From positions 2,296-66,295 of the forward strand of contig PKCZ01000162.1 of assembly GCA_002862405.1 (NCBI GenBank): DNA of 64,000 nucleotides, read 5' to 3'. A program made the position numbers and the translations under genes. Source of the stretch: Pseudomonadota bacterium. GTDB taxonomy: Bacteria > Pseudomonadota > Gammaproteobacteria > Pseudomonadales > Halieaceae. Positions within the stretch are counted from its first letter, which is position 1. Every line of letters begins with the position of its first letter. The notes below the pieces were generated by a model. The model ran no database searches. It had not been told where the DNA came from and saw only the letters and a program-made list of their open reading frames with translations. Shown here piece after piece: positions 1 to 64,000 of the stretch.

Positions 1-47
1 AAGAAGAGGACAACACGCATCACCTGAGAAGATTCATCATTACTCAT
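1..47 (-). CDS. 5' end of an unidentified gene running off the left edge (MSNDESSQVMRVVLF...)
   Basis: ATG at 47..45 on the minus strand with the frame open to position 1. No Shine-Dalgarno seen. Too short to identify. Confidence 0.2.
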   Translation of the reverse strand, partial: MSNDESSQVMRVVLF

Positions 48-148
48 GTGTCAAATAACTATCTATTGATTTGCCCTGTAAACAAACGACTGCTCACCGC
101 TCTTCCATAATCAAGTCCCGCTCTGGGTAGTTGATCTCTCGACACTCA

Positions 149-2206
149 TCAAAAAGCTCCCTCAATGACAAAAGTGTAGGAGTAACCAAAGTTACGGCTC
201 CGGCGTTCTGAAAATAAAATCTCATCAGCTAATCGGTCACTATAAACGGTTCGCCGGAAGCGATTTTCAGCACCTAACAAATTCCAGGCAAATGCCTTGA
301 CGGTCAGACCCATCACATCCTTGTGCTCAACGAAGAAGTAAAGCGTCCCGCGACTTTTGTTGTTGAAACCCACTTCATCGATTCGGACATTGGGCGCCTC
401 CTCCGAGTAGTCAATGACAGCACCTATAGCCCAGGGTGTCTCATTAAAATCCTGCCGGAGGCTCAGCTCATACGACTTGTAATAGTCGCCACTGATTTTC
501 CGTGTATTACCCAATATGGGGTCCTTCACCTTAGAGGTCATATAACCGAGCGAGAGATCCGCACGCCCCCCTTTCCATAAGAATTCATCACTGAGTAATG
601 TCGCATCGAAAAAGCCACCATAGGCGGACGCGCTATCGATATTCCCGGGCGCTTGACCACCGCCCTCGATAGGAATCCGGTCAACAATGTCTTCCACATC
701 TTCGTAGAACAAGCTTAAGGTCAGGTTGCCCGACTTACCCAACGACCGCTGGGCTTCGAGGGTAAAGTCCCAGGATTGTGGCGGCACCAAATTAACGTTG
801 GTAACGTCCTCTCGCTCCTGATTCACATCCACCGATGCGATGAAATCAAAAAACCTCAACTGCCCCACCGCTCGCTCAAGCTTGGCTGAGAGAAACAGGT
901 CATCCCTAGGTTTGTAGTTAAGTGCAAGAAAACCTTTTGGACGGACAAAATCGCGTGTGACATTGGCGCTGCCGGTCTGCCTAATTTCTGAGTACTCGGC
1001 ACCTACTGTCGCCTGAAGGGTCAACTGCTCATTCAGTCGGTTACTGACGTTAAGCGTTGACTCAGTGCGCGTCTCTTCGACACGTGCCTTGGCGTCAGGG
1101 AGGTCGACTGGAATAAACACACCGTCGGCGCTCAGTCTGTCGAGCTGAGAGTCAAGATCGAGGTAATTCTCCGTCGCCTCTAAAGACCATCGCCACTGAC
1201 TATCCCACGCAGGGAACGAGAACTCGGTCCTGATAATAGACTCGGCCTCGTCGGCTTGGCGCCTGAAGGCAGTACCCTCGACCAGACCATTTACAAATGT
1301 TGTTGTAGTTCGATCGATCGTTGGACTGGACTCAAAGCGATGAAGTCCTATGAGCTTTAGGCGTCCCGCGCCGAGGTCGAATTCGTAGTCGGCTCCGATC
1401 TCGTAGTTGTGTTCATCCTCGGCCGAACTGAGGACCCGTGTATTCTCGTCAGGATCGCCCGCAAGTCGCTCAGAGGTTTCTCCTCTGTCTGAGTAATTGC
1501 CATTGAGCTCAGCCACGAGGTTGAAGGCATTACCGCTCTCAGTTACGCGCGAGTAAGAGCCTGAAATCGACGGGCGGTCGAATTCGTTGAGCGCTGTTTC
1601 AGACCGTGTATCGGTAATCTCACCTACAGAATCTCTAACAACTTCATCTCCCGCATCACCAAAAATGCGCTGCTCGTTGGCGACCTGCACGGTCCATTCG
1701 GACTCATCGTCACCGCCTGTCATCGCAACAGTAAACTCACGCAGACGCTCCTCCGAATTTGCCCCTGTGGGGCGGAATCGAGGCGTATAGCGAAATAAAC
1801 CAGTGGTCTCCTTTTCAGCCGCCGTAATAACATTGACGACCTGACCTGAAATACCGCCAATATCGAGACTGGCGCCATCGACCACCTCGAGTCGAATGAC
1901 GCTATCGACCGAGAGTCGCTCTAGCGCCTCCGCAGGGCCATTGGACTTTCCGGATACTCGCCGTCCATTGATGAGTACGTTGGTGTCGGCCTGACCAAAA
2001 CCTCGATCGTCGCCACCTTCGTCAATATTAAAACCCGGTACTTGCTTGACCAGGTCGAGTGCAGATCGTGGAACAAACTGCGAGAAATCCCCGGGGTAGT
2101 AGGTCTGTCTAATCGCATCCTCTTTGGTGCTACTGGCGTCAACCAAAGACACGTTAGTGGTCAGCATTAACAAGCCGAGAAATAGGGATGTGCGTCGAAA
2201 GTACAT
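149..2206 (-). CDS. TonB-dependent outer-membrane receptor
   Basis: Track ORF is 149..2272. A signal-peptide-like MYFRRTSLFLGLLMLTTNVSLVDA starts at ATG 2206. It has a plug-like N-terminus (VLINGRRVSG...VVNVIT), a long beta-barrel-type region, and a C-terminus ending in aromatic ...TFVIEGAF. Confidence 0.85.
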   Translation of the reverse strand: MYFRRTSLFLGLLMLTTNVSLVDASSTKEDAIRQTYYPGDFSQFVPRSALDLVKQVPGFNIDEGGDDRGFGQADTNVLINGRRVSGKSNGPAEALERLSVDSVIRLEVVDGASLDIGGISGQVVNVITAAEKETTGLFRYTPRFRPTGANSEERLREFTVAMTGGDDESEWTVQVANEQRIFGDAGDEVVRDSVGEITDTRSETALNEFDRPSISGSYSRVTESGNAFNLVAELNGNYSDRGETSERLAGDPDENTRVLSSAEDEHNYEIGADYEFDLGAGRLKLIGLHRFESSPTIDRTTTTFVNGLVEGTAFRRQADEAESIIRTEFSFPAWDSQWRWSLEATENYLDLDSQLDRLSADGVFIPVDLPDAKARVEETRTESTLNVSNRLNEQLTLQATVGAEYSEIRQTGSANVTRDFVRPKGFLALNYKPRDDLFLSAKLERAVGQLRFFDFIASVDVNQEREDVTNVNLVPPQSWDFTLEAQRSLGKSGNLTLSLFYEDVEDIVDRIPIEGGGQAPGNIDSASAYGGFFDATLLSDEFLWKGGRADLSLGYMTSKVKDPILGNTRKISGDYYKSYELSLRQDFNETPWAIGAVIDYSEEAPNVRIDEVGFNNKSRGTLYFFVEHKDVMGLTVKAFAWNLLGAENRFRRTVYSDRLADEILFSERRSRNFGYSYTFVIEGAF

Positions 2207-2342
2207 GACTAGCGTGTGCGATGTTGCTCGGACAAACGTAGGCCGAGAAGTATACACTGCCCACAGCGGCAAGTTGGCAACAAAACGCGACTGCGTGGTC
2301 GGCTTGTTAAATGACGCTAATGACCTTTAGGGCACTGTGATA

Positions 2343-3176
2343 TTAACCATACGTTGTGAGATTTTTTTCTAACTTTGCGAAGAGATCAGCAACGGACGAG
2401 CTGCCGACCTCTCGCCCCTGCGCGTTGAATTGCTTCAACGCGCCATTAAGGTCGGGGTTCGCAAAATAAACAATGCCATGGCGCACCGGATTGGACGCAG
2501 CCTGACTAGTGACTCGGTGAACGATGGCCGTAACTGACCGATTCGAGTGTTGAGTAATGAAGTTCAGTGCTTCACCAAAGTTGATGACAAGGTGTGCATC
2601 GAGCACCGGCACATTGTGGAATTGACCGCAGAGCTCAATTTGTAAGCCGGGGGACGTCGCATCAAGAATCGTTACGAACCCATAGTCAGTGTGGGGCCGC
2701 AGGCCCAAATCGGATTGTGACGTATCGTAATGAACGAAATTCAAAAAGGCAGTGCCCTGACCCGAGGAATACCCACCGGAGGCATCAGTCCAAAGGTACT
2801 CGGGAATACCCGACTTACGAAAAACCTCGCGAATCACTACCCTACCGATATCATCAAGCTGACGGCCAAACTGCGCGATCTCAGCTGGATAGTGATCATC
2901 CCAACGATGGCGCCGCAAAGCGAGCTTGGTCTGCTGGTTATTCTCGAGCGCGATAAAGCCCTCGAGCTCACCGTACTGAGGGATATTCCGGTAAGGACTC
3001 TCGGAGTCAAGAATGTCGCGACCGAAATGACGTGCTTCCTCGAGGTCCAGCCAGTCGGGCACCTTGAGATAAAAGACACCCAGCTCCCACGCTAAATCCT
3101 GATCTTGGGAAGTTTTAAAGATCAATCGCTGCGCTTCATCGATTGAAGCTGTGGGAAGACTCATATCCGGGTTCAT
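2343..3176 (-). CDS. 2-oxoglutarate/Fe(II)-dependent oxygenase (isopenicillin-N-synthase-like fold)
   Basis: HTDYGFVTIL (HxD iron ligands), a distal His in TAIVHRV, and RHGIVYFANP occur in the order typical of 2OG-Fe(II) oxygenases. It lies 70 nt upstream of, and co-oriented with, the TonB receptor. Confidence 0.7.
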   Translation of the reverse strand: MNPDMSLPTASIDEAQRLIFKTSQDQDLAWELGVFYLKVPDWLDLEEARHFGRDILDSESPYRNIPQYGELEGFIALENNQQTKLALRRHRWDDHYPAEIAQFGRQLDDIGRVVIREVFRKSGIPEYLWTDASGGYSSGQGTAFLNFVHYDTSQSDLGLRPHTDYGFVTILDATSPGLQIELCGQFHNVPVLDAHLVINFGEALNFITQHSNRSVTAIVHRVTSQAASNPVRHGIVYFANPDLNGALKQFNAQGREVGSSSVADLFAKLEKNLTTYG

Positions 3177-3509
3177 TGCTATCTTGGCTCTCCGACCACT
3201 TAGTTATCTACAGCTTGGCACCAGTTCACTAACAGGTGCTACAGCGCCACCTCTCGCCACTTCTCGCAATTTCTCTCTCACTCTCACTACTTCACTCGCG
3301 TTCGACGACCGCGGAAAACGAATGAGCGCCGCAGTGGAAATCTAAACCCTTCAAGCTGTCGTCATCTCAGAAAGCTTGGTCTTTATTACACCAGGCGCAC
3401 CTGCAACTATTGCCCTAACACCAGAACGTAGAGAGTAAAGAACCGGAAGCGACAAGCCAATCGAGCACCCTGCCCGATCACGCGCCTCTGAGTACCAACC
3501 CACAATTCA

Positions 3510-3542
3510 TGCAACTTATAAATGAGAATGAGTTGCATTATC
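3510..3542. promoter_or_regulatory. Fur-family (Fur or Zur) operator candidate, box A
   Basis: Inverted repeat TGCAACT(3510-3516)/AGTTGCA(3531-3537). The 16-mer AATGAGTTGCATTATC (3527-3542) matches the classical Fur-box core AATGATAATCATTATC at 12/16 positions. It is 18/22 identical to box B at 7929-7950. Confidence 0.45.
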
Positions 3543-4076
3543 ACCAATAAGCCATTAGATTTAGCTACAAAGTGGATCAATGGCAGAACGATGCAAGCAA
3601 CCTCCTTTTTTAATCCGTGTTTTATGGAAAAAGCCGAGTTACGCGTGCTTTGCCGAACTGAGCAAAGCGCTGATTCACTGTGGAAATCATCCATGCGAGT
3701 TGGAAATGTACTGCTTAAGCATGAATCCGAAACCGATGCGTTTAATGAGCTTGGCTGTGCGTTTCAGGTAGCTCAGCACCAGCTGATCAGAACTGAAAAG
3801 CCCTCATGGCGCTGGGCAATGCGTCTCGTTGAAAGCACCAACTTACTAGTCGTAGTGCTGGGTCGATGGGACTACCAAGGGCTCATTCGAGATCTTTTGA
3901 ACTGCGTGCAACATCAAGTTGCCACCTTCCCGAGTCTTTCTGACTGCCCCTCCGGGCGAAGCGCTAAATGGCTTTGCATGTGGTGTCAGTCGATGACGTG
4001 TCCAAAACGTCAAGCGAGCATTGAGCGCCTATATGTACAGAACGAACCGCTCATCCCCGCGGGGCTGATGCATTAA
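3522..4076 (+). CDS. doubtful hypothetical ORF (184 aa, Cys/Trp-rich)
   Basis: This is the only long ORF in the 900-bp spacer. It has no Shine-Dalgarno and no recognisable motif, and it starts inside box A. It may be non-coding. Confidence 0.15.
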   Translation: MRMSCIITNKPLDLATKWINGRTMQATSFFNPCFMEKAELRVLCRTEQSADSLWKSSMRVGNVLLKHESETDAFNELGCAFQVAQHQLIRTEKPSWRWAMRLVESTNLLVVVLGRWDYQGLIRDLLNCVQHQVATFPSLSDCPSGRSAKWLCMWCQSMTCPKRQASIERLYVQNEPLIPAGLMH

Positions 4077-4078
4077 TG

Positions 4079-4762
4079 TCAGCTGCCAAAATCAATAGTG
4101 AGTAAGAGTCGCTTGCGCCCTTCTGCAATACTTGGGGAACGATGCACCAAACCACATCCTTCATTCCCTTCCCAAGATTCACCCTTAAGCAGTGCAACCG
4201 CGCCAGTCTCTAGTATTTCAATATCACCGGATTCGCAGATACCTGGCTGGGCGCCAACGATTGACGGTGAATTAGGGCCAAGGAAGCGCCGATTTACCCG
4301 ATCATGAGGCAACCACTCTGTGGCAACACCTGTGTAAGTGGTGATTAATCGACAAGGCACCTTATCGACGTGAAATTTTGGACACATGGCGTTATCAAGC
4401 ACCGCTAGCCGAAGACCGACTTCACGGAGATCAAATAGGTAAGAAAATGCATCGATAAGCGAAGCGATGTCGGTACGCAGCGCATCATAATTTTGTTTTG
4501 GAAAAAAATTCTGCAGTGCGGCGGGGGCCTCATCAGCCCTCATGCCTAAACTTTTTTGGAAGCTCGGATATGACGCAATCAAGGTCGCGGCCTCACCCTC
4601 AAGCGCTGGATCAACTTCCCGATTCCAGACCGATAGATTAACTTCGGGCTGATAGATCTCCGACAAAATCGATAAATCAGGGCCAAAGGCCGCGCGCCGC
4701 GCGACCAATTCCCGCTCGTTTGTTATCAGATCGGTCGGTGCTAACGGCGCCGCAGTACTCAC
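4079..4762 (-). CDS. DUF1826-like protein (unknown function, typical COG0523 neighbour)
   Basis: GTG 4762 is preceded by GGAG and overlaps the upstream stop as GTGA. The family assignment is from memory of sequence character and its usual co-occurrence with COG0523 genes, and was not checked. Confidence 0.5.
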
Positions 4763-5967
4763 GTTGACTCCTGCCAAGCAGGGAACGGATCCGGGAGTGT
4801 TGCCCAGAAATGCTTTCCTCTGAGCAACTCATCCTCAGTCAGTAGACAATGATCGAGCGCTGCGCGGATACGAGTCTCGTCCAGTCCCTGACCAATGAAA
4901 ACGAGCTCTTGGCGCATGTCACCAAAAGGCTCAACCCAATGCTCTTCAATACTCTTCAGGTACTCGGGGTCATCGGGCCACCGAGAGCGGGGAACGGCGG
5001 CCCAAAACATGCCGCCAAATCCATAGCGCGCAATACCGCCCGCTTGACTCCATTGCCCTGCAAACTCGGGCCGAGTCGCTAACCAGAAGTACCCTTTAGA
5101 ACGCAAAAGTTTCCCATACCCTTCGGTGCCGTGGAGAAACTCGTAGAACTTTTTCGGATGAAAAGGTGTTCGGGCGACATAACTGAAACTGCTGATTCCG
5201 TATTCCTCTGTCTCCGGCACATGCTCGCCTCGCATCTCCTTCAGCCAACCCGGCGCCTGCTGCGCCCTGTCGAAGTCAAAGAGGCCCGTATTCAAGACCC
5301 TGTCCACATCGATTTGGCCCTGCGCTATCGGGATGATTTTGGCGTGGGTGTTCAGCGTCCGAAGTATTGCCTCCAATCGTTGAATATCATCAGCGGAGGC
5401 GAGATCAGTCTTGCTAATTAGAATGACGTCGGCAAATTCGACTTGATCGACTAATAGATCAGCGACACTCCGCTCATCTTCCTCGCCTAAAGATTCTCCG
5501 GTGTCTTGAAGATACTTCGCTTCCTCGTAGTCCTTGAGGAAATTTACCGCGTCGACGACGGTAACCATGGTATCGAGGTTAGCAATATCGGATAGCGAGA
5601 CTCCATCCTCGTCCGCAAAGGTAAACGTTTCAGCAACTGGAAGTGGCTCTGAGATGCCAGTTGATTCAATCACTAAATAGTCAAATCGACCCTCTTTCGC
5701 GAGATTGTTAACCTCCTCGAGCAGGTCTTCCCTCAACGTGCAGCAAATACAGCCATTGCTCATTTCCACAAGCTTTTCTTCACTGCGATTAAGCGACACC
5801 TCATTTTGGACAACAGCGGAGTCAATATTGATCTCGCTCATGTCATTAACAATAACGGCAACGCGTTTGCCTTCGCGGTTGTTAAGGATGTGGCTCAGCA
5901 CTGTAGTTTTTCCTGCGCCCAAGAAGCCAGACAAGACGGTGACCGGTAGTTTTCTATGTATATTCAC
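4759..5967 (-). CDS. COG0523-family GTPase / zinc metallochaperone (CobW/ZigA/YeiR-like)
   Basis: Walker [10 protein letters not shown] and the metal-binding CxCC motif ([11 protein letters not shown]). The track start at 6090 would overlap the upstream gene. GTG 5967 gives the family-typical N-terminus (V)[21 protein letters not shown]. Confidence 0.85.
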
Positions 5968-6019
5968 GGGGCAAAAAATCCTAAGAGAGTGCAAACCTGC
6001 GAGCTCTTTACCAGTTGCT

Positions 6020-6433
6020 TTACGCGCTTTGTTCGCAGGCCTGGTCAGCGGTACACAGACGAAAATTAACAACATGTGCCAGGCAAACAATCAGCGCGCC
6101 TGCAACGGTCAGCCAGGTCTCTTCTGTCTCTGAAATCAACTCATGCGGAACAACGAGGGGAAGCATCAACATACCTAAACCTACGCTACCAAAAACAATC
6201 AGCTGATTGCGTTTGTGGTGACCATACCCCACGTATAAAGACACTAGGCTCAGGGGTAACGCCACGGAGACCATTATTTGATGGAACATTTCATCACTGA
6301 GCGTGACTAGGATCCCGATGGGGTAAGCAACGAGCAATACTGGCAGCAGCAAACAATGCAAAATGCAAAGACTTGAGAGGCAGAAAGCCGCGCGGTCTCC
6401 CCAGCCCTTGTCTAATATGGATTTAATAGACAT
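6020..6433 (-). CDS. MerC-like small inner-membrane protein (4 predicted TM helices)
   Basis: 137 aa and hydrophobic, with an N-terminal [12 protein letters not shown] motif resembling MerC-domain proteins. Its start overlaps the zur stop as ATGA. Confidence 0.55.
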
Positions 6434-6924
6434 CAGAGACCCTCGCCAGCGCTGTCTTGGCAGGCCGTGCAGATGCCTGAAAGTTCGAACTGCTGAGTGG
6501 TCAATTTAAAGCCCACTGTCTTCGCCATCTGTTCGAGAGCTTCACTCGCCTCCTCAGTAGCATCCACCTCCTCCACCGAGGAGCACCCGTCGCATAACAA
6601 AAAGTGGGTCTTCTGAAAGTGTTTGTGGTCACAAGCAATGTGTGCGCACGCAACATATTTGCTCGAGCTGGAGAGCTTGTGCACCAGCTGCTGCTGTTCA
6701 AGAAAATCTAGAATCCGATACACCGACATAGGGGGCATCGTGGATGTCGTGGAACGGTTACACAGATCCAGCACCTCGTAGGCAGACAGCGGGCTCGATG
6801 ATTGCATCAATTCGCTTAGCACCTGTCGTCGCCGCTGGGTGAGTCGGGCGCCGTTCTCCGCGCATGCCACCTCCGCAGCACGCAATAACACGTCAAGCTC
6901 CTTTGGGTTTACTTGTTTTTTCAT
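6433..6924 (-). CDS. zur: Fur-family transcriptional regulator, probably zinc uptake regulator Zur
   Basis: 163 aa with a winged-helix N-terminus (RLTQRRRQVLSEL...VYRILDFL) and two Cys pairs (LCDGC, CTAC). The Zur assignment rests on its position as first gene of an operon with a COG0523 GTPase. Confidence 0.75.
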   Translation of the reverse strand: MKKQVNPKELDVLLRAAEVACAENGARLTQRRRQVLSELMQSSSPLSAYEVLDLCNRSTTSTMPPMSVYRILDFLEQQQLVHKLSSSSKYVACAHIACDHKHFQKTHFLLCDGCSSVEEVDATEEASEALEQMAKTVGFKLTTQQFELSGICTACQDSAGEGL

Positions 6925-6948
6925 CTTAATGCTCGGTTAAGCGTTAAA

Positions 6949-6968
6949 GATACAATATATCATATTAC
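6949..6968. promoter_or_regulatory. AT-rich imperfect palindrome, possible autoregulatory operator of the zur operon
   Basis: GATACAATATATCATATTAC lies 25-44 nt upstream of the zur ATG. It only loosely resembles published Zur boxes. Confidence 0.25.
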
Positions 6969-6991
6969 GATTAGAAGCATGCTCCTCATCA

Positions 6992-7876
6992 TTAGGCACT
7001 GCTTTTTTTCGCAGAGTGAGGCAATAAGTTGTGTAAAAACTGTTGCAGGCTAATTGACAGGAGTGGCTCCACACCATCGGAGGCATTGGCCGCTAGTTCG
7101 TCCATCCACTGATAAACGAGTTCTATAGGTAATGGATCTGAATCCACTCCCTGACTCCAGCCAAAGAAAACACCATTGATAAGACGGCCCGTTTCACCGC
7201 CGCCCTCGCCATTACCGCCGGCGATTTTTCCATCTAGATTTTTACCGCTACTAATATCGCCATACGTGGGACCGGGAATGACCGGGTCACCGCCCTTGGT
7301 CGTGAAATTGTGCGGGGTGGCGTCGGCACCATCGCCAGTGATGAAGAATTGCAGCTCGCTCTTAATAGCCGCAGCTTCTCCAGGACGTTCTGTTAAAGCC
7401 ACCATAGTGTCAACTAGTTCAAGCTGCAGGACCTGACGAGCGGTTTGACCCGTATAACTGACACCATTGGCCCCCTCTTCGCCGAAGAATCCTATGGCCG
7501 AGTATGCTTCGGGCATGGCATCACAAGCATCACCCTCACCGTTAGCGTCACTATCTGTCTGATCTTCGTTCGCTGTATCCACACAGTTATCGGCGTTGTC
7601 TCCCACGCCATCTGCGTCAGTGTCTACAGACTCGTTCGGATCGTCGGGAAATGCGTCACTGTTATCACCTACACCGTCACCATCCGAATCTGTAGTTTCC
7701 GTAGGGTCGTTTGGGAATGCATCGAGCGAATCAGGTACGCCATCCCCGTCACTGTCCAGAGGCAAATCTGGCTGACCGCCACCGCCACCGCCTCCACAAG
7801 CCGTTAAAAAGGCAACCAAACAAAGACCCAATAGAGCCTTGTATGTTGCTCGTAAACTCGAAATAAACCTTTTCAT
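6992..7876 (-). CDS. lipoprotein with thrombospondin type-3-like calcium-binding repeats
   Basis: Lipobox LTAC followed by a G7 linker. Four D-x-D-x-D-G-x-x-D repeats are present (DSDGDGVPDSLDAFPNDP, DSDGDGVGDNSDAFPDDP, DTDADGVGDNADNC, DSDANGEGDAC). The C-terminal half is unassigned. Confidence 0.7.
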   Translation of the reverse strand: MKRFISSLRATYKALLGLCLVAFLTACGGGGGGGQPDLPLDSDGDGVPDSLDAFPNDPTETTDSDGDGVGDNSDAFPDDPNESVDTDADGVGDNADNCVDTANEDQTDSDANGEGDACDAMPEAYSAIGFFGEEGANGVSYTGQTARQVLQLELVDTMVALTERPGEAAAIKSELQFFITGDGADATPHNFTTKGGDPVIPGPTYGDISSGKNLDGKIAGGNGEGGGETGRLINGVFFGWSQGVDSDPLPIELVYQWMDELAANASDGVEPLLSISLQQFLHNLLPHSAKKSSA

Positions 7877-7906
7877 ACAGATTCCCCCACTTACATAAGT
7901 AGCTAT

Positions 7907-7950
7907 TGCAAATTAGAAATTGAATGTAAATAAGAATGATTTGCATTGTT
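7907..7950. promoter_or_regulatory. Fur-family (Fur or Zur) operator candidate, box B
   Basis: Inverted repeat TGCAAAT(7907-7913)/ATTTGCA(7939-7945). AATGATTTGCATTGTT (7935-7950) matches the Fur-box core at 11/16 positions. It lies 59-74 nt upstream of the lipoprotein ATG at 7876. Confidence 0.45.
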
Positions 7951-8290
7951 AAATAATAAATGGTTCTCACGCGGACATAAGCACTAAGCCGGCGTGGAAT
8001 AGGCCACGGCGTTGGAAAGTAGCCGAATTTTGTAACAGCAAAGAGCTGAGCGCTGCCAATGACCTGCTTGCTCATACTGACAATGAATAGGAACACGGGG
8101 CCATAGCGCATGCTCACCGTCGTCGACCATAAAAATCATCCGTCGCAGAGCACCATTGACCGAACGGGCACAGGCCTCGTATGTGAAATCAGGCCTCCCC
8201 GCTCTACAAACCCGATTTATGATACCTTTTTTCAGATAACATTCATGGGTTTCACCCATTTCAACAAAAACACAATAAGGTAAAGACATC

Positions 8291-9466
8291 ATGGCTAATG
8301 CATACATCGTTGCAGCGAAGCGAACCGCTGGCGGTCGCAAAGGCGGCGCACTGGCAGACTGGCACCCCGGCGACTTGGGAGCTCAAACACTCAACGCAAT
8401 TGTCGAGGACAGCAAGGTAGACCCGAGCGCCATTGAGGACGTGATTGTGGGCTGCGTCTCTCAGGCGGGCGAGCAGTCCAATCAGATTGGCCGCACCGCG
8501 GTCCTGGCCTCCAACCTCCCGCAAAGCGTCCCAGCGGTCACAATTGACCGACAGTGCGGATCTTCGCAACAAAGCATTCAGTTTGCCGCACAAGCCGTCA
8601 TGTCTGGCACACAGGACCTGGTGATAGCAGCAGGCATTGAAAGCATGTCACGCTGCCCTATGGGTATTAATGCGCGTGCCGGCAAGGTGTTTGATGTGCC
8701 CACGGATCCAACACCGCAATCGGTGAAAGACCAGTACGGTATTCGTCACTTCAGCCAGTTCGTTGGCGCAGAAATGATCGCTAAAAAGTACGGCCATACG
8801 AAGGAAGCGTTAGACGCCTATTCGGTGAGAAGCCATCAGCGCGGTCGCGATGCTCGAAACGCAGGCGCATTTGATAAGGAAATCGTCGCCATCATGGGCA
8901 GAACCGCCGATGGCGGCAAAGCATTGCATCAGCACGACCAGGGTATTCGCGATGACGCCAGCATGGAGGCTATGGCTCAACTGAAAATATTGATGGAAGA
9001 CGGCGCGCTCACAGCCGCTAATGCGAGTCAGATTTGCGATGGTAGCTCTGCTGTAATGATCGCGTCAGAACAGGCACTCAAAGACCACAATCTCACACCG
9101 CTAGCTCGCATTCATAACCTCACTGTAACCGCCGGCGACCCAGTGATCATGCTTGAGGAGCCCCTCTTTGCGACCGATCGAGCGCTGAAGCGTGCGGGCA
9201 TGAAAATCGAGGATATGGACCTCTATGAGGTCAACGAAGCGTTTGCTCCGGTGCCTATGGCCTGGCTCGAACACACCGGTGCAGATCCTGACAAATTGAA
9301 CGTCAATGGCGGCGCTATCGCTTTGGGCCATCCGCTCGGCGCCACGGGTACCAAGCTGATGACCACACTCGTTCATGCGCTTCACGCCCGGTGTAAAAAA
9401 TGGGGTCTGCAGACGATGTGCGAGGGTGGCGGTATTGCTAACGTCACCATTGTCGAAGCGCTGTAG
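8291..9466 (+). CDS. acetyl-CoA C-acyltransferase (thiolase)
   Basis: Active-site Cys context DRQCGSSQQ, plus the C-terminal thiolase signatures NVNGGAIALGHPLGATG and CEGGGIANVTIVE. Confidence 0.9.
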   Translation: MANAYIVAAKRTAGGRKGGALADWHPGDLGAQTLNAIVEDSKVDPSAIEDVIVGCVSQAGEQSNQIGRTAVLASNLPQSVPAVTIDRQCGSSQQSIQFAAQAVMSGTQDLVIAAGIESMSRCPMGINARAGKVFDVPTDPTPQSVKDQYGIRHFSQFVGAEMIAKKYGHTKEALDAYSVRSHQRGRDARNAGAFDKEIVAIMGRTADGGKALHQHDQGIRDDASMEAMAQLKILMEDGALTAANASQICDGSSAVMIASEQALKDHNLTPLARIHNLTVTAGDPVIMLEEPLFATDRALKRAGMKIEDMDLYEVNEAFAPVPMAWLEHTGADPDKLNVNGGAIALGHPLGATGTKLMTTLVHALHARCKKWGLQTMCEGGGIANVTIVEAL

Positions 9467-9480
9467 TCAATCGATGTGAT

Positions 9481-9500
9481 GCCACCGAAGGTGGCGTTTT
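9481..9500 (+). terminator. Rho-independent terminator after the thiolase gene
   Basis: GCCACC-GAA-GGTGGC hairpin followed by GTTTT, 15 nt after the stop codon. Confidence 0.7.
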
Positions 9501-9603
9501 AAATAGAATTCCCATGGGGAAATCAATCGCCCGAGAAACATTTGCGCATCCTCCCTGACTAAGGTTCAATATCCCTAAGCCATAAAAATAACTAGGCGAA
9601 ACG

Positions 9604-9771
9604 ATGGAGATTAAAACCCTCAGCAAGGTTGTAACCGCTTGTGTTGTTGCTGGCGTCCTAAGTGGATTGCTGTTAGCGAATATCACGTTTTACGAAGTGC
9701 TCATGGCCCAGCTTAGCCAGTGGGCGGACACTCAGAGCCTAGTTGCCTGGAATAACTCCCCGCACTACTGA
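9604..9771 (+). CDS. possible 55-aa single-TM small protein (MEIKTLSKVVTACVVAGVLSGLLLANITFY...)
   Basis: ATG ORF below the track cut-off, with one clear hydrophobic helix and only a weak ribosome-binding site. Confidence 0.2.
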   Translation: MEIKTLSKVVTACVVAGVLSGLLLANITFYEVLMAQLSQWADTQSLVAWNNSPHY

Positions 9772-9894
9772 TTTTGGATTTACCCTGTAATTGACTGCTC
9801 CAAATTAGTTAAGCTAACCGCGCAGTGCAGCAGAGCGTGTGCCTACTTTTAAATTTGACTCATTCATTTATCTGGCAAAGCCTGGGAGTTCGCT

Positions 9895-11022
9895 ATGTTT
9901 ATCGAGCCGTTCGAAGTCGAAATCTGGATGAACGAATGGGAGACACGCTGCACCTACAACCTTGCTGAAACCTGCGTCGCTAGTATTACGATTAATGAAC
10001 TACTAGCACTATCAGGTCGTGACGAAGCGGACCTATACGAAATCCTGTCGATGAAACTCACCTACGGTGATATCGAGGGATCTGACCGCCTGAGAGCAGC
10101 CATTTCCAAGCTCTACGCCAATACGGCGATTGCGGACATCACCATTACCCACGGCACCATAGCGGCCAACATGCTCGTGCACAAAGGATTGGTAGAGCGC
10201 GGCGACCATGTTGTATCGATCATCCCGACCTATCAGCAACACTACTCTATCCCGCGCAGCATCGAGGCAAATGTCGCCACACTGAGTCTCGAGGCAAGCG
10301 ACGGCTTCCTGCCTGACCTTGACCGATTGCGATCGATGGTAACGCTCGAAACGAAGCTCATCGCGCTCACGAATCCAAACAACCCAACCGGCGCTCTCAT
10401 AGAACGTCCTATGCTGGAGGCTATCGCTGAGGTTGCCGACTCGGTCGGGGCTTATCTACTCTGTGACGAGGTTTACCGAGGGACCGGCCAAGTCGGAGAC
10501 GGGATGGTCCCCTCCATTGTTGATATCTACCATAGAGGCATCAGCACAGCCGGCATGTCGAAAGTATTCTCCCTCGCCGGTCTGCGCGTCGGATGGGTGG
10601 TAGCACCAAATGAGCTGACCGAGAAGATCATGATCCATCGTGATTACGACACCATTTCGGTTGGCATGATTAACGACCATTTTGCGGCCATAGCACTTGA
10701 AAATGCTAGCAAAGTTCTGGCACGAAGCCAGGCAATAACGCGAGAAAATCTCGCGATTTTGGATAGCTGGATTACAAACGAGCCACGCGTCGATTGGGTC
10801 AAACCCCGCGCGGGTACCACTGCCATGCTGAAACTCGACATCCCCATGAGCTCGAGAGAATTCTGTATCGATCTCCTCGAAAAAACGGGCGTCATGCTCA
10901 CCCCTGGCGATGCCTTCGACATGGAGGGTTATGTGAGAATTGGCTATGCAAATGAGCGAGAAATTCTCGAGGCAGGCCTGTCTGAAATGTCTGCCTACCT
11001 GAAGACAAGTTTGCCGGCATAA
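9895..11022 (+). CDS. class I/II PLP-dependent aminotransferase
   Basis: NPNNPTG motif and the PLP-lysine motif SKVFSLAGLRVGW. Confidence 0.85.
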   Translation: MFIEPFEVEIWMNEWETRCTYNLAETCVASITINELLALSGRDEADLYEILSMKLTYGDIEGSDRLRAAISKLYANTAIADITITHGTIAANMLVHKGLVERGDHVVSIIPTYQQHYSIPRSIEANVATLSLEASDGFLPDLDRLRSMVTLETKLIALTNPNNPTGALIERPMLEAIAEVADSVGAYLLCDEVYRGTGQVGDGMVPSIVDIYHRGISTAGMSKVFSLAGLRVGWVVAPNELTEKIMIHRDYDTISVGMINDHFAAIALENASKVLARSQAITRENLAILDSWITNEPRVDWVKPRAGTTAMLKLDIPMSSREFCIDLLEKTGVMLTPGDAFDMEGYVRIGYANEREILEAGLSEMSAYLKTSLPA

Positions 11023-11032
11023 GCCAGTCTTG

Positions 11033-12400
11033 CTATCGCTGCTTAGCGATAAAATCGGAGACTCGCTGGTGTAACTCGCCGTGTAAACGAAACGTTTGTC
11101 TATATACCCAGATACTCCCGATCAGAAAGACAACCGGAAGACCAATCATCAGGGTCCTTAAGCCAAATACCGTCGCCTCGCTTTGGATCTCATTGGGTAC
11201 GTAACCGATAAGCGACAGTCCGACGCCAATAAAAAAGCCAGCGAAGGCACCTGCGAACTTCACCAGCATCGTCTGCACTGAGAAAATAATGCTCTCGCTG
11301 CGTTTCCCCGTCTTGTAATGACCGTAATCAACGACATCGGCGAGCATGACTGTCCCCAAACCATTGGCAATGCCGCCACCGAACTTCAGCAGCGCGCCCG
11401 CTCCCGCCACGAGGACACCACTCTTTGGTGCCACGATGCTCCCCGCCAACAGAACGACACTGCAGGCAAGAGCAAATAAGCTGGCGATGTACCAGGTAAA
11501 ACGTCGTGGTAGGTGTCGGCAGAGCCACGGGAAAAGAAAGATACCCAGCATTTCGGCAATACCGGAGACCAAGGCAAACATGGGAAACAATTCGGGCTTC
11601 CCAATGGCGTAGCTGAAGTAGTAAATCGCAAAGCCACCCACCAGCTGGGTACCAATGTTGAAGGTGAGAACACAACCGATCAGCGAAGCTAGCTGATCGT
11701 TATTTCGCAAGATAGCGATCACATCGCCAAAGGAGAAGCGCTCAATGGTGACCTGGGTAGCAACCCGCTCCTTCACCTGCGAGAAGGTAATCAGCGCAGA
11801 TGCGAGAAAAGCAATAATGATGAGACCAGAGAGGAGGAGAAATCCTCTGCCTTCCTCCCCTCTACCTAGGAAGGCGATGCTCGCCAGACCATAGGTGCCG
11901 ATGATCGTCCAGGCGATGCTAGCGAACAGGCGCGGCCAGACAACCAATCGCTCTCGCTCCTCACGACGAGCAGATAATGCAGGCACTATTGACCAGAAGG
12001 GGATATCCATAATGGTGTAGGTGAGACCCCAAACGATGTAGGTCACGGTGACAAACAAAAGGAGCTGCAAACCTGAAAACAGGTGTGCAGAGAACAGCGC
12101 CAACAAGGCAAGCGAGTTGATCACCGTCCCAAGGACGATCCAGGGCCTGAACTTTCCAAACCGACTGCGCGTGTTATCGACGATCATGCCCATGACCGGA
12201 TCGGATACCGCGTCAATCATGCGGACAACGAGAAACAGCGTTCCCACAAATGCCGCCGGCACGCCGGCCACATCGGTGTAGTAGTACATGAGAAAGAGAT
12301 AAACGATGGAGCAGGCAAAGTCCTTCCCCAGCGCGCCCAGTCCGTAACTGAACTTGGTGCGCGTCGAAATCGAGTCAATCCCATCGATAGCGTCACTCAT
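11033..12400 (-). CDS. glycoside-pentoside-hexuronide (GPH):cation symporter (MelB/LacS-like)
   Basis: 455 aa with about 12 TM helices. The N-terminus (KFSYGLGALGKDFACSIVYLFLMYYYTDV...DPVMGMIVDNTRSRFGKFRPW) is typical of GPH transporters. It lies directly downstream of lacZ. Confidence 0.85.
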   Translation of the reverse strand: MSDAIDGIDSISTRTKFSYGLGALGKDFACSIVYLFLMYYYTDVAGVPAAFVGTLFLVVRMIDAVSDPVMGMIVDNTRSRFGKFRPWIVLGTVINSLALLALFSAHLFSGLQLLLFVTVTYIVWGLTYTIMDIPFWSIVPALSARREERERLVVWPRLFASIAWTIIGTYGLASIAFLGRGEEGRGFLLLSGLIIIAFLASALITFSQVKERVATQVTIERFSFGDVIAILRNNDQLASLIGCVLTFNIGTQLVGGFAIYYFSYAIGKPELFPMFALVSGIAEMLGIFLFPWLCRHLPRRFTWYIASLFALACSVVLLAGSIVAPKSGVLVAGAGALLKFGGGIANGLGTVMLADVVDYGHYKTGKRSESIIFSVQTMLVKFAGAFAGFFIGVGLSLIGYVPNEIQSEATVFGLRTLMIGLPVVFLIGSIWVYRQTFRLHGELHQRVSDFIAKQR

Positions 12401-12429
12401 GGCGCAGAGTTCCGCTGACGACAGTTATC

Positions 12430-17324
<4,895 letters not shown>

Positions 17325-17329
17325 CTCTT

Positions 17330-17365
17330 CGTTATCTTTTTCGTTGTCTTTTTGGTTATCTTTTT
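17330..17365. repeat. three tandem 12-nt units, (C/G)GTT(A/G)TCTTTTT
   Basis: CGTTATCTTTTT / CGTTGTCTTTTT / GGTTATCTTTTT sit immediately upstream of the GH2 start codon. On the minus strand they read AAAAAGAYAAC. Confidence 0.8.
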
Positions 17366-17509
17366 TAATTACCGATGACGCAGAGCCACACCATAGCCGC
17401 TTATCGTTTCTTTCGCATTGAGTTGTCTTTCAAATCATCCCTTGGTTACTCTCATCTCGTTACCTACTGTACCGGTTGTCTCCAGCCGGACACGCACGAG
17501 AACATTGCT

Positions 17510-19594
17510 ATGACTGAGCCAAAAGGAATTTCTTTCTCTCTCTCCCAGATCTTCATTCAATCTAGTCTTGGTGCGCTCATCCTGTCGATGAGTGTGCTCT
17601 CATTGGCCGCTGAGAGAGCACCCGTACTGGATGCCATGGATGTCTTTGAACTGGAGTGGGCCTCCGACCCGCAGGTGGCACCTAATGGCAAGTCCGTCGT
17701 CTATGTTCGTCGCTCATTCGATGTCATGAGCGATGCCGCCAAAGCGACACTTTGGCAAGTCTCCATCGATGGCAGTGATCATCGACCGCTCAATAGCAAT
17801 TTGCACCGCAGTACCTCGCCACGCTGGTCTCCCCAGGGAGATAAGATTGCCTATGTCTCTAGCGAGAGCGGCTCCAGTCAGATTCATATCCAATGGATGG
17901 ATACCGGCCAGACGTCGGTCGCGTCACACCTTCAGCAAAGCCCGTCAGACCTCACCTGGTCTCCCGATGGTCAATGGTTGGCCTTCACCATGTCGGTTAA
18001 AAAGTCGACGCCACCCATCGCCAAGCGTCGCAAGGCACCCGACGGTGCTGTCTGGGCCAAACCGCCGGTTACTGTCACGACCACGCGCTATCAATACGAT
18101 GGCCGAGGCATCGTCGATCCGGCTTACCGCCATGTGTTCGTCATCCCTGCCGACGGAGGTGTAGCACGACAGCTAACATCGGGTGATTTCAATCACTATG
18201 GCCGGCTGAGCTGGTCGGCTGATAGCGCGTCCATCTTTTTCTCTGCTGACCGCTCGAATGATTGGGAGCTCCGCAGTGATGAAGCCGATATCTATTCAGT
18301 ATTGCTTGGCAGCGGTGCGCTAACGCAGATCACAGACCTTCCAGGTGCTGAACGCTCACCTGCGGTCTCACCAAACGGTAAGCTTCTGGCCATCAGCTAC
18401 GAAGAGAGTAGACCCCTAGCCTTTACGCCCGACCGTATTGCCACGGTTGATCTTTCAACCAAGGAAGTCCGCATACTCACCGAGGCCATCGATGGGGATG
18501 CGGCGAATATCCTGTGGCGAGCCGATGGTAAAGCGCTCTACTTCGCCTTTGATGAACGCGGTGAACGTCACATCAAACAGGTGACGCTGAACAAGGCAGT
18601 CTCGCCAGTGTCTACAGGATTGGGTGGCACCAGCGTGGGTCGGCCGTATCTATCCGGCGGGTTCCACACGGCCGGTGGTGTCGTTGCCTACACAAAAGGA
18701 GGACCTGATCGGCCAGCAGACATCGCGGTCACGCAGCGTAGAACGCCCAAAATTATCACTGCGCTCAACGATGATCTTCTCAACTACCGATCGCTGGGTG
18801 AAGTCAATGAGATTGTGTACAACTCATCGTTTGATGGCCAGGAGATCCAAGGCTGGTACATCACACCGCCTGATTTCGATCCCACAAAGAAATACCCTCT
18901 GATTCTTGAGATTCACGGGGGCCCTCACCTCGCCTATGGACCCCATTTTTCAGCCGAACTTCAGCTCATGGCCGCTGCTGGCTACATCGTTTTTTACGAT
19001 AACCATCGGGGTAGCCTATCGTACGGCGAAGATTTTACGCTGCTACTACAGTACAAGTACGCCAGCGAGGAAGACTTTGCTGACCACATGTCAGGCATCG
19101 ATGCCTTGATCGAAAAAGGCATTGTGGACGCCGACAATTTGTTTATCACAGGTGGCAGTGCGGGCGGCATCGCCACGGCCTACGCCATTGGCCTGACAGA
19201 TCGCTTCAATGCTGCGGTTGCGGCGAAGCCGGTCATTAACTGGGTGAGCAAAACTCTGACCGCTGACTCAATGGTGGGTCAGATCTATCACCAGTTCCCC
19301 GGACCGCCCTGGGAACACCTAGACCACTATTGGAAGCGCTCGCCGCTATCTTTAGTGGGTAACGTCGTTACGCCCACTCTCCTGCTTACGGGTGAAGAAG
19401 ACCGACGAACTCCCATGTCTGAAACCGAGCAATTCTATCAGGCGCTGCGACTACGTGGCGTGGATTCAGCCATGGTTCGCTTGCCTGGTGCGTCGCACGG
19501 CATTGCGAGCAGACCATCGAGACTCATTACCAAGGTTGATCATATCCTCGCCTGGTTCGAGCGCTACCGAAACGAGGACTCAAGCGGCCAGTAG
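17510..19594 (+). CDS. S9-family serine peptidase (beta-propeller plus prolyl-oligopeptidase-type catalytic domain)
   Basis: GGSAGG nucleophile elbow, EEDRRTP (Asp) and GASHGI (His). A signal peptide follows ATG 17510, and the track start at 17375 adds 45 non-signal residues. Confidence 0.85.
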   Translation: MTEPKGISFSLSQIFIQSSLGALILSMSVLSLAAERAPVLDAMDVFELEWASDPQVAPNGKSVVYVRRSFDVMSDAAKATLWQVSIDGSDHRPLNSNLHRSTSPRWSPQGDKIAYVSSESGSSQIHIQWMDTGQTSVASHLQQSPSDLTWSPDGQWLAFTMSVKKSTPPIAKRRKAPDGAVWAKPPVTVTTTRYQYDGRGIVDPAYRHVFVIPADGGVARQLTSGDFNHYGRLSWSADSASIFFSADRSNDWELRSDEADIYSVLLGSGALTQITDLPGAERSPAVSPNGKLLAISYEESRPLAFTPDRIATVDLSTKEVRILTEAIDGDAANILWRADGKALYFAFDERGERHIKQVTLNKAVSPVSTGLGGTSVGRPYLSGGFHTAGGVVAYTKGGPDRPADIAVTQRRTPKIITALNDDLLNYRSLGEVNEIVYNSSFDGQEIQGWYITPPDFDPTKKYPLILEIHGGPHLAYGPHFSAELQLMAAAGYIVFYDNHRGSLSYGEDFTLLLQYKYASEEDFADHMSGIDALIEKGIVDADNLFITGGSAGGIATAYAIGLTDRFNAAVAAKPVINWVSKTLTADSMVGQIYHQFPGPPWEHLDHYWKRSPLSLVGNVVTPTLLLTGEEDRRTPMSETEQFYQALRLRGVDSAMVRLPGASHGIASRPSRLITKVDHILAWFERYRNEDSSGQ

Positions 19595-19690
19595 CACAGA
19601 GCTGTAGTATGTGGTGCTTCTCCGCGCACGGGAAGCGTCAAGCTGGTCCAAGCAGCTATTACACGCCCTGACCCGATGTTCTGGGTCTGC

Positions 19691-21235
19691 TCAAGACTCG
19701 TCAGATAGTCCGACAAGCACCTCAGCGTACATCTCTATGGCATCAAAGAGATTTTTAAGCCGGAGGTTTTCGTCGCGGCCGTGTTGGTTATTGTCATGGT
19801 TGGCAACGGGAAGGATGACAATCGGAGCCTCGAGATTGTCCTCAAACAAGTAAATCGGTAGCGATCCACCCATCGTGGGGGTTATCAGTGTCTCCTGATC
19901 GCCTAAACGATCGAGTATGACCTTCAAATCACCAACCACATCGGCGTCAATGGATGTTCGGAACGAGCGGTAACCACCTGGACGGGGAACCATCTGCAGG
20001 TGACGCTCTCGAGCAGAACCGGCATCGGGACCGTCGGACGAAACGGTCATACCCATCTTCTCAAAATGGGCTCTTAGGGCAGCCACTAAGGCCTCGGGCT
20101 TTTGTCCCGGCACCAGCCGCAAATTGAGCGAGGCCTGCGCTGTCGGTTCAATAATATTCCTCGCCTTGGGACCCACTCCGCCACCCGAGATGCCACGAAC
20201 CACAATTGCGGGGCGCATGATGGCTGACTCCAGGCGTTCGCTGGATATTTCGTTATTGCCTATACCGAGTTCGCGCTTCAACTGCGCGTCAACTGAGGGC
20301 ATGGCTGCCACAGCGCGCTTTTCTCGTTCTGATACGGCTCTAACATCATCGGAAAAGCCTGCAACCGCAACGCGCCCCTTGTCGTCCTTCAGCGACAACA
20401 ATAAATGCATCAGAATCTCATTGGGGTTTGGAGCCCAGTTGCCGTAGTGTCCCGAGTGCAAAGGAAGGTTGGGGCCAAAAGTCGTGAGATCGACCGTCAT
20501 GCTGCCTCGGACCCCCAATACCAGCTGTCGGCGCCCCGACTGATGCATGGGACCATCGCAAAAGAGCATTACATCGGCGACCAAATCATCTGCGACCTGT
20601 TCAAGGACACCTGCCAGGGTTGGGCTACCCCGCTCCTCTTCACCATCGAGTATCAGTTTGACAGTGACATCGGGCATCTTATCCGCCGCCACCAAGGCAT
20701 CAATCGCAGCCATCAGGGCGATGACTGGGGCTTTATCGTCCCCGGCAGAGCGCGCGACAACACGCCAAGAGGGGTCAAACACTTCCTGATCCCAAGGTAA
20801 GATTTTCGCATCAGCCTTGAGCGGATTATCGGTCCAAAGTGTTGGCTCAAAGGGTGGCGAGGACCACTGATTCGGAATCACTGGCTGCCCATCAAAATGT
20901 GCGTAGACCAAGACCGTGGGCGCGTCATCCGAGCCAGGCCGATGGGCCACAACATAGGGTGCACCGCCGGCAGACACGACCTTGGACGTAAATCCTCGAC
21001 GTCTGACGTAGTCCTCAATAAACGCCGCGTTGTCCATCATGTCGCTGATGTTGCTTGCAACGTTAGGAATACTCAGGAACTCTCGGAAGTCAGCAACAAT
21101 GGCGCTAGTTGTCGCTTGATGGTGCTGTCGCGCGATTTCGGCTGGGCCTTGTGCAAGTGCGCCTGACGAAGCCATCCCCAAAAGCACCAGCGCGGCCATC
21201 ATGTTGCGTGCAAATGTCATGTCGAGTGGCTCCAA
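19691..21235 (-). CDS. M20-family metallopeptidase/dipeptidase, secreted
   Basis: Signal peptide plus the metal-ligand motifs HFDGQPV, GDDKAPV and DGEEERGS. Confidence 0.8.
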   Translation of the reverse strand: MEPLDMTFARNMMAALVLLGMASSGALAQGPAEIARQHHQATTSAIVADFREFLSIPNVASNISDMMDNAAFIEDYVRRRGFTSKVVSAGGAPYVVAHRPGSDDAPTVLVYAHFDGQPVIPNQWSSPPFEPTLWTDNPLKADAKILPWDQEVFDPSWRVVARSAGDDKAPVIALMAAIDALVAADKMPDVTVKLILDGEEERGSPTLAGVLEQVADDLVADVMLFCDGPMHQSGRRQLVLGVRGSMTVDLTTFGPNLPLHSGHYGNWAPNPNEILMHLLLSLKDDKGRVAVAGFSDDVRAVSEREKRAVAAMPSVDAQLKRELGIGNNEISSERLESAIMRPAIVVRGISGGGVGPKARNIIEPTAQASLNLRLVPGQKPEALVAALRAHFEKMGMTVSSDGPDAGSARERHLQMVPRPGGYRSFRTSIDADVVGDLKVILDRLGDQETLITPTMGGSLPIYLFEDNLEAPIVILPVANHDNNQHGRDENLRLKNLFDAIEMYAEVLVGLSDES

Positions 21236-21251
21236 TAAACCCGCCTTCGGG

Positions 21252-22601
21252 TCAGTTTAACAATCGAGCGACATCGCGGGATGTTGCAATCTCACCCTGA
21301 TCAAAATAGCTATCATGATTCTCTTCGATGCTGCGGAGATCATAAAGGTAATTGACCATAAGACCCGCCGATTGGTCCAGACCTTTATCGCTGAGATCGG
21401 CAGCCCAATGAATGGCGTGAAGGCTTGCGCCGTTCCCTAAATGAAAGCGGGCCACCGGATCGAGCGCTAGGTTACCTCGACGCTCCTTAACCAGATAGCG
21501 TGCACAAGCTGCCAGTAAATCGTCTCGCCGCACAGATGCTTGGAAACGCTCACGAAAATCGGCGGTCTTAGCCTTATCGGTCTTAGCCATCGACCGCATC
21601 TCCTCGAGATCGATACGGGTTTCCCGAGTTGCCAGCCAACGGCAAAAACCGGGAATGGGTGAAAGGGTTACGTAGCGCTTCATAGTCGAATAACGCTTAC
21701 CAACCTCTTCAACCACCTGCTTGATCAGAAAGTTGCCAAAAGAGACGCCGGCCAAACCGGGGTGACAGTTGCTGATGGAATAGAACACGACTGTATCCGG
21801 CGTGCTGCCAATATCGCCCTCTTTTGTTTGATCAATCAGGGGGCCAATGGCATCTGGAACTCCCTCGGTCAGCGCTACCTCGACAAATACCAACGGATCG
21901 TCGGGCATGGCAGGGTGAAAAAACGCAAAACACATGCGGTTGCCACTCAATCTGGCTCGCAGGTCATCCCAGCCCTGTATCGCATGCACCGATTCGTACT
22001 CAATGATTCGCTCGAGAATAGATGCCGATGTATTCCAGTCAATCACCCGCATCTCGAGAAACCCCCGGTTAAACCAGGAGATGAACTGATGCTTTAAGTC
22101 GGTCTCCACCGCCTTCAGCTGGGGGAGATCGCCGAGCACCTGAATCATTGCCCCGCGCATTTTCACCAACACGGGGGTCGCCTCGGGCGCCATATTCATC
22201 CGCCGGAACAGCTTTATTCGCGGCGCCTCGGCAGCCCGCGACAACGCCGCAAGATTCGTCTCTGACGGATCGAGCTTATAGCTCTCTGCTGCAGTCAAAA
22301 CCACATCACTGTCGGCTGAAAAATCGGAAGCTAAGGCTTCAAAGAAACGGCGCCGGTTGTCGTCATCAAGCGCTTGATAGTCCGCTACGACCTCGCAAGC
22401 CAGGGCCAAGCCTGACGCTTCTCCTCGGTGATGGATCAACTGCTTACTTTTTGCAAGTAGGTCGCTAGAAGGCGTTTCGAGCGCATTCCGCCGGCGGCGC
22501 GCCAGAATATCGCGCCCAGCAGAAATAACCGAATTTAAGAGTCCGGAAAGTCCAACTGATCCAGACTCATGATCAGGAATACTGGTTTCCACTTGCGACA
22601 T
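21252..22601 (-). CDS. malonyl-CoA decarboxylase
   Basis: The conserved block VVFYSISNCHPGLAGVSFGNFLIKQVVEE is typical of the MCD family. The start is placed at ATG 22601. Confidence 0.8.
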   Translation of the reverse strand: MSQVETSIPDHESGSVGLSGLLNSVISAGRDILARRRRNALETPSSDLLAKSKQLIHHRGEASGLALACEVVADYQALDDDNRRRFFEALASDFSADSDVVLTAAESYKLDPSETNLAALSRAAEAPRIKLFRRMNMAPEATPVLVKMRGAMIQVLGDLPQLKAVETDLKHQFISWFNRGFLEMRVIDWNTSASILERIIEYESVHAIQGWDDLRARLSGNRMCFAFFHPAMPDDPLVFVEVALTEGVPDAIGPLIDQTKEGDIGSTPDTVVFYSISNCHPGLAGVSFGNFLIKQVVEEVGKRYSTMKRYVTLSPIPGFCRWLATRETRIDLEEMRSMAKTDKAKTADFRERFQASVRRDDLLAACARYLVKERRGNLALDPVARFHLGNGASLHAIHWAADLSDKGLDQSAGLMVNYLYDLRSIEENHDSYFDQGEIATSRDVARLLN

Positions 22602-22797
22602 CGCGAATAACTCCAAAAACAGTAAAGTCACTATAGCTCTCGTTTCACGGTGCTACCAAGAATAAAAGGGCCTATCTTTCTAGAATTTCCCTGTGAACAT
22701 GACTTGAAAAGATCCAAACAGGAGTAACGTCGTTTGACTTAACTTTTTCGGCCCGCGAGTGCTACGCTGAACTGAAAAGAAGCGTTGAGGAATCCTT

Positions 22798-23508
22798 GTG
22801 ACCAATATACCCAAAGCCAGACCCGCCAGCACCGTTGTCCTCTTACGCGATACGGATAATGGAATGGAAACGCTCATGCTAAAGCGCAATAAGGCGTTGA
22901 TGTTTGCCGGTGGGTTATGGGTCTTTCCCGGCGGTGCATTGGAAAATAGCGACATTGAGTCGGCTGAGGGCGATATCGCATTGGCCGCGCGCATTGCAGC
23001 GGCACGAGAGGCCGAGGAAGAATGCGGCTTGCGTCCAGATACTGACAACATGGTGCACCTCAGCCACTGGACGACACCTGTTGTCGAACCCAAGCGATTT
23101 GAGACCTGGATTTACGCGGCGCCGCTGGCTGAGGATGCGGACGTTGCCATTGACGGAAGCGAGATTCACGACTTTGCGTGGATTCGAGTACGAGATGCGG
23201 TAGCACAACACGAGGCTGGCGAATTTGGCATGCTGCCACCCACCTACATTACGCTGCTCAGCCTATTGCGCTACACCACAACGGCCGATATGGCCGCCGG
23301 CGAAAACGAAATCCCGCCTCCCTATGTTTTCCCAGTGTTTACCAAGGCAGATGGCAAAATGGCCGTGCTGTTCCAGGGAGATGCGGGTTACGAAACGGGC
23401 GATGGCAGTGCTGAAGGTGCTCGGCACCGCGCCATCATGCAAGAGAAAGGATGGGAATATGTTTATCGCAATGTCGACGATACCTATTTACCCTTTGTCA
23501 GGAGTTGA
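22798..23508 (+). CDS. Nudix hydrolase
   Basis: Nudix box elements GGALE...AAREAEEECGL. GTG start. Confidence 0.8.
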   Translation: MTNIPKARPASTVVLLRDTDNGMETLMLKRNKALMFAGGLWVFPGGALENSDIESAEGDIALAARIAAAREAEEECGLRPDTDNMVHLSHWTTPVVEPKRFETWIYAAPLAEDADVAIDGSEIHDFAWIRVRDAVAQHEAGEFGMLPPTYITLLSLLRYTTTADMAAGENEIPPPYVFPVFTKADGKMAVLFQGDAGYETGDGSAEGARHRAIMQEKGWEYVYRNVDDTYLPFVRS

Positions 23509-23552
23509 GGCAGGAAGGAACTGAGGTCGTAAGCAAACGAAACGTTACGGTT

Positions 23553-23870
23553 ATGAGGCAGAAGCTTTCCCGAGCGAGTAGAACGAAGCGAGCCCTCCAA
23601 AACGAGTGGACGAGGAGCCTAAATCAGCTCAAAGGCGTGCTGAAGTTCTATGGCCTTATGGGTGTGTTATTTCTCGCCCTCGCGCTCTCTCGCGAACTGT
23701 TTCTTGGTATTACTAGAGGCCCAGACGTTGGTTCATTCGAAAAACTCCTCGCAGGTGCGATGTTTGTCTTACCCTTGGCCGCCGCGGGCTGCTTCATACT
23801 GATGCCAAGCGTGAGAGAACGTTTTTTTAAATCGATAAAACTTCATCTAAGAACCTTACGACGAAAGTAA
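23553..23870 (+). CDS. hypothetical small membrane protein (two TM helices)
   Basis: ATG 23553. It has a basic N-terminus followed by two hydrophobic segments, and no recognisable family. Confidence 0.3.
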   Translation: MRQKLSRASRTKRALQNEWTRSLNQLKGVLKFYGLMGVLFLALALSRELFLGITRGPDVGSFEKLLAGAMFVLPLAAAGCFILMPSVRERFFKSIKLHLRTLRRK

Positions 23871-24207
23871 TTCGCCGCGGATAAAAGGCCGAAAGCGACG
23901 GCCGTACGTTTAGACCGTCAGCCCCAGAAGCCAACCCTCCTGGGCTGGTCTATTAATAACCAAATCGCCCCATCCAACCGATTCTCAGCTCATCCTCCGG
24001 TCACGGACTCTGACGGATTGATTAGCGAGTTAACGGGGAGCTCTTTTTTGAAGATTTTTGACCACCAAGCATTTAGGATGCCGGCGCGAGCGCGCGGGGC
24101 TAGCAACCCAGCTATCGGCTAGTTGATGACTTTGGAAAATACGAGTTACACGCGACCAAAAGCCAGTTTCGTTCGTATGAGTAGACTTCGAGGACGAACA
24201 CGACACT

Positions 24208-25182
24208 ATGAAGAGCCCAGTAACCGATATCTGTGACCTCAACCGCGAACTGCCGCCAGATGCGCCCGATGCACCCCAGTGGCTTGTCGATGCGTTGCAG
24301 GTGCCTCGCGAAGAGGGCTGGGTAAACTCCGACGGCTGTGATGTTCACTTCTTCCGATGGGGTGATCCTGCGAATCCACCTCTACTCTTGATGCACGGTT
24401 TTCTCGCTCATGCGCGCTGCATGGCCTTCATCGCCCCGTTTCTAGCTGAGCAATACCACGTCATTGCCTACGATCTATCCGGCATGGGTGACTCAGGCGT
24501 TCGTTCGTCCTATCCCGACGCTGTTCGCGCGCAGGAAGTGGTCGACGTCGCTCGTGAAACCGGTCTATTTGATCACGCCATTAAGCCCATCGTGATTGCC
24601 CACAGCTACGGCGGGCATGTGGGCCTTGCCGCCATGAATGATTTTCACGAGCTTTTCGGTGGCCTCGTTGTTTGCGATCTCATGGTCTTGAGACCCGAGC
24701 GACTCAAAGCGCACTTCGCGGGTGGACGCCCCATGCGATCGGATACGAGTCGCCCGAACCGAATCTACCCAAGCTATGAAGAGGCAAAATCGCGTTTCGT
24801 GCTCTCGCCAAACCAACCTTGTGGCGAACCTTATCTATTCCATTACATGGCCTATCACTCACTCAAACAGGTTGACGATGGATGGACTTGGAAGTTCGAT
24901 ACCAGTGTTTTCGACAGTGATTTCTCATTGAAAGAGCGAATACTCAATCAAGTGGATGCGGTTGTCGCCGCACCTGGCAGAAAAGCCTATGTCTACGGGC
25001 AGCACAGCGCCTTATTTGATGACGACTCGGCCGATTACGTGCGTGAGCGAGGTGGCGACACCATTCCCTTCATTAGCATCCCTGGTGCACGTCACCACCT
25101 GATGCTCGATGAGCCCATCGCCTTTGTCAGCGTGCTTCGTTCGCTGGTTGCACAGTGGCACGCAGCCGATAAAACGGCCTGA
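24208..25182 (+). CDS. alpha/beta-fold hydrolase
   Basis: HGF oxyanion region (LLLMHGFLAH) and nucleophile elbow AHSYGG. Confidence 0.8.
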   Translation: MKSPVTDICDLNRELPPDAPDAPQWLVDALQVPREEGWVNSDGCDVHFFRWGDPANPPLLLMHGFLAHARCMAFIAPFLAEQYHVIAYDLSGMGDSGVRSSYPDAVRAQEVVDVARETGLFDHAIKPIVIAHSYGGHVGLAAMNDFHELFGGLVVCDLMVLRPERLKAHFAGGRPMRSDTSRPNRIYPSYEEAKSRFVLSPNQPCGEPYLFHYMAYHSLKQVDDGWTWKFDTSVFDSDFSLKERILNQVDAVVAAPGRKAYVYGQHSALFDDDSADYVRERGGDTIPFISIPGARHHLMLDEPIAFVSVLRSLVAQWHAADKTA

Positions 25183-25229
25183 GCTAGTGTCTAGCAAGTG
25201 CCCCTCTAGAGTGCAATAGTGGCTAAGTC

Positions 25230-26120
25230 ATGCAAGTGATAGGCGCCCCTGAAAAAAACGAGAGCGTTCTGGGCCCGGTTTTATTGGCGAGTGCAGGCGT
25301 ATTATTCTTCTGCATGCTCGATGCAGTCATGAAAGCTCAAGCACTAGCCATGGGCGCCTATAGCGCCACGTTTTGGCGGGCGGCTATGGGGGCCGTTTTT
25401 GCATCGGCACTCTACTTACCTAATCGACCGCAACTGGCAACAGGGAGAATACTGAGACTCCATATTACTCGCGGCGTACTTACTGCCTTCATGATGCTCT
25501 TCCTGTTTTGGAGCCTAACACAGCTACCCCTTGCGCAGGCTGTTGGTCTGAGCTTTGTCGCTCCAATCATCGCTCTCTACCTTGCGGCCCCCATGCTCGG
25601 TGAGCAAATTACACGCGGCGCAAAAATCGCCGCTGTCTTAGGTTTTGGTGGTGTTGTGGTCATCGCCGGCGAAGATATGTTTCAGATGCGTGATGACAGC
25701 AGTCTGCTGGGTATTGCGGCGGTCCTCGTCTTCGCCGTCATGTATGCACTCAATATTATTTTGCAGCGCAAGCAGGCCTTGGTAGCACGACCCACGGAAA
25801 TTGCCTGCTATCAGAACGTGATCATGACCTGCATTCTGGCGCTAGGCGCCCCGTTTGCCGTCACCCTACCCGCTGATGTCGTCCAGTGGACTGCCGCATC
25901 AGCCGCCGGCGTTCTTGCCGTCATTTCGCTCATATTGTTGTCCATCGCCTACAGCAAAGCCGAAGCGCAGGCTCTTGTCTCCGTGGAATACACGGCGTTT
26001 ATCTGGGCTGCATTGTTTGGCTGGCTATTTTTTGCCGAACCAGTCAGTGCGGGCACGCTCCTGGGCACAGCGCTTATAATCACTGGCTGTATCGTCAGTA
26101 CACGGAAAGCAAAAGCCTAG
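25230..26120 (+). CDS. DMT-superfamily (EamA-like) transporter
   Basis: About 10 TM helices arranged as two internally repeated halves, at a length typical of EamA proteins. Confidence 0.85.
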   Translation: MQVIGAPEKNESVLGPVLLASAGVLFFCMLDAVMKAQALAMGAYSATFWRAAMGAVFASALYLPNRPQLATGRILRLHITRGVLTAFMMLFLFWSLTQLPLAQAVGLSFVAPIIALYLAAPMLGEQITRGAKIAAVLGFGGVVVIAGEDMFQMRDDSSLLGIAAVLVFAVMYALNIILQRKQALVARPTEIACYQNVIMTCILALGAPFAVTLPADVVQWTAASAAGVLAVISLILLSIAYSKAEAQALVSVEYTAFIWAALFGWLFFAEPVSAGTLLGTALIITGCIVSTRKAKA

Positions 26121-26143
26121 TCATTTAGGGTTACACTCCCTTA

Positions 26144-26839
26144 ATGCCCGGACCTTCCTACGACAACCTGTATGAAGTCGCCTGCCTACGAAAAGGCGGG
26201 AGTGATGTTGTGGAGAGCCTACTGCCCACCATTGCAACCAAAGGGCATCTCAGTGGGCTGGGGTCCGACCGCTACCTCGCGGAGTTCACCCGGAAGGTAT
26301 TTCAGTCAGGCTTCGTCTGGCGCATCGTCAATAACAAGTGGCCGCAGTTCGAAGAGGTCTTCTGGGAGTTCGATATTGAGCGTCTGCTGATGATGCCCGA
26401 CGACATGCTCGAGCGTAAGGCCAGCGATCCCGGCATCATTCGCAACTTCAGCAAGGTCAAAACCGTGCTGGATAACGCGGTGATGATTGCTGACACTGAG
26501 CGGCGCGAGGACAAGACCTTTGGCGAGTTCATTGCCGGCTGGCCGGATGATGACATTATTGGCCTATGGCTATTTTTAAAGAAACACGGTAGCCGACTGG
26601 GCGGAAACACGGGTCCCTATGCCCTGAGAACCTTAGGTGTCGATACATTTTTGATGACCGCCGATGTGGAGTTCTTTCTGCGCGAAAACGACATTGTTGA
26701 TTCGGGCATTCACAGTTTGCGCGCCCTCAAAGCCACACAGGCTTATTTCAATGACCTCCGCGAACAAAGCGGTAGAAGCTTGTCGGAGCTCAGTCGACTC
26801 GTCTCCGTGGGAGTTCGAAGAAACCAACCCCCCCAGTAA
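26144..26839 (+). CDS. DNA-3-methyladenine glycosylase I (Tag)-family protein, divergent
   Basis: VFQSGFVWRIVNNKWPQFEEVFWEFD aligns by eye with E. coli Tag (QAGLSWITVLKKRENYRACFHQFD). The N-terminal Cys of the Tag zinc snap is not evident. Confidence 0.55.
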   Translation: MPGPSYDNLYEVACLRKGGSDVVESLLPTIATKGHLSGLGSDRYLAEFTRKVFQSGFVWRIVNNKWPQFEEVFWEFDIERLLMMPDDMLERKASDPGIIRNFSKVKTVLDNAVMIADTERREDKTFGEFIAGWPDDDIIGLWLFLKKHGSRLGGNTGPYALRTLGVDTFLMTADVEFFLRENDIVDSGIHSLRALKATQAYFNDLREQSGRSLSELSRLVSVGVRRNQPPQ

Positions 26840-27040
26840 AACCTGAACCACTCAATGCATAAAAGCATTGCCAGCCCGTTACTTAGTCTCAACTAAGCGC
26901 CGTTGCGTCAGTTCGTTTTCCCGTTAGGTCTGGGGCTTTTCTCGCTTGATTGCATTAAGATCTGAGTCGTGCCTAACTGGCAAGAGATAGGTTAATTAGC
27001 TGAATGACCCTCTACAAAAACATAAAATAACGAGGCTTCA

Positions 27041-27718
27041 ATGGAAGACCAAGTAACAGCTAGAGAGCTTTTATTACTTCTCGCTGTATCGACCATGGTC
27101 ATATGCATGGCCATTGGCGTCGTCACTTTCTATGTCCGAAAAAACATTATGTTGTGCGCCGAATGGCTGGTGATGTTTTGCTCGGGCTGCAATGTCATTG
27201 CCTGGTTCTTCACCGGTAACGACTGGCAATGGGGCTTGATTTGGTACCTAGACGCATTCTCACGCATCGCTGGTATGAATTTGCTGCTCTATGCCGGTTT
27301 CGCAACATTGACACATAATTTTCGACCAACTTTATGGTTCGATGGGATGACGCTCGCTTTCATTGCGATACTGACCTTGGGCTTTATGCAAAGCGACTTA
27401 TTGTCACCGGCACGACACTATGCTTTCTCGGCAGCGCACTTTATGTTCATGCCCCTGCTCATTTTCTTAATCTACGAAATGCGGCGCATAAACAAACCAG
27501 TGCTCTCATTATTAATGGCTGCTACAACAATTATGCTAACGGTGAGCGTGGTGCTGTTAGATTTTGCGGCTCCAGCTAAAAACGACACCAACCTGGTATT
27601 AAACAAGGACTTTATTTCGCTTATGAGTTGGGGTTTTGGCTATCTCATCATTTGCAAGGCTTATGTCGCCATGGACGATCATCGAAGTCGAGCAAGATCT
27701 GAAGTGGGGACTGCGTAG
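27041..27718 (+). CDS. hypothetical integral membrane protein (about 7 TM helices)
   Basis: 225 aa with seven hydrophobic segments and no recognisable family. It lies 70 nt upstream of the amine oxidase gene. Confidence 0.6.
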   Translation: MEDQVTARELLLLLAVSTMVICMAIGVVTFYVRKNIMLCAEWLVMFCSGCNVIAWFFTGNDWQWGLIWYLDAFSRIAGMNLLLYAGFATLTHNFRPTLWFDGMTLAFIAILTLGFMQSDLLSPARHYAFSAAHFMFMPLLIFLIYEMRRINKPVLSLLMAATTIMLTVSVVLLDFAAPAKNDTNLVLNKDFISLMSWGFGYLIICKAYVAMDDHRSRARSEVGTA

Positions 27719-27788
27719 GGCAGATAAAAAGGCAAAGATAAGACCGTAAACTGAAATACTAAAAACCAAAAAATACGGAGAAGGCATC

Positions 27789-29810
27789 ATGAGGATTTAT
27801 AGCGTTGTAGCAATCGTGAGCTTTGTGGTTTTCACAGGCTGCGGTCAAAGCTCACAGCAAGCGGGTAATAACGCGTCCGCGACAACGTCACCGTGGCACT
27901 CCTTAACCGAAACAGAAATTAACGAAGCAGCTGCCGCCGTGAACGATGCCTTTGGTGAGGGCATCTTGTTCAATCGCATCAGCCTCACCGAGCCTGACAA
28001 GAACAAGGCGCGTGCTTGGCAGGCGGGCGATACAGCAACCCGCGGTGCAGATATTGTCTACAGGCTAAACAAAGCCTCTTATATCGCTCGCTATGATTTT
28101 GATACCGCATCGCTCTCCGCTCCGAGCGAAATCACCAGCGGCCAGCCCATGCTAGTAGGCGAGGAGCTTTTCGGAGCGCTCGACGTGGTCAACCAACTGC
28201 CTGAAGTGGTAGCTGCACTGGAACGGCGCGGCATTACCGGCTCGGACGGTCTCTGCCTACCACGTACGGTCGGACGTTTCTTCGCTGATCTTGCAAACCC
28301 TGTCAACGACCGACTTGTCCGGTTCGACTGCTTCAACATTCGGGGTCAAAGTGGCTTAGGTCTTCTCCCTACGACGAGTGCTTGGGCGCGACCCGTAGAA
28401 GGTATCAGTTTCTTGTTCGACGTGGAGGAATTGAAGCTTATCGAATTCACAGAGTCATTTGCTGACGCTGATTCACCACCCAATGACTTTGAGGTCATCG
28501 AGTTTCACGAGAGCGCACTCGACACGCGGCCAGCACTGAAACCGATCACCATCGAGCAGCGCGAAGGACGCAATTTCGCCATCACGGGAAGTCAAATCAA
28601 CTGGCAGGACTGGCAGTTCCATCTTCGCTTTGACCCGCGCCAAGGTACGATTCTCAATAATGTTGGCGTTATCTCCGATGATGGATTCAGACCCGTTGCT
28701 TACGAAATCGCCATGTCTGAGATGTTTGTCCCATACCAAGACCCAGATACCCACTGGTTCTATCGCGCCTACTTCGATATGGGTGAATACGGCTTCGGCA
28801 ACATGGCAACCGAGCTCAAGGGCAACGACTGCCCACCCACCGCTGTGTATCAGGATGTGGTCTTGCACACCGCGAGCGGGGAAGCCTTCACCGCCGAAAA
28901 TCGCATCTGTATTTTTGAGTTCGACCCGGGCTACCCCAGCTGGCGCCACCACGAGTCTTTGTATGACGATGTACCCGGCATGGCGAAACACAACTCACGC
29001 AGAGCCACCAATCTCGTTGTGCGTATGGTCGCCGTGATCGGAAATTACGATTACTTCCAAGATTACGTTTTCCAGCAAGACGGACGGTTACGAATACGAC
29101 TGATTTCAACAGGCATTGACGCCACCAAGGGTGTTTTCTCGGCGTCGTTAGATGACCCGAGAGCCGCGTCAGAAACGCAGACAGGAACGCTGATTGCTCC
29201 CTATCGCGTCGGCGTCAATCACGACCACTTTTTTAGCTACCGCATAGATATGGATGTCGATGGTGTTGATAATAATTTTGTTCGTCAGCGACTGGTGGCC
29301 ACAGAACAGCCCGATGGCGCGCCTCGCCAGGGCATCTGGACCGTTCAACAAGAGCAAATACTGACAGAGCAACAGGCGCAAACCGTCATGAAAGTGGAAA
29401 AGCCCGCGCTCCTAACCTTTGCCAGCACCACCGCAAAAAACGCGATGGGCTACCCCACTTCTTACCAACTCATCTTCCCCAATACGCATCCATTGGTGAC
29501 GCTCGATGATGCGATTTATCAACGCGCGGGCTTTCTCAAGAACAACTTCTGGGTGACCCGCTACAAGCCTAATGAGATTTTCTCGACCGGGCTCGCCGTC
29601 AATCAATCGGATGTTGGTGTGGGACTGCCTCAGTATGCGGCAGACGACGAGGCCATTGAGAATACTGACCTTGTCGCATGGCCCATGATTGGCTTTCACC
29701 ACGTGCCCATGGCCGAGGACTGGCCCGTAATGCCCTCAAAGGTGGATGAGATCACGCTCAAGCCGCGTAACTTCTTTAACCGAAATCCAGCACTGGACGT
29801 TCCAGAGTAA
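27789..29810 (+). CDS. copper-containing primary-amine oxidase (TPQ cofactor), probable lipoprotein
   Basis: TPQ precursor motif VIGNYDYFQDY and the copper-site region GFHHVPMAEDWPVMP. The N-terminal signal ends in FTGC. Confidence 0.9.
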   Translation: MRIYSVVAIVSFVVFTGCGQSSQQAGNNASATTSPWHSLTETEINEAAAAVNDAFGEGILFNRISLTEPDKNKARAWQAGDTATRGADIVYRLNKASYIARYDFDTASLSAPSEITSGQPMLVGEELFGALDVVNQLPEVVAALERRGITGSDGLCLPRTVGRFFADLANPVNDRLVRFDCFNIRGQSGLGLLPTTSAWARPVEGISFLFDVEELKLIEFTESFADADSPPNDFEVIEFHESALDTRPALKPITIEQREGRNFAITGSQINWQDWQFHLRFDPRQGTILNNVGVISDDGFRPVAYEIAMSEMFVPYQDPDTHWFYRAYFDMGEYGFGNMATELKGNDCPPTAVYQDVVLHTASGEAFTAENRICIFEFDPGYPSWRHHESLYDDVPGMAKHNSRRATNLVVRMVAVIGNYDYFQDYVFQQDGRLRIRLISTGIDATKGVFSASLDDPRAASETQTGTLIAPYRVGVNHDHFFSYRIDMDVDGVDNNFVRQRLVATEQPDGAPRQGIWTVQQEQILTEQQAQTVMKVEKPALLTFASTTAKNAMGYPTSYQLIFPNTHPLVTLDDAIYQRAGFLKNNFWVTRYKPNEIFSTGLAVNQSDVGVGLPQYAADDEAIENTDLVAWPMIGFHHVPMAEDWPVMPSKVDEITLKPRNFFNRNPALDVPE

Positions 29811-29846
29811 ATTGCGTCTCATGAGGCTGTGCAGAGGAGTTGGATT

Positions 29847-30686
29847 ATGTCGGAAATAACGATCACAGAAATACACCGCTACCCGGTTAAATCCATGTTG
29901 GGTGAGACCCCCTCAGAAGTGACGGTTAGCGAACGCGGTATCCACGGTGACCGTGCCTGGGCAACACGCGATGAAATCCGTGGTGGCATTCGCGGCGCCA
30001 AGAAACTTCCGCAACTAATGCTATTTAGTGCGCGATCGATCGAAGGCAATACATCGGAAATTACCGCTCCTGATGGTTCGACCTGTCTTACAAGCTCAGA
30101 CGAGATGAATCATTGGCTGTCAGAGAAACTTGATCACAGCGTCACTCTGTGGCCGCTGCTACCACCCGATAACCTCGAGCACTATCGGCGAGGCGCCCCC
30201 GACTCAGAAGATTTCGAAAAGGAACTGCGAGAGATCTTCGGGCGCACCCCCGACGAACCGCTCCCCGATCTCAGCGCCTTTGCGGAAGTCATCGAATTCG
30301 AGTCGCCGCCGGGTACTTACTTTGATGCCTTCCCGATTATGCTGATGACGCAGCAATCGTTGGATACGATGTCACAAGCAGCTCCAAATTCGGCGTTCGA
30401 TGAAAAGCGATTTAGAGCCAACTTCATTGTTGATGTGGTTAGCTCGACCGACCGATTCCCAGAGCAAGCGTGGATCGGTAAAAAGCTGCATATTGGCGAG
30501 GTTGTTCTCAAAGTAATCGATACTTGCCCGCGCTGTTCGATGACCACACACGCCACCGATACTCTCCCCCGAGACACCAACATCATGAGACATCTAGTCA
30601 GCGAAGCTGAGGGTAATCTCGGTGTGTATGCGAAAGTCATCCGCAGCGGCACCATTACTCAAGGACAGACCGTTACGGTCGTGTAA
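29847..30686 (+). CDS. MOSC domain-containing protein (MOSC_N beta-barrel plus MOSC)
   Basis: The N-terminus ITEIHRYPVKSMLGE is typical of YcbX/MOSC_N, and a conserved Cys lies in IDTCPRCSMTT. ATG 29847 is preceded by GAGGAG. Confidence 0.8.
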   Translation: MSEITITEIHRYPVKSMLGETPSEVTVSERGIHGDRAWATRDEIRGGIRGAKKLPQLMLFSARSIEGNTSEITAPDGSTCLTSSDEMNHWLSEKLDHSVTLWPLLPPDNLEHYRRGAPDSEDFEKELREIFGRTPDEPLPDLSAFAEVIEFESPPGTYFDAFPIMLMTQQSLDTMSQAAPNSAFDEKRFRANFIVDVVSSTDRFPEQAWIGKKLHIGEVVLKVIDTCPRCSMTTHATDTLPRDTNIMRHLVSEAEGNLGVYAKVIRSGTITQGQTVTVV

Positions 30687-30731
30687 CGCTACGCAGAATT
30701 GGTTCGTCAAGCCTTGCTACCACCAATGTGC

Positions 30732-32096
30732 TCAGGACACAACAATCGTCTTGGCGTTGAAGCTATTCCATGGTCCCGTAATCGCGAGCGTTTTTGTAGG
30801 TGCTTGCACGTTGACGAATAATGTCTGCCCATCGGGGGAGAAACAAGCTCCCGCGAGCTCAGTCTGTAGTCGTAGACGCGCCAGCGGATAGGCGTGTCCG
30901 TCAGGCGCAATCCCTCTTAAGTGGTTATCAACTACCTCTGTGTACTGATCCTCACAGACAACAAGATGTCCGTTAGGAGCAACGACCACATTGTCGCCAT
31001 AATCAAATTGATGCTTGGAAACGCTCTCGAAAAAGAGCTCCACGCGATCACTATTCCCATCTGGACTTAATTTGACGCGGAAAATTTGACCAAGCTTGCG
31101 GGTACCGCCACTGGTCGAGCAGACATAAGCCTCGCCCTCACCCATGTGGATGCCTTCACCACGCGCCACCAAACTCGCGCCTTTCCAAGCTGCCTGGTAC
31201 CGCAGCTCGTCCTTAGGCGCCTCCACCGAATCCAAATCGATCCAGCTCACCTTCCCCGCAGCACCCACCGCCATCGATATATCCTTCCAGTTTCTCAGGT
31301 CGGGGATGCCCTCTACTTTCATCGCCTGCAGGCGACCTCCTCGCGAGAGCTCACCTGGGACTGCGGGAATAAAACGATAAAGGACGCTGTCATCGCGGTC
31401 TTCTGTAAGATAAACAAAACCGGTCGCCGGATCCACGCAGGCGGCTTCATGATTAAAACGACCCATCGCAACCAATGGCTTAGGATCAATCAAACCAGTG
31501 GCCGCCGCTGGCACCTCAAATACCCAGCCGTGATTCTTGTTTAACCCCTCGCCGTACTTCTGTCCAGGACCCGTTGCCGACTCTTCACAGGTCAACCAAC
31601 TCCCCCAGGGCGTGACGCCACCAGAGCAATTGCGGATGGTGCCACCAAGTGATCGAAACTGATCGATCACCTCGAGACTCTTACGATCTAGTATTATGTG
31701 AGTAGTGCCACCGGGAACCAAGACACCGTCTTTGGCGCCAAATCCCAATTTAAAGTCGCCACCGCTCGCATCGCGCGGAACCAACTCATGGTTTCGCACG
31801 AGCACCAAACGCCCATCGCCAAGATCAAAACATCCCATGCCATCGGCCTTGTCAGGTACGGTAGCACCGTCGGTCATGGCATCACCCAGACTCGATATCA
31901 CGCGATAAGAAAAGCCTAGAGGGAGATCGAGCACACCTTTAGGGTCTTGCACCAATTTCCCGTAGCCTATAGCACGTGAAAAAGAACGGTCTGCTCTGGC
32001 ATAAGCGCCGCTAGTGGAAAGAGCAGTGAAGGCGGCACCAGTTGCCGCCAAAAATGAACGTCTTCGCATGAAAGTGGCCCACGCCCTCCGATTCAA
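30732..32096 (-). CDS. PhoX-family (DUF839) phosphatase with Tat signal
   Basis: Twin-arginine motif RRRSFLAATGA. Conserved blocks NCSGGVTPWGSWLTCEE, GWVFEV and GRFNHEAACVDP are typical of PhoX/DUF839. Confidence 0.8.
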   Translation of the reverse strand: MNRRAWATFMRRRSFLAATGAAFTALSTSGAYARADRSFSRAIGYGKLVQDPKGVLDLPLGFSYRVISSLGDAMTDGATVPDKADGMGCFDLGDGRLVLVRNHELVPRDASGGDFKLGFGAKDGVLVPGGTTHIILDRKSLEVIDQFRSLGGTIRNCSGGVTPWGSWLTCEESATGPGQKYGEGLNKNHGWVFEVPAAATGLIDPKPLVAMGRFNHEAACVDPATGFVYLTEDRDDSVLYRFIPAVPGELSRGGRLQAMKVEGIPDLRNWKDISMAVGAAGKVSWIDLDSVEAPKDELRYQAAWKGASLVARGEGIHMGEGEAYVCSTSGGTRKLGQIFRVKLSPDGNSDRVELFFESVSKHQFDYGDNVVVAPNGHLVVCEDQYTEVVDNHLRGIAPDGHAYPLARLRLQTELAGACFSPDGQTLFVNVQAPTKTLAITGPWNSFNAKTIVVS

Positions 32097-32196
32097 TCAG
32101 CGCGCTAATGATAGCTAACCTAACGATGGGAGACGAGAATCATCACTTAGCTCGCAAACTGACGGGCTTGGTCGAAAAACGAATATCTTCCTCGTC

Positions 32197-32490
32197 TCAC
32201 CACCAAAAATCGGGCAATGGCACACGATCAAGCCACTTCTGATGCATGCTATCACCGTAGTAAAGACGACCACTGATGATATCGTCATCTTCACAAATAA
32301 CGACACCGTCAGAAATTGGAGCACCCTCATAACCGTCCAACACCTGAGCTCCTACCAGTGCGATAGGTCCTAAGGGATGCACTTGCGAGGCGGTCGTTTG
32401 AAACGAGACAAAAATGAGCCATGTAGAAAGGAGTGACGCCCAAAAATGAAGCGTTAGTGCAACGGGCCGTGATCGTCGTGTTAACGATTG
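32197..32490 (-). pseudogene. remnant of a secreted amidohydrolase (N-terminal ~95 codons only)
   Basis: The open frame has a signal-like stretch but no ATG. It continues as IALVGAQVLDGYEGAPISDGVVICEDDDIISG...LPDFWW and stops where the HxH metal motif of amidohydrolases would begin. Confidence 0.3.
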
Positions 32491-32648
32491 TTAAGCTATC
32501 ATACCCATCTCCGCTTTGACGTCAGAACCACAAAGTCAAACGACATTGATAGGGCTGTCATGACGTTCCACTCTGGTTAGCGTGACTCGGTTTACCGCCG
32601 TCCTTGGTTCAACTAAACTGAGTATTATAGACATTCAACAATAAAGCC

Positions 32649-33266
32649 ATGACAGACACTAAACCCAAACGAATCAGACTCAGTCCCGAGGCGCGGCAGG
32701 AGCACCTACTCGATTGCAGCGCGGAAATGATCGCAACGGACGGCATTGCCGGCTTCACAATGGAAGGGCTCGCAAAGCGAGCGAATGTGTCCGCACCCTT
32801 GGTCTATAACTACTTCCCGAATCGAATCGAGCTCCTTCAGACATTACTGAAACGCGAGTTCGCGCGGTTTAACAGGCGAACTGCAAACGACGCGGAGCAA
32901 GCAACGAGTTTCGAAGACATTGTTCGTGTCGCCGTCAGAAGTAATTTTGAGCACTACGCGCCTGGTACGGTTCTACCCATTCTCATCACTCAGCCGGAGA
33001 TAGCGAGCGTGGTCCAGAACAGGTTGGTGCAAAACTCGCGACAAGCCGCCAGCTTCCTTATTGAGAAAGTCTCCGAACACTACCGGCTTGACGAAGATAC
33101 GGCACGTCTCATTGTGCAGCTGTCTTCCGGTGCTGCCTGGTCAGCTGCTGAGCTAGCTGGCAAACGAGGCTTGAGCATGGATGAGACCGTTGAGCTGACA
33201 GTCAACTACATCATTGCAGGTATAGAAACCCTCGTGGCCGGAAAGAAAAACGAACGACAATTTTAG
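32649..33266 (+). CDS. TetR/AcrR-family transcriptional regulator
   Basis: N-terminal HTH (GFTMEGLAKRANVSAPLVYNYFPNR) and a length of about 200 aa. Confidence 0.85.
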   Translation: MTDTKPKRIRLSPEARQEHLLDCSAEMIATDGIAGFTMEGLAKRANVSAPLVYNYFPNRIELLQTLLKREFARFNRRTANDAEQATSFEDIVRVAVRSNFEHYAPGTVLPILITQPEIASVVQNRLVQNSRQAASFLIEKVSEHYRLDEDTARLIVQLSSGAAWSAAELAGKRGLSMDETVELTVNYIIAGIETLVAGKKNERQF

Positions 33267-33310
33267 TAACGCGCCACTGATATCAAAGCTTACCTAGAGA
33301 GGCTGAATTA

Positions 33311-34330
33311 ATGACTGTTAACCGCCAATGGCGTCTCGCGAAACGCCCCGAGGGAATGATTGGGGAAGCCAATTTTGAGTTTGTAGAGACCACCGTTCCC
33401 AAGGTCGTCGACCAGCAAATATTGATCAAAAATCTTTACTTCTCTTTCGATCCCACACAGCGAGGCTGGGCAGTCGACCGTCCCAGCTACCTGCCGCCCG
33501 TCGGTATAGGTGAGGTTATGCGAGCAGGTACGGTTGGACAGGTCGTACTCTCTAACCATGATGATTTCTCAGAGGGCGACCTCGTACAAACCATGGGTGG
33601 CTGGCAGGACTATGCGGTTATCACTCCAGGCCAAGGCGTCACCGGCGTCACCAAAGTGCCTGATGGAGTCACGCCGGAGATGATGCTCTCGGTAATTGGG
33701 TTGACAGGCATGACCGCCTACTTTGGCTTGCTCGAATTAGGTCAGCCAAAAGCTGGCGAAACGGTGTTGGTCTCAGGCGCTGCCGGTGCCACAGGCTCAG
33801 TTGCAAGCCAGATAGCCAAGATTAAAGGATGTCGTGTGGTCGGTATCGCGGGCGGCCCAGAGAAATGCCGGTGGCTGACCCAAGTGGCAGGCCTGGACGC
33901 CGCGATCGACTACAAGCAAGGCAACTTGGACGAGCAAATTGCTGCTGCCTGCCCCGATAAGTGGGATGTCTTTTTCGACAATGTGGGCGGCGACACGCTT
34001 GAAGCGGCCCTCAACCACCTCAGTCTCTATTCCCGTGTTGTCATGTGTGGCGGCATCTCTGGCTATAACGCTGAAGAACCGGTTCCGGGACCCTCAAACC
34101 TGATGAATCTGGTGACAAACCGAGGACGCATGGAGGGCTTTATCATTCTCGATTACATGCCACGGGCCATGGAAGCCATTCAAGATCTCATGGGCTGGGT
34201 AATGTCCGGTGATCTGAAATTTCAGGTCGATGTGCAGGAAGGGTTCGAGAACATCCCGAAGACGCTACGTCGCCTCTACACGGGCGAGAATCACGGCAAG
34301 CAGCTGCTCAAACTGGCTGACCCTAGTTAA
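33311..34330 (+). CDS. NADP-dependent oxidoreductase (MDR superfamily, alkenal/one reductase-like)
   Basis: The N-terminus NRQWRLAKRPEG and the cofactor motif VSGAAGATGSVASQIAK are typical of the YncB/PTGR1-like group. Confidence 0.85.
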   Translation: MTVNRQWRLAKRPEGMIGEANFEFVETTVPKVVDQQILIKNLYFSFDPTQRGWAVDRPSYLPPVGIGEVMRAGTVGQVVLSNHDDFSEGDLVQTMGGWQDYAVITPGQGVTGVTKVPDGVTPEMMLSVIGLTGMTAYFGLLELGQPKAGETVLVSGAAGATGSVASQIAKIKGCRVVGIAGGPEKCRWLTQVAGLDAAIDYKQGNLDEQIAAACPDKWDVFFDNVGGDTLEAALNHLSLYSRVVMCGGISGYNAEEPVPGPSNLMNLVTNRGRMEGFIILDYMPRAMEAIQDLMGWVMSGDLKFQVDVQEGFENIPKTLRRLYTGENHGKQLLKLADPS

Positions 34331-34348
34331 GAGCGTCACGGGGCGCCC

Positions 34349-35485
34349 ATGAATAACAACAACGTCGGCTTATTAGAAAACAATGAAGTCATTGACCGCG
34401 TTTTTGAGCATATCGATAACGGTACAACCGATCTTGGAACAGCGCAGTGGCGAGAGCCGGTAGAGCACTACACAAGCGAAAGCCGTTACGAACAAGAGAT
34501 CGCACTGCTGCGACAGCGACCGGTTGTCTTTTGTCCATCGGCCGCTATTCCCGATGCCGGTAATTTTATCTCGCGAACGGCGGCAGGTACGCCACTGCTA
34601 GTTGTGAGAGACAAAGACTTAAAGGTTCGCGCGTTTATCAACGCCTGTCGCCACAGAGGCATGAAAGTGGCGTCAGGTCAGGGCTGTACGCGGACCTTTT
34701 CCTGCCCCTATCACGGATGGACCTACAATCTCGATGGATCTGTAAGAGGCATTCCCGGTGAAGCAGCTTTTCCAGATTTGGACAAAGAAACAGCTGGATT
34801 AAAGGAACTCTTTGCAGTTGAACGCGGCGGCTTGGTTTATGTGCAACAGGAAGGAACACCCAAACTCGGCACACTCAATACCGCGCTCAATTTCTTCAAG
34901 CCATCGCAACCGTTATTTCATCAAAGCGATACAGTAGACGAAGCGAATTGGAAACTGCTCACCGAGACACTGCTCGAGGGCTATCACATCAAGTCGCTAC
35001 ACCGCGAGAGCTTCTACCCCTTCGGTTTAGACAATGTGAATGTGGTGGAATCGTTCGGTCAAAACTCGCGCGTTGTTTACCCCTTCAAGCGCATTGAGAA
35101 ACTACGTTCTTTACCGCGTGATGAGCGCGAGATCGAGGGATTTGCAACCCTTGTTTACCACCTGTTTCCAAATGTCAGCGTTTCAGTGCTATCAAAGCAT
35201 ACGAGTGTCACCGTGATTGAACCGCTATCGCCCTCTCGCACCCAGATGTTCTCCTATTACATCAAGCACCGAGCCAAAAACGGGACTGAAATCAGTCATG
35301 AAGAGGCGTTGCGGGACGTTGATTTCGTCAATCAGTCGGGTCAGGAAGAAGATCGTGCTGCCGCAAGGGATATACAAGAAACCGTTACAACGTCCGCTAA
35401 TTCACATTTGACCTTTGGCTACTACGAAAAAGCGATCGTCACTTTTCATCAGCAACTTCAATGCGAGTTGGGGGGGCCTAAATAG
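34349..35485 (+). CDS. Rieske [2Fe-2S] aromatic-ring-hydroxylating oxygenase, alpha subunit
   Basis: Rieske motif CRHRG...CPYHGW plus the mononuclear iron region EGYHIKSLH. Confidence 0.85.
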   Translation: MNNNNVGLLENNEVIDRVFEHIDNGTTDLGTAQWREPVEHYTSESRYEQEIALLRQRPVVFCPSAAIPDAGNFISRTAAGTPLLVVRDKDLKVRAFINACRHRGMKVASGQGCTRTFSCPYHGWTYNLDGSVRGIPGEAAFPDLDKETAGLKELFAVERGGLVYVQQEGTPKLGTLNTALNFFKPSQPLFHQSDTVDEANWKLLTETLLEGYHIKSLHRESFYPFGLDNVNVVESFGQNSRVVYPFKRIEKLRSLPRDEREIEGFATLVYHLFPNVSVSVLSKHTSVTVIEPLSPSRTQMFSYYIKHRAKNGTEISHEEALRDVDFVNQSGQEEDRAAARDIQETVTTSANSHLTFGYYEKAIVTFHQQLQCELGGPK

Positions 35486-35565
35486 TCAAGCTCGTTATTG
35501 AAGTGGCTAAACCTGTCGTCACTATGACTTAACAGAAAAAGGGATAAACCGGGGGAGAGAACAGG

Positions 35566-36735
35566 ATGCAAGACATATCAAAGTCGATAGAGGCCTGCGC
35601 CGCACGCTATGGTGAGCAAGCGGTTGCCATGCGTGACTACCTGGTGGCGGGACAAGATGCTGCCTTGGCGCTGGATAATCGAGGCCCAATTGAATTCGAC
35701 GCATCGGGCAAACTAGCTCAACACATTCTGGATGCCTACTCGAAGTATGGATTTTATGTCTTTACTGGGGTACTCACTGAGGAGGAATGCGAAGACATCG
35801 AGGCCGACATGGTGGCGCTCAAGGCCTCATTCCCGGTCGCACCCGAAAGCACGGTCGATGCCGATGGCCGGCCAGCCCTTGGTTCGAACTCGTTAACACC
35901 TCATCTGGTCTGGTCAAAACCACTGGGCGACCCACTCGGTGGCACGCAGCTCGCGAACGGACGACACCAAGTCAAAATGTTTGAGCCCGAGGCCACGGCT
36001 GATACGCCTTTGGCATCACCGTTCATTTTGCTCGGCTCGCTCCGTTTCTCAGATGCCTGCTTACGGACCTACGCACATCCAGAATTGCTGCGGGTTGCGG
36101 AAGCCATCAACGGCGAGGACTTTGCTCCCTTCAACGAGGCGCTGTTCATCAAAGAGCCCGGAATTGGTGCGGCAGTCTCATGGCACCAGGACGGCGTGAC
36201 CCACTGGGACAGCCCAGATTTCGATGAAAACATCCACGGCTTTAACTTCATGGCGCAGCTTTATGGGAGCACAGCGGTCAATGGGGTCTGGGTGCTACCG
36301 GGCAGTCATAAGCTCGGCAAAATTGATATCAAAGACTTAGTGTCTGCATCCAAAAGTGAGCGAATCGAGGGCGCGGTTCCCTTGGTCTGCGATCGCGGCG
36401 ATGTGGTCATTTGTAATCGTCAGGCACTGCACGGTTCGTTCCCTAACAGTGGGTTTGAGCCGCGCCTCACCGTTAACTTCGGTTTCCACAAGCGTTCATC
36501 CGTGCTGGGTGTGAAGGGTGGTGGTATTCACTCGGACGCACAGGTCTTCGACGATGAGATCATCGCGAGACGATCGCGTGTTTTAGGTTATGCCATCGCG
36601 GCGCGCAAGGAGCGCTACCCCGAGGAGACCGCTTACGAGTACAAGCCTTTTATCGAGCAGTCGCTGTCATTTGCTTGGGATGATGCCGCGCGGGCGGATA
36701 TGCATGACTACAACCGGGATGACCTGAGTATTTAG
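35566..36735 (+). CDS. phytanoyl-CoA dioxygenase (PhyH)-family Fe(II)/2OG oxygenase
   Basis: WHQDG iron-ligand motif and a distal His in QALHGSFPN. Confidence 0.75.
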   Translation: MQDISKSIEACAARYGEQAVAMRDYLVAGQDAALALDNRGPIEFDASGKLAQHILDAYSKYGFYVFTGVLTEEECEDIEADMVALKASFPVAPESTVDADGRPALGSNSLTPHLVWSKPLGDPLGGTQLANGRHQVKMFEPEATADTPLASPFILLGSLRFSDACLRTYAHPELLRVAEAINGEDFAPFNEALFIKEPGIGAAVSWHQDGVTHWDSPDFDENIHGFNFMAQLYGSTAVNGVWVLPGSHKLGKIDIKDLVSASKSERIEGAVPLVCDRGDVVICNRQALHGSFPNSGFEPRLTVNFGFHKRSSVLGVKGGGIHSDAQVFDDEIIARRSRVLGYAIAARKERYPEETAYEYKPFIEQSLSFAWDDAARADMHDYNRDDLSI

Positions 36736-36746
36736 ACGTCATTCCC

Positions 36747-37685
36747 TCATTTAAGCACGAGAATGTCGGTCAGAAGCGCCTCCACATGGGGCTGGTTTTC
36801 CATGTGGGGCAAGTGACCAGACGCGGGAACAAAATGCTCGACTCGCCTCGGCAGTAAACGCTCCAGTTTCTCGGCGAAGCCCGCATAAACAACAACGGTA
36901 TCGCTGTCACCCCAAATGGTGGTGACCGGTATATCGGACGCTTGAAGCTGGGCATGTATACGATCCAGCTCCCCGGAATCATGATTCTTACGGGTCGAAA
37001 TCAGTGCGCGAGCAAAACCTTTATGAACGAGTAGCTCAGCGTATTTATCATCCCAGTCCTGAAAGTTAGTGGGATCTTTAAAGTCTGATAGCTGGCCTGC
37101 GGGCAGCTCAGGATAACGAGCTACGAGCTCGTCAATTTCTGCTTGGCTAACCGCAACGTTGGCAGCGCGGCTGACATCCCTAAAGCCAGACGATGCCACG
37201 TAGATCAGTTGTTCTACCCGCTCAGGCGCGAGGCCTGCTAACTGACTAACCACACGTCCGCCATTGGACAACCCAAGTAAGTTCGCTTTTTCAATTGTCA
37301 AGTGATCGAGAAGCTCGAGCACCTGGGTGGCGAAGAGCTGATCGGTATAATCCACATCTGGATTGTCGGAAAAGCCACGCCCGTAGAGATCTAGAGTCAC
37401 AACACATCGCCCTTTTGAAACAAGGAAGTTGTAGGTTGGATCCCAAATATAGGAAGGCACAGAGAAACCATGGACCAGGACATCGGCCGTCGTACAGGAC
37501 TCACCATTGGCGAGCCGATAGTAGGTGACGCCCTCGGATAACGCGACAAACGCCGCACCGTCGGGCAGCTCAATGCTTGCTCTGAAGGCTGCATCCTTAG
37601 TCACTGATTCATAGGGACTGTCAGCTGACACCGACAGCGCCGCACCGCCGAAAAACATCGCCACACCTAAGTTGAGTAATGGCAT
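36747..37685 (-). CDS. secreted alpha/beta-fold hydrolase
   Basis: Nucleophile elbow GLSNGG and oxyanion region VLVHGF. ATG 37685 gives a clean signal peptide (MPLLNLGVAMFFGGAALSVSA). The alternative GTG 37769 overlaps the upstream stop as GTGA. Confidence 0.75.
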   Translation of the reverse strand: MPLLNLGVAMFFGGAALSVSADSPYESVTKDAAFRASIELPDGAAFVALSEGVTYYRLANGESCTTADVLVHGFSVPSYIWDPTYNFLVSKGRCVVTLDLYGRGFSDNPDVDYTDQLFATQVLELLDHLTIEKANLLGLSNGGRVVSQLAGLAPERVEQLIYVASSGFRDVSRAANVAVSQAEIDELVARYPELPAGQLSDFKDPTNFQDWDDKYAELLVHKGFARALISTRKNHDSGELDRIHAQLQASDIPVTTIWGDSDTVVVYAGFAEKLERLLPRRVEHFVPASGHLPHMENQPHVEALLTDILVLK

Positions 37686-37765
37686 GACACGTCTTATCAC
37701 TGGCCTCTCCACTGCTCTTTTCACTACTCTCTCCAATGGCCTCCGCGACCGAAAAACCGCTTCAA

Positions 37766-39448
37766 TCACAGGATCACCGGCGACGTCAGCTGAACATCAG
37801 CGTGCGACCACACGGATGCCCACTGTTTTTGGATCACTTTTGCTTTGTTTTTCTTGTTTTGGGCTGCCAGCGCCTTCATCAGACCAAACAAAGACCAGCC
37901 GTTGTTTTGATGCCAGCGTAAGTCTTTTCTGAACACCGCTTCGGCTTCCTCGAATCGCCCCGCGACCAACAGCGCGTTGCCTAGATAAAGCCGCATCGAT
38001 TGCGGCCAATCAGGGGGCTCTGTGTAGTTGTTTGTATCCTCGAGGGCAACGCCTTTCTCGAACGCGGCTATTGCGCCCACAAGATCCCCTTCCGCGAGTT
38101 TTATCTCGCCATCCAATGCGTGCGCCGCCAGAGCTAAAAGCTCCGCCGTGGCGGTTGCGCCCGCGCGGTTCACTGAAACATCAGGCGATTGTGCGATGCG
38201 CTGAATGTTACTGAGCTCTTGCTTTGCGTCGTCGAGCGAGCCTTTAGCAATGTGGGCACTGCCTTTGACATAGGACAGGATGCCATCGAGGTAGGGCGTT
38301 GAGTGTTGGAGGCTCTCAATGGCAAGCAGCTCGTCCCACTGCCCAAATATCTTCAGTGTCACCCAGGGCGCGGCTACCCGCTTTTGCATGCGCCCCATGG
38401 GCGTGCCATGTTGACTAATGGCCTCAGCCATTTGCTGGGCAGATTTGATAGCGAGTTCAGAGCTGCCCTGCATGGTGGCTGCATAACGCACGAAATCGAG
38501 CGCATGCCCCGCGTGTATTTTGTGCGAGAGCGGGTAGGTGCCAATGTTCGGCAATGGAAGGTCACCCCAGTGCTGAGCAAACTCTTTATCCACGGCAAGC
38601 GAGCGCAGGTTGTTGTCGATGGCTCGCTGATAATCTCCAACGCGCACGAAGATATGTGCGGGCATATGAACCACGTGACCACCGATGGGTAGGGTCGCCT
38701 CGAGAGCGTCAGCAGACACCATGGCGCGCTCAGGCTCAAGCGAGGCCTCAATAAGATGGATGTGGAGATGGTAGACACCGGGATGCGGATCGCCAGTGGT
38801 AATCACATGCTCGAGTGCTTCTGCGACGGCCAGCGTCTCCCCCTTTGCTTCCCCACTCTTATCCCAATAATCCCAGCGGCGAATCGACATAAAGCTTCCC
38901 GCGTAGAGTGCTGCGACATCTGGATCATTAGGGTACTGCTTGTTGAGCTTGCGCATTTCCGCCAGGTAAGCGCGATCGCGCTCACGAGGGTCAGGAATAC
39001 TTTTCGCATTGTAGAAGACGTAGAGCGCTTTTATCAGCGCTGCTTCCATCGGGGTTGCGCGATCGATGCGGTCTAGCGCGGCTTCAATCGCTGCCAATCC
39101 CGCGCCCTGTGGATCGTCGGGCATTTGCGCGTAACGGGAATTCGGATTGGGGCCCGCCGCGTGTGCAATCCCCCAGTACGGCATGGGGTGTGATGGATCG
39201 AGGCGCGAGGCTTCTTGGTAAGACGCTATGGACTCGGGGAAGTAAAACCCCCACGCCAAACGCAGGCCCTGATCAAAATAGGTTTGTGCTAGGGCGACAT
39301 CGGTCGATATTGCACGCGAATAGGTTCCAGACTTAGGCACCAGCACAGCGTGACGGCTGGCAGCGTCCGCATCCGCACTTATTGCGAAACTCTGGTGACT
39401 AAAAGAAACCAACACTAAGACAGTGAGAAGTCGGGCGGTAACAGTCAT
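37766..39448 (-). CDS. secreted tetratricopeptide-repeat protein
   Basis: Signal peptide followed by repeated helical A/L/Y-rich TPR-like units, for example LGNALLVAGRFEEAEAVFRKDL. Confidence 0.6.
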   Translation of the reverse strand: MTVTARLLTVLVLVSFSHQSFAISADADAASRHAVLVPKSGTYSRAISTDVALAQTYFDQGLRLAWGFYFPESIASYQEASRLDPSHPMPYWGIAHAAGPNPNSRYAQMPDDPQGAGLAAIEAALDRIDRATPMEAALIKALYVFYNAKSIPDPRERDRAYLAEMRKLNKQYPNDPDVAALYAGSFMSIRRWDYWDKSGEAKGETLAVAEALEHVITTGDPHPGVYHLHIHLIEASLEPERAMVSADALEATLPIGGHVVHMPAHIFVRVGDYQRAIDNNLRSLAVDKEFAQHWGDLPLPNIGTYPLSHKIHAGHALDFVRYAATMQGSSELAIKSAQQMAEAISQHGTPMGRMQKRVAAPWVTLKIFGQWDELLAIESLQHSTPYLDGILSYVKGSAHIAKGSLDDAKQELSNIQRIAQSPDVSVNRAGATATAELLALAAHALDGEIKLAEGDLVGAIAAFEKGVALEDTNNYTEPPDWPQSMRLYLGNALLVAGRFEEAEAVFRKDLRWHQNNGWSLFGLMKALAAQNKKNKAKVIQKQWASVWSHADVQLTSPVIL

Positions 39449-39546
39449 CGGGGCACGCTCTCTTTTAATTCCTGATTCATATCGTCAGCTAACCAAGGTA
39501 GCGTCAAGACTGATAGGACGCCACCCCCTTGGCACGCAGGAGAAGG

Positions 39547-39567
39547 CATCAGATCACTGGTCTGATG
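39547..39567. promoter_or_regulatory. 21-nt near-perfect palindrome in a divergent promoter region
   Basis: CATCAGATCA-C-TGGTCTGATG, with 10-nt arms and one mismatch, followed by TGCATTTTT. It lies between the divergent TPR (39448) and MpaB-like (39662) genes. Confidence 0.3.
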
Positions 39568-39661
39568 TGCATTTTTAATCAAAGCGGCCGGTAACAGTCC
39601 GGTTGCTCTACAACGGCGTAACTGGCTATGGTGTTGGGACGGAGAGACCGGGGCACGAGCA

Positions 39662-40990
39662 ATGCAACAAGAACATCAGCAGCTGTTTAACTCATCTGTT
39701 TTGGAGCAGCAGGCGCTTATCCCCGAGATTTACGGATCGGTTGATTTCGATCAACTCCCCGAACGCTACGTCAGGGACTTTGATCTTGAGGCGCTCCGCC
39801 CTTCTCACCATCGCAACTATTGCGAGCGCGTCCTTGAAAACCGAGAGCTCGTCGAGCGCATCCGCAACTACACCATGATGGGTGACAAGGTCGCCGACGC
39901 CTACGCGTCACTCATACCTGAGTATGGTTTTAGAGCTCTGGTCTCCATGCTGGAACAAGCCTGCGATGATGGCATCGAGAGTGTTGAGAACGCACCAGAC
40001 GAACTCGTCGCTTTCATTAGAGCGATGGAGGCCACACCCGACTGGGTTGATATGGCCATGGTGGAGGAAGGTGCCAAGCACGAGCGTATCCCTCTCGGGA
40101 CCATTTCGCCTTTTGCGATTCGCGGCGCTTTCATTGCTACGTTCATGAATAAGTACACCGCCCTACCCATGACTATGACGGGCACACTGACCGACCAACA
40201 ATCCGTCCGCCGCGTCTTTGAAACTGCCAGTTTTTTCACTGCGACAGCCATGCCGCGCGCGATGGAGCGTTTTAATTCGGGCTTTAAGGCGGCAGCGAAG
40301 GTTCGTCTGATGCACTCGATGGTGCGCTTTAACATCATGCGGACGGGCAAGTGGGACGCGTCTACCTACGGCATCCCGATTCCTCAGGTTGACCAAATGC
40401 CCGCCGGACTGATTGGCATCTTCCTACTGTCTTACAAGCTGCTGGCGCAAGGTCGCACCGACTTCACGCCGGCTGAACGTGCGCGTGTGGAAATGGCGCG
40501 ATATCGCTGTTTCCTATTGGGATTACCCGAGGAGCTGCTGGGCGAAACACCTCAGGAAATTGTCGATCTGATGACGGCGAGAGACATGTCGCTTCACAAG
40601 ATTTATGACGATGAAACCTGTGGTGAGTTAGTGCGCGGAACCATGGACGCGGAGTTGTTTACCGATCCGAGCATTGCTGGGCGTTTTCACCGCTGGATGG
40701 AGCGTGGGTTCTCAAAGTATTTCCTCATTCAAAATTTTTGTGAGGGTAAATCCTCCCGAGCTGCGGCGATGGGCATTCATTTCAAGCTAAACGACAAGAT
40801 CGCTACGGTCTGCGCACTTGCGACGATTGTAAGCAATTCAAATCTCTGCGCCCTAGGCATGAAAATTCCCGGCCTTGCCAAGGTAGTGGATAAAAGCCTC
40901 ACGCGAAAACTAGGTCGCTTACTGGAAACCTATGGTCACGCCGATTTTGTCACCGACGCCAATGAATACAAGTTGGTTGGGGCAAAGTGA
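39662..40990 (+). CDS. MpaB/DUF2236-family oxygenase-like protein
   Basis: The size and the central KVRLMHSMVRF block recall the DUF2236 (MpaB / latex-clearing-protein) family. This is assigned from memory only. Confidence 0.45.
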   Translation: MQQEHQQLFNSSVLEQQALIPEIYGSVDFDQLPERYVRDFDLEALRPSHHRNYCERVLENRELVERIRNYTMMGDKVADAYASLIPEYGFRALVSMLEQACDDGIESVENAPDELVAFIRAMEATPDWVDMAMVEEGAKHERIPLGTISPFAIRGAFIATFMNKYTALPMTMTGTLTDQQSVRRVFETASFFTATAMPRAMERFNSGFKAAAKVRLMHSMVRFNIMRTGKWDASTYGIPIPQVDQMPAGLIGIFLLSYKLLAQGRTDFTPAERARVEMARYRCFLLGLPEELLGETPQEIVDLMTARDMSLHKIYDDETCGELVRGTMDAELFTDPSIAGRFHRWMERGFSKYFLIQNFCEGKSSRAAAMGIHFKLNDKIATVCALATIVSNSNLCALGMKIPGLAKVVDKSLTRKLGRLLETYGHADFVTDANEYKLVGAK

Positions 40991-41008
40991 CCGTGCCGCA
41001 TTTTGCGC

Positions 41009-41953
41009 TTAATCGTCTTCAGCTATCTTAAGCACCACTCTGCCTCGTTTACCCTGCTCGTCCATACGCAAAAAAGCCTTTTCATAATCTGCAAATGAGA
41101 AGACGCTGTCCACAAAGACTTTCAGCTTGGACTCCTCAACCCATTTAGCAATTTGGCTCAGCTTTTCATTATTGCCTTTATCCACCATTAAAAACTTCAT
41201 TTTCTGAGAGCTTAAAAAATTCATGAAAAAGCTCAGAATATGTTTGTTTGGCTCCAGGGGAATAAAACGCCCATGGGCAGAAAGAATCAGTTTCACTTCC
41301 TTAAAACTGCGTTTGTTGGACAGATCCAATATCACATCAAACGTTTGAGACAATGATTCGAGCTTGGTTTCCTTATAGTTATATACTGTTTTGGCGCCAA
41401 GTCCCGTCAGAAAAGACTCTTGTCCAGGCCCGGCAATAGCGGCCGTATGAGCACCCAATATTTTTGCTAGTTGCAGGCTATAAACACCCAAACCTCCTGA
41501 TGCACCATTCACCAGAAGCTCGGTTCCTTGCTTTACCTCACCCACTTCTGTAAGCGCGACCAAACTCGTCAAAGAGCCCAAGGGCAATGCAGCCGCCTGT
41601 TCAAAGTCCGAGTTTTTGGGCATCAATGCAATGCAGTCTGGGTTAATACATAAGTATTCTTGATGGGTCTTTTGACCCTTCATTAAATCCACATACCCAA
41701 AAACCTTGTCACCCTCTTCGAAGCGACCCACTCCTTGCACAACCACGCCAGAAAATTCCAAGCCGGTTCTCACCTTATGGTACCCACCGGATAACTTAAG
41801 CCAGAGATCATACTTACCCGCGACATTATCGATGTCCGTTGGGTTCACCGAAGCACAAATTACCTTCACCAAAACTTCATTGGTTTTTGGTTTAGGTCGC
41901 TCGAGATCATCATTGAAGCAAAGACGCTTATTCTCAATAACGAGGCCTTTCAT
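41009..41953 (-). CDS. NAD(P)-dependent quinone/alcohol oxidoreductase (MDR family)
   Basis: The start MKGLVIENK..., the cofactor motif VNGASGGLGVYSLQLAK, and a family-typical length. Confidence 0.8.
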   Translation of the reverse strand: MKGLVIENKRLCFNDDLERPKPKTNEVLVKVICASVNPTDIDNVAGKYDLWLKLSGGYHKVRTGLEFSGVVVQGVGRFEEGDKVFGYVDLMKGQKTHQEYLCINPDCIALMPKNSDFEQAAALPLGSLTSLVALTEVGEVKQGTELLVNGASGGLGVYSLQLAKILGAHTAAIAGPGQESFLTGLGAKTVYNYKETKLESLSQTFDVILDLSNKRSFKEVKLILSAHGRFIPLEPNKHILSFFMNFLSSQKMKFLMVDKGNNEKLSQIAKWVEESKLKVFVDSVFSFADYEKAFLRMDEQGKRGRVVLKIAEDD

Positions 41954-42189
41954 TTTTTCTTCAATACTCCCACTAAAATTGTCTGCCAATATGAACTCTT
42001 CTGCCCATCAAATCCTAACTGACACTGTGTGCCGAACTTCCCATCAAAGAGAGTACGTTGACTAAAAAGAACAACACCCACCAAGCGACATAAGTACCTT
42101 TGGTAAACTTCACTTTTTCACGTCGAAGAAAAGCGACAGGAATATAGACTAGCGCCAGAGGCAACAAAAACAGCTGGGAAATCGACGAA

Positions 42190-43185
42190 CTACAAAAAGA
42201 AAAGGCCTGCCATCTTGGTGGTCTTGTTCGTAGCGAGCTCTCCTAGTTTCTCTGCAGCCTCCGCCACCCTTGGCGGGTAAGCATCTAAAAGTACCTCCCA
42301 GCTACGTCGAGTGCGCAACGCATCATAGTGTTTTCGAACTAGAGGAAATTCACGGTGCGGGCACACAAGATCTAACCAACCTGCTTCCTCTAGCCTCAGA
42401 TAGACGACAGACAGAGCCGAGTCACCAATACCAAATTCTGACCCTGTCAGATAAGGTCCTTCGCTCTCGGCCAAATGTCGTTCGAGCTCTCGCAAATGCA
42501 ATGCGACAGCGCTCCTGCTCCTCTCAATTAACGTGCGAATAGGCTTTACGGTCACGACTCGCTCCGGCCCTAATAGTCGCGCCATAACGAAAAACATTAC
42601 TCGTTTTCGGTCATTGTGAAGTGCCAAGCCACGTATAAGTGCAGAAAAGCTAACAGATTGCATCATTACTGCAAAAAGCGGCAGTGTCAGTCCCGGTATG
42701 CAAGCCCCTAAATGAGTATCGATACCCCCCATTGGATCGAGGCTATCTAAACGACATTTTTCAATCCAAAAGCGATGACGCTCCGGTATTTCCAAACTGG
42801 TAACGTCTTCTGAGTGGCTTCCGAGCTGAGTCGTTATGTAATTAACAATCTCATCGGAATCTATAATTGGGACCCCCTTATGAACCAATGCCGGTATCAG
42901 TCCGTTCGGATTAATTCGCAAGTAATCCTTGTCGAGAGTTCCGTATCGGCCCGTTTCAATTAGATCTACATGCCTATAGGCGAAGGTAATATCGCGCTCT
43001 GCTAAAGCCAGCATCGTCTTGCGTGAGCAATGCGAAAAGCCATTTGCATATAACTCAAACTCAGCATCGTGGGGCACTCGTTCACCGTGCCTAACCCCCG
43101 CAACAACCGGCTTTGCACCATATCGGTGACGAAACAATCCAAGGCTCATAAGCAATACCAAAAAAATCACCAACCCAATCATCAT
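42190..43185 (-). CDS. glutathione S-transferase-family protein with an N-terminal transmembrane anchor
   Basis: The N-terminal helix MMIGLVIFLVLLMSLGLF is followed by a thioredoxin-like GST N-domain (LYANGFSHCSRKTMLAL...NPNGLIPALVH...DSDEIVNYI). Its ATG overlaps the monooxygenase stop as ATGA. Confidence 0.75.
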   Translation of the reverse strand: MMIGLVIFLVLLMSLGLFRHRYGAKPVVAGVRHGERVPHDAEFELYANGFSHCSRKTMLALAERDITFAYRHVDLIETGRYGTLDKDYLRINPNGLIPALVHKGVPIIDSDEIVNYITTQLGSHSEDVTSLEIPERHRFWIEKCRLDSLDPMGGIDTHLGACIPGLTLPLFAVMMQSVSFSALIRGLALHNDRKRVMFFVMARLLGPERVVTVKPIRTLIERSRSAVALHLRELERHLAESEGPYLTGSEFGIGDSALSVVYLRLEEAGWLDLVCPHREFPLVRKHYDALRTRRSWEVLLDAYPPRVAEAAEKLGELATNKTTKMAGLFFL

Positions 43186-44678
43186 CGAGTAGTCGCCCTC
43201 ACCTCTCCGCACAGCCCCTCGACATATACAGAAACCAACTCAGCGGCATTTCCACCGCCGAAGATAACTCTGTCGGGACGAATCAAGACCGAGCTGTAAC
43301 CCTTATCGTCAAGCCACTGAGACACCAGATCCGAGAAGGAAGCGAGTGACGGGACACCTATGCCGGCAGCTCTCAATGTATTCCTATCGATACCGTCTGA
43401 TTCACCAATGAGCCACGCGCCCGGTCCGAATACATCGTCTGAGCGTTTTTTCTGGTGAGTAAACTGCGGAAACAACTCTCCCGCAATCTGGCTATTTTCC
43501 TGGAGTAAACCCGTAACTAACTTGGGATTGGGTATAGCGCCTGAAGCATCGCCGTTCGCTCGCCTTGTTTCAATCAAATTTTTGTCACGAGCCAAGGCCG
43601 CCTCAGGGTCAGTAACGCAAACCACTTTGCCCATCATGACCGCAAGATCGATCATCGCTCTGACATGTGGCTCGCGCTCCGTCTGGTAACTTGAGAGCAA
43701 AGACTTGTCAGCACGGCCCGCCAAAATTGCACCTAGCTTCCATGTTAGATTCTCAACATCTCTTATCCCTGAGCAAAGGCCCTGCCCTGCAAAGGGAGGC
43801 ATCAGATGCGCCGCATCTCCCGCAATAACGACTCCGTCATGCATCCATTGATTGGCAACTTTTGCCTCAAACGTATAGGTCGCTGTTCGCTCTAGCTCGA
43901 CCGCACCATCGACGTCCCAACCCGATAACAGGTTGGCCACAGAAGCCGGTGCCGATACCTCGTCCTCGTTCTCCTCAGCCTTGAGCATAAACTCCCAACG
44001 ATGTCGCCCGGCGCCCATGCGCACACTGGTCGTTGGCCTCTCTGGGTCACATATCTGCAGATTGTGTTGAGGCAACCGCGATGAATCGATTACTTTTGTA
44101 TCAATGACCAGCCAGCGCTCGGAAAAACCAAGATCGACGAGGGACATACCGGCATTGGCACGCACAGCACTGTTTGCCCCGTCGCAACCGATTAAGAAAC
44201 GGCAAGACATCTTTGAAGCCTTGCCTTGAGTGTCAAAGTGAACCGTGACGACGTCACCAGATGACTTGTGATCCCGGTAAGCAGCACCGAACCGAGCATC
44301 AACAAAATCACAAGCGGCCACCCGAGCTCTTAAAATCTGCTCTATTGATGGCTGGTGAATCATATTTGAGGGCGGCCAACCACTGAGCGCGTGGGCCCTT
44401 CCGGTATCGAATCTCATCAACACATCGCCTGATACGTTGAGGAACTCATAGCGTGTGGACACCTCAGAAGAAGAAGCCACCTCTTCAGCAACGTTGATCG
44501 ATTGAAAAATCCGCATAATCTCATGATCAATGTGTGCGGCTCGAGGCAGTGGAAACATCGAGCGCTCCTTTTCAAGGAGCAGCACCGAAATGCCTTGCTT
44601 AGCGAGCAAAAGTGCTGCAACAAGTCCTACCGGGCCTGCACCCACAACGACGACATCATAATCACGGGATGCCGTCAC
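43182..44678 (-). CDS. FAD-dependent aromatic monooxygenase (MhpA/PcpB-like hydroxylase)
   Basis: FAD motifs DVVVVGAGPVGL and GDAAHLMPPFAGQGLCSGIRD. Confidence 0.85.
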   Translation of the reverse strand: MTASRDYDVVVVGAGPVGLVAALLLAKQGISVLLLEKERSMFPLPRAAHIDHEIMRIFQSINVAEEVASSSEVSTRYEFLNVSGDVLMRFDTGRAHALSGWPPSNMIHQPSIEQILRARVAACDFVDARFGAAYRDHKSSGDVVTVHFDTQGKASKMSCRFLIGCDGANSAVRANAGMSLVDLGFSERWLVIDTKVIDSSRLPQHNLQICDPERPTTSVRMGAGRHRWEFMLKAEENEDEVSAPASVANLLSGWDVDGAVELERTATYTFEAKVANQWMHDGVVIAGDAAHLMPPFAGQGLCSGIRDVENLTWKLGAILAGRADKSLLSSYQTEREPHVRAMIDLAVMMGKVVCVTDPEAALARDKNLIETRRANGDASGAIPNPKLVTGLLQENSQIAGELFPQFTHQKKRSDDVFGPGAWLIGESDGIDRNTLRAAGIGVPSLASFSDLVSQWLDDKGYSSVLIRPDRVIFGGGNAAELVSVYVEGLCGEVRATTR

Positions 44679-44679
44679 C

Positions 44680-45516
44680 TCAGTGCTCTTGGGTGAGCGT
44701 GTTTTCGATATATCCGAGGCCGCTGATTTCCGTCTTTACCAAATCGCCCTCTTTCAAAAACTGCATAGGGTCCATTGCAGCACCAATACCTCCGGGCGTG
44801 CCTGTGAAAATCAGATCGCCGGGCTCGAGCGTCATGGCCTGACTTAACTCTGAAATCATGTCCCAGACGGTAAACACAAGATGTTCTGTATTCGAGTACT
44901 GCCGGCGCTCGCCATTTACGAAGCACGAAATCGTTAATGTGTGAGGATCGACCAGTTCGTCAGCTGTCGTGATCCATGGACCAATTGGAGCATGAGTATC
45001 GAAGCTCTTACCTAAACTCCACTGTGGACTCCTAAACTGCCAAGCGCGCTCGGTAAAATCATTGCCTACACAATACCCAAACACATGATTCGGGGCGTCT
45101 TCTACAGAGATGCATTTACCTGATTTACCGATCACCGCCACCAGCTCAGCTTCATAGTCAACGAGATTTGACACCTTCGGTATCAACACATTATCGAAGG
45201 GACCATTGATAGAAGTGACCGCCTTTGTGAACCACACCTGCCGCTCAGGCACCTCCATATTCGACTCTTCAATGTGGTCACGGTAGTTCAAACCAACAGC
45301 GAAAATTTTTCCGGGTCGAGCAATAGGCGCAAGCAGTGTCACATCATCCAGATCAATGCTCTGTGCCATCACGGCACTTGCAACCTTGGATTGAACGGCA
45401 GGCCAGTCAGCGGCGATCGTCTCTATGCTATGACCGTCGCTCAATGGAAACAGTTGATGCCCTTCAACCACACCCAACTTAGGCTTCGCGCCGTGTAAAA
45501 ACCTTGCGAATTTCAT
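44680..45516 (-). CDS. fumarylacetoacetate hydrolase (FAH)-family protein
   Basis: DYEAELVAVIG and IFTGTPGGIG motifs. Confidence 0.85.
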   Translation of the reverse strand: MKFARFLHGAKPKLGVVEGHQLFPLSDGHSIETIAADWPAVQSKVASAVMAQSIDLDDVTLLAPIARPGKIFAVGLNYRDHIEESNMEVPERQVWFTKAVTSINGPFDNVLIPKVSNLVDYEAELVAVIGKSGKCISVEDAPNHVFGYCVGNDFTERAWQFRSPQWSLGKSFDTHAPIGPWITTADELVDPHTLTISCFVNGERRQYSNTEHLVFTVWDMISELSQAMTLEPGDLIFTGTPGGIGAAMDPMQFLKEGDLVKTEISGLGYIENTLTQEH

Positions 45517-46448
45517 AACTCAGTCTCCTCAGCAGCTCTCATCAAAGGGTGGATATCCCCCCATTGAACACCCAATAAATCGTCGAGCGTCGCAACATTA
45601 GGCTGGTTTGACGCGACAAATCGATCGCCATCACTAAAGTGCTCGAGTTCGTGTCCCCAGGGATCTTTCCAATAATCAAAGACTTGACTCCCTAAAATAT
45701 GTCGCCCAACTCCCCAAGAGTGCTCACGACCGTTCCGACGCAGGTGATCGTGGCCGGTCATCAAATCGTCCACATCGGACACCTCAAACGCAGCATGGTT
45801 GAACGAAGGATCGCCCGGTGCCTCTAAAAGGAAGAGCGAGTGATGATCGGTGGCGGTATTCCCAACATTCAAACGCATAAAGGCGCCAATACTTACCCCT
45901 GGCTCCAACTCGATTTCGTCAGACGTCAAAAAGCCAAAGTGTAACTTGTACCAGGATTCTGACTCTCGAAAACTCGCCACATTGAGTACCACATGGCCAA
46001 GGCGCATCACGTGTGAGGGACCACTGAAACGACGCTTCGTCTCGGAAATTCTGTTAGTGACATTTGGATAGTTGATCTTTGGAGCAGATTGCTCACCCAA
46101 ACTTAGGGCCTCCCGACTCTCCGCGGTTACGGCTATCTCGTAGCCATCAGGGTCAGAAAGGAGGAGTGTTCTCCGGTGTTCCGTGTCATCAACCTTTTTT
46201 TGGGTCTGAAACGCAAGATGATCTAGCGCATCGTCATCAGGCACTTCGAGTCCGAACCCAACAAATGCCGGCGCCCCCAACTCAGTTATATGAATGCAAT
46301 CAGAATCGCCATGACCCGACATGCGAAGAGCCCGTGCATCTCGACTACTAAGCACAAATCCGAACTCGGTTAGAAAGTGTTGCATCCGATCGAGGTCAGG
46401 AGCTCTGAATTTTACCTTAGACAGTCGTGTAGCCTTCACGTGACTCAT
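45513..46448 (-). CDS. two-domain VOC-superfamily extradiol ring-cleavage dioxygenase
   Basis: 311 aa with metal-ligand contexts RLGHVVLNV, DHHSLFLL and GRHILGSQVFDYWKDPWGHELEHF, typical of type I extradiol dioxygenases. Its stop overlaps the FAH start as ATGA. Confidence 0.8.
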   Translation of the reverse strand: MSHVKATRLSKVKFRAPDLDRMQHFLTEFGFVLSSRDARALRMSGHGDSDCIHITELGAPAFVGFGLEVPDDDALDHLAFQTQKKVDDTEHRRTLLLSDPDGYEIAVTAESREALSLGEQSAPKINYPNVTNRISETKRRFSGPSHVMRLGHVVLNVASFRESESWYKLHFGFLTSDEIELEPGVSIGAFMRLNVGNTATDHHSLFLLEAPGDPSFNHAAFEVSDVDDLMTGHDHLRRNGREHSWGVGRHILGSQVFDYWKDPWGHELEHFSDGDRFVASNQPNVATLDDLLGVQWGDIHPLMRAAEETEL

Positions 46449-46524
46449 ATGTCCCCCTTTTTGTAGGCTTGATAGGGCAAAAACTAACTATCACGCGTCG
46501 CTTTATTATTTGGGTGAGGCCTGC

Positions 46525-47961
46525 TCATTTTTCCGGTGGATACACGGTAACCTCTGACCACGGTTCACGCGTTTCCTCTCCGCCAAATGTATCCCAAGGC
46601 TGATTCATATCAAAGACAACCTCATTTCGAGTTGGCTGATACTCCAGGCGCGCTCGCATTTGCCGTAAAACCTCGGGCGCCTCCTTTGCGAGGTTATTTA
46701 ACTCGCCCTCATCGTTTTCAAGATTAAACAAATACCAAGAATCACGCTGAAGAAGCTTGGGCAGTATTGGCAACGATGCCTCTTGCACAATCTTCCATGG
46801 CCAATCGATCATTGCCCTACTGCCAGCGATCGATACATGAATCGGTTGCTCGCGAGACTTGATGTCACCCCGGAGGACTTGAAGAAAGCTCTCCCCATCG
46901 ACGGTACCTATCTCGATATCAAGCATGTCCAACAAGGTGGGCATTACATCAGCCAGATGTAAAGGAGAGCGGTTAATGGATGCTCCCGCAATTGTGCCCG
47001 GCCAGGACACGACTGACGGCACTCGAATCCCTCCCTCAAAGACAGAGCCTTTGCCCTGACGAAGTGGTCCGTTATCACTGTAGCCATCTCGCAGTGGAGG
47101 TATGAGAAACTCCAATAACCAAGGCTTTGGAGCCGATCCACCGTTATCACTTACGAACATTATTAACGTGTCTTCTCGCAAACCTTTGCGATCAATGACA
47201 TTTAACACAGACCCTATCTCGCTATCGAGATGACCTATCATCCTCACCAGTGTCTCGCGACCGCTGTGCCCTCGACCGGAGCCGTCGGGCTCCTCCAATG
47301 GCGTGTGTGGCGCGTTAAAGGCTAGCAACATAAAAAAGGGTTGCTCCGTAGGCTGGGCCTCGACGATTCGGCGAGCCTCGGCTGCTAGTAACGAGGACGC
47401 GTGTCCGTCTTCGCGGATAGTCACTCCATTTCGCTGCCAATCTAAGCCACCGGAAAATACGTGATCAAAGTAACCAATGCCGCCGTTCAAGTGACCATAA
47501 AATGAATCAAAGCCACGCGCCGTCGGTAACAACCTCGGATCTCTCGAGCCAAGATGCCATTTACCGACTAAATGTGTGCTGTAGCCTAATTTTGATAAAA
47601 ACTGGGGTAGCAGAGGGAGTTCTACGGGCAATCCCTTTTCCGAGGTGTGCGTTACGGGTGCGTGCACACCATGCGATCTTGAAAATAAGCCAGTGAGTAG
47701 CGACGCGCGTGACGGGGAACAGGTTGGATTGGCATAAAATTGGTCCAATCTCACACCGCTGTCGGCTAGCGCGTCGATGTGCGGGGTACCGATAGTCGGA
47801 TTGTGGTAACCCACATCGTGCCAACCGAGATCATCAACCAAGATTATCAAGATATTCGGATAAACCTGACGATCGCTACTAGCGAGAGTCGTTTCCACGA
47901 ACAATAGCGCAGTTGCGGCAAGGGCTAGAAACGCAACCAAAGATTTCTGCAGAAGTCTCAT
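46525..47961 (-). CDS. formylglycine-dependent sulfatase (arylsulfatase family), secreted
   Basis: CSPSRASLLTG signature with an upstream DDLG metal motif. The signal peptide begins at ATG 47961. Confidence 0.9.
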   Translation of the reverse strand: MRLLQKSLVAFLALAATALLFVETTLASSDRQVYPNILIILVDDLGWHDVGYHNPTIGTPHIDALADSGVRLDQFYANPTCSPSRASLLTGLFSRSHGVHAPVTHTSEKGLPVELPLLPQFLSKLGYSTHLVGKWHLGSRDPRLLPTARGFDSFYGHLNGGIGYFDHVFSGGLDWQRNGVTIREDGHASSLLAAEARRIVEAQPTEQPFFMLLAFNAPHTPLEEPDGSGRGHSGRETLVRMIGHLDSEIGSVLNVIDRKGLREDTLIMFVSDNGGSAPKPWLLEFLIPPLRDGYSDNGPLRQGKGSVFEGGIRVPSVVSWPGTIAGASINRSPLHLADVMPTLLDMLDIEIGTVDGESFLQVLRGDIKSREQPIHVSIAGSRAMIDWPWKIVQEASLPILPKLLQRDSWYLFNLENDEGELNNLAKEAPEVLRQMRARLEYQPTRNEVVFDMNQPWDTFGGEETREPWSEVTVYPPEK

Positions 47962-48081
47962 AAGTGATCCCTCAAAGTCGAGCAATATCGGACGTTTGCG
48001 ATAACCTCTCAGTCAGTTCATTGATTAAAGCAGATGTCGGTCCCCGACGACTGCGCTACTTCTCAAATTCCAGCTCTCGCC

Positions 48082-48909
48082 CTATTTCCCCTCAAAGACA
48101 GGGGCGCGCTTCGCAATGAACGCTTCGACCGCGTTTTTGTGATCTGCCGTTCCACCACAATGGATATGGTGTGACGCCTCTAGATCCAAGCAATCGTGGA
48201 CATCAGCCGAGGTCAGTGCTCGCGCCAAGTTCTCCTTCATGTAACTAAACGCAACCGTCGGGCCAGTCGCCAGCTTCTGAGCAATTTCTGTTGCGCGCTC
48301 TTCTAGATCCTCGGGCGCAACGACCCAATTGGTCAAACCCAAGCGCTCGGCCTCTTCGGCCCCAATGCGTTCGGAGAGAAAGTAGAGTTCTCGGGCCTTT
48401 GCTGTGCCTACCAGCTGTGACATAAACAAAGTGCCACCGTAATCACCGGAGAAACCCACTTTGGAAAACGCAGTGGTCATGAAAGCTGTGGACGACATAA
48501 TGCGGAGATCGCAGGCCAGCGCAATGGACAACCCTGCGCCTGCGGCGGGGCCCGGGATAACAGCGAGCGTTGGCTTGGGCATTTTGTTGAGCCGACCACT
48601 GGTTGAGCGCTGATTCAATCGCTGCCGGTGTATCAGTGTCTCCAGAGGACTGGCTGCCCCCTTGGTATTCACATCGGACATGGCCTTCACGTCGCCACCC
48701 GCGCAAAACGCATTGCCACTCCCGGTCACCACCACGCAGCGAACATCAGGATTAATTTCCGCATCACTGAGCTGAGCCCCGAGCGCTTGAAGCAAATCTC
48801 CCGACAGGGCATTACGTGCCTCCGGACGATTGAAGGTCAGCGTCAACACGCCCCCAGTGAGGTTGGCAAGTAAGTGGTCTGTTCCTGTTTCGATCATTCG
48901 TTGAGTCAT
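48082..48909 (-). CDS. enoyl-CoA hydratase/isomerase (crotonase) family protein
   Basis: GNAFCAGGDV oxyanion-hole motif and a length of about 275 aa. Confidence 0.85.
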   Translation of the reverse strand: MTQRMIETGTDHLLANLTGGVLTLTFNRPEARNALSGDLLQALGAQLSDAEINPDVRCVVVTGSGNAFCAGGDVKAMSDVNTKGAASPLETLIHRQRLNQRSTSGRLNKMPKPTLAVIPGPAAGAGLSIALACDLRIMSSTAFMTTAFSKVGFSGDYGGTLFMSQLVGTAKARELYFLSERIGAEEAERLGLTNWVVAPEDLEERATEIAQKLATGPTVAFSYMKENLARALTSADVHDCLDLEASHHIHCGGTADHKNAVEAFIAKRAPVFEGK

Positions 48910-48937
48910 ATCGCCTCCCGGTGCTTGCTAGAGAAAA

Positions 48938-49684
48938 TTAGTGTGAGCGAAAGTTAAACTCCACGCCACAGACACTCACAACATGGTCGTGGCGCTCGAG
49001 GCCCATATCATCAGCAGCGGCGCATATGGCGGGCAGATCAACCGCGTCAACATCAATCGCCATGAGCGCAGGTTCAGCAGCAGCCGCATCGTGCTCGAAA
49101 CGTATTTCTGTTCCGCCCATTTCCAAGCGCCACCCGTTGCCTGCCGGCATTAGCTCAATGCCATAGGCTTCAGCCCAGCAAAGGCCTGTTGCTTTTGGGT
49201 CGGGCGACCTTATTTCCACGGCCAGGATGCTACGAACATAGCGCCCCGCGCGCTGCTCCCAGCCATCACCGGCCCACAACCAGGACTCGGGAGGGCTCAT
49301 TTCATCGAGCGAGGGAATCGCGCCGGGAACATCCTTGGGGTGCAGGTGAATGGCTTTCGCGTTCCCGCGGTCATCAGCAAACACCGTGCGTATGGCAGTA
49401 TCCGCTAAGCGCACTTGCTCCTGAGCCAGGTTATCGACCTGCACAATAACCATGTAGCCACCGTCACCACCGCGGCGATCAAGAAAACGACCGGCAGCCG
49501 TATTGGGCTGCACCGGGCTGACAACCTCGAGAAAGCAGTCACCCAATGTATAGAGTCGATTGTCTAGCCCAAAGTAGATGATCTCTGGGTCTGCGTAGGT
49601 CTGATCACAGCCTAATAAACGGCGGAATGTTTTGTCGGTTTCCTCTAAGTTTGAGGCCGCTAGGGCTACTTGTCTTATTTTCAT
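48938..49684 (-). CDS. VOC/glyoxalase-like domain protein
   Basis: The N-terminus MKIRQVALAASNLEETDKTFRRLLG is typical of glyoxalase-like domains. ATG 49684. Confidence 0.6.
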   Translation of the reverse strand: MKIRQVALAASNLEETDKTFRRLLGCDQTYADPEIIYFGLDNRLYTLGDCFLEVVSPVQPNTAAGRFLDRRGGDGGYMVIVQVDNLAQEQVRLADTAIRTVFADDRGNAKAIHLHPKDVPGAIPSLDEMSPPESWLWAGDGWEQRAGRYVRSILAVEIRSPDPKATGLCWAEAYGIELMPAGNGWRLEMGGTEIRFEHDAAAAEPALMAIDVDAVDLPAICAAADDMGLERHDHVVSVCGVEFNFRSH

Positions 49685-49894
49685 AGTTGGACCCCCCACT
49701 CGTCATTAAACAATACTTGCAATGCGAATGATGCTTTGACGATATATTGCTTTCGGTGTAACTGTAGCATCAGTAACAAAAGTAATTAGCAGGTCTTCCG
49801 TTTTCTCTGGTTGACTATTGATCGGCTTACACCGCGATATGTGAGACCGTGCGCAATCAGAAAATGTTACCCCGCGTGCTTACAGGTAAATGAC

Positions 49895-51391
49895 ATGTCG
49901 AAACGAGATGAGCCAAGTCGAAGAGGTGCCTTTTACCGATTCCTAGGGATTACCTTTCTCCTGCTAGCGAGTTCCATGTGTTTCAGCAGGTCTCTACCCA
50001 ATATCGTCCTGATATTGACGGATGATCAAGGATACGGAGATCTTGGCGCCTTCGGAGCCACCCACCTGGCAACACCCAATCTCGACGCACTTGCTGCCGA
50101 TGGCGTGCGCTTTACCAATTTCTACTCCGCCTCTTCCGTTTGCTCGCCGTCCCGCGCCGCACTGCTGACTGGAAGCTACCCTTTACGAGTGGGCATACCC
50201 AATGTGCTTTTCCCAAATGGGGCGTGGGGAACCAACCCAAATCGCGGACTGCACCCAGACGAAGAGACCATCGCTGACTTATTACAAACAAAAGGCTACG
50301 CCACAGCCATGGCAGGAAAATGGCACTTAGGCCATCGGCCAGACCTTCTCCCGACAAGACAAGGTTTTGATGATTATTTTGGGATTCCGTTTTCAAACGA
50401 CATGACAATTGCTCCGTCTATGAAATTGGCATCAAATATTCAATTCAATAGCGGCTGGACAGTGGATACTATCCGAGACATTCAAGCACAAGCTAACGGC
50501 AGCTACCCGCCGCTCATGAAGAACCAAGAAGTGATCGAAGTGCCTGTGGCACAGGACACGATGACACGACGGCTCACAGATTATGGCGTGAGTTTCATCC
50601 GCTCTAACGCTGGCAAGCGACCCTTCTTTTTATACTTCGCCCACTCTATGCCTCATGTGCCACTGCACACTGACATCAACTTTAAAGGGATATCAGGAAA
50701 AGGGATCTACGCCGATGTCATTCAGGAAATTGATTGGTCCGTTGGACAGATAGTATCCGCCTTATCTCGACACGGAGTCAGGGATAACACGCTGATTTTT
50801 TTCTTATCCGACAACGGGCCGTGGCGATCTTACGGTAATCATGGAGGCGATAGCGGTGGGCTACGGGGCGGCAAGTTCGACGTATGGGAAGGCGGATTTA
50901 GAGTACCGGCCATCGCATCTTGGCCAGCGCGAATACCGCGAGGCAAGGTAAATAACCACATTATATCTACCATCGACATCCTCCCGACCCTCGCATATAT
51001 CGCGGGAACTAAACCGTCGGGGCGAAGGATCGATGGGGTCAATATCATTGAGTCACTCTCGGGTGGTTTCACTGATGAGCTGGGTAGTCGACATCTTTAT
51101 TATTTTTTAGGCTCACAACTCGCGGCAGTAAGAAAGTCGCAATGGAAGTATGTGTTCGAGCATACGGGGCATGCCGTCCTGGAGCCGGGGGAAGATGGTG
51201 AAAACGGTAGGTCAGACTTTTCAGTTGAAGTAAAAGAGGCGCTCTATGACCTCAGCAGAGATCGTGCGGAGTCAACTAACCTGATTGAGCGCCATCCCTC
51301 AGTTGCATCTGCTCTTCGAGCGGCAGGACTAAGCTTCGCGACGAAACTGACAGCTGGTGCTCGCCCCTCGGGTGTAGACTCTTCGAATTGA
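49895..51391 (+). CDS. formylglycine-dependent sulfatase, secreted
   Basis: CSPSRAALLTG signature and TDDQGYGD. The signal peptide begins at ATG 49895, whereas the track start at 49811 adds 28 residues. Confidence 0.9.
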   Translation: MSKRDEPSRRGAFYRFLGITFLLLASSMCFSRSLPNIVLILTDDQGYGDLGAFGATHLATPNLDALAADGVRFTNFYSASSVCSPSRAALLTGSYPLRVGIPNVLFPNGAWGTNPNRGLHPDEETIADLLQTKGYATAMAGKWHLGHRPDLLPTRQGFDDYFGIPFSNDMTIAPSMKLASNIQFNSGWTVDTIRDIQAQANGSYPPLMKNQEVIEVPVAQDTMTRRLTDYGVSFIRSNAGKRPFFLYFAHSMPHVPLHTDINFKGISGKGIYADVIQEIDWSVGQIVSALSRHGVRDNTLIFFLSDNGPWRSYGNHGGDSGGLRGGKFDVWEGGFRVPAIASWPARIPRGKVNNHIISTIDILPTLAYIAGTKPSGRRIDGVNIIESLSGGFTDELGSRHLYYFLGSQLAAVRKSQWKYVFEHTGHAVLEPGEDGENGRSDFSVEVKEALYDLSRDRAESTNLIERHPSVASALRAAGLSFATKLTAGARPSGVDSSN

Positions 51392-51404
51392 CGATGTGCA
51401 CTAC

Positions 51405-52427
51405 TCAGCTTTGCTTGAGGCTTGAAGTAGAGTCCCTAACAATCAGTTGATACTCAACCTTGGTCTCACGGCTAGCGACCTCTCGATCACGCAACTGACT
51501 TACCAACATAGAGACGGCTATCTTCGACATCTCGTCGATCGGTTGGCGTACCGTCGTCAGTTGCGGCCATATCATCGTCGCCGTCGGGCTATCATCGAAA
51601 CCCGCAACGGAAATATCGTCGGGTACTATAAGGTTACGTTTCATGGCCGCGGTCATCACACCAGCCGCCATTTCGTCATTACTGGCAAAAATGGCTGTCG
51701 GTGCTGAATTTAGCCGGAGTAACTGTTCACCGGCATGAAGACCTGACTTGAAGGTATAGTCACCGTCAACGATAAAATCACTTCGTCTGCAAAGTCCTGA
51801 GTTTCGTAAAGCGCGCTCGTAACCCTTCAATCTCTGTCCTGTCGTTGAAGTCCTCGCCCGCCCTTTTACAAAGGCGATATCTGTGTGGCCCAGTTGTATC
51901 AAATAGTCCGTCATTGCCGCCGCAGCTGCCTCATCATCGATGCTCGGGCGATTCACTAGGACATTGTTATTGGGGCCAATGCCAACATACGGTGTACCAA
52001 ATTCATCGAGTATCGACAGCACATCATCTAGATCACAAATGGGTGGCGGAAGCACAATGCCATCGAGGTTCGACTGAATTACTAAGCGTTTTATATTTAC
52101 GACGATATTTACGTCATCAGTGCGGATCGGTTCGACAACTAAGTTATATCCTTCCGCCCGTGTCTGCTCGGTTGCCCCTCTCAGCAAATCGACAACATAG
52201 CTAGAGTTGGGGTTATCAAAAACCAAACCAATCAGAAAAGATCGAGCGCCCACAGACGCCCGAGGTGCAACTCCTGGGCGATAGCTCACCTCGTTCATCG
52301 CATGTTCAACTCGCCGTCGCGTTTCTTCTCGAACATTAGGCTCTTTCCGAACAACCCTAGATGCCGTCTTCAAAGAAACGCCAGCAACCTCTGCTACCAG
52401 CGCTAAGGTCGATTTATTCCTGATCAC
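51405..52427 (-). CDS. LacI-family transcriptional regulator
   Basis: N-terminal HTH TLALVAEVAGVSLKTASRVV plus a periplasmic-binding-protein-like sugar-sensor domain. Confidence 0.9.
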   Translation of the reverse strand: MIRNKSTLALVAEVAGVSLKTASRVVRKEPNVREETRRRVEHAMNEVSYRPGVAPRASVGARSFLIGLVFDNPNSSYVVDLLRGATEQTRAEGYNLVVEPIRTDDVNIVVNIKRLVIQSNLDGIVLPPPICDLDDVLSILDEFGTPYVGIGPNNNVLVNRPSIDDEAAAAAMTDYLIQLGHTDIAFVKGRARTSTTGQRLKGYERALRNSGLCRRSDFIVDGDYTFKSGLHAGEQLLRLNSAPTAIFASNDEMAAGVMTAAMKRNLIVPDDISVAGFDDSPTATMIWPQLTTVRQPIDEMSKIAVSMLVSQLRDREVASRETKVEYQLIVRDSTSSLKQS

Positions 52428-52556
52428 TTACGATGCTCCATGTGAACGAGACCCACACTTTACTCCCGATCGGATGAGCGGTGTTAACCCGAAGTCAAAA
52501 GGAAGTTGTGATCTATGTCTGCCACAAAAGATGGGGTCGCGTTATTTTTTGCATCG

Positions 52557-52570
52557 TGACAATATTGTCA
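52557..52570. promoter_or_regulatory. perfect 14-bp palindrome TGACAATATTGTCA, candidate LacI-family operator
   Basis: It lies in the divergent region between the LacI gene (start 52427) and the lipoprotein/TonB-receptor operon (start 52680). It has the TG-N10-CA architecture of LacI-family operators. Confidence 0.45.
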
Positions 52571-52679
52571 TTACTCTACGTTGCAAATAACCATAAATTG
52601 ATAACAGCCAATCAGGGCGCATTACGTTTGCCCAAATAGACATAAGTTCAAGATCGGCTGAAATTGGGGCCTAGCTGCT

Positions 52680-54668
52680 ATGACTATGATAAAAAATATT
52701 AATTACACCATCATGCTTTTGATCCTCTCAGGTTGCGGCGGATCAGGCTCCGGACCAGAAGAAATCGATGATGTGGCGCTGGTTCAGACAATTGCATTCG
52801 CGAGTTCATCTTATGAAATCGTAATAGGCAATACAGAAACATTGCAGGTTACGGGCGGCTTGGGGACAGGTGCACTGAGTTTCGAGAGCAGCGACACAAA
52901 TGTAGCAACTGTCTCTGCAGATGGTGAGGTTTCCGCTATTGCGCTTGGCTCCGCAACAATTACCGCTACAAAAGCTAGTGACAGTTCGTATTTAGAGGCC
53001 ACCGCAACAACAGAAGTAGAAGTGATACCGAAGCTCGAGCAAACAATCACCTTCGGCCAAGATAGCTATACCCTTACCGTTGGAGATACACAGACGATAG
53101 CTGCTAGCGGAGGTGACGGCACAGGTACAATTAGTTATTCAAGTTCTGATGAAACTATTGCTACGGTGACCTCTGAAGGACTGTTAACAGCACTAGCAAG
53201 TGGCTCGACTACAATTACCGCCGTGAAAGCCGCTGACGAACTCTACGCTGAGGCCACCGCTACTGCGGCCGTGACAGTGGAGGTCGCAAAACCTGACGCC
53301 CCCACTCTGTCCCTAGATTGGATCGGCAATTCGAGGCTCACAGTGAGTTGGCAAGAGGTCGAGGAGGCCACCGGCTACAACCTCTACTACGCGACTGAAA
53401 GTATTTCAGCACTTACGTTCTTGAGTAACCTGGAGGCCTTAGAAGGCTCCACACAAGTGGAGGTTTTACCCCCCGATCACACAGTTAGCGGTCTTTCTAA
53501 CAATGTCGCCTACTATCTCGTGGTTACAGCACTTGTTGGCAGCGCCGAGAGCGACGCGAGCAATGAAATAGTTGCCACTCCGAGGAATCCACTTAATGAT
53601 ACTGGGATCATAGTTAGTGGTAATGGAACCTCGGGTATAAATAATACATGCACCAAGGCGATCCAAAATGAGGGTCACGTACCTCAAGACTGTGACCAAG
53701 GGCGCGATGCTGATGGCTCCATTGCCGAGAACAAAGTGGGCACTGGCGCTGCCGCGTTCGATTTCACAAAATTAGGAAGCGATGGTACCCCGTTAGCCAT
53801 CCAGAACGTGGCTTGGTCAGCCGATGGAACGGAGGCGGAGGGCAGTCAATGGTCGTGTATTCGCGACAACGTTACTGGACTAGTCTGGGAAATAAAGACC
53901 GCGTCAGGCACCCACTCCTTCAATGAAAAGGTGACGTGGCAGAATCGGGGGACCTTAGCTGACACTACAAACGCCGAGAACTTGTGTGGCATCACCGCGT
54001 GGCGGGTACCGTCGGTAACCGAGCTGCTAACGATAGCGAATAACGGACGTCAGAACCCAGCCAACGATGTAAATCGCTTCCCCAATAGCAAAAGTCAGGC
54101 TTACTGGACTAATGACTCAGTATCGGGCGTAGCAACGAATGCGTGGGCAGTTAACTTTTTCTCTGGTATCGGAAACTCAAAGGCTAAAACCCAAACGTAC
54201 CAGGTCAGGCTAGTTGCTGGTGATTACGCAGCTACTCGCTTTGACAAAACAAGATTTGTAGACAATGGCGATAGTACCGTCACGGACCTTGTGACCGGGT
54301 TAATGTGGAAAAAATGCCCTGAGGGTTTATCTGGGGAAGGGTGCGAAGAGGGTGCAGTAAGCAATAAAGTTTGGGGAGTTGCCATGAAGACGGCGAGAGA
54401 CTCGACCTTCGCTGGATATGATGACTGGAGACTTCCGAATCTCAAAGAAATTCAAACTTTAGTCGATGTCTCGAAGAATAATCCTGCGCAGGATACAACG
54501 CTCTTCCCTAATCCAAACAATGTTCTTAACTACTGGACTTCTTCATTGACCAAAAAACCAGATCCGCTCACGCAGTCGTGGAGGATAAATTTTCAGAGAG
54601 GTCTTCCCGAAGTGAAGGTTCGAACAGGGTCGCAAAATGCTCAGTGGCTCGTACGGGACGCCGAGTAA
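52680..54668 (+). CDS. surface lipoprotein with 2x Big_2 Ig-like, FN3-like and 2x DUF1566 (Lcl C-terminal-like) domains
   Basis: Lipobox LSGC. Two roughly 80-aa tandem Ig-like repeats are present (...TGGLGTGALSFESSDTNVATVSADGEV... / ...SGGDGTGTISYSSSDETIATVTSEGLL...). An FN3-like block (TVSWQEVEEATGYNLYY) follows, then two DUF1566-type blocks (VTGLVWEIK...WRVPSVTELLTI; VTGLMWKKC...DWRLPNLKEIQTL). Confidence 0.75.
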   Translation: MTMIKNINYTIMLLILSGCGGSGSGPEEIDDVALVQTIAFASSSYEIVIGNTETLQVTGGLGTGALSFESSDTNVATVSADGEVSAIALGSATITATKASDSSYLEATATTEVEVIPKLEQTITFGQDSYTLTVGDTQTIAASGGDGTGTISYSSSDETIATVTSEGLLTALASGSTTITAVKAADELYAEATATAAVTVEVAKPDAPTLSLDWIGNSRLTVSWQEVEEATGYNLYYATESISALTFLSNLEALEGSTQVEVLPPDHTVSGLSNNVAYYLVVTALVGSAESDASNEIVATPRNPLNDTGIIVSGNGTSGINNTCTKAIQNEGHVPQDCDQGRDADGSIAENKVGTGAAAFDFTKLGSDGTPLAIQNVAWSADGTEAEGSQWSCIRDNVTGLVWEIKTASGTHSFNEKVTWQNRGTLADTTNAENLCGITAWRVPSVTELLTIANNGRQNPANDVNRFPNSKSQAYWTNDSVSGVATNAWAVNFFSGIGNSKAKTQTYQVRLVAGDYAATRFDKTRFVDNGDSTVTDLVTGLMWKKCPEGLSGEGCEEGAVSNKVWGVAMKTARDSTFAGYDDWRLPNLKEIQTLVDVSKNNPAQDTTLFPNPNNVLNYWTSSLTKKPDPLTQSWRINFQRGLPEVKVRTGSQNAQWLVRDAE

Positions 54669-54747
54669 TGGATAATAATTCGCTGCGCTCGAATAAGATT
54701 AAAATAAAGTGTCATGAAAGTGTGATCCTCGTGGCAGAGGTGCGTTC

Positions 54748-57639
54748 TTGACGCGGATGCACCAAACCATCTTCTTTCACTTGGCTGTCCTTGCAGCACT
54801 TACGGTGGCCTCTCCATATCAGGTCGCAGCGCAAGTTACTGGTGACGAATCAAATGAAACTAGCGCAAGTTCGGGGGGAATCGTCGAGGAAGTCATTGTT
54901 TATGGTATTCAACAAAGCCTCGAGTCTGCGTTGGAGCAAAAGAGGCAACAAAAAAATCTAATCGAGGTCATCAATGCTGAAGACATTGGCAAGATGCCAG
55001 ATGAAAATCTCGCCGAGGTACTCGAGAATATTCCAGGAGTTCAAATCAGTAGAAATGCCGGTATAGGGTCATCGGTAGCCGTCAGGGGCAGTGAAGACAA
55101 CCGCGTAGAAATTAATGGTAGAGGCACGACCCCGGCAGGTGACAGTCGTGGTGGTATGAGCTTTGAAGACCTCCCCGCTGCTCTCGTTCGGTCCCTTAAT
55201 GTTGTAAAAGTTCCCACCGCAGATATGGTCGAGGGCAGCATCGGTGGAACGATAGATGTTAAAACTTATCGCGGACTCAGACTGAAAGAACGACTTGCCG
55301 TTTTCAGAGCTGCCGCTGAATACGCCGAGAATGCCGAAGCGTGGAACCAGAATTTCTCCGCGACCGTTGGTGATAAATTTTCTACGCAACTGGGTGATGT
55401 GGGGGCAATTGTAACTTTCAATCACATAGAGAAGACTGTGAGAGAGGACTCTTTAAGGGTTTCACCGGGAATTCGACAAGCAGCGCAAAGCAACGTTGAC
55501 TTTAATGGTGATGGTATTGGCGATGCTTATTACAAGCCCGGGTTTGGAGACCTTCTCTTCGGTGTTGAGGATAGAGAAAACACTGCAGTTAGCGCTTCTT
55601 TGGAATGGCAGTACAGCAACGATTTGAAGCTTTTTACCGAGGTGTCTTACACAGACTTTTCGAGGCTCAATTTAGGGCAATCTATGTTTATAGGAGCAGC
55701 TGGCGGTGACCAAGAGCTCGATGGTACTGAAGATGCCACGTTCGGCTCGTTGTCAATTGCGGGCGTAAGTATTCCAATGCTCACTTCAGGTATTATTGGC
55801 GGGGGCGTCAGAAACGGCGGTATAGATCTCTCAACCGAGACAGGCGGTCCCAATGATGGATTAAGACTCCGCTCAAACAATCGCGCCGGCTCACGCGACA
55901 CTGAATCCTATCTCGCGGCAATCGGTGGAGAATGGGATAGCGACGATGTAAAAGTGGAATTCGAGGTCAGCGCCGCTGGATCAGACACTCAGGAGGCCTC
56001 GTTCACTACGGTGTTTCAATTCAACGATCCCACAGCGACTAATTTCCACAGTGCTGGCGCTGCGATCAGAGTACCTTTTTACTACGACTATCGAGATGGC
56101 GTCCTTGAGTATGGTCCAACAGGTGATCGCGTCACCACGACACAACTGTTGGACCCAAATTACTACTCGCTATTTATTGCCCGAGATCAGGATAGCTTCT
56201 TTGATAATGAGGAAACTGCAGCGACCGTCGACGTAACCTGGTTCCGCAACAGCGGGATGTGGCAAGAAATCAAGGCAGGTATTCGAATCAGCGACAGATC
56301 CATTAATCGATCTCGCTTGTCACAGGTATCTCGGAACTTTCCTGGCTTTTCCGGGAGTGATTTAGCGCAGTTTCTCGCACCAACACCGGGAGACTTTTTC
56401 GAATTCAGGAGCAATGGTGCCTACCTCGATAATTTTTTGACCGGCAATACCAACGCTATCTTTGGACAGAGAAGACAACTGCGCAGCCTGATTGGCTTGG
56501 ATACTGACGGTGTAACTGACCCACTTCAAGGTTTTGGCGTCGATGAGAACACCTACGCGGGCTACCTGCGTGGTGACTTTGAGCTTGATATTTTGGGTCT
56601 TCCCGCGCAAGGAATTGCAGGGTTACGCGTGGTTAATACCGATCAGAACGCCGCCGGAAATGAAGTGATGATTGATGGCTCACTGCGCGATGTTTCCGAG
56701 TCACAGGACTACACCGAAGTGCTTCCATCACTCAGCCTGGTGATCTCGCCCATGGATGACGTGCAAATTAGATTTGGCGCGGCAAAAATCATGCGCAGAC
56801 CCAGTTTTGGTGATCTGTCTCCGACCGTTAGATACCCACTGAATACAGGTCAGGCAGTGCTCGTAGGTGACCCCACGCTCCAACCGACCACAGCAAAACA
56901 ATTCGATCTCACACTGGAGTACTACCCACGCAAAGGCAGTGTTATGAGTCTTGGTATTTACCACAAAGACCTTGATGGCGTTGTGGGGCGAGAGACTATC
57001 TTCAGTGGTATTTGTAACCCCAGAGCAGTTGACGCGAACGCTGGAAATCCTGATCTCGCGCTACCGGTCTGCACGGTTGCGGGTGAGGCCGGTGTATTGG
57101 TCAATCGAATATCCCCAGTGAATTTACCGGGCGGAGAAATCGACGGCATCGAAGTGGCTTTTCAGCACTACTTTCGAAACTTGCCACAACCTTTCAACGG
57201 CTTAGGCATTATCGCAAATTACGCCTACCAAAACGGGAGCCGCGATCAAACCTTCACGTCACCCGCAGGTTTAAATAGCAATGGCGATCGACAGGATTTA
57301 CCACTGAATTTCGTGCGACTGTCGGAGAACTCTTACAACTTCACAGCGTTTTACGAGAAACCCAAGTGGTCCGCTAGATTACGATATACCTATCGCGATG
57401 TGTTTTTGGTATCCGAATCAACTGATATCAGTAATGGTTTCCCACTCTACTCAGATGATCGAGGTCAGCTAAACGCTTCCCTCAGCTTTAACATCAACCA
57501 GAAGACCGCATTGACGTTCAGCGGAGTCAATCTGCTTAAAGATCGAACCGTGCAGCCCGGCGTTTTTGCTAATGGTCCGATCGCCCGAATGATGGACTCT
57601 GACCGACGGGTAACCATGGGCATTCGGATAAAGCTTTGA
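54748..57639 (+). CDS. TonB-dependent receptor (large, carbohydrate-type)
   Basis: 963 aa with a signal peptide, a plug domain (IEVINAEDIGKMPDENLAEVLENIPGVQ) and a long beta-barrel. TTG 54748 or ATG 54757 could be the start. Confidence 0.9.
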   Translation: MTRMHQTIFFHLAVLAALTVASPYQVAAQVTGDESNETSASSGGIVEEVIVYGIQQSLESALEQKRQQKNLIEVINAEDIGKMPDENLAEVLENIPGVQISRNAGIGSSVAVRGSEDNRVEINGRGTTPAGDSRGGMSFEDLPAALVRSLNVVKVPTADMVEGSIGGTIDVKTYRGLRLKERLAVFRAAAEYAENAEAWNQNFSATVGDKFSTQLGDVGAIVTFNHIEKTVREDSLRVSPGIRQAAQSNVDFNGDGIGDAYYKPGFGDLLFGVEDRENTAVSASLEWQYSNDLKLFTEVSYTDFSRLNLGQSMFIGAAGGDQELDGTEDATFGSLSIAGVSIPMLTSGIIGGGVRNGGIDLSTETGGPNDGLRLRSNNRAGSRDTESYLAAIGGEWDSDDVKVEFEVSAAGSDTQEASFTTVFQFNDPTATNFHSAGAAIRVPFYYDYRDGVLEYGPTGDRVTTTQLLDPNYYSLFIARDQDSFFDNEETAATVDVTWFRNSGMWQEIKAGIRISDRSINRSRLSQVSRNFPGFSGSDLAQFLAPTPGDFFEFRSNGAYLDNFLTGNTNAIFGQRRQLRSLIGLDTDGVTDPLQGFGVDENTYAGYLRGDFELDILGLPAQGIAGLRVVNTDQNAAGNEVMIDGSLRDVSESQDYTEVLPSLSLVISPMDDVQIRFGAAKIMRRPSFGDLSPTVRYPLNTGQAVLVGDPTLQPTTAKQFDLTLEYYPRKGSVMSLGIYHKDLDGVVGRETIFSGICNPRAVDANAGNPDLALPVCTVAGEAGVLVNRISPVNLPGGEIDGIEVAFQHYFRNLPQPFNGLGIIANYAYQNGSRDQTFTSPAGLNSNGDRQDLPLNFVRLSENSYNFTAFYEKPKWSARLRYTYRDVFLVSESTDISNGFPLYSDDRGQLNASLSFNINQKTALTFSGVNLLKDRTVQPGVFANGPIARMMDSDRRVTMGIRIKL

Positions 57640-57699
57640 TAAAAAGCAGCGGCTACAGTTTCGTTGATACTCGACATCGTGCCGTCTGGGGCTGTTGAT

Positions 57700-59382
57700 G
57701 TGGCCCGCGATCATCGCCATGAAAAGCAAGTAACGGGTGCCCGCTCTTATTTGTTAGCGACCTTCATCGGGCTTTTCCTTGCGGGCTCCGCGGTTGCTCA
57801 GACTACGTATTATGTCAGCGAAATGGGAAACGATCGTAATGACGGTTTATCCGAAGGGACGCCATGGCAATCATTATCGAGAGTCAGTCGAGAGCGCCTA
57901 GAACCGGGAGACACTGTGCGATTTCGGTCAGGTGATTTATTTGAAGGGCAGCTAGTTATTTCAAACTCTGGTACCGCAGAGGCACCAATTACTTTCACTC
58001 GGTACGGAGCCGGTGAGAAGCCACTACTCGACGCAGGTAACCCTAGACGCGGCGCCCACGTCGCCACGGTCTTGATCGAGGATCAAGACCAACTCGTCAT
58101 TAGCGAATTAAAAATAAGAAACTTTCGTAAACGTGCGCGCGACGGTATCGACGATGGCGACGCTTTTGGCATTTTAATTAGAAACTCTGGGCGACGTGCC
58201 CTGACTGGATATGAGCTCAGTCGGCTCGAGATTGATGAAGTTTATCCCATCAAGCGCCGTCGGATGTTCAATCGAAATACAGTCAGTGGCATCCGATTCG
58301 AGACGTCTCCCGCACAGACGGTCAAAAGAGCAGTCAACACATCAAACATCTATATCCATGAAAATGTCATTCGAAGGAGCGGGAGGTTCGGTATTGCGAT
58401 TCGCCATCGGCCATCTGACGTCGGGGGCGTCCGGGGGACGCCTCTGGATTTCGATGAAAACGTTCGCATTATTAATAATCTCTGCGAAGACTTAGGTGGT
58501 AGCTGCGTACTGTTGAATGGTGTTAAAGGCGGACTCCTCGAGAGCAACACATTCCTTAGATCGGGTTCTCGTACCAATCAAAATGTCTCCGTCACTAGAG
58601 GAAGCGGCGCATGGTTCTTTCGTTCGCGCGATATCGTTGCCCAGTTCAATGCGGCCATCGGCTCACGCGGTCACAATGACTCAAGTGGTCTTCACGTAGA
58701 CTTCGGCAACAAGAATGTTCTCGTGCAATACAATTTCTTCTACGATAATGAGGGCTACGGCACAGAAATTCTGGGCAAAAATGACAATGTTATCTGGCGA
58801 TATAACGTCAGTGTGGGGGACGGTACTCGCGTTGCCCGAGTGGATCGGCCAGAAGGCATCAAAAGTGAGTTTCCCGGTAAAACCATATTCGTCAGTGACT
58901 TTGCGGCACCCAAACGCTTGCCGTCTTCAAACATCCACATATACAACAACACCTACGTTACCTTCCCTGATTCCGCACCTCAGGTAGAGATTAACGGTGA
59001 AAACGTTGCTCTCCGAAATAATGCCTTTATCGCAACGCCCGATAGTCGGATTGGTAGTCGAGTGCTCGTTGTTTGGAATGACGACAATGGAAGTATTATT
59101 TCCAATAACCTGTTTTCAGGGGCAGTAGCACCAGCGCTCATCGCTATGGATGACGCACCTCATCTCTCAGTACTGGCAATGGATGTCAGCGCAACAAGCC
59201 TAGAGGCGTTCGCTATTCCTTCGGATTTTACGGGGGAGCCTATTGTTCATCCGCCTTTCCCTGCGGCAGGAAAAGGTGTCTTTTCGCACATCACGGAGAT
59301 TCCAAAAAGGGATATTTTTGGCAACCTGATTGCGCAGGATGCACCCGTGATAGGTGCCGGGACAGCCAGTGAAAGCCCTTAA
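57700..59382 (+). CDS. secreted right-handed parallel beta-helix protein (uncharacterised polysaccharide lyase/hydrolase candidate)
   Basis: After the signal peptide, the start TYYVSEMGNDRNDGLSEGTPWQSL is typical of beta-helix (DUF1565/pectate-lyase-fold) proteins. Repeated N-x-hydrophobic coils follow (IHENVIRRSG, IINNLCEDLGG, LESNTFLRSG, VQYNFFYDNEGYG, IYNNTYV, LRNNAFI). The start is uncertain: GTG 57700, or the track's TTG 57664. Confidence 0.7.
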   Translation: MARDHRHEKQVTGARSYLLATFIGLFLAGSAVAQTTYYVSEMGNDRNDGLSEGTPWQSLSRVSRERLEPGDTVRFRSGDLFEGQLVISNSGTAEAPITFTRYGAGEKPLLDAGNPRRGAHVATVLIEDQDQLVISELKIRNFRKRARDGIDDGDAFGILIRNSGRRALTGYELSRLEIDEVYPIKRRRMFNRNTVSGIRFETSPAQTVKRAVNTSNIYIHENVIRRSGRFGIAIRHRPSDVGGVRGTPLDFDENVRIINNLCEDLGGSCVLLNGVKGGLLESNTFLRSGSRTNQNVSVTRGSGAWFFRSRDIVAQFNAAIGSRGHNDSSGLHVDFGNKNVLVQYNFFYDNEGYGTEILGKNDNVIWRYNVSVGDGTRVARVDRPEGIKSEFPGKTIFVSDFAAPKRLPSSNIHIYNNTYVTFPDSAPQVEINGENVALRNNAFIATPDSRIGSRVLVVWNDDNGSIISNNLFSGAVAPALIAMDDAPHLSVLAMDVSATSLEAFAIPSDFTGEPIVHPPFPAAGKGVFSHITEIPKRDIFGNLIAQDAPVIGAGTASESP

Positions 59383-60931
59383 ATCAACCAACATCAATTG
59401 GTTGTTTGTTGCAGTTATCTTGTGGCTTCAAGCGCCTGCTCTCGCATCTCAAAACACCTCACCAAATTTCATTCTCGTCCTGACCGACGACCAGGGCTGG
59501 AGTTCAATGTCCTCGCCAATGGATAAAGACGCCGAAGAAAGTCAAAGCGACTTCCATTACACGCCATCGCTCGACCTGATAAGCGCCTCCGGAGTGCGTT
59601 TTTCGAATGCGTATGCTGCGGCTCCTGTTTGCTCTCCTACGCGTTACAGCATCCAATTTGGAAAATCTCCTGCACGTCTTCGCCACACTAGAGTTCGAGG
59701 TCCAAACTGGGTTAATCACGACCAGCTGGCGATTCCTCAATTATTAAAGCTCGCCAATCCAAATTATCGCTCTGCCCATTTCGGCAAGTGGCACATTGAC
59801 GCCGAACCCGCTCAACTGGGATACGACGTGAGTGATGGAAAGACGGGCAATAAAGAAGGTGGATACGTTGAGGATCAAAAGGAGCAGTGGCGAGGTTATG
59901 AAAAAGACGATCCAAAGCGCATTGAAGCAATCACAGAGCGTGCAGTCGACTTCATAAAGGATAGTCTTCGGAGAGAGCAGCCCTTTTTTGTCCAGGTGTC
60001 GCATTATGCACTTCACTCGAATCTCGAATACAGCGGCCGCTCATTTAGATACTTTGAAGAAAAGAAGCCCGGCGACCTCCACAGTAATATCGCTTATGCG
60101 TCTATGCTGCTAGACATGGACACGGCAATTGGAACGTTGTTTGAGACCTACAGAGAGCTTGGGCTCGAAAACAACACCTACTTCATCGTCACCTCGGATA
60201 ACGGCGGGATGCCAGTATTGCCTCAGAAACTCAACCAAGGAAGACCCTATGAGAAAGGTATGAACTACCCGATGTTACGAGGAAAGTGGGACCTAATGGA
60301 AGGAGGGATTCGTGTACCATTTATGGTCGTGGGTCCATCAATCAGCCCTAACTCACAGTCTAGTGAACCCATCATTAGTTATGACTTGCTTCCGACATTT
60401 GCCGATTTGACGGGTGCAACCGAGCACCTGAGCCATGATACCGACGGTGTGAGCCTCCGCCCTTTACTAACAACACCCAACGACCAACTAGAGCGTCCAC
60501 AACATGGCCTGGTATTTCACTTCCCTCACTACAATGCCGTTGGATTGAACGAACCCCACTCTGCGATTCGGGTCAACTCACTGAAACTAGTCCGCTTTCA
60601 TACCTCCGCGCGATCATTACTGTTTGATCTAGCGACAGACCCTTACGAGCGCATCGACATAGCCGGTAACAATCCAGAATGCTCTCAAGCTTTAGAGCGA
60701 TTGCTAAATGACTACTTACAGAAAGTAAACGCCGAAACACCCGAAGAGAGCGTGAGTTGGGAAAAACCAGGAAAAAATGGGGCCGTACACACAAAGTTTC
60801 TGTCTCGCTATCCAGAAAATAATGGCGTCACGAAAATACTGAAATGCGAACATTTTGCCTCGCGAAAGACTGTGGGTACTCCTTGGTCCCAGAAAGCGCA
60901 CTCACCAACAACACTAGGAGCAACATTGTGA
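59369..60931 (+). CDS. formylglycine-dependent sulfatase, secreted
   Basis: CSPTRYSIQFG signature and TDDQGW. The signal peptide begins at GTG 59369, which overlaps the upstream gene by 14 nt. Confidence 0.85.
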   Translation: MKALKSTNINWLFVAVILWLQAPALASQNTSPNFILVLTDDQGWSSMSSPMDKDAEESQSDFHYTPSLDLISASGVRFSNAYAAAPVCSPTRYSIQFGKSPARLRHTRVRGPNWVNHDQLAIPQLLKLANPNYRSAHFGKWHIDAEPAQLGYDVSDGKTGNKEGGYVEDQKEQWRGYEKDDPKRIEAITERAVDFIKDSLRREQPFFVQVSHYALHSNLEYSGRSFRYFEEKKPGDLHSNIAYASMLLDMDTAIGTLFETYRELGLENNTYFIVTSDNGGMPVLPQKLNQGRPYEKGMNYPMLRGKWDLMEGGIRVPFMVVGPSISPNSQSSEPIISYDLLPTFADLTGATEHLSHDTDGVSLRPLLTTPNDQLERPQHGLVFHFPHYNAVGLNEPHSAIRVNSLKLVRFHTSARSLLFDLATDPYERIDIAGNNPECSQALERLLNDYLQKVNAETPEESVSWEKPGKNGAVHTKFLSRYPENNGVTKILKCEHFASRKTVGTPWSQKAHSPTTLGATL

Positions 60932-62598
60932 CCAGAGCTAAAAGAATATCCACTGTGTCAGTTTTTATAACCGTGCTAGCAGGGTGGCTCCTCACCGGCT
61001 GTGATGACGTTGAGTCGACTACAAAACTACCCGCCGAACCCCAAAGTCACGTTACTGCCGCCTCCGATATCAACGTCATTTACATCCTGACTGACGATCA
61101 ACGATTTGATGAGCTGGGATTCATGAATCCGGTTATCGATACACCGAATATCGACAGACTGGCTCAAGAGGGAGTCCACTTCAAAAACGCCTTTGTTACG
61201 ACGGCCCTGTGCTCTCCCAGCCGAGCCACCATTTTGACCGGCCAATACATGCACAATCATGGTGTGGTCGATAACAATGCACCGCCAAATCCTGAGAGCG
61301 TTTTCTTTCCCCAGTACCTACAAAAAGGAGGATACGACACAGCCTTCATCGGAAAATGGCATATGGGTGAAGCTGCCTCAGCAACTCGCAACCTTGATGA
61401 TCCACAACCAGGGTTCGACCATTGGGTGAGTTTTGCGGGACAGGGTCATTACTATCCCACTAAATTGCGTAACGGTGAGATGAATAAACTCAACGTCAAC
61501 GGTGAGCACGTCTTTCAAAAAGGCTACATAACAGATGAGCTGACTGACTATGCGGTCGATTATTTGTCCCAGCGCACGTCTGAGCGGCCATTTTTCCTTT
61601 ATTTATCGCACAAAGCAGTACATGCGAACTTCTCCCCCGCCGCGCGCCATGCCACTCAATATTCCGATCGAAAAATTCCGGTGCCCGCAAGTCAAGCAGA
61701 TACGGCCGAGAACTACGCGGGGAAACCAATGTGGGTAAAAAATCAGCGTAATAGCTGGCATGGTGTGGATTTCCCTTACCACAGTTCACTCGATGTCCAA
61801 GCGTACAAAATGGAGTACCACAGAGCTATGTCGGCAGTTGATGACAGTGTGGGTCGCCTCTTAGCTTGGCTATCTGAAAATGGATATGCAGGGAATACGA
61901 TTGTCATGCTGATGGGGGATAACGGATTCTTGTTCGGAGAGCATGGGCTAATCGACAAAAGAAATGCATACGAGGAATCGATGCGGGTGCCCTTAATTGC
62001 CTGGGGGCCAGGCGTCATTGAGCAAGGTCTTTCAGTGTCCGAAATGATCGCAAACTTGGATATCGCTCCTACAGTTATGGAAATAGCGGGATTAACCCCA
62101 CCAGCGCAATTCGAAGGTCAGAGTTTCCTCTCGCTGGCAAAGGGTCTCGAGATTGATGAATGGAGGGACGAGCTACTCTACGAGTACTACTGGGAGTTTA
62201 ACTTTCCAAGCACGCCCACAACCTTCGCGCTTCGCACTGACGCCTTTAAGCTCATTCAATATCACGGAGTTTGGGATACGGAGGAACTTTATGACTTGCG
62301 ATCAGATCCCAAAGAAATGAATAACCTCATTAATAATCCCAAGTATCTGTCTATCGTGGCGAGCATGCGTCGGCAGCTCTTCAACAGACTGAGTAACAAC
62401 AAGGGAGAGCATGTAGTTCCCTACACTGAAAAATTTAGCTCCGGCGCTGTTTTTCGGGAGAGAGATCGATCAACAGCCGCTGAATTTCCCGAACACTGGC
62501 TAAAAAAAGACTCTGATCAAGGCTTAGAAGACTTCTTTGTTCCTGACTTACGCAGAGCAAACTCAGCAAAGGATCAGGTCGACGCAGACCTGCGCTGA
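60928..62598 (+). CDS. formylglycine-dependent sulfatase, lipoprotein
   Basis: CSPSRATILTG signature and TDDQRFDE, with lipobox LTGC. GTG 60928 is preceded by AGGAG and overlaps the upstream stop as GTGA. Confidence 0.9.
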   Translation: MTRAKRISTVSVFITVLAGWLLTGCDDVESTTKLPAEPQSHVTAASDINVIYILTDDQRFDELGFMNPVIDTPNIDRLAQEGVHFKNAFVTTALCSPSRATILTGQYMHNHGVVDNNAPPNPESVFFPQYLQKGGYDTAFIGKWHMGEAASATRNLDDPQPGFDHWVSFAGQGHYYPTKLRNGEMNKLNVNGEHVFQKGYITDELTDYAVDYLSQRTSERPFFLYLSHKAVHANFSPAARHATQYSDRKIPVPASQADTAENYAGKPMWVKNQRNSWHGVDFPYHSSLDVQAYKMEYHRAMSAVDDSVGRLLAWLSENGYAGNTIVMLMGDNGFLFGEHGLIDKRNAYEESMRVPLIAWGPGVIEQGLSVSEMIANLDIAPTVMEIAGLTPPAQFEGQSFLSLAKGLEIDEWRDELLYEYYWEFNFPSTPTTFALRTDAFKLIQYHGVWDTEELYDLRSDPKEMNNLINNPKYLSIVASMRRQLFNRLSNNKGEHVVPYTEKFSSGAVFRERDRSTAAEFPEHWLKKDSDQGLEDFFVPDLRRANSAKDQVDADLR

Positions 62599-62656
62599 AT
62601 CGCGCAGTGATCCGAGGGGCCCTTCTAACTCATCTATAAAAAAGTCCTTGAGGGCC

Positions 62657-63547
62657 TCACGGTACCTCGCTGCCCAGCGCAGCTTCGTAAAGAAAGAACC
62701 AGTCCTGTCGGTCGAGCTGAACGGTTTCAGCTGCTGAGATTGCCGAGATTCGATCGAGGTTGTTGGTGCCTAGTACTGGTGTGATCCTCGCCGGATGAGC
62801 TAATAAAAATGCTGTTGCTACCGCGGCCCGATCAACGCCGGATCGTGTGGCAATGCTATCCAAGCGATGCGTCAACTCATTTGAGGCGGTCATCAGGTCG
62901 CCTCCGCCTAAGGGAGACCACGCCATGACGACGTGTCCGTGCTGCTGATGGAAAGCCAAGTCACCATTCGTGAATGGCGCTATTTGTTTAAGGCTCAATT
63001 CGATCTGATTGGTCACGAGCGGATGACGCATGGCCGACTGGAGTAAATTCCAGTCCCAGGGTCTGAAGTTAGACGCTCCCACCGCGCGGACCTTTCCCGC
63101 ATCGACTAGCGCATCCAGCGCCGCACCTGTCTCATGATGGTCCATGAGCGGATCTGGCCGATGGACAAGAAGCACATCAATCTCGTTAATACCCATTTCT
63201 GCTAGCGAGGCTTCAACACAGGCATTAATGTGCGCTGCCGTCGTGTTGTAGTGTTTAACACGCGTTCCGGAGTGACGGCCTGCATCGATGACAATGTCGC
63301 ACTTGGAAACAATTTCCATCCGCTGGCGCAGTGAAGGGTTCGCCATCATTGCCGCTCCCATCACAGCTTCGGCGGTGTAGCCACCGTAAATATCCGCCTG
63401 ATCGAATGTCGTGATGCCCTGATCGAGCGCTGCATTAATTTTGGCATCGACGTGCTTCACTGACGTATCGCTGTCGTCTGCGAGCCGCCACATGCCATAA
63501 ACAAGCCGGCTAAACGACAGCCCCTGCGCTAATTCGATGCGTTCCAT
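62657..63547 (-). CDS. aldo/keto reductase (YdhF-like)
   Basis: FDQADIYGG motif and an AKR-typical length. ATG 63547 is preceded by GAGGGAAG. Confidence 0.85.
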   Translation of the reverse strand: MERIELAQGLSFSRLVYGMWRLADDSDTSVKHVDAKINAALDQGITTFDQADIYGGYTAEAVMGAAMMANPSLRQRMEIVSKCDIVIDAGRHSGTRVKHYNTTAAHINACVEASLAEMGINEIDVLLVHRPDPLMDHHETGAALDALVDAGKVRAVGASNFRPWDWNLLQSAMRHPLVTNQIELSLKQIAPFTNGDLAFHQQHGHVVMAWSPLGGGDLMTASNELTHRLDSIATRSGVDRAAVATAFLLAHPARITPVLGTNNLDRISAISAAETVQLDRQDWFFLYEAALGSEVP

Positions 63548-63677
63548 TGGTCTTCCCTCATCTCGAGGCTTTATTGTACGGGTCAAAACTCATGCCAGCG
63601 AACTACATAATTCAACGCCGCTCTTGACAGTCACGGGCGTTCTTGGCGATAACAGTAGTGATTTCAGAGGATCGCCC

Positions 63678-64000
63678 ATGATTGAGTTTTTAAATCCAGA
63701 CGCTGACGTTGGCATTGAAAATATGCCGTACGATTTATCCGTAAAGGTCGACGGTGGGAGCGCCACAACCATTGGTTTGCTGGCCAACGGATTTCCCGAC
63801 TCCGTGCCCTTCCTTGATGAGGTTGGGAAAGCGATTGGTCGGCTTCGACCGGGGATCAACCTCAAGGCCTATAACAAAGGAAATGCCACCATCGCTGCGC
63901 CCGAGAAACTACTCGGCGAGATTGGTGGTGATTGCGTGGGTGTCATCGCCGCCTACGGGCACTGAGGCTCCTGCACTACCGGCACCGTGCGTGACGGCAT
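63678..64000 (+). CDS. UGSC-family (seleno)protein, 3'-truncated by the window, with in-frame TGA (Sec) at 63963-63965
   Basis: ATG 63678 is preceded by AGGA. The frame reads ...VIAAYGH-TGA-GSCTTGTVRDG and stays open to the window end. U-G-S-C is the motif that names the family. Confidence 0.6.

Follow-up and report, generated by a model that had tools for sequence, protein, structure and literature searches.

The downstream end of the DNA stretch analysed here (the window, 64,000 nucleotides in its whole length) carries an unannotated member of the already known UGSC selenoprotein family. The TGA at positions 63963-63965 almost certainly is a selenocysteine (Sec) codon within a UGSC-family protein of 178 residues. 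We are confident of a joint account in which a single UGSC selenoprotein gene has its UGA recoded to Sec with the aid of a SECIS element at 63979-63997 and encodes a redox protein which works with a partner. Read-through as selenocysteine had been proposed in a preliminary description of this DNA. The proposal is now supported by a frame which extends for 82 codons, by a TGA in 86 of 86 loci, by homologues with Cys, by a Pfam match and by a frozen block of RNA. The region would comprise the 5' 60% of one selenoprotein gene of an uncultured gammaproteobacterium of the Halieaceae (OM60/NOR5, Luminiphilus-like).

The open reading frame on the + strand starts with ATG at 63678 and reaches the TGA at 63963-63965. 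GGC TCC TGC (G-S-C) follow in frame, and no further stop occurs in the last 35 nt of the window. Read directly from the window, the sequence across the TGA is ...GDCVGVIAAYGH*GSCTTGTVRDG, i.e., AYGH*GSCTTGTVRDG around the TGA. In all these points the preliminary description was accurate. A Shine-Dalgarno-like AGAGGA (63666-63671, + strand) is read 6 nt upstream of the ATG; a sigma-70-like promoter was not found in 63500-63720. The start at 63678 is favoured over a longer mechanical ORF from 63537 by public gene calls and by the N-termini of homologues. The window holds the first 107 codons of the gene (63678-64000, + strand), as indicated by the ORF, its translation, the contig extension and the match to Pfam UGSC. 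Six public contigs (L001-L006), from single-cell genomes and from metagenome assemblies of TARA/ENA, match window positions 63600-64000 (401 nt) with 100% identity. The continuation past 64000, which the preliminary description could not see, is the same in all six: 82 codons beyond the TGA remain in frame, 71 of them past the window end, and are closed by TAA. The full gene has 537 nt (178 aa plus stop) and would end at window-equivalent position 64214. The TGA is codon 96 of the read-through product.

The 178-residue product, searched with C in place of U, matches Pfam UGSC (PF24696) with 133.1 bits against a cutoff of 25 and covers profile positions 23-171 of 172. The 107 aa contained in the window suffice for 57.7 bits against this profile, and they also match NCBIfam NF041046. 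The full product, again with U replaced by C, matches NF041046, named "UGSC family (seleno)protein", with 104.8 bits (E = 3.9e-30, positions 2-146 of 147) and does not reach the curated equivalog cutoff of 125 bits. Thus, the Halieaceae/Pseudomonadales clade is somewhat divergent from the sequences on which the NCBIfam model was built. Taking the end-to-end Pfam match and the score below the NCBIfam cutoff together, the protein is a full-length Pfam UGSC member which the equivalog alone would leave unnamed. The family name given in the preliminary description is borne out by both collections.

A search of 5.8 billion proteins yielded 331 matches. Full-length homologues (175-186 aa, 30-57% identity) possess a Cys exactly in the column of the TGA (AYGH-C-GSCTS). 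Dozens of database entries of about 97 aa terminate exactly at AYGH. The preliminary description had pointed to the aligned position in homologues as a check of its reading; the Cys is present there (AYGH-C-GSCT), side by side with the short entries ending at AYGH. Across our alignments of homologues (A2 and A4) the pattern is AYGH-[U/C]-GSCT, i.e., the U/C-G-S-C motif of the family. The corresponding U-G-S-C, a redox motif of the UxxC type, is located at 63963-63974 (+ strand). All 81 Sec-form genes encode its G97, S98 and C99, and the Cys forms do so nearly without exception.

Some members of alignment A2 deviate from this pattern. P0001 has a Trp in the Sec column; presumably the gene prediction translated TGA as Trp in this case. 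In P0009, with ...AACAT-EALTTGTVRDG, the motif is missing; this points to a frameshift or an erroneous assembly close to the TGA. P0054, P0065, P0083, P0085, P0097 and P0108 form a more distant Cys-form group characterised by D-C-G-S-C and PHPMGD. The proteins of this group carry a C-terminal extension of about 30 residues which ends with LYCP[IL] and thus contains another conserved Cys. P0083 belongs to the haloarchaeon Natronorubrum sp. FCH18a and is named UGSC family (seleno)protein by NCBI.

A genome scan (alignment A3) used one genome per GTDB species, and the best 80 of 347 relatives were kept. With this selection the codon is TGA in 86 of 86 loci from three phyla, at protein identities of 48-100%. 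The loci, again among the best 80 of 347 relatives, come from Halieaceae, other Pseudomonadales, Acidimicrobiia/Actinomycetota and Acidobacteriota (two MAGs), and they were obtained from single-cell genomes, MAGs, isolates and complete genomes. The closest relatives (99%) are Halieaceae SAGs and MAGs (AG-895-A22, AG-901-J11); further ones are Luminiphilus and the isolates HTCC2080 and HTCC2143.

Residues encoded behind the TGA, e.g., LPHPVAGTG, are kept as amino acids while using 2-6 codons each. Therefore, the downstream half of the gene is translated and is under purifying selection. One short block is conserved differently. In a codon alignment of 81 distinct Sec-form genes (pairwise protein identity down to 48%) we counted the columns which are at least 85% conserved and degenerate (n = 75). 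Codons 101-106 (ACC GGC ACC GTG CGT GAC) use one codon each in all 81 genes, whereas the other 69 conserved columns use 2-6 codons with entropies of 0.38-2.5 bits (median 1.73). The chance that six single-codon columns among 75 are consecutive is P = 3.5e-7. Arg105 is always encoded by CGT, yet Arg143 is encoded by all six Arg codons. When the U of UGA is numbered 1, positions 17-35, i.e., 19 nt including the synonymous sites, are the same in all of 80 distinct sequences; at position 16 one sequence deviates. Four Cys-form genes encode [ST]-[GS]-[TA]-[VT]-R-[DN] at the same place, and in none of the four is the block kept: all have CGC instead of CGT, and three also differ elsewhere in the block (including ACG, GAT and TCC).

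RNAalifold, supplied with 69 distinct segments of 57 nt, gave a consensus hairpin which coincides with the 19 invariant nucleotides. This is the predicted SECIS core (CCGGCAC-CGUGC-GUGACGG, 63979-63997, + strand), in which 17 pairs with 35, 18 with 34, 19 with 33, 21 with 31, 22 with 30 and 23 with 29, interrupted by a G20/A32 mismatch. The apical loop CGUGC (C24-G25-U26-G27-C28; 63986-63990, + strand) has 5 nt with a G in second place, then a U, and is positioned 20 nt after the UGA. The hairpin accounts for six of the six frozen third positions: C18, C21, U30 and C33 are paired, and C24 and G27 reside in the loop. The four paired ones each have a partner base that the amino-acid sequence dictates. 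None of the 12 paired bases varies, so covariation is absent, and the pairing is therefore derived from the pattern of frozen sites and is not proven.

The current model of bacterial SECIS elements specifies a loop of 3-9 nt, an upper stem of 4-16 bp and G[G|U] in the first two loop positions, furthermore a spacing of 16-37 nt from the UGA and a minimum free energy of -7.5 kcal/mol or lower (PMC13188914 Fig. 2). The geometry of the hairpin agrees with it: a 5-nt loop, six pairs plus one 1x1 mismatch, G25-U26 and a spacing of 20 nt. The core hairpin alone, at -6.0 kcal/mol, is weaker than the -7.5 of the model. For the 57-nt segments folded with the core enforced the median is -12 kcal/mol; of the 69 segments, 64 are at -7.5 or lower, with flanking pairs that vary. 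RNAalifold detected no conserved lower stem in the 69 segments. Single-sequence folding of the 65 nt and the 121 nt after the TGA is no better than that of shuffled sequences (z = -0.09 and -0.23); thus, thermodynamics alone is uninformative here. Rfam contains no bacterial SECIS family, and searches of the window with its gathering thresholds and of the locus with E values up to 10 gave no match.

Two other pairings were considered as the main element and rejected. The preliminary description had pointed to a short hairpin directly after the TGA (UGCAC 63972-63976/GUGCG 63987-63991). It exists as described, with four Watson-Crick pairs, one U-G pair and -4.3 kcal/mol, but it is not the conserved one: this pairing (10-14/25-29) does not account for four of the frozen synonymous sites and is present in 4 of 69 free minimum-energy folds, and the consensus is the hairpin at 63979-63997. 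A third pairing, 23-26/32-35, explains just four of the six frozen sites. Both use the same nucleotides as the hairpin 17-35 and are energetically similar to it. The expectation that the window cuts off the SECIS element was wrong, as the core at 63979-63997 lies wholly inside.

How does this element compare with known ones? The SECIS loop of fdhF contains G23 and U24. As in the E. coli fdhF type and the bSECISearch consensus, the hairpin considered here is part of the coding region just after the UGA, and its spacing of 20 nt is within 16-37. It further shares the small apical loop with a G followed by a U (here G25 and U26) and a non-Watson-Crick break in the upper stem. In contrast to these elements, the break is a 1x1 G/A mismatch and not a bulged U, and the core has just 6 bp and -6.0 kcal/mol and is devoid of a conserved lower stem. 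The most conspicuous difference concerns conservation: none of the 19 nt differs between Pseudomonadota, Actinomycetota and Acidobacteriota, whereas the bSECIS elements of one gene, as a review states, usually do not resemble those of another (PMC13188914). Mechanistically, the UGA at codon 96 would be recoded to Sec, as the comparative data suggest. The hairpin, which starts 13 nt downstream of the UGA (63979-63997, loop CGUGC), would act as bacterial SECIS and bring SelB-GTP-Sec-tRNASec to a ribosome stalled at the UGA, which would then translate 82 more codons.

Public annotation has taken the TGA for a stop. The truncated product of 95 residues is indexed in 491 blocks of a public assembly collection. 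In the six identical contigs the gene is split into a 95-aa ORF and, in four of six, an additional 75-aa ORF, both of which match Pfam UGSC. The warning in the preliminary description that a standard gene caller would truncate this protein is confirmed by these calls of 95 and 75 aa. One may take the calls at face value, i.e., the TGA as a genuine stop which separates two small proteins; the many database entries which end at AYGH and the use of TGA as the usual stop codon in the window agree with this. We nevertheless regard two proteins as exceedingly improbable. Both pieces are in the same frame throughout the 86 loci, their halves together make up one Pfam domain and one predicted fold, and the Cys-form homologues are contiguous single proteins. 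Moreover, the 75-aa call begins at a GTG (window-equivalent 63987-63989) which is codon V104 of the continuous frame. A start at V104 in the invariant RNA block leaves G97-T103, seven codons with invariant amino acids, outside of both ORFs. As this GTG is V104 within the predicted SECIS loop, the 75-aa ORF is an artefact of gene splitting. A TGA differs from TGC by a single base, hence one may think of a pseudogene in which a nonsense mutation turned TGC into TGA, or of a mistake in sequencing or assembly. The chance of this is negligible: an identical 95-aa product is present in 491 blocks of the public collection, and 86 independent TGA loci together with purifying selection downstream effectively refute it.

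A more subtle alternative accepts the read-through, yet has the UGA decoded as another amino acid (Trp, Cys by near-cognate decoding, or by a variant code), with the RNA block as a generic stimulator of read-through. Searches with E. coli SelA, SelB and SelD by tblastn gave no matches in the window or in all loci examined (971 kb), which for this organism comprised the window plus about 10 kb, and tRNA genes are absent from the 64-kb window. The short hairpin is not backed by covariation, and the homologue P0001 is translated in the database with a W at this position. All this would be compatible with decoding other than by Sec. Against it, the column is Cys in homologues, the motif is the eponymous UGSC Sec motif of a published selenoprotein family, and loop sequence and spacing fit the SelB-type SECIS model. 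Of the 38 long ORFs in the window, 21, among them TonB-dependent receptor and sulfatase genes, end with TGA, and no other ordinary stop is as common there; a general reassignment of TGA is thereby excluded. A heuristic scan of the 64-kb window for further genes with an in-frame TGA produced nothing convincing. Related Halieaceae are users of Sec, and a related locus carries a tRNA-Sec. HTCC2080, HIMB55 and HTCC2143 are listed as Sec-utilizing, a trait defined by SelD/SelA/SelB (PMC5029168 Table S2). HTCC2080 and HIMB55 are Halieaceae, and HTCC2080 has the same TGA-containing gene (L028). In a Pseudomonadales MAG (OY843767.1) a tRNA-Sec with the anticodon tca is located 4.3 kb downstream of the UGSC operon (L043:9797-9890). 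ARAGORN and Rfam RF01852 (65.3 bits, cutoff 47) both detect it, and it is the sole tRNA-Sec in the loci examined. These Sec-using relatives and the tRNA-Sec of L043 make Sec decoding in this lineage plausible, and decoding of the UGA as anything other than Sec is, in our view, very unlikely.

What kind of protein does the Sec codon belong to? P0006, a Cys homologue of equal length, was modelled with AlphaFold2 on the basis of 33 aligned sequences. The model (pLDDT 93) has five beta-alpha units and consists of one domain which spans both halves of the protein. U/C96-G-S-C99 is positioned between a strand (88-94) and a helix (97-112), i.e., in the model of P0006 the motif is found at the N-terminus of a helix after a beta-strand, where xCxxC-type motifs are expected. 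Foldseek searches of the PDB returned generic flavodoxin-like three-layer folds with TM below 0.5, also TIR, lumazine synthase and GTPase; a thioredoxin fold is absent from the top 50 PDB matches. Sequence and profile searches of the PDB gave nothing significant, i.e., no solved relative, and Pfam searches at E up to 10 with 33 UGSC members revealed no recurrent second family. The GOS survey had suggested a thioredoxin-like fold for UGSC (PMC2398784). In view of the flavodoxin-like AlphaFold2 model and the missing thioredoxin match, this suggestion of 2008 is not supported. UGSC resembles the UxxC/CxxC oxidoreductases (thioredoxin-like, peroxiredoxin-like, PrdB with UxxC) in having the Sec/Cys pair at the N-terminus of a helix directly after a beta-strand. 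It is unlike them in its overall fold, which according to the model is not thioredoxin-like, and in having no sequence or profile similarity to a solved structure or another Pfam family. The protein would then be a single flavodoxin-like alpha/beta domain with Sec96-Gly-Ser-Cys99 at a helix N-terminus. The expected chemistry would be cycling between selenolate/thiol and selenenylsulfide, as in UxxC thiol oxidoreductases.

Past the window end the UGSC gene is followed by a gene of about 355 aa, in contig L002 at 10530-11597 (window-equivalent 64207-65274); in the strain of the window, its start and the UGSC stop share 8 nt. In 86 of 86 Sec loci (relatives being the best 80 of 347) and in four of four Cys loci it comes directly after UGSC, either overlapping it or at a distance of at most 160 nt. 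With identities of 56-100% the protein is more conserved than UGSC itself; 101 positions are at least 97% invariant. Near-invariant are Cys75, Cys121, Cys174 and Cys348 as well as His167 and His188. At least 7988 homologues exist in databases, all labelled hypothetical. Searches against Pfam, NCBIfam and PDB sequences gave no match, and Pfam at E up to 10 with 26 members gave no recurrent family. The AlphaFold2 model of the partner is mediocre (pLDDT 72); an assignment as class I fumarate hydratase/Toblerone fold was dropped, as a Foldseek TM of about 0.25 on such a model is too weak. In the GOS survey UGSC was found fused to a conserved domain of unknown function (Unknown_1, Figure S1A), which may be the partner of about 355 aa (PMC2398784).

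The position of the motif, the gene adjacency and the GOS fusion lead us to infer that UGSC is the redox-active subunit or a dedicated reductant of the protein of about 355 aa. UGSC would most likely act with the product of this following gene and its four near-invariant Cys residues. More far-reaching, and held with slightly less than even confidence, is the proposal that the two genes, the partner being translationally coupled, encode an unrecognised two-component (seleno)enzyme which is very abundant in marine heterotrophic bacteria. If it is true, the frozen SECIS of 19 of 19 nt would imply an unusually strict recognition by SelB across phyla or a repeated lateral transfer of the module.

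On the other side of UGSC, a divergently transcribed aldo-keto reductase gene (Pfam Aldo_ket_red, 62657-63547, - strand) lies 130 nt upstream of the start. It is adjacent only in the closest 20 loci and is therefore probably not part of the UGSC module. Upstream of the aldo-keto reductase, synteny differs between strains (L001/L008 1-8900 compared with L002-L006 1-8900; window about 54757-62598). The window type has genes for a TonB-dependent receptor, a beta-helix protein and two sulfatases at this place, whereas SAG AG-901-J11 has GST, FAD monooxygenase, FAA hydrolase, glyoxalase, one sulfatase and enoyl-CoA hydratase.

The UGSC family has been known for some time. The earliest mention which we found dates from 2007, when a paper reported UGSC from Hyphomonas neptunium and a Pacific metagenome as a selenoprotein without a known function (PMC1976440). 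In the GOS survey of Zhang and Gladyshev in 2008 it was among the five most abundant selenoprotein families, with 255 Sec against 21 Cys forms (PMC2398784). In 2016 it was reported from 26 sequenced organisms (PMC5029168), and a review of 2026 still lists it as uncharacterised (PMC13188914). The statement in the preliminary description that the family was first noticed in surveys of marine metagenomes is right as to its prominence in the GOS data of 2008 (PMC2398784), but the genome and metagenome paper of 2007 is earlier (PMC1976440). That the family has no known function was stated correctly, as the review of 2026 attests (PMC13188914).

The gene described here shares with the published family the U-G-S-C motif in the same alignment column, the length class of about 175-185 aa, the end-to-end Pfam match, the occurrence in marine and aquatic bacteria and the large excess of Sec over Cys forms. 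It departs from the published picture in its NCBIfam score (104.8 against a cutoff of 125) and in a flavodoxin-like AlphaFold2 model against the thioredoxin-like fold that had been guessed. The observations added here are incremental: an invariant 19-nt SECIS core which spans phyla, an obligate downstream partner gene, and a model which is flavodoxin-like rather than thioredoxin-like.

These findings on the UGSC gene do not overturn current understanding. They reveal that the gene is systematically mis-annotated, i.e., it is split into two ORFs or ended at the Sec codon, and correct annotation matters for selenoproteome counts in the abundant coastal OM60/NOR5 bacteria. Further, the partner gene, the flavodoxin-like model and the invariant SECIS core provide concrete handles for experiments on a family which is frequent in the sea.
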